Assembly: GCA_041687695.1 (NCBI GenBank)
Contig: JAWLBL010000057.1
Coordinates: 1-13,292, forward strand
From: Myxococcota bacterium
GTDB taxonomy: Bacteria; Myxococcota_A; UBA9042; PHBI01; JAWLBL01
DNA: 13,292 bases
Reading direction: 5' to 3'
Under the pieces are notes generated by a model that did no database searches, was not told where the DNA came from, and saw only the letters and a list, made by a program, of their open reading frames with translations. The position numbers and the translations under genes are program-made. Below are positions 1 to 13,292 of the stretch, piece by piece. Within the stretch, counting starts at the first letter, position 1. Each line of letters starts with the position of its first letter.

Positions 1-342
1 CTGGCCGCCAAACCCGGCGCAGCAAGCTGCGCCGAATGGGGGCTCCACCAAGGTGGAGCACTCCGGTTGAGCTTTTGCGACACCCTCTGGAAGCCGGCGG
101 TCCCAGGGGGGCGCGCCGAGGGCAGCGGAGAGGCCGGGCCGGCTGGGAGAGGGTGTCGTGATGATGCCGGCGGAGACGGCTTGGAGTGCTCCGGCTTGCC
201 GGAGCCCCGGCCCCGGCGGCTTGCCGCCGGGATCTGGCCGCCAAACCCGGCGCAGCAAGCTGCGCCGAATGGGGGCTCCACCAAGGTGGAGCACTCCGGT
301 TGAGCTTTTGCGACACCCTCTGGAAGCCGGCGATCCCAGGGG
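1..342. repeat. Two direct copies (period 233 bp) of a palindromic intergenic element; the first copy is cut by the window edge
   Basis: 1-99 is identical to 234-332. After one mismatch (100/333), TCCCAGGGG matches again (101-109 = 334-342). Confidence 0.95.
148..321. mobile_element. MITE-like/REPIN-like non-autonomous element, about 174 bp
   Basis: Terminal inverted repeat AGAGGGTGTCG (148-158) / CGACACCCTCT (311-321). Inner inverted repeat GGAGTGCTCC (183-192) / GGAGCACTCC (288-297). Four perfect hairpins at 188-205, 212-231, 248-267 and 275-292, with TT, TT, AA, AA loops. No credible ORF. Confidence 0.65.
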
Positions 343-348
343 CGGGGA

Positions 349-1242
349 TCAGAGGAGGTCGGTGCGGAGGGCCGCGAAGAGGAGGGCGCCGGTGAGGAGG
401 GCGGCGAGGCGGTGGGCCAGGCGGGCGGCGGCCATGGGGCGGGGGGAGGCGCCGAGGCGGGCGAGGACGGCCGGGAAGGCGAGGACGTAGACGAAGGCCA
501 GGGGCCAGGTGAGGGGGGACAGGGCCGGGGTCGCGGCGGCGAGGGCGGTCAGCGACAGGCCGAGGGCGGCCGCGGCGAGGGCGCTGCCGCGGGGGCCGAG
601 CAGGAGGTAGGTCGTGCGGAGGCGGCCGCGGCGGTCGTCGTCGCGGTCGGCGGCCTCGTGGAGCAGCTGGTTCTGCAGGAGCAGGGCGCCGAAACAGAGG
701 GTGAGCGGCAGCATGTCGGCGGCGGCGGCGGCGGTGGGCAGGCCGACCCACAGCAGGGGGGCGAAGTTGGTCAGGTTGGCGAGGCTGCCCAGGACCGGGA
801 AGCGCTTGAGGCGCGGGCCGACCGAGTAGAGGACGCCCGAGGCGAGGCCGACCGCGGTGGCGAGGGCGGCGGGCCAGGGGGCGAAGGCGGCGGCGAGGGT
901 GGCCAGCGCGGCGAGGAGGGCGAGCGGGGCGGCGAAGGACTGGGGGGCGCCGCCGCCGACGATGGGGTTCTTGGCGGCGCTGGCGTCCATGTGGCGGTCG
1001 GCGAGGCCGTTGAGCAGGTAGCCGAAGGCCAGGACCGCGAAGGCGATGAGGACGCCGCGGGTGAGGGCGAGGGCGCTGGCGGCCAGCGGGGCGGCCGGGT
1101 CGTAGCCGGCCAGGGGCAGGAGCAGGAAGTGGGCCCAGTGGCGCAGGCGCGCGGCCTGCAGCCAGCCGGCGCGGGCCGCGGAGGGGCGGAGCGTCAGCGG
1201 GGAGGCGGCGGGGGCGGGGCTGCCGAGGGCCACGCGGCTCAC
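349..1242 (-). CDS. UbiA-family membrane prenyltransferase (about 297 aa)
   Basis: C-terminal part of track ORF 349..2073. Motifs YLLNGLADRHMD (NxxxDxxxD), LYSVGPRLKRFP and HEAADRDDDRRGRLRT, plus multiple hydrophobic helices. The GTG start at 1242 overlaps the upstream TGA (GTGA coupling). Confidence 0.88.
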   Translation of the reverse strand: MSRVALGSPAPAASPLTLRPSAARAGWLQAARLRHWAHFLLLPLAGYDPAAPLAASALALTRGVLIAFAVLAFGYLLNGLADRHMDASAAKNPIVGGGAPQSFAAPLALLAALATLAAAFAPWPAALATAVGLASGVLYSVGPRLKRFPVLGSLANLTNFAPLLWVGLPTAAAAADMLPLTLCFGALLLQNQLLHEAADRDDDRRGRLRTTYLLLGPRGSALAAAALGLSLTALAAATPALSPLTWPLAFVYVLAFPAVLARLGASPRPMAAARLAHRLAALLTGALLFAALRTDLL

Positions 1243-2300
1243 CCGGCGCGGGGCAGGGCCAGCGAGACCTCGATGGCGTGCCACAGGGCGCGGGGGTCGA
1301 AGGCGAGCACGTGGTTGACCTCGTGGGTCGGCACGCACGAGCAGCCCGGGCCCATCGGGGGCGGCATCTGGTGGAAGGCCTGCAGAAAGCCCTGCTGGCG
1401 GCCGTTGCCGGCGGTCTGCTGCCACTGGGTGAGCAGGCACGGGGCCACGGTGCCGTCGCTGAGGACGTAGCCGTAGTACTGGCCGGCGTAGCAGTCCTGG
1501 CAGGAGCCGAGGTAGCGGTGGTCTCGCTGGCGCTCGAGGATCTGGCGGGAATTGCCGACCGGCAGGCCGCGGTCCTTGAGGTCGAGCAGGTGCTGGGCGA
1601 GGCGGCGGATGCGCTCGTCGGACAGGCGAGGGGCGATGGGGGCGTCGACGTCGCAGTGCTTGTCGTGCTCGAGCTGGAAGAAGGCCTGGTGGCCGTAGGC
1701 TCGGGCGACGTCGAGGACGTGCTCGACGTTGTCGGCGCCGCTGGGGGTCAGGACGGTCATGGTGACCGCCGGGACGCGCCGCGAGGCGAGGGCGTCGAGG
1801 GCGCGCAGCACGCGGTCGTAGGAGCCCTTTCGGCGCTGGGTGTCGTGGACCTCGGGCGGGCCGTCGAGGGTGAGGCAGACCAGATCGAGCTTGGCCACGT
1901 CGTCGAGCATGTCGGGGACGAGCCAGCCGTTGGTGTTCATCGCGGTGTGGATGCCGCGGGCCTTCAAGTGGTCGATGATGGCGCCGACGTCGCGGTGGAT
2001 GAGCGGCTCGCCGCCGATGAGGCTGACGCGGCCCATGCCGCCGTCGCGGAAGGCGTCGATGGCGCGGCGCCACTCGTCGAGGGTCAGCTCTTCGCGGTGC
2101 TGCCCCGGGATGTCGCAGTACTCGCAGCGGAAGTTGCAGCGGTTGGTCAGCGACAGGGTCATCTGGAAGGGGCTCTTGCGCCCGAGCAGGCGGCGGGTGC
2201 CCAGCTGCAGGACGGGGACGCTCTGGCGGGCGAGGCGCGAGGCGCGCTGGGCCAGGACCCGGACCGAGGGGCGGCCGTCGCGTGGTGCGGTGGGGCTCAT
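1239..2300 (-). CDS. Radical SAM enzyme with a C-terminal SPASM/twitch-like Cys motif (353 aa)
   Basis: CNFRCEYC (CxxxCxxC), GGEPL, NTNG and C-terminal CYAGQYYGYVLSDGTVAPC...CSC. Confidence 0.93.
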   Translation of the reverse strand: MSPTAPRDGRPSVRVLAQRASRLARQSVPVLQLGTRRLLGRKSPFQMTLSLTNRCNFRCEYCDIPGQHREELTLDEWRRAIDAFRDGGMGRVSLIGGEPLIHRDVGAIIDHLKARGIHTAMNTNGWLVPDMLDDVAKLDLVCLTLDGPPEVHDTQRRKGSYDRVLRALDALASRRVPAVTMTVLTPSGADNVEHVLDVARAYGHQAFFQLEHDKHCDVDAPIAPRLSDERIRRLAQHLLDLKDRGLPVGNSRQILERQRDHRYLGSCQDCYAGQYYGYVLSDGTVAPCLLTQWQQTAGNGRQQGFLQAFHQMPPPMGPGCSCVPTHEVNHVLAFDPRALWHAIEVSLALPRAG

Positions 2301-2306
2301 GGCGTC

Positions 2307-2335
2307 ACGCTAGTGGAGCCTTTGGGCCGTGGCAA
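2307..2335 (-). promoter_or_regulatory. Putative sigma70-type promoter for a leaderless radical SAM-UbiA transcript
   Basis: Minus strand reads TTGCCA-N17-TAGCGT-N6-ATG(2300), with no Shine-Dalgarno sequence. Confidence 0.6.
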
Positions 2336-2350
2336 GTCGCGCCGGCGCGG

Positions 2351-3151
2351 TCAGTTCCAGTGGTACAGGGCGCGCCCGTCGGCGGCCGGGGCGAGGAAGC
2401 CGCCGAGGGTCCAGCGGGGGCGGTCGCCCTGGACCGGGGTGACGCGGTGGTAGTGGCGGCCGGCGTCGAAGATCAGGAGATCGCCGACGGCGGCGCGGGC
2501 GATGGTGGGCGGGTGCTGGGCGAGCAGGGCTTCGAGCTGGGGGCCGGCGCGGTCCATGCGGTTCAGGGCGGCGCCGGGGCCCTCGGCGTAGCGCAGGGGG
2601 TAGACCTCTAGCTCGCCGCCGGCCTCGGGGAGGGCGAGCGGGGTGTAGAAGCTGAGGGTGGTCAGGCGGGCCGTCTGCGGGGTGAGGTCGGCCATGGCGG
2701 GGAAGGCGGCGGTCTCGTTCTCGCAGTGCAGGCGGATGGTGCCGCCGGGGGCGAGCATGCGCAGGCCCATGGGGGCGTAGGAGCGGCCGGAGGCGTGGAC
2801 GGGGCGGCGGACCTGTCGGCCGGGGGCGAGGGCGGACAGGACCTCGCGCAGGCGCTGCTCGAGGTCGACGCCGGCGGCGGTGAGGGAGGCGAGGGCGTCG
2901 GCCTGGCCGAAGTAGGGGGTCAGATCGGGGCCCGAGACGATGAGGGTCGGGCCGTAGTTGCGGCCGGTGTAGTGGCCGGGGTCGAGGCCGGGGAGGTGGC
3001 CGGCGAGGGCGGCGTCGAGGACGGCGGCGGGGACGTCGGGCGGCAGGAAGCCGCGCAGGATGACGCCGGTCTGCTGGCCGGCGAGCAGGCGGTCGAGCAG
3101 CCCGGGGTCGGCGGCGGCCTGGTCGAGGGTCAGGTGCTCGATGGTCAGCAT
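2351..3151 (-). CDS. 2OG-Fe(II) oxygenase superfamily protein (266 aa)
   Basis: The real start is MLTIEHL within track ORF 2351..3646. HxE (LHCE), GGELEVY, GDLLIFD and distal His/Arg (YHRVTPV...RWT). Confidence 0.88.
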   Translation of the reverse strand: MLTIEHLTLDQAAADPGLLDRLLAGQQTGVILRGFLPPDVPAAVLDAALAGHLPGLDPGHYTGRNYGPTLIVSGPDLTPYFGQADALASLTAAGVDLEQRLREVLSALAPGRQVRRPVHASGRSYAPMGLRMLAPGGTIRLHCENETAAFPAMADLTPQTARLTTLSFYTPLALPEAGGELEVYPLRYAEGPGAALNRMDRAGPQLEALLAQHPPTIARAAVGDLLIFDAGRHYHRVTPVQGDRPRWTLGGFLAPAADGRALYHWN

Positions 3152-3158
3152 GGCGCGG

Positions 3159-3187
3159 ACGGTAGCACCGGGGTGGGGTGGGGACAA
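3159..3187 (-). promoter_or_regulatory. Putative sigma70-type promoter with extended -10, leaderless
   Basis: Minus strand reads TTGTCC-N17(ending TGC)-TACCGT-N7-ATG(3151), with no Shine-Dalgarno sequence. Confidence 0.55.
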
Positions 3188-3225
3188 TCGGAGGCGGGTG
3201 CGGTCGGCGGCGCGGGGGCGGGCGG

Positions 3226-5583
3226 TCAGGGTTGCTCGTGGCGGCGGCGCCAGGGGAGGCGGTGGGGGCGCAGGCCGGCGGTGGAGGGGCGGACGCGCTG
3301 GCCGGCGAGGAGGATGAGGTCGGGGGCGGCGAGGACGGACGGGTCGAGGCGCGGGTCGCGGCGGAAGAGGACCAGGTCGGCGGGGGCGCCCTCGGTGAGG
3401 CCGGGCTCGCCGAGGTAGGCGCGGGCGGTCCAGGAGGCGGCGCCGACGGCGGCGTCGGGGGACAGGCCCAGGGCGATGAGCTCGTCGACCTCGTCGGCGA
3501 CGGTGACCTCGGGGAACCAGTCGGTGCCGGCCAGGATGGGCACGCCGCGGGCGTGGGCGTAGGGGATGAGGTGCGCGAGGCGCTGCATCGAGCGCTCGAC
3601 CCAGGCGACCCGGTCGGCGTCGCCGTCGCGGCGGAGCTTTTGCCACATGGACATGGCGATGCCGGCGAGGGGGACCCAGGCGGTGCGCCGTCCGGGCGTG
3701 GGATCGGCGGCCATCTGGTCGATGAGGGGCTCGTCGAGGCCCCAGCCGTGCTCGAGGGAGTCGACGCCGGCCTCGAGGGCGACCTGGGCGCCGGCGCGGG
3801 TGAAGGCGTGGGCGGCGACGCGGACGCCCAGGGCGTGGACGGCGGCGACGGCGTCGGCCAGGACCGGCAGGGGGTAGGTGACCTCGTCGTCGGCGCCGAA
3901 GCCGGGGCGCTCCTTGCCGCCGAAGTCGTCGGTCCAGTCGGCGAAGACCTTGACCCAGCGGGCGCCGGCGTGGGCGCGGGCGAGGAAGGCGTCGCGGAGG
4001 CGGTCGGGGGGCGTGGCGGCGAAGGAGAAGGCGTCCGAGCGCAGGACGCAGGTGCCGGCGGCGTGGACGCGCGGCAGGCCGGGGGCGTCGCCCAGCGAGA
4101 GGACGGCGTCGCTGGAGGCGCCCAGCTCGCGCAGCAGGGTGACGCCGGAGCCGGCGTACAGGGCGCGCATGTCGTTCATGTAGGCCGCGGCGTGGGCGGG
4201 GGTGTCGGCGTCGTGGGCCCAGCTGACGTGGGCGTGGGCGTCGACCAGGCCCGAGCAGACGAAGCCGCCGGGGGCGGCCAGGGAGGGGGCGCCGGGGACG
4301 GGGTCGAAGGTGAGGCGGCCGTCAAGGACCCAGAGGTCGACCGGCGCGTGGCCGTCGGGGAGCAGGGTCGCGCGGAGGTGGAAGGCCTGGGTCGCGGGGG
4401 CCGGGGCGGCGGGCGCGGGCGGGTGGACGCGGGGCCAGGCGGGGCTTGCGGCGGGGTCGCCGGGGCTCAGGCCGGGGCCGAAGGAGGCCAGCAGGTGCTG
4501 CATGGTCGGGGTGGTGGGGCGCTTGACGCGGGCGCCGTCGGCGAAGAAGTGCAGGGCCAGGGCGACGCGCGGGGTGGCCGAGCGGTTGGGGGTGGCGCCG
4601 TGGAAGGTCCAGCCGTCGTGGAAGCTGACGTCGCCCAGGCGCAGGGGCGGCAGGTGGCGGACGGGCAGGCCGCGCTGGGCGATGACCTGGGTGAAGAGGG
4701 CCTCGCTGGCGTCGCAGATGTTCTCGATGTCGACCGGCGGGCCGAGGTGCGAGCCGAGGGCGAAGCGGAGCAGGCCCATGTCGGGCGAGGTGTCCTGCAG
4801 CGGGAGCCAGGCGGTGACGCTGGCGGCGGCGTCGAAGGGGTAGCAGACGGCGTCCTGGTGCCAGGGGGTGAGGGCGGCCTCGGGCTCCTTGACGAACCAG
4901 TCCTCGCAGAAGACGCGGACGGCGGGGACGCCCATGAGGTCGGCGGCCAGGCGGGCGAGGCGCGGGGCGTGGGCGAGGGCGCGGACGCGCGGGTCGTCGA
5001 GGCCGAGGTTGGTGACCTGGACGAAGGCGGCCGAGTAGGCGTCGGGGCGGCGGGACGGGGGCGGCAGGTCGGGGGGCCAGGCGCGCTGGAGGGCGACCTC
5101 TACGTCGGGGCGGGCGGCGAGGAGGACCTCGCGGTCGAGGGCGCCGCGGAGGAGGAGGTGGCCGTCGGCGCGGTAGGCGGCGCGCTGGGCGTCGGTCAGG
5201 GCGAGCGGGGCGGCGAGGTGGGCGCGGTGGCGTGGGGAGGGGAAGGCGGCGCCGTCGGAGGGGGCGGTCAGGGCGCGCGGGTCGAGCGGGTCGAGTGCGG
5301 CGGCGGCGAAGGCGGCCTCGAGGGCGTCGAGGGCGGCGTCGAGGAGCTGGCGCTGGGCGGGGGCGAGGCTGGCGCCGCCGGAGCGGTACTGGTAGGCGCG
5401 GGGGCCGACGGTGCGGTAGGCGGGCTGGCCGGCGGCGACGACGCGGAGCTCGAGGGGGCCGCCCTCGGTGTCGAAGGCGAGGGCGAGGCCCTCGCGGGTG
5501 GGCCACAGGTCGGACAGGCGCCAGCGGTCGCCGGTGCGCTGGGCGACCGCGGCGGCGAGGGCGCGCTCGACGGCGAGGTTCAT
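3226..5583 (-). CDS. Fusion of an unknown N-terminal domain, a PhyH-family (phytanoyl-CoA dioxygenase-like) domain and a metal-dependent amidohydrolase (785 aa)
   Basis: PhyH motifs FVKEP...TPWHQD, VTAWLPL and SFHDGWTFHGATPN...R. Amidohydrolase ligands GLVDAHAH, WVKVFA, AAHA, SLEHG and AGTD. The two are joined by the linker PPAPAAPAPA. Confidence 0.9.
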   Translation of the reverse strand: MNLAVERALAAAVAQRTGDRWRLSDLWPTREGLALAFDTEGGPLELRVVAAGQPAYRTVGPRAYQYRSGGASLAPAQRQLLDAALDALEAAFAAAALDPLDPRALTAPSDGAAFPSPRHRAHLAAPLALTDAQRAAYRADGHLLLRGALDREVLLAARPDVEVALQRAWPPDLPPPSRRPDAYSAAFVQVTNLGLDDPRVRALAHAPRLARLAADLMGVPAVRVFCEDWFVKEPEAALTPWHQDAVCYPFDAAASVTAWLPLQDTSPDMGLLRFALGSHLGPPVDIENICDASEALFTQVIAQRGLPVRHLPPLRLGDVSFHDGWTFHGATPNRSATPRVALALHFFADGARVKRPTTPTMQHLLASFGPGLSPGDPAASPAWPRVHPPAPAAPAPATQAFHLRATLLPDGHAPVDLWVLDGRLTFDPVPGAPSLAAPGGFVCSGLVDAHAHVSWAHDADTPAHAAAYMNDMRALYAGSGVTLLRELGASSDAVLSLGDAPGLPRVHAAGTCVLRSDAFSFAATPPDRLRDAFLARAHAGARWVKVFADWTDDFGGKERPGFGADDEVTYPLPVLADAVAAVHALGVRVAAHAFTRAGAQVALEAGVDSLEHGWGLDEPLIDQMAADPTPGRRTAWVPLAGIAMSMWQKLRRDGDADRVAWVERSMQRLAHLIPYAHARGVPILAGTDWFPEVTVADEVDELIALGLSPDAAVGAASWTARAYLGEPGLTEGAPADLVLFRRDPRLDPSVLAAPDLILLAGQRVRPSTAGLRPHRLPWRRRHEQP

Positions 5584-5611
5584 CGCGGCACGCGGCGTTG
5601 CCGGGCCATCC

Positions 5612-5914
5612 TCACGGCAAGGGCCCCGCGGGCGAGTCGTCGTCGAGGTCGAGCGCCAGGCGCAGGCCCGTGTTGCCCAGGAAGAAGAAGGGCGGCCAGC
5701 CGATGCGCCAGCTGTTGCGGTGGCTGATCTTGCTCATCTCGTTGCCGATGAAGCCGCCGCCGCGGGCGACGCGCCAGGCGAAGTGGCTGTTGCCTTCGGC
5801 GGATTGCTCGCGGGTGGGGCCGGTCGGGTCGGTGACCTCGGCGGGGGTGAGGGCGTAGGCGTTGGCCAGGTAGAAGTCGGCGACCCACTCGAAGTTGTTG
5901 CCGATCATGTCGAA
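5612..5914 (-). pseudogene. 3' fragment of a formylglycine-generating-enzyme (FGE-sulfatase/SUMF1) domain gene, truncated by the integrated element
   Basis: FDMIGNNFEWVADFY, RVARGGGF and GLRLA match the C-terminal FGE motifs (DMxGNxxEW, RGGxF, GFR). An in-frame TAG at 5926-5924 lies four codons upstream of FDM, so the N-terminal half is missing. Confidence 0.85.
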
Positions 5915-5964
5915 GGGGGCTGACTAGCAACGCCGGACGGGTAGACCGCTCAGGAGGTGTTGCC

Positions 5965-6219
5965 GTGACGAGCCCCAGACCCAACGACCCGCAGAACGTC
6001 AGGCCCATCGACACGTCGGCCGCCGACCGTCGTCTCGCCGAGCGCGCTGCCCGCGCCGCAAGCGAGCACCTCGGCCCATGGTCGGAGGAGCAGGTGGCCG
6101 CCTACGTGCAGGCGTGGATTAGCGCCCCGCCCGCCATCTACCGGGGGAAGACGATGATCCCGGTCGACGTGCACGGACTGGGCGTCGCTGCCGCTCTGGC
6201 CATCGGGGGTGGCCGGTGA
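5965..6219 (+). CDS. Small hypothetical protein (84 aa), translationally coupled to the recombinase
   Basis: AGGAGG at 5952-5957 precedes GTG 5965. Its stop overlaps the recombinase start (GTGATG, 6216-6221). Confidence 0.72.
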   Translation: MTSPRPNDPQNVRPIDTSAADRRLAERAARAASEHLGPWSEEQVAAYVQAWISAPPAIYRGKTMIPVDVHGLGVAAALAIGGGR

Positions 6220-8042
6220 TGCTCGCTCAGACGAACCCGGAACTACGGCTCATCGCGCTCGTCCGCGTCTCGACCCAGGGGCAAGCCGACGAGGGCACCC
6301 CGGAGACACAGAGGGCCATCATCAGGCGCATCGCCCAGCGCGAGGGGGTCACCGAAGACCGCCTCACGTGGGTCGAGGTATCGAACGTCAGTGGCGGCAA
6401 CTGGACCGCGACCCCCGAGTGGCGCCGGCACGTCGAGCCGTTCCTGAGCGACCCGAACGTCCACATCGCCTGTTACCACCCCGACCGGGTGTGCAGAGCG
6501 ACCAAGCCTGCCGAACTGGAAGCCCTGTACCAGATCCTGTCGTCGGGCACGCTCATCTACCACCCCATGGGAGTTAAGGTGCCGTCGCCTGATGGTGACT
6601 TCACCATCGACTACCTGGAGGGCCTTCTCGCAGGCCGCGAGAAGCTGCGGATCAAGCAGAGAACATGGGACGCCAAGGAGGACATGCGCAGGTCGGGGCA
6701 GGTCCCGGATCCCAGGCACCTACCGCTGGGCGTCACCTACGACCGCGAGTCCCAGAAGTGGAGCTACACCGAAGACGCCGAGATCGTCCGCCGCGCGTTC
6801 GAGATGTTCGTCGTTGACGGGATCGACAACCTGAGCGCGATCGGGCGGGCGTGCGGAGGGGTTCATGCCTCTCGAATCGCAGCGTGGATGCGCAACCCGC
6901 TCTACCGAGGTGTTCGCGTCATCGATCACTGGGCCAGAGGCGAGTACGTCCCGGGGCCTGACGGACGCCAGGGGACTCACAAGCTCGTGCCGCGTCCGAA
7001 GGATCAGATCATCCGGGTTCGGGTGTTCGACCCGGCCGACCAGCTGATCGACGATGAGACTTGGCGGGCCGCGAACGCACGACTCGACCAGCGAGCGGGC
7101 AAGCGGCGGGCTGCCCGCTCCACGAACCTCGACGCGATCTGGCTCACGGGCTTCATGTGGTCCGCGCACGAGAGGCTCGGGCCGCAGGCGGACGGCTGGA
7201 TCACACTGGACCTGAGCCGGCCGGCTGAACACGTCGTTTACGGAGCCAGCGGGTACCACGGGCTGCGCTACCACTGCGCCTGCAAGGGGACCCGCAACAG
7301 GCTGGAGAAGTGCGGCTTCCGGCACCTCGAAGCGGGAGTCGTCAACCGAGCCCTGGACAACTACCTGACCGCCATGTGCACCGAGGGTTGGTTCACGGAG
7401 CGAGTTCGCGCCGGTGGGAGCACCGCCAAACCGAAGAAGGACGAGCGGCCCATCCTGGAGGCGCAGATCCAAGCCGTGGAGCGCAAGCTCGCGCGCTTGG
7501 CCGACCTATACCTCGACGAGAAGATCAGCAGGGTCGAGCACGACAAGCGGCACGACGGCCTGACCACCGAGCGGTCCAGGCTACAGGCTGCCCTCGATGC
7601 CCTTGGTACGCTGCCCGTCGTCGACCAACAGGCCGTCGAGGACGCTCTGGCAGCGATGACGTGGGATGCGGGCTGGATGGCCGAAGCGAAGCGCGACTGG
7701 ATGGCACGCTACCGGGTACGGGTGCGCGTGAGCAACACCGGCGTCGAGTCTGTCAGCCTGCGGTTCGCAGGAGCCAACGGCCTCCCCACCTACGTCCTGA
7801 CCCATCCACGAACGTGGGAACAGCTCGCTGGCGTGAAGGACCCGGCCGACGCGCGCTCAAGGTCAGAGTCTGAGGGGTACTACGGCCGAGCCGAGGCGGT
7901 GGCGTACCTGGGCGTCAGCGTTGCCCGGTGGCGCTACTGGAACAAGCGCAGCTACCTGCCCGCCCCAGACCGGATGGCCGGCAAGCGGGGCGAGTGGCAC
8001 CGGGACACGCTGGAGAGCCTTCGTGGGCGGTTCAAACTGTAG
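6216..8042 (+). CDS. Large serine recombinase (integrase) with an extra C-terminal helix-turn-helix; start is GTG 6216 or ATG 6219
   Basis: Catalytic VRVSTQGQ (Ser codon 6270-6272) and DRVCR. Recombinase domain PLGVTY...EDAEIVRRAFEMF...NPLYRG...LIDDETW. Coiled coil LEAQIQAVERKLARLADLYLDEKIS. Confidence 0.95.
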   Translation: MMLAQTNPELRLIALVRVSTQGQADEGTPETQRAIIRRIAQREGVTEDRLTWVEVSNVSGGNWTATPEWRRHVEPFLSDPNVHIACYHPDRVCRATKPAELEALYQILSSGTLIYHPMGVKVPSPDGDFTIDYLEGLLAGREKLRIKQRTWDAKEDMRRSGQVPDPRHLPLGVTYDRESQKWSYTEDAEIVRRAFEMFVVDGIDNLSAIGRACGGVHASRIAAWMRNPLYRGVRVIDHWARGEYVPGPDGRQGTHKLVPRPKDQIIRVRVFDPADQLIDDETWRAANARLDQRAGKRRAARSTNLDAIWLTGFMWSAHERLGPQADGWITLDLSRPAEHVVYGASGYHGLRYHCACKGTRNRLEKCGFRHLEAGVVNRALDNYLTAMCTEGWFTERVRAGGSTAKPKKDERPILEAQIQAVERKLARLADLYLDEKISRVEHDKRHDGLTTERSRLQAALDALGTLPVVDQQAVEDALAAMTWDAGWMAEAKRDWMARYRVRVRVSNTGVESVSLRFAGANGLPTYVLTHPRTWEQLAGVKDPADARSRSESEGYYGRAEAVAYLGVSVARWRYWNKRSYLPAPDRMAGKRGEWHRDTLESLRGRFKL

Positions 8043-8310
8043 CCTGCGGGGACGTGGAGGCATCAAACCGGAAACCTCAATGATTTCGACTGCTGGGCGA
8101 CTCCTCCCGCTCCAGCCATCCTCCGCTCATTCGTCAGCCCACGTGCTAGCCGAAAGAAAGTGCATCGAGGATCCTGAGTGGTTCTCCCAGGTTGGCTGGG
8201 GTGGGGAATCCTCCAGGCTCAAGTCGGCGGGCTCGTCCCTATTAGGGGTGGCCTCGCCCCCTCCTCCATCCGAGTGGTGAGGTCGCAACCCTCTGACTGC
8301 GAGCCTCACC

Positions 8311-10491
8311 ATGAACGCAACGTCCCCCTCCGCATCCCCCCAGAGCCGCACCCCTCGCCTGCGCGAGCGCACCCACGGCGACGACGCCCTCGGCACCCCC
8401 GTGCACATCCTCGACACCGTGCGCCGCTTCGCCGGCAGGCGGTGCCGCCACGACCACAACGGCAGGATCAACCTCGACCCCGCCTCGTCCCCCGAACACA
8501 ACGCCCTCGTCGGGGCGGAGCGCATCTACACCGTCGAGGACGATGGACTCGCGCAGGTGTGGGACGCCCGTTTCCTCTGGCTGAATCCGCCCTTCGGGGT
8601 CCAGGCCGGCAGGAGCGTCAAGGCGATGTGGTTCGTCAAGGCGGTCGAGGAGTACCGGGCTGGGCACCTGACGGAAGCGGTCGTGCTCCTTCCGACGGCG
8701 CTCGACGCCAAGTGGTTCGGCGACGTGACGCCCTGGCCACGGGTGGACCTGCGCGACCGCGTGCGGTTCAGGGGCGCGGTAGGCGCCGGAGCGCAGACGC
8801 CCATCTGCCTCGTTTACCTGGGCTCCGACGTAGACGGGTTCTTCGAGTTCTTCGGGCAACTCGGCACGCCCGTTCCGGGTGTCACGCCCGACCGCGACGA
8901 CGGACCCGACCTGATCGGCGAGCTGTTCGAGTCGGCAGCGGCTGAGCCCAAGAAACCCGACACCCTCCACGCCTTCCTGAACCAACACCCCGGCGCCATC
9001 CTCGAACCGGCAGAGGTCACCCCCGACGACCTGCGCGCCTGGCTCGCCGAGGGGGATGAACACAACCGTGCCGGGGCGCGCAGCGCGTACCTCGTGGGTC
9101 GTGCACTGCTCGTCCAGCGCCAGACCACGAAGCACGGCAACGTCGCGAACTGGGCGGGAGAGCAGGCGTCCCTCCTCGGGCGGTCGGCCCGGACCATCCG
9201 GCTCTACGTTCAGGTCGCCCGAGCCGTCGATGCTGAATCGGCAACGCCGCTGCCGATCTCGGTCCTCGACCGTCCCCTGCGCGACGTTCCCTCCGCCATC
9301 CGCGCCGTTCGGGAGGGGCGGGACCCGGACGCCAGACCGGAACCCAAGCCGAAGCCACCCTCGAAGCCGAAGGTCGGCAAAGTCGAGCAGTGGCGCCAGA
9401 GCGCCCATGATCTGGTGTCGTCCCTGCCTCGCGGTGCGAGCCGTAAGGAACTCCTGCGTGCGCACCTGGTCGAGGTCTACCACGCGCTCCTGGCGGTGGA
9501 CCCCGAACTCGTGGAGCACGTGCCCCCGCAGCCGCAAGATGCCGACCAGACGCCCTTCGCGGTCGCGGCAGCGGCTGCTGTGGCAACGGACAAGCCCCTC
9601 CCGCCGAGTGTGCTGAAGGCGCGCAAGCTGGTCGTGCCGCCGATGACCTACGCGGGGGGCAAGACCCGCGTGAAGAAGCCCCTGGTCGAAGCGACCGGTG
9701 TTCTCGTCGGGTGCGGGATGTACGGCGACCGTGTGTTCCGCGAGCCCTTCGCGGGCGGAGGCGCTGTGTCGCTGAACATGCGCGCAACGGGACGTGCCGG
9801 GATGGTCTGGCTGAACGATGCCGAACGGGGTGTCGCGGCGTTCCACACCGCTGTCGTCCGCGAGCCCGGCGAACTCATCGACCGCGTGGAGTCCGTCCAG
9901 ATCACCAGCGAGCTGGTTTGGGACTGTTCGGCGGCGCTCGACGCCGGCGACCTGAAGGGGATCGATCTCGCAATGGCGGAACTGATCGTGAGGCAGTGCT
10001 TCTTCGGAGGGTTCGGGCGCATGTCCGGAAGCCTGCGCACGAACCTCACGTCCCGCTGGAACACCAGGCTAATCGTCACCCGCATCAAGACGGCGCACCG
10101 TCTTCTCAAGGGTCGAGTCCTCTACAACGAGTGCACGAACCTCGACGCCCGGGAGGTCATCGCCGCACCCGGTCAGTGCTTCATCTACGCCGACCCGCCC
10201 TACGTGCAGGCGGGACCGGACCTGTACCCGCAGCCGCTCGATGCGGCAATGCACCGGGAACTCGCCGGTGCACTCCTGGCGACCGACCAGCCCTGGCTCC
10301 TCTCCTACGACGACCATCCGCTCGTGCACGAGCTGTACAGAGGCTCCGTCTTCAACGAGATCCTCGTGCCACGCCAGAACAAGCCAGCCGTGCCTGAACT
10401 GCTGATCTGCCCGGCCGGACACGCCGACATCCTGCGCCCCGATGACGAGCCCGACCTCATCCAAGAAATCTTTGGACGCGGCGTGCCGTGA
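8311..10491 (+). CDS. Double DNA adenine methyltransferase fusion: phage-type N6-adenine MTase, DUF3102-like HTH and D12/Dam-class MTase (726 aa)
   Basis: N-terminal TP...LDPAS...DDGL...WLNPPFG...LLP...WF...RVRF. Middle VGRALL...KHG...W...SARTIRLYVQVA. C-terminal YAGGK, EPFAGGGAV, WLND, FIYADPPY, LLSYDD and ELLI. Confidence 0.9.
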   Translation: MNATSPSASPQSRTPRLRERTHGDDALGTPVHILDTVRRFAGRRCRHDHNGRINLDPASSPEHNALVGAERIYTVEDDGLAQVWDARFLWLNPPFGVQAGRSVKAMWFVKAVEEYRAGHLTEAVVLLPTALDAKWFGDVTPWPRVDLRDRVRFRGAVGAGAQTPICLVYLGSDVDGFFEFFGQLGTPVPGVTPDRDDGPDLIGELFESAAAEPKKPDTLHAFLNQHPGAILEPAEVTPDDLRAWLAEGDEHNRAGARSAYLVGRALLVQRQTTKHGNVANWAGEQASLLGRSARTIRLYVQVARAVDAESATPLPISVLDRPLRDVPSAIRAVREGRDPDARPEPKPKPPSKPKVGKVEQWRQSAHDLVSSLPRGASRKELLRAHLVEVYHALLAVDPELVEHVPPQPQDADQTPFAVAAAAAVATDKPLPPSVLKARKLVVPPMTYAGGKTRVKKPLVEATGVLVGCGMYGDRVFREPFAGGGAVSLNMRATGRAGMVWLNDAERGVAAFHTAVVREPGELIDRVESVQITSELVWDCSAALDAGDLKGIDLAMAELIVRQCFFGGFGRMSGSLRTNLTSRWNTRLIVTRIKTAHRLLKGRVLYNECTNLDAREVIAAPGQCFIYADPPYVQAGPDLYPQPLDAAMHRELAGALLATDQPWLLSYDDHPLVHELYRGSVFNEILVPRQNKPAVPELLICPAGHADILRPDDEPDLIQEIFGRGVP

Positions 10492-10648
10492 TTCTCGGAT
10501 TCTCGCCTTCGAGAAAGTCGGCTCCGAGAATCTGATTCTCGGGGGCTCAGATTCTCCGAAACGCGATTCTCGGGATCGAGAATCGGATTCTCGACGCGCT
10601 CAGATTCTCACGGTGGGGGTCTGCGAGAATCTGAGCACGTCGAGAATC
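10490..10648. repeat. Array of 11 GATTCTC/GAGAATC heptamers between convergent genes
   Basis: GATTCTC at 10490, 10498, 10534, 10550, 10565, 10586 and 10603. GAGAATC at 10526, 10578, 10625 and 10642. Confidence 0.95.
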
Positions 10649-10661
10649 TATGCTGCACGTC

Positions 10662-11414
10662 TCAGAATTCAGCGCCCATGCGAAGTAGTTGCTCGGAGTT
10701 GCCCATGCTCTGCACCGCGAGGGATTCGAGCAGCGTCCACTGATCCGGGTCCAAGTCCATCACGGCATCATGGCGGTAGATAAAGTGTCGGGCGAAGGTG
10801 TTCTCAAGCAACTCCTGCGTCTCGCCCAACTTGAACACTCGCGCTTCAGGAAGGCTCCCTTCCAAGGGCATGTCTTTGCGCTTCAGAGACTTCGAGCCAG
10901 GCTCCGGCGGTGGTGGGAATGGGCGTATCCGGTCGTAACGCAAGCGTTCTGGGATTCCCTCTTCGACCGAGCGCAGGTGCTCGTGCACTCGGTCGAGGTC
11001 CGATGGAAACAAGTCCTCCGCTCCAATCTTCGCGAGAATTTTCTTGAGTTCGTCCAGCAAGTTGCCGATGTGGTGGATTTCCTCAGCGAAGCGTTCAGGT
11101 GGGCATTCGTCAGGTAAGCCTCGCTGAAGACGCTGGATGCGTTGCTTATCTGCTGCCACTGAGTACGCGAGTCCGGTCACGTCCTTGATGGCGAGTTCGA
11201 AGGCGTGGCGCTGAAGGTAGGCGACTGGTAGGGCCACCTCGTCGGTTCGACCTTGCTCCGCCGCAACTTCGAGGGTCATGCGCGCCGCGAGGAGGTACGA
11301 GAGCCTGTAGTGCGGCTTCTTCCAGACTCCCCCGATCTTCGCGTCGTGGGTCTGTGCACCGGGCGTGCCGAAGCCGACGATCATGTCGTAGAGCCCATCA
11401 GGTGCCGCTCGCAT
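10662..11414 (-). CDS. Hypothetical helical protein, HEPN-like (250 aa)
   Basis: ATG at 11414 is preceded by AGGAG. Pattern SYLLAA...D..ALP..YLQRHAFELAIK...HHIGNL...RLRY resembles the ExxLK...HxL...RY layout of HEPN domains. GC content is lower than in neighbouring genes. Confidence 0.65.
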   Translation of the reverse strand: MRAAPDGLYDMIVGFGTPGAQTHDAKIGGVWKKPHYRLSYLLAARMTLEVAAEQGRTDEVALPVAYLQRHAFELAIKDVTGLAYSVAADKQRIQRLQRGLPDECPPERFAEEIHHIGNLLDELKKILAKIGAEDLFPSDLDRVHEHLRSVEEGIPERLRYDRIRPFPPPPEPGSKSLKRKDMPLEGSLPEARVFKLGETQELLENTFARHFIYRHDAVMDLDPDQWTLLESLAVQSMGNSEQLLRMGAEF

Positions 11415-11648
11415 ACCGGTTCTCCTAGAACGATTTCTTCGCGACGCGAAGCAGCCTGCCGCACCTCCTCCTCCTCCGCAAGCGCAGCACGGCCGACGCG
11501 CCCACTGAAATCGACAGGGCTCACCTGCCGACTTTCGGCGGGAGTCGAAAAATGTGCACCGGGGGGAGTGCATCGTGCCCATGAGCCGGGTAACGTGATG
11601 TGTGTCGGGCGGTGACCCCATCCGGCCGGGATCTGTGATGCTGTCATA

Positions 11649-11672
11649 CCCCTCCCCCGACGGGGGGAGGGG
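11649..11672. other. Perfect 10-bp hairpin in the divergent intergenic region upstream of the primase gene
   Basis: CCCCTCCCCC-GACG-GGGGGAGGGG. Confidence 0.7.
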
Positions 11673-11829
11673 GTGCTTCTCTAAAGTAGCAGCACCACGA
11701 GAGACCAAAGCACGACAGTAGAGCGATCCAACGGCTGGCGCAGCGCCCAGACACCAAGCGTGCAGCGTAGCCAGTCAGCCCTGCCGATGGATCTCCTGAC
11801 GCCATTCCACGGGCGAGGAGACGGCACGT

Positions 11830-13292
11830 ATGGGCAACTGGAAGAACCTCGGAACGGAAGCCACCGAAGCCGCAGCAGCCGCGCTGCTGGGACACCTCGG
11901 GCTGTCAATCACCGCGTCATGGGACGACGCGCTGGTGGGCAAGGCGGACTACTACCTCTGGTCGGGCGAGTACCCCGGCGACACCAAGGGGCGCTACTGG
12001 ATTCCCGCGCTGTTCAAGTGCGCCGACCTCCCCGGGGTCATCCAGCAGGTCGCTCGCGAGGACGGCATCACAGAGGCCGAGGCCTCCGAGAAGGTGCGCC
12101 GGTTCCACCGTGGACTGGGCAAGGATCGGGTCGCCCTTGCCTTCTGCGCCTTCGTTGAGATCGATCACCTTTCGCGTGCCGAGCAGGAACGGCTGCTCGC
12201 CGAACTTGCGAACGTGACGGGGCTCGGGTGGACGCTCAAGGTCTTCACGGGCGGGAAGTCCGTCCACGCCTACCTCGCGTTCGACCGCGCACTCGACCCG
12301 AACGACCCGCTCCGCGAGGAGATACAGAACCTCCTCGTCGTCTGCCTCACCGGCGACACGAAGATCACCGACCCTGGGCGCCTGATGCGCCTGCCCGGTT
12401 GGGACGGCGACCGCAAGCAGCCCGTCGTCCACTTGGACAGCACGGTCCACCAGTCTCCCGAGGGCATCCGGGATGCCCTGCGAGTCCGAGCAGGGGCGCT
12501 TGGATGCGACGACGTAGACGCGGCTCGGCAGAACCTCCGCCTCGCCGAGCGCCTGGAGACAAAAGCGCGTCACGAAGGCGGCGGCGAGGGCGCCCTCGAA
12601 CTCCGCGACCACGCAGTACGGGTTCGGGAGACGCGGGGCAGCCTGTCGGACGAAGACCGCGACCTCGCCCACATGATGCTGGGCTCGAAGCCCCCCGTCA
12701 GCACTTCGAAGGTGACCGGCACCAAGGGCACAGGGGCGGTTCAGCGCGGCGACCTCGGGACCATCGCCGGACTGAAGAAGGGAAGCCGCACCGACCTCCC
12801 GTGCTGCGACCTCGGCGGCGAGGCGGGCGTTGTCCTGCACGACGCGGGCGAGGCGCCACGTGCCTACTGCCATCGGTGCGAAGTCACCTGGCTCCACCAG
12901 CAGGCGCCCGTTGCCTTCGTCCAGATGGAGGCGACCGGTAACACCACTTCGCTTAAGTGTAAGACAACCACGACCGGAAGTGATGTTACGACGACGGACC
13001 CGAGGTCCCGGTCCTTCCGCAAGGTGACGCGCTACTTGCCCCGCGACCTCGTGCAGGGGAAGTACATCCCGAACGCCCCTCTGACCCATCGCCTGACGCT
13101 CTTGAAGGCGGGCAAGGGCAGTGGGAAGACCGAGTACGCCGCGCACCAGGTGTCGGAGCACCAGGGGCGGGCAGTCGGTAACCGTCCGATATCGTGTCAG
13201 GTCCCCCCTTCCCAACCCGGTAGCGGGAGGGTAGGTCCAGAATTGGCGTCCCTCGTCCTGCGCGGCGATACCGAGAGCCGTGGGCGGGACGT
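11830..13292 (+). CDS. Replication protein: RepB-type/AEP primase domain, zinc finger and start of a P-loop helicase. Partial and probably interrupted at about 13177
   Basis: Missing from the ORF track because there is no stop in the window. GAGGAG (11815-11820) precedes ATG 11830 (MGNWKNLG...). Manual translation gives FVEID, VFTGGKSVHAY, DTKITDPGRLMRLPG, PCC...YCHRC and Walker A LLKAGKGSGKT (about 13099-13131). Confidence 0.88.
   Translation, partial: MGNWKNLGTEATEAAAAALLGHLGLSITASWDDALVGKADYYLWSGEYPGDTKGRYWIPALFKCADLPGVIQQVAREDGITEAEASEKVRRFHRGLGKDRVALAFCAFVEIDHLSRAEQERLLAELANVTGLGWTLKVFTGGKSVHAYLAFDRALDPNDPLREEIQNLLVVCLTGDTKITDPGRLMRLPGWDGDRKQPVVHLDSTVHQSPEGIRDALRVRAGALGCDDVDAARQNLRLAERLETKARHEGGGEGALELRDHAVRVRETRGSLSDEDRDLAHMMLGSKPPVSTSKVTGTKGTGAVQRGDLGTIAGLKKGSRTDLPCCDLGGEAGVVLHDAGEAPRAYCHRCEVTWLHQQAPVAFVQMEATGNTTSLKCKTTTTGSDVTTTDPRSRSFRKVTRYLPRDLVQGKYIPNAPLTHRLTLLKAGKGSGKTEYAAHQVSEHQGRAVGNRPISCQVPPSQPGSGRVGPELASLVLRGDTESRGRD
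12938..12989. other. Intragenic inverted repeat around a relatively AT-rich spacer (candidate replication origin)
   Basis: GTAACACCACTTC (12938-12950) / GAAGTGATGTTAC (12977-12989) match at 12/13, with a 26-bp spacer containing CTTAAGTGTAAG. Confidence 0.5.
13178..13292. mobile_element. Possible terminus of an IS66-family insertion sequence
   Basis: GTAACCGTCCG resembles IS66 terminal repeats (GTAA-start, GTAAGCGTCC-like). The helicase-like protein sequence degenerates at this point. Confidence 0.45.

Follow-up and report, generated by a model that had tools for sequence, protein, structure and literature searches.

Two methyltransferase domains, a candidate self-binding site and a repeat array at the end of a broken integrated element in a Myxococcota bacterium

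In a 13,292-nt stretch of DNA from a Myxococcota bacterium (the window), an open reading frame (ORF) for a protein with two methyltransferase domains runs directly into an array of short repeats in both orientations. Are enzyme and array parts of one machine? The initial annotation of this DNA favoured such a link, proposing that the fused enzyme methylates both strands of GATTCTC/GAWTC and/or binds the array via its helix-turn-helix (HTH) domain, so that the array would serve as a methylation-state switch or a gated origin. Our analysis leads to a different overall explanation, in which we place a little less than even confidence: the fused enzyme, a self-site of its HTH domain and the array would be three neighbours and not one machine.

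Results

The locus lies at the left end of a broken integrated element

This DNA forms the left end of a prophage-like element, which a large serine recombinase inserted and which IS ends have since broken. Its features on either side of the methyltransferase gene and the array include:

5612..5914, minus strand: 3' part of a host gene with an FGE-sulfatase domain, split by the element (PF03781 profile positions 179-254)
5908..5914, minus strand: probable attachment-site core TTCGACA, the element end (same 7-mer at C1:492550-492556)
5965..6219, plus strand: 84-aa ORF overlapping the recombinase start (GC3 0.86)
6216..8042, plus strand: large serine recombinase with a C-terminal HTH (PF00239, PF07508, PHROG 95 integrase)
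13178..13292, plus strand: 17 bp of one repeated-element end, then the end of a second IS-like repeat, and the contig break (shared repeat ends)

The other PF03781 part of the split FGE gene (profile positions 7-180) lies on contig C1 at 492127-492555, and TTCGACA falls at both PF03781 breakpoints; the 7-mer match alone is not unique, as another of equal length was found. The recombinase, with a PHROG 597 match at residues 551-600, aligns at 31% with the recombinase of a prophage in genome G424, and the 84-aa ORF has no Pfam or PHROG match. The repeats at 13178..13292 are common to the ends of contigs C36 and C53, and of C1, C38, C55 and C60, and the middle of the element is absent from the assembly. 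Prophages are known to contain each of the three kinds of part seen here, namely orphan methyltransferases, fusions of an HTH with a methylase, and iteron arrays, so the locus is most likely a curious but ordinary defective element.

A single ORF joins Dam, HTH and D12 domains

As the initial annotation had stated, one ORF encodes two methyltransferase domains around an HTH. It spans 726 aa (8311-10491, plus strand), the order is Dam, HTH, D12, and both catalytic motifs are intact (NPPF at residues 92-95, DPPY at residues 628-631):

8311..8928, plus strand: phage-type Dam methyltransferase domain, N-terminal, residues 1-206, with NPPF and an IGELF tail (PF05869)
8953..9336, plus strand: DUF3102/ParB-like HTH domain, residues 215-342 (family of 62 representatives; hhalign; predicted model)
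9237..9257, unstranded: palindrome ATCGGCAAC-gcc-GCTGCCGAT, candidate self-binding site in coding sequence just past the HTH (genome-unique; recoding test)
9631..10491, plus strand: alpha-class (D12) amino-methyltransferase domain, C-terminal, with FAGGG, DPPY and an IQEIF tail (PF02086; best solved match 7M6B, M.CbeI)

Both family assignments pass their Pfam cut-offs: PF05869, the phage-type Dam family, matches residues 51-137 (E 5.7e-8; 33.1 bits, cut-off 28.1) and PF02086, the alpha-class D12 family, matches residues 447-682 (E 2.4e-13; 50.9 bits, cut-off 22). In the C-terminal domain the SAM motif FAGGG precedes DPPY.

Residues 19-206 align at 58% with the C-terminal domain of an HTH-Dam protein (P0008), and the IGELF tail of the Dam domain resembles the C-terminal end of stand-alone relatives. 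An IxELF tail forms the protein end in 10 of 66 family proteins, with a background of 6 in 724 windows; we take this tail to resemble a sliding-clamp motif. The presence of such a tail inside the 726-aa protein points to a chance-like read-through junction. The two methyltransferase domains occurred together in 1 of 10 matches, the nine others being D12-only (seven) or Dam-only (two), and the double form was absent from the 66 other family proteins scanned. On these comparisons the 726-aa protein is very probably a recent read-through fusion of orphan HTH-Dam and HTH-D12 genes from one mobile-element family.

What the second domain writes may differ from the adenine methylation given in the initial annotation. 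It scores 76 bits against M.CbeI, an m4C enzyme for GGCC, versus 35-40 bits against DpnM and EcoDam; M.CbeI (7M6B) is the best solved match, although a distant one (E 3.7e-9 with the single sequence, 1.6e-20 with a profile), and the NCBIfam model TIGR00571 (dam) gave 31.5 bits with a cut-off of 114.85. The domain may therefore write N4-methylcytosine. GGCC is rarer than expected in the element (54 sites versus 94 expected; host ratio 0.98), but AGCT and GATC are likewise under-represented there, so this deficit names no methylation target. In agreement with the initial annotation, the neighbouring ORFs scanned had no match to a restriction-enzyme family (Pfam, PHROGs and NCBIfam, with PADLOC for the antisense ORF described below), that 250-aa ORF being unassigned and the middle of the element unassembled. 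Most likely, the two domains would methylate separate short sites, shielding or marking the element DNA. Double methyltransferases, as the 726-aa protein suggests, can arise via simple read-through without a common target.

The HTH domain has a candidate site in its own gene

The middle domain is predicted to be all-helical with an HTH (pLDDT 92), and hhalign gave 98.7% between it and a DUF3102-bearing protein (P0037). An Atlas row with PF11300 (DUF3102) on 30% of its members scored 0.91 for the domain, which is a lead only; the 726-aa protein itself has no PF11300 match in Pfam, and among 66 relatives two pass the cut-off and one more matches below it. Fold matches were weak, both to SopB (probability 0.72 at E 1.1) and to VirB, SopB, KorB and ParB (Z 3.6-4.3, rmsd 3.4-3.9 over 71-78 residues), and a PDB sequence search with the HTH profile returned nothing meaningful. 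The payloads fused to this HTH family comprise three methyltransferase families and DnaX-like AAA domains; by eye the payload of P0030 resembled a sliding clamp, but no match in the PDB bore this out and the idea was dropped.

Wider scans with an alignment of the HTH relatives matched 0 of 254 metagenome stretches and 0 of 76 viral stretches. A metagenome scan with the relative P0006 gave one weak match, which was set aside, and the sole locus from a genome scan for HTH relatives was an out-of-frame chance match. Among the papers searched, none connected DUF3102 with a methyltransferase, and of those listed for DUF3102 or for self-sites none was, by title, on the HTH family of the 726-aa protein.

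The palindrome just past the HTH is the sole site in the genome within two mismatches of the symmetric form, and it stands out against synonymous recoding of the gene (p 0.01). The same position is palindromic, with different letters, in 11 of 42 HTH loci (p <= 0.05), including all four methylase fusions; in the other 31 no palindrome reached significance, and related rows do not count as independent. A left/right shuffle at the protein level gave 20 of 53 versus a mean of 8.5, and the observed mean was reached in none of 300 shuffles. Together these results suggest that the ParB-like HTH probably binds 9237-9257 in its own gene, for autoregulation or for anchoring the enzyme on the element. 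As a candidate site for this HTH, the palindrome is better supported than the GATTCTC array.

The array is a non-random cis element

Downstream of the fused gene the window holds:

10490..10648, unstranded: array in which GATTCTC (consensus about TCAGATTCTCG) occurs 11 times, in either orientation (exact motif count)
10662..11414, minus strand: antisense ORF of 250 aa, from a family that is scattered and unnamed (28 family matches including itself)
11649..11673, unstranded: GC-rich hairpin upstream of the primase-helicase gene (read from sequence)
11830..13177, plus strand: 5' portion of a replication gene (primase / zinc-finger / origin-binding-helicase, CyRepA1-like) truncated by an IS end (PHROG primase and helicase matches)

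The 11-copy array reported initially, its first copy overlapping the TGA of the 726-aa ORF, was confirmed: seven exact copies lie on the plus and four on the minus strand, shuffled sequences (n=200) held 0.96 on average and 4 at most, and among the 79 GATTCTC in the 7.97-Mb genome 10490-10648 is the sole cluster of at least three. Four same-strand pairs are 52-53 bp apart and one internal duplication spans 33-34 bp; only a 7-8-mer is kept across the copies, and the spacers differ. The array occupies all the space that separates two convergent stop codons. It folds into stacked hairpins (z -6.9 versus shuffles) and has a GC content of 0.55 without an AT-rich core; the only sampled 60-bp window below 50% GC, at 11001, falls within the antisense ORF. 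No terminator-like or promoter-like site was called inside the array, nor a sigma-70 promoter-like site anywhere in 8040-11850.

A same-strand triple pattern recurred in 120 stretches of viral contigs, mostly as coding tandem repeats, with both orientations in 4 of 121 loci. The mixed-orientation pattern was found in 26 viral stretches and in 4 of 401 genomes of the phylum, our own included, the other three having only three copies; six window proteins were tested, and no viral locus with this pattern encodes a relative of any of them. The array was also judged not to be a Fur box, because the viral matches read GAGAAT-N-ATTCTC and the array GAGAAT-N3-ATTCTC. We conclude that the array is a cis element that is not random, and that a tie to replication is plausible.

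A replication origin is the leading reading of the array

The array lies 1.2 kb upstream of the primase-helicase start. P0070, a full-length relative of that protein, carries PF02399 and scores 180.4 bits with NF042913 CyRepA1 (cut-off 200); the window protein is cut before this domain, and its C-terminal half, where a site-reading domain would lie, was not found in the assembly. A comparable order occurs in contig C24 of genome G249, where an HTH-AAA gene, a D12 methylase gene, a 12-copy two-orientation TGTTCCC array, a small HTH gene and a primase-helicase gene follow one another; that primase-helicase is of another family than ours, and the array motif differs too.

None of six regions upstream of primase-helicase relatives held a significant array (p < 0.05), and three downstream stretches also had none. 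Of the two closest relatives, that in G424 has four GAGAGCC in 146 bp of its upstream DNA (p 0.05-0.06) and that in G411 two GATTCTC; the four distant relatives have nothing. In the G424 prophage, a gap of 81 bp that holds neither a methylase nor an array lies between recombinase and primase-helicase (44%), and terminase, portal and capsid-like genes follow. A viral scan with the primase alignment matched 0 of 31 stretches. We read the array as a multi-site docking platform, most likely an iteron-type origin for the primase-helicase, and because none of these six relatives has a significant array we hold this reading only tentatively, at clearly less than even confidence. The array may once have been nearer the primase-helicase and have been separated from it later by insertion of the antisense gene. 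This ORF (GC 0.60; GC3 0.72 versus 0.85 for its neighbours) is probably later cargo, and none of three loci with its homologues has an array.

Another protein of the element, such as the recombinase with its C-terminal HTH, the 84-aa ORF product, a resolvase or a protein from the missing middle, might instead dock on the array for excision, resolution, partition or packaging, which we regard as rather unlikely. A small serine resolvase family recurs beside HTH and primase relatives (six loci), and directly upstream of the G411 resolvase lie two GATTCTC together with a 15-nt array match. Among 107 genomes of the class, three hold the 15-nt pattern, one of them inside an ordinary gene, so that it is near chance; the matches sharing this extension with G411, in G399 and L343, fall in coding sequence. 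At the remaining resolvase loci each flank has at most one copy of the 6-mer, leaving a res-site reading little supported, the G424 recombinase retains its HTH without such an array, and 4.6 kb separate our array from the attachment site.

The methylation switch proposed initially is improbable. Its arguments are that the double-domain protein and the array are both unique to this locus among everything searched, that the array begins in the stop codon, that both catalytic motifs are intact, and that the fused two-class methyltransferases MhoVII and FokI methylate both strands of their asymmetric sites (PMC12898733). However, the closest HTH-D12 homologue with available DNA (L220; 49% over 507 residues) lacks an array downstream of its stop codon, and none of 48 HTH-homologue loci has at least two GATTCTC within 200 bp, so the check on homologues that the initial annotation itself had set went against it. 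As double form and array are both unique to the locus, array-less single-domain relatives are no strict test of the fused form. The analogy with M.FokI is weak as well, since the two domains come from different families, occur singly in relatives and include a C-terminal one nearest to an N4-cytosine enzyme. The internal tail, the separate candidate site of the HTH and the G249 locus, which has the same methylase-then-array order with a motif bearing adenine on one strand only, argue in the same direction. Of the initial interpretation, an orphan methyltransferase of an integrated mobile element and a plausibly replication-linked array stand; methylation or binding of that array by the protein is not supported. 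From the sequences compared, the array appears not to be a special target of the 726-aa methyltransferase.

It is more doubtful still that the array acts as a single-stranded structure, with hairpins ending or stabilising two convergent transcripts or a cruciform, or that it is a neutral product of duplication and inversion. Its position between convergent stop codons, its folding and internal duplication, and the many other hairpin-repeat clusters in the host would suit this view, but the folding is a consequence of one motif standing in two orientations, a conserved 7-8-mer between differing spacers fits protein sites, no T-tract terminator is present and the motif cluster is single-copy in the genome. 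Equally doubtful is a self-addressed switch in which the HTH would anchor the fused enzyme at the intragenic palindrome 1.25 kb from the array, each methyltransferase domain would modify one strand of the GATTCTC iterons in cis, methylation would gate primase-helicase loading and the IxELF tail would couple the enzyme to replisome passage.

Discussion

The HTH family described here is an unstudied ParB-like domain that seemingly carries its own DNA address in its gene and has interchangeable payloads. Domains of this kind would be locus-targeted DNA writers of natural origin if they direct a methyltransferase to a single element.

The iteron origins of phage P4 and of SaPI/PICI elements have a short asymmetric motif in both orientations near a primase-helicase gene, and an AT-rich unwinding region. 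Our array resembles the P4 and SaPI origins in its two orientations, its 52-53-bp phasing and its place near the primase-helicase gene of an integrated element; unlike them, it has no AT-rich core, lies upstream and is separated from that gene by a cargo gene. The helicase is CyRepA1/UL9-like, in contrast to the D5/P4 type of P4 and SaPI. An iteron origin is also described for the PLE element (PMC7145576).

Two methyltransferase domains per chain are likewise found in M.FokI and M12.MhoVII, the latter also joining different classes; these are components of type IIS R-M systems that include an endonuclease, and the fusion is conserved (PMC12898733). Here, by contrast, no endonuclease was found in the ORFs scanned, the domains flank an HTH and only one instance of the fusion was seen. 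The C-terminal domain shares the alpha-class fold and DPPY with M.CbeI (PDB 7M6B), which is an N4-cytosine enzyme for GGCC annotated as a D12 adenine methylase (PMC3425538, PMC8616854); M.CbeI is a stand-alone R-M enzyme, unlike the fused domain.

A related architecture is that of the N6A methyltransferases fused to a ParB-HTH in the ParB-terminase loci of phages (Iyer et al., PMC4738411). The 726-aa protein differs from them in adding a D12 domain, in having its HTH between domains and in having no adjoining terminase gene, and it shares with them a phage-borne Dam-type methyltransferase, without a partner endonuclease, that is fused to an HTH, ParB-type in theirs and ParB-like here.

The GATTCTC array adjoining the methyltransferase gene

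All 11 copies of GATTCTC in the window lie within 10490-10648, seven on the plus and four on the minus strand, against a mean of 0.96 and a maximum of 4 when the window was shuffled (n = 200). The genome holds 79 copies, with no second cluster of three anywhere. The array that the initial annotation placed beside the methyltransferase ORF is real and statistically clear, a variant built of known parts within a defective element. The features concerned are the following.

Features of the window
8311-10491, plus strand: ORF of 726 residues
 residues 51-137: phage-type Dam domain, PF05869 (Pfam, above cut-off)
 residues 92-95: NPPF catalytic motif
 residues 215-342: middle HTH domain
 residues 447-682: D12-class domain, PF02086 (Pfam, above cut-off)
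 residues 628-631: DPPY catalytic motif
9237-9257: palindrome inside the HTH-bearing gene
10490-10648: GATTCTC array, both orientations
10662-11414, minus strand: antisense ORF
11830-13177: truncated primase/zinc-finger/helicase gene

The first copy overlaps the TGA of the 726-residue ORF. The repeats share just a 7-8-mer (consensus about TCAGATTCTCG); four same-strand pairs are spaced by 52-53 bp, and a block of 33-34 bp is duplicated internally. The array has a GC content of 0.55 without an AT-rich core and is predicted to fold into hairpins (z -6.9), and no terminator-like site was called in it.

A probable fusion of two methyltransferases

The ORF had been described as a double adenine methyltransferase. 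Both domains and their motifs are borne out, but adenine as the target of the C-terminal domain is not established: its best solved match is 7M6B (76 bits vs 40 for DpnM and 35 for EcoDam), identified in PMC8616854 as M.CbeI. That enzyme, although it has a DPPY motif and is annotated as a D12 adenine methylase, was shown to modify GGCC to N4-methylcytosine (PMC3425538). The two proteins share this motif, but the likeness is distant.

Only one of ten matches (399-1271 residues long) combines both methyltransferase domains, namely the window's own protein; seven others carry D12 only and two Dam only, with the HTH placed in front (in P0007, in part only). When the middle domain was used as an HMMER query, 62 representatives were retrieved. 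Across the 66 relatives scanned the payload was D12, Dam, N6_N4, DnaX-like AAA, or none, and no protein held two methyltransferases. Fusions of the HTH to DnaX-like AAA, N6_N4 methyltransferases or unassigned long domains were seen in P0015, P0020, P0067 and L195 (8841-10949). Given these varied partners, the DUF3102/ParB-like HTH is apparently a portable module.

Over residues 19-206 the protein shares 58% identity with the C-terminal domain of P0008, an HTH-Dam protein, and over residues 217-722 it shares 48-54% with HTH-D12 proteins. An IxELF tail occurs at the domain junction (202-206) and again at the C-terminus (717-721); it ends 10 of the 66 family members, against a background of 6 in 724 windows, and it resembles a sliding-clamp motif. 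A read-through origin is likely, in which a Dam gene would have run on into an adjoining HTH-D12 gene. Each methylase domain probably has a short target site of its own, the two serving as orphan enzymes for protection or marking. HTH-fused Dam methylases are known from phage loci (PMC4738411).

A defective prophage-like element

The window is a complete contig in which the GC content drops near 5900 from 0.76 in host DNA to 0.66. An FGE-domain gene is split here: the window has profile positions 179-254, and the end of contig C1 carries positions 7-180. TTCGACA is present at either breakpoint (5908-5914 in the window, 492550-492556 in C1). Next after the split gene comes a large serine recombinase gene. 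The primase-helicase gene is truncated at 13178, where repeat ends are nested, and the missing C-terminal half was not found in the assembly; a full-length relative contains PF02399 and scores slightly below cut-off for CyRepA1, an initiator of plasmid replication (PMC9978351). In the nearest whole relative, the G424 prophage, the recombinase (31%) and primase-helicase (44%) are separated by 81 bp, and terminase, portal, capsid and tail tube genes, assigned by eye, follow. The 3.7 kb with methylase, array and antisense ORF is therefore accessory to a prophage-like backbone. The copy in the window is defective.

Several further observations concern the element and its surroundings. At 13178-13292 an IS-like end has inserted into a second repeated element, 17 bp from that element's terminus, and the primase-helicase gene is interrupted there. 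The other element end (L121, G000:C1:489000-496189) has, within 3551-7082, small phage-like ORFs and a minus-strand fragment (6357-7082) that by eye resembles a C5-cytosine methyltransferase C-terminus and has no NCBIfam match. Relative to the host, GGCC (54 vs 94 expected) and AGCT (15 vs 36) are scarce in window 5926-13176 plus the C1 element end. A second prophage-like block on contig C19 (about 119000-138700), whose terminase, portal, capsid and tail tube are 24-44% identical to those of the G424 prophage, could serve the window's element as a helper; four direct CGTCTCATCTGGGGGA repeats lie beside it, near 116060. The antisense ORF belongs to an unnamed family of 230-250 residues, which we take to be HEPN-like, with an invariant P-x-A-Y-L-Q-R-H-A-x-E motif and scattered over unrelated contexts. 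In window 1-342 a hairpin-rich repeat that recurs at dozens of genome places and many contig ends is present twice, as 109-bp copies with a distance of 233 bp; 349-5583 (minus strand) is a host gene cluster including a radical SAM/SPASM protein and a PhyH dioxygenase-amidohydrolase fusion.

The HTH and a palindrome in its own gene

The HTH is related to DUF3102, and its model (pLDDT 92) gave weak, repeated matches to the DNA-binding domains of SopB, VirB, KorB and ParB (Z 3.6-4.3). Codons directly after the recognition helix form the palindrome 9237-9257, the sole genome site within two mismatches. Symmetry at this position was scored at 42 of 49 loci (one duplicate, five gapped and one without a match were left out). 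It exceeded synonymous recodings (p <= 0.05) at 11, the window included, with different letters each time, and was not significant at the other 31; all four methylase fusions are among the 11 (p 0.002-0.01). At the protein level, where relatedness went uncorrected and gaps affected 6 of the 66 proteins, a perfect 8-bp arm is possible for 20 of 53 distinct peptides (mean with shuffled halves, 8.5), and 0 of 300 half-shuffles attained the observed mean. The symmetry of the site is conserved in many relatives, and the HTH probably binds this candidate site in its own gene. Judged by title, no paper on a DUF3102-type site within its own gene was found. Similar GGCAA-N5-TTGCC palindromes also occur outside the HTH gene, in L130 (2068 and 3041) and directly past the stop in L127-L129.

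Possible uses of the array

We infer that the array is a docking platform. Its likeliest single use, though at less than even odds, would be as an origin for the primase-helicase. Upstream of the primase in its two closest relatives lie four GAGAGCC in 146 bp (G424, L212 3781-3926, immediately 5' of the primase-helicase core; p 0.05-0.06) and two GATTCTC (G411). Against an origin, arrays reached p < 0.05 in none of six upstream and none of three downstream regions of primase relatives, and the degenerate word that is shared was picked post hoc. Three loci with homologues of the antisense ORF held no array. The G424 prophage also has a distinct five-copy, two-orientation AACAAGTG cluster close to its tail genes (L211 2910-3031). 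Second in likelihood, at perhaps one chance in a few, the array would dock another protein of the element.

That the methylase itself uses the array, as the initial annotation proposed, is unlikely. Homologues were expected to carry downstream arrays of their own, and single-domain relatives do not: none follows the stop at L220, the locus of P0006 and the closest homologue with DNA (49% over 507 residues), which carries a perfect intragenic palindrome, and none was seen at two more HTH-D12 fusions (L139; L125, with 142 bp of flank). Among 48 HTH-homologue loci (flanks mostly 1.5 kb) there were no clusters, 43 lacking GATTCTC and five having isolated copies only. A mixed-orientation pattern was found in 26 viral stretches and in four genomes of the phylum out of 401, the window's own included; outside the window none had a relative of the window's proteins, six of which were compared at the viral loci. 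The proposal keeps some small probability because methylases of two classes, fused in MhoVII, can mark both strands of one site (PMC12898733). Less likely still is the boldest reading, a self-anchored methylase that would gate a replication origin beside its own gene.

For the origin, a comparable array was found in 1 of 16 wider stretches, G249:C24, with the gene order HTH-AAA, D12 methylase, 12 TGTTCCC copies, small HTH and primase-helicase; leaving out the antisense gene, whose GC content is lower, the window shows this order. At this locus (L195 10960-12253) the D12 methylase is frameshifted, the repeats (TGTTCCC/GGGAACA) run in both orientations, and a tyrosine recombinase follows. The TGTTCCC motif has adenine on just one strand. 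Against an origin, the G249 helicase is from a different family, and the array in the window lacks the AT-rich core of an iteron origin. In its two orientations and helical phasing the window's array resembles the iteron origins of P4 and SaPI type. An iteron origin is also described for PLE (PMC7145576).
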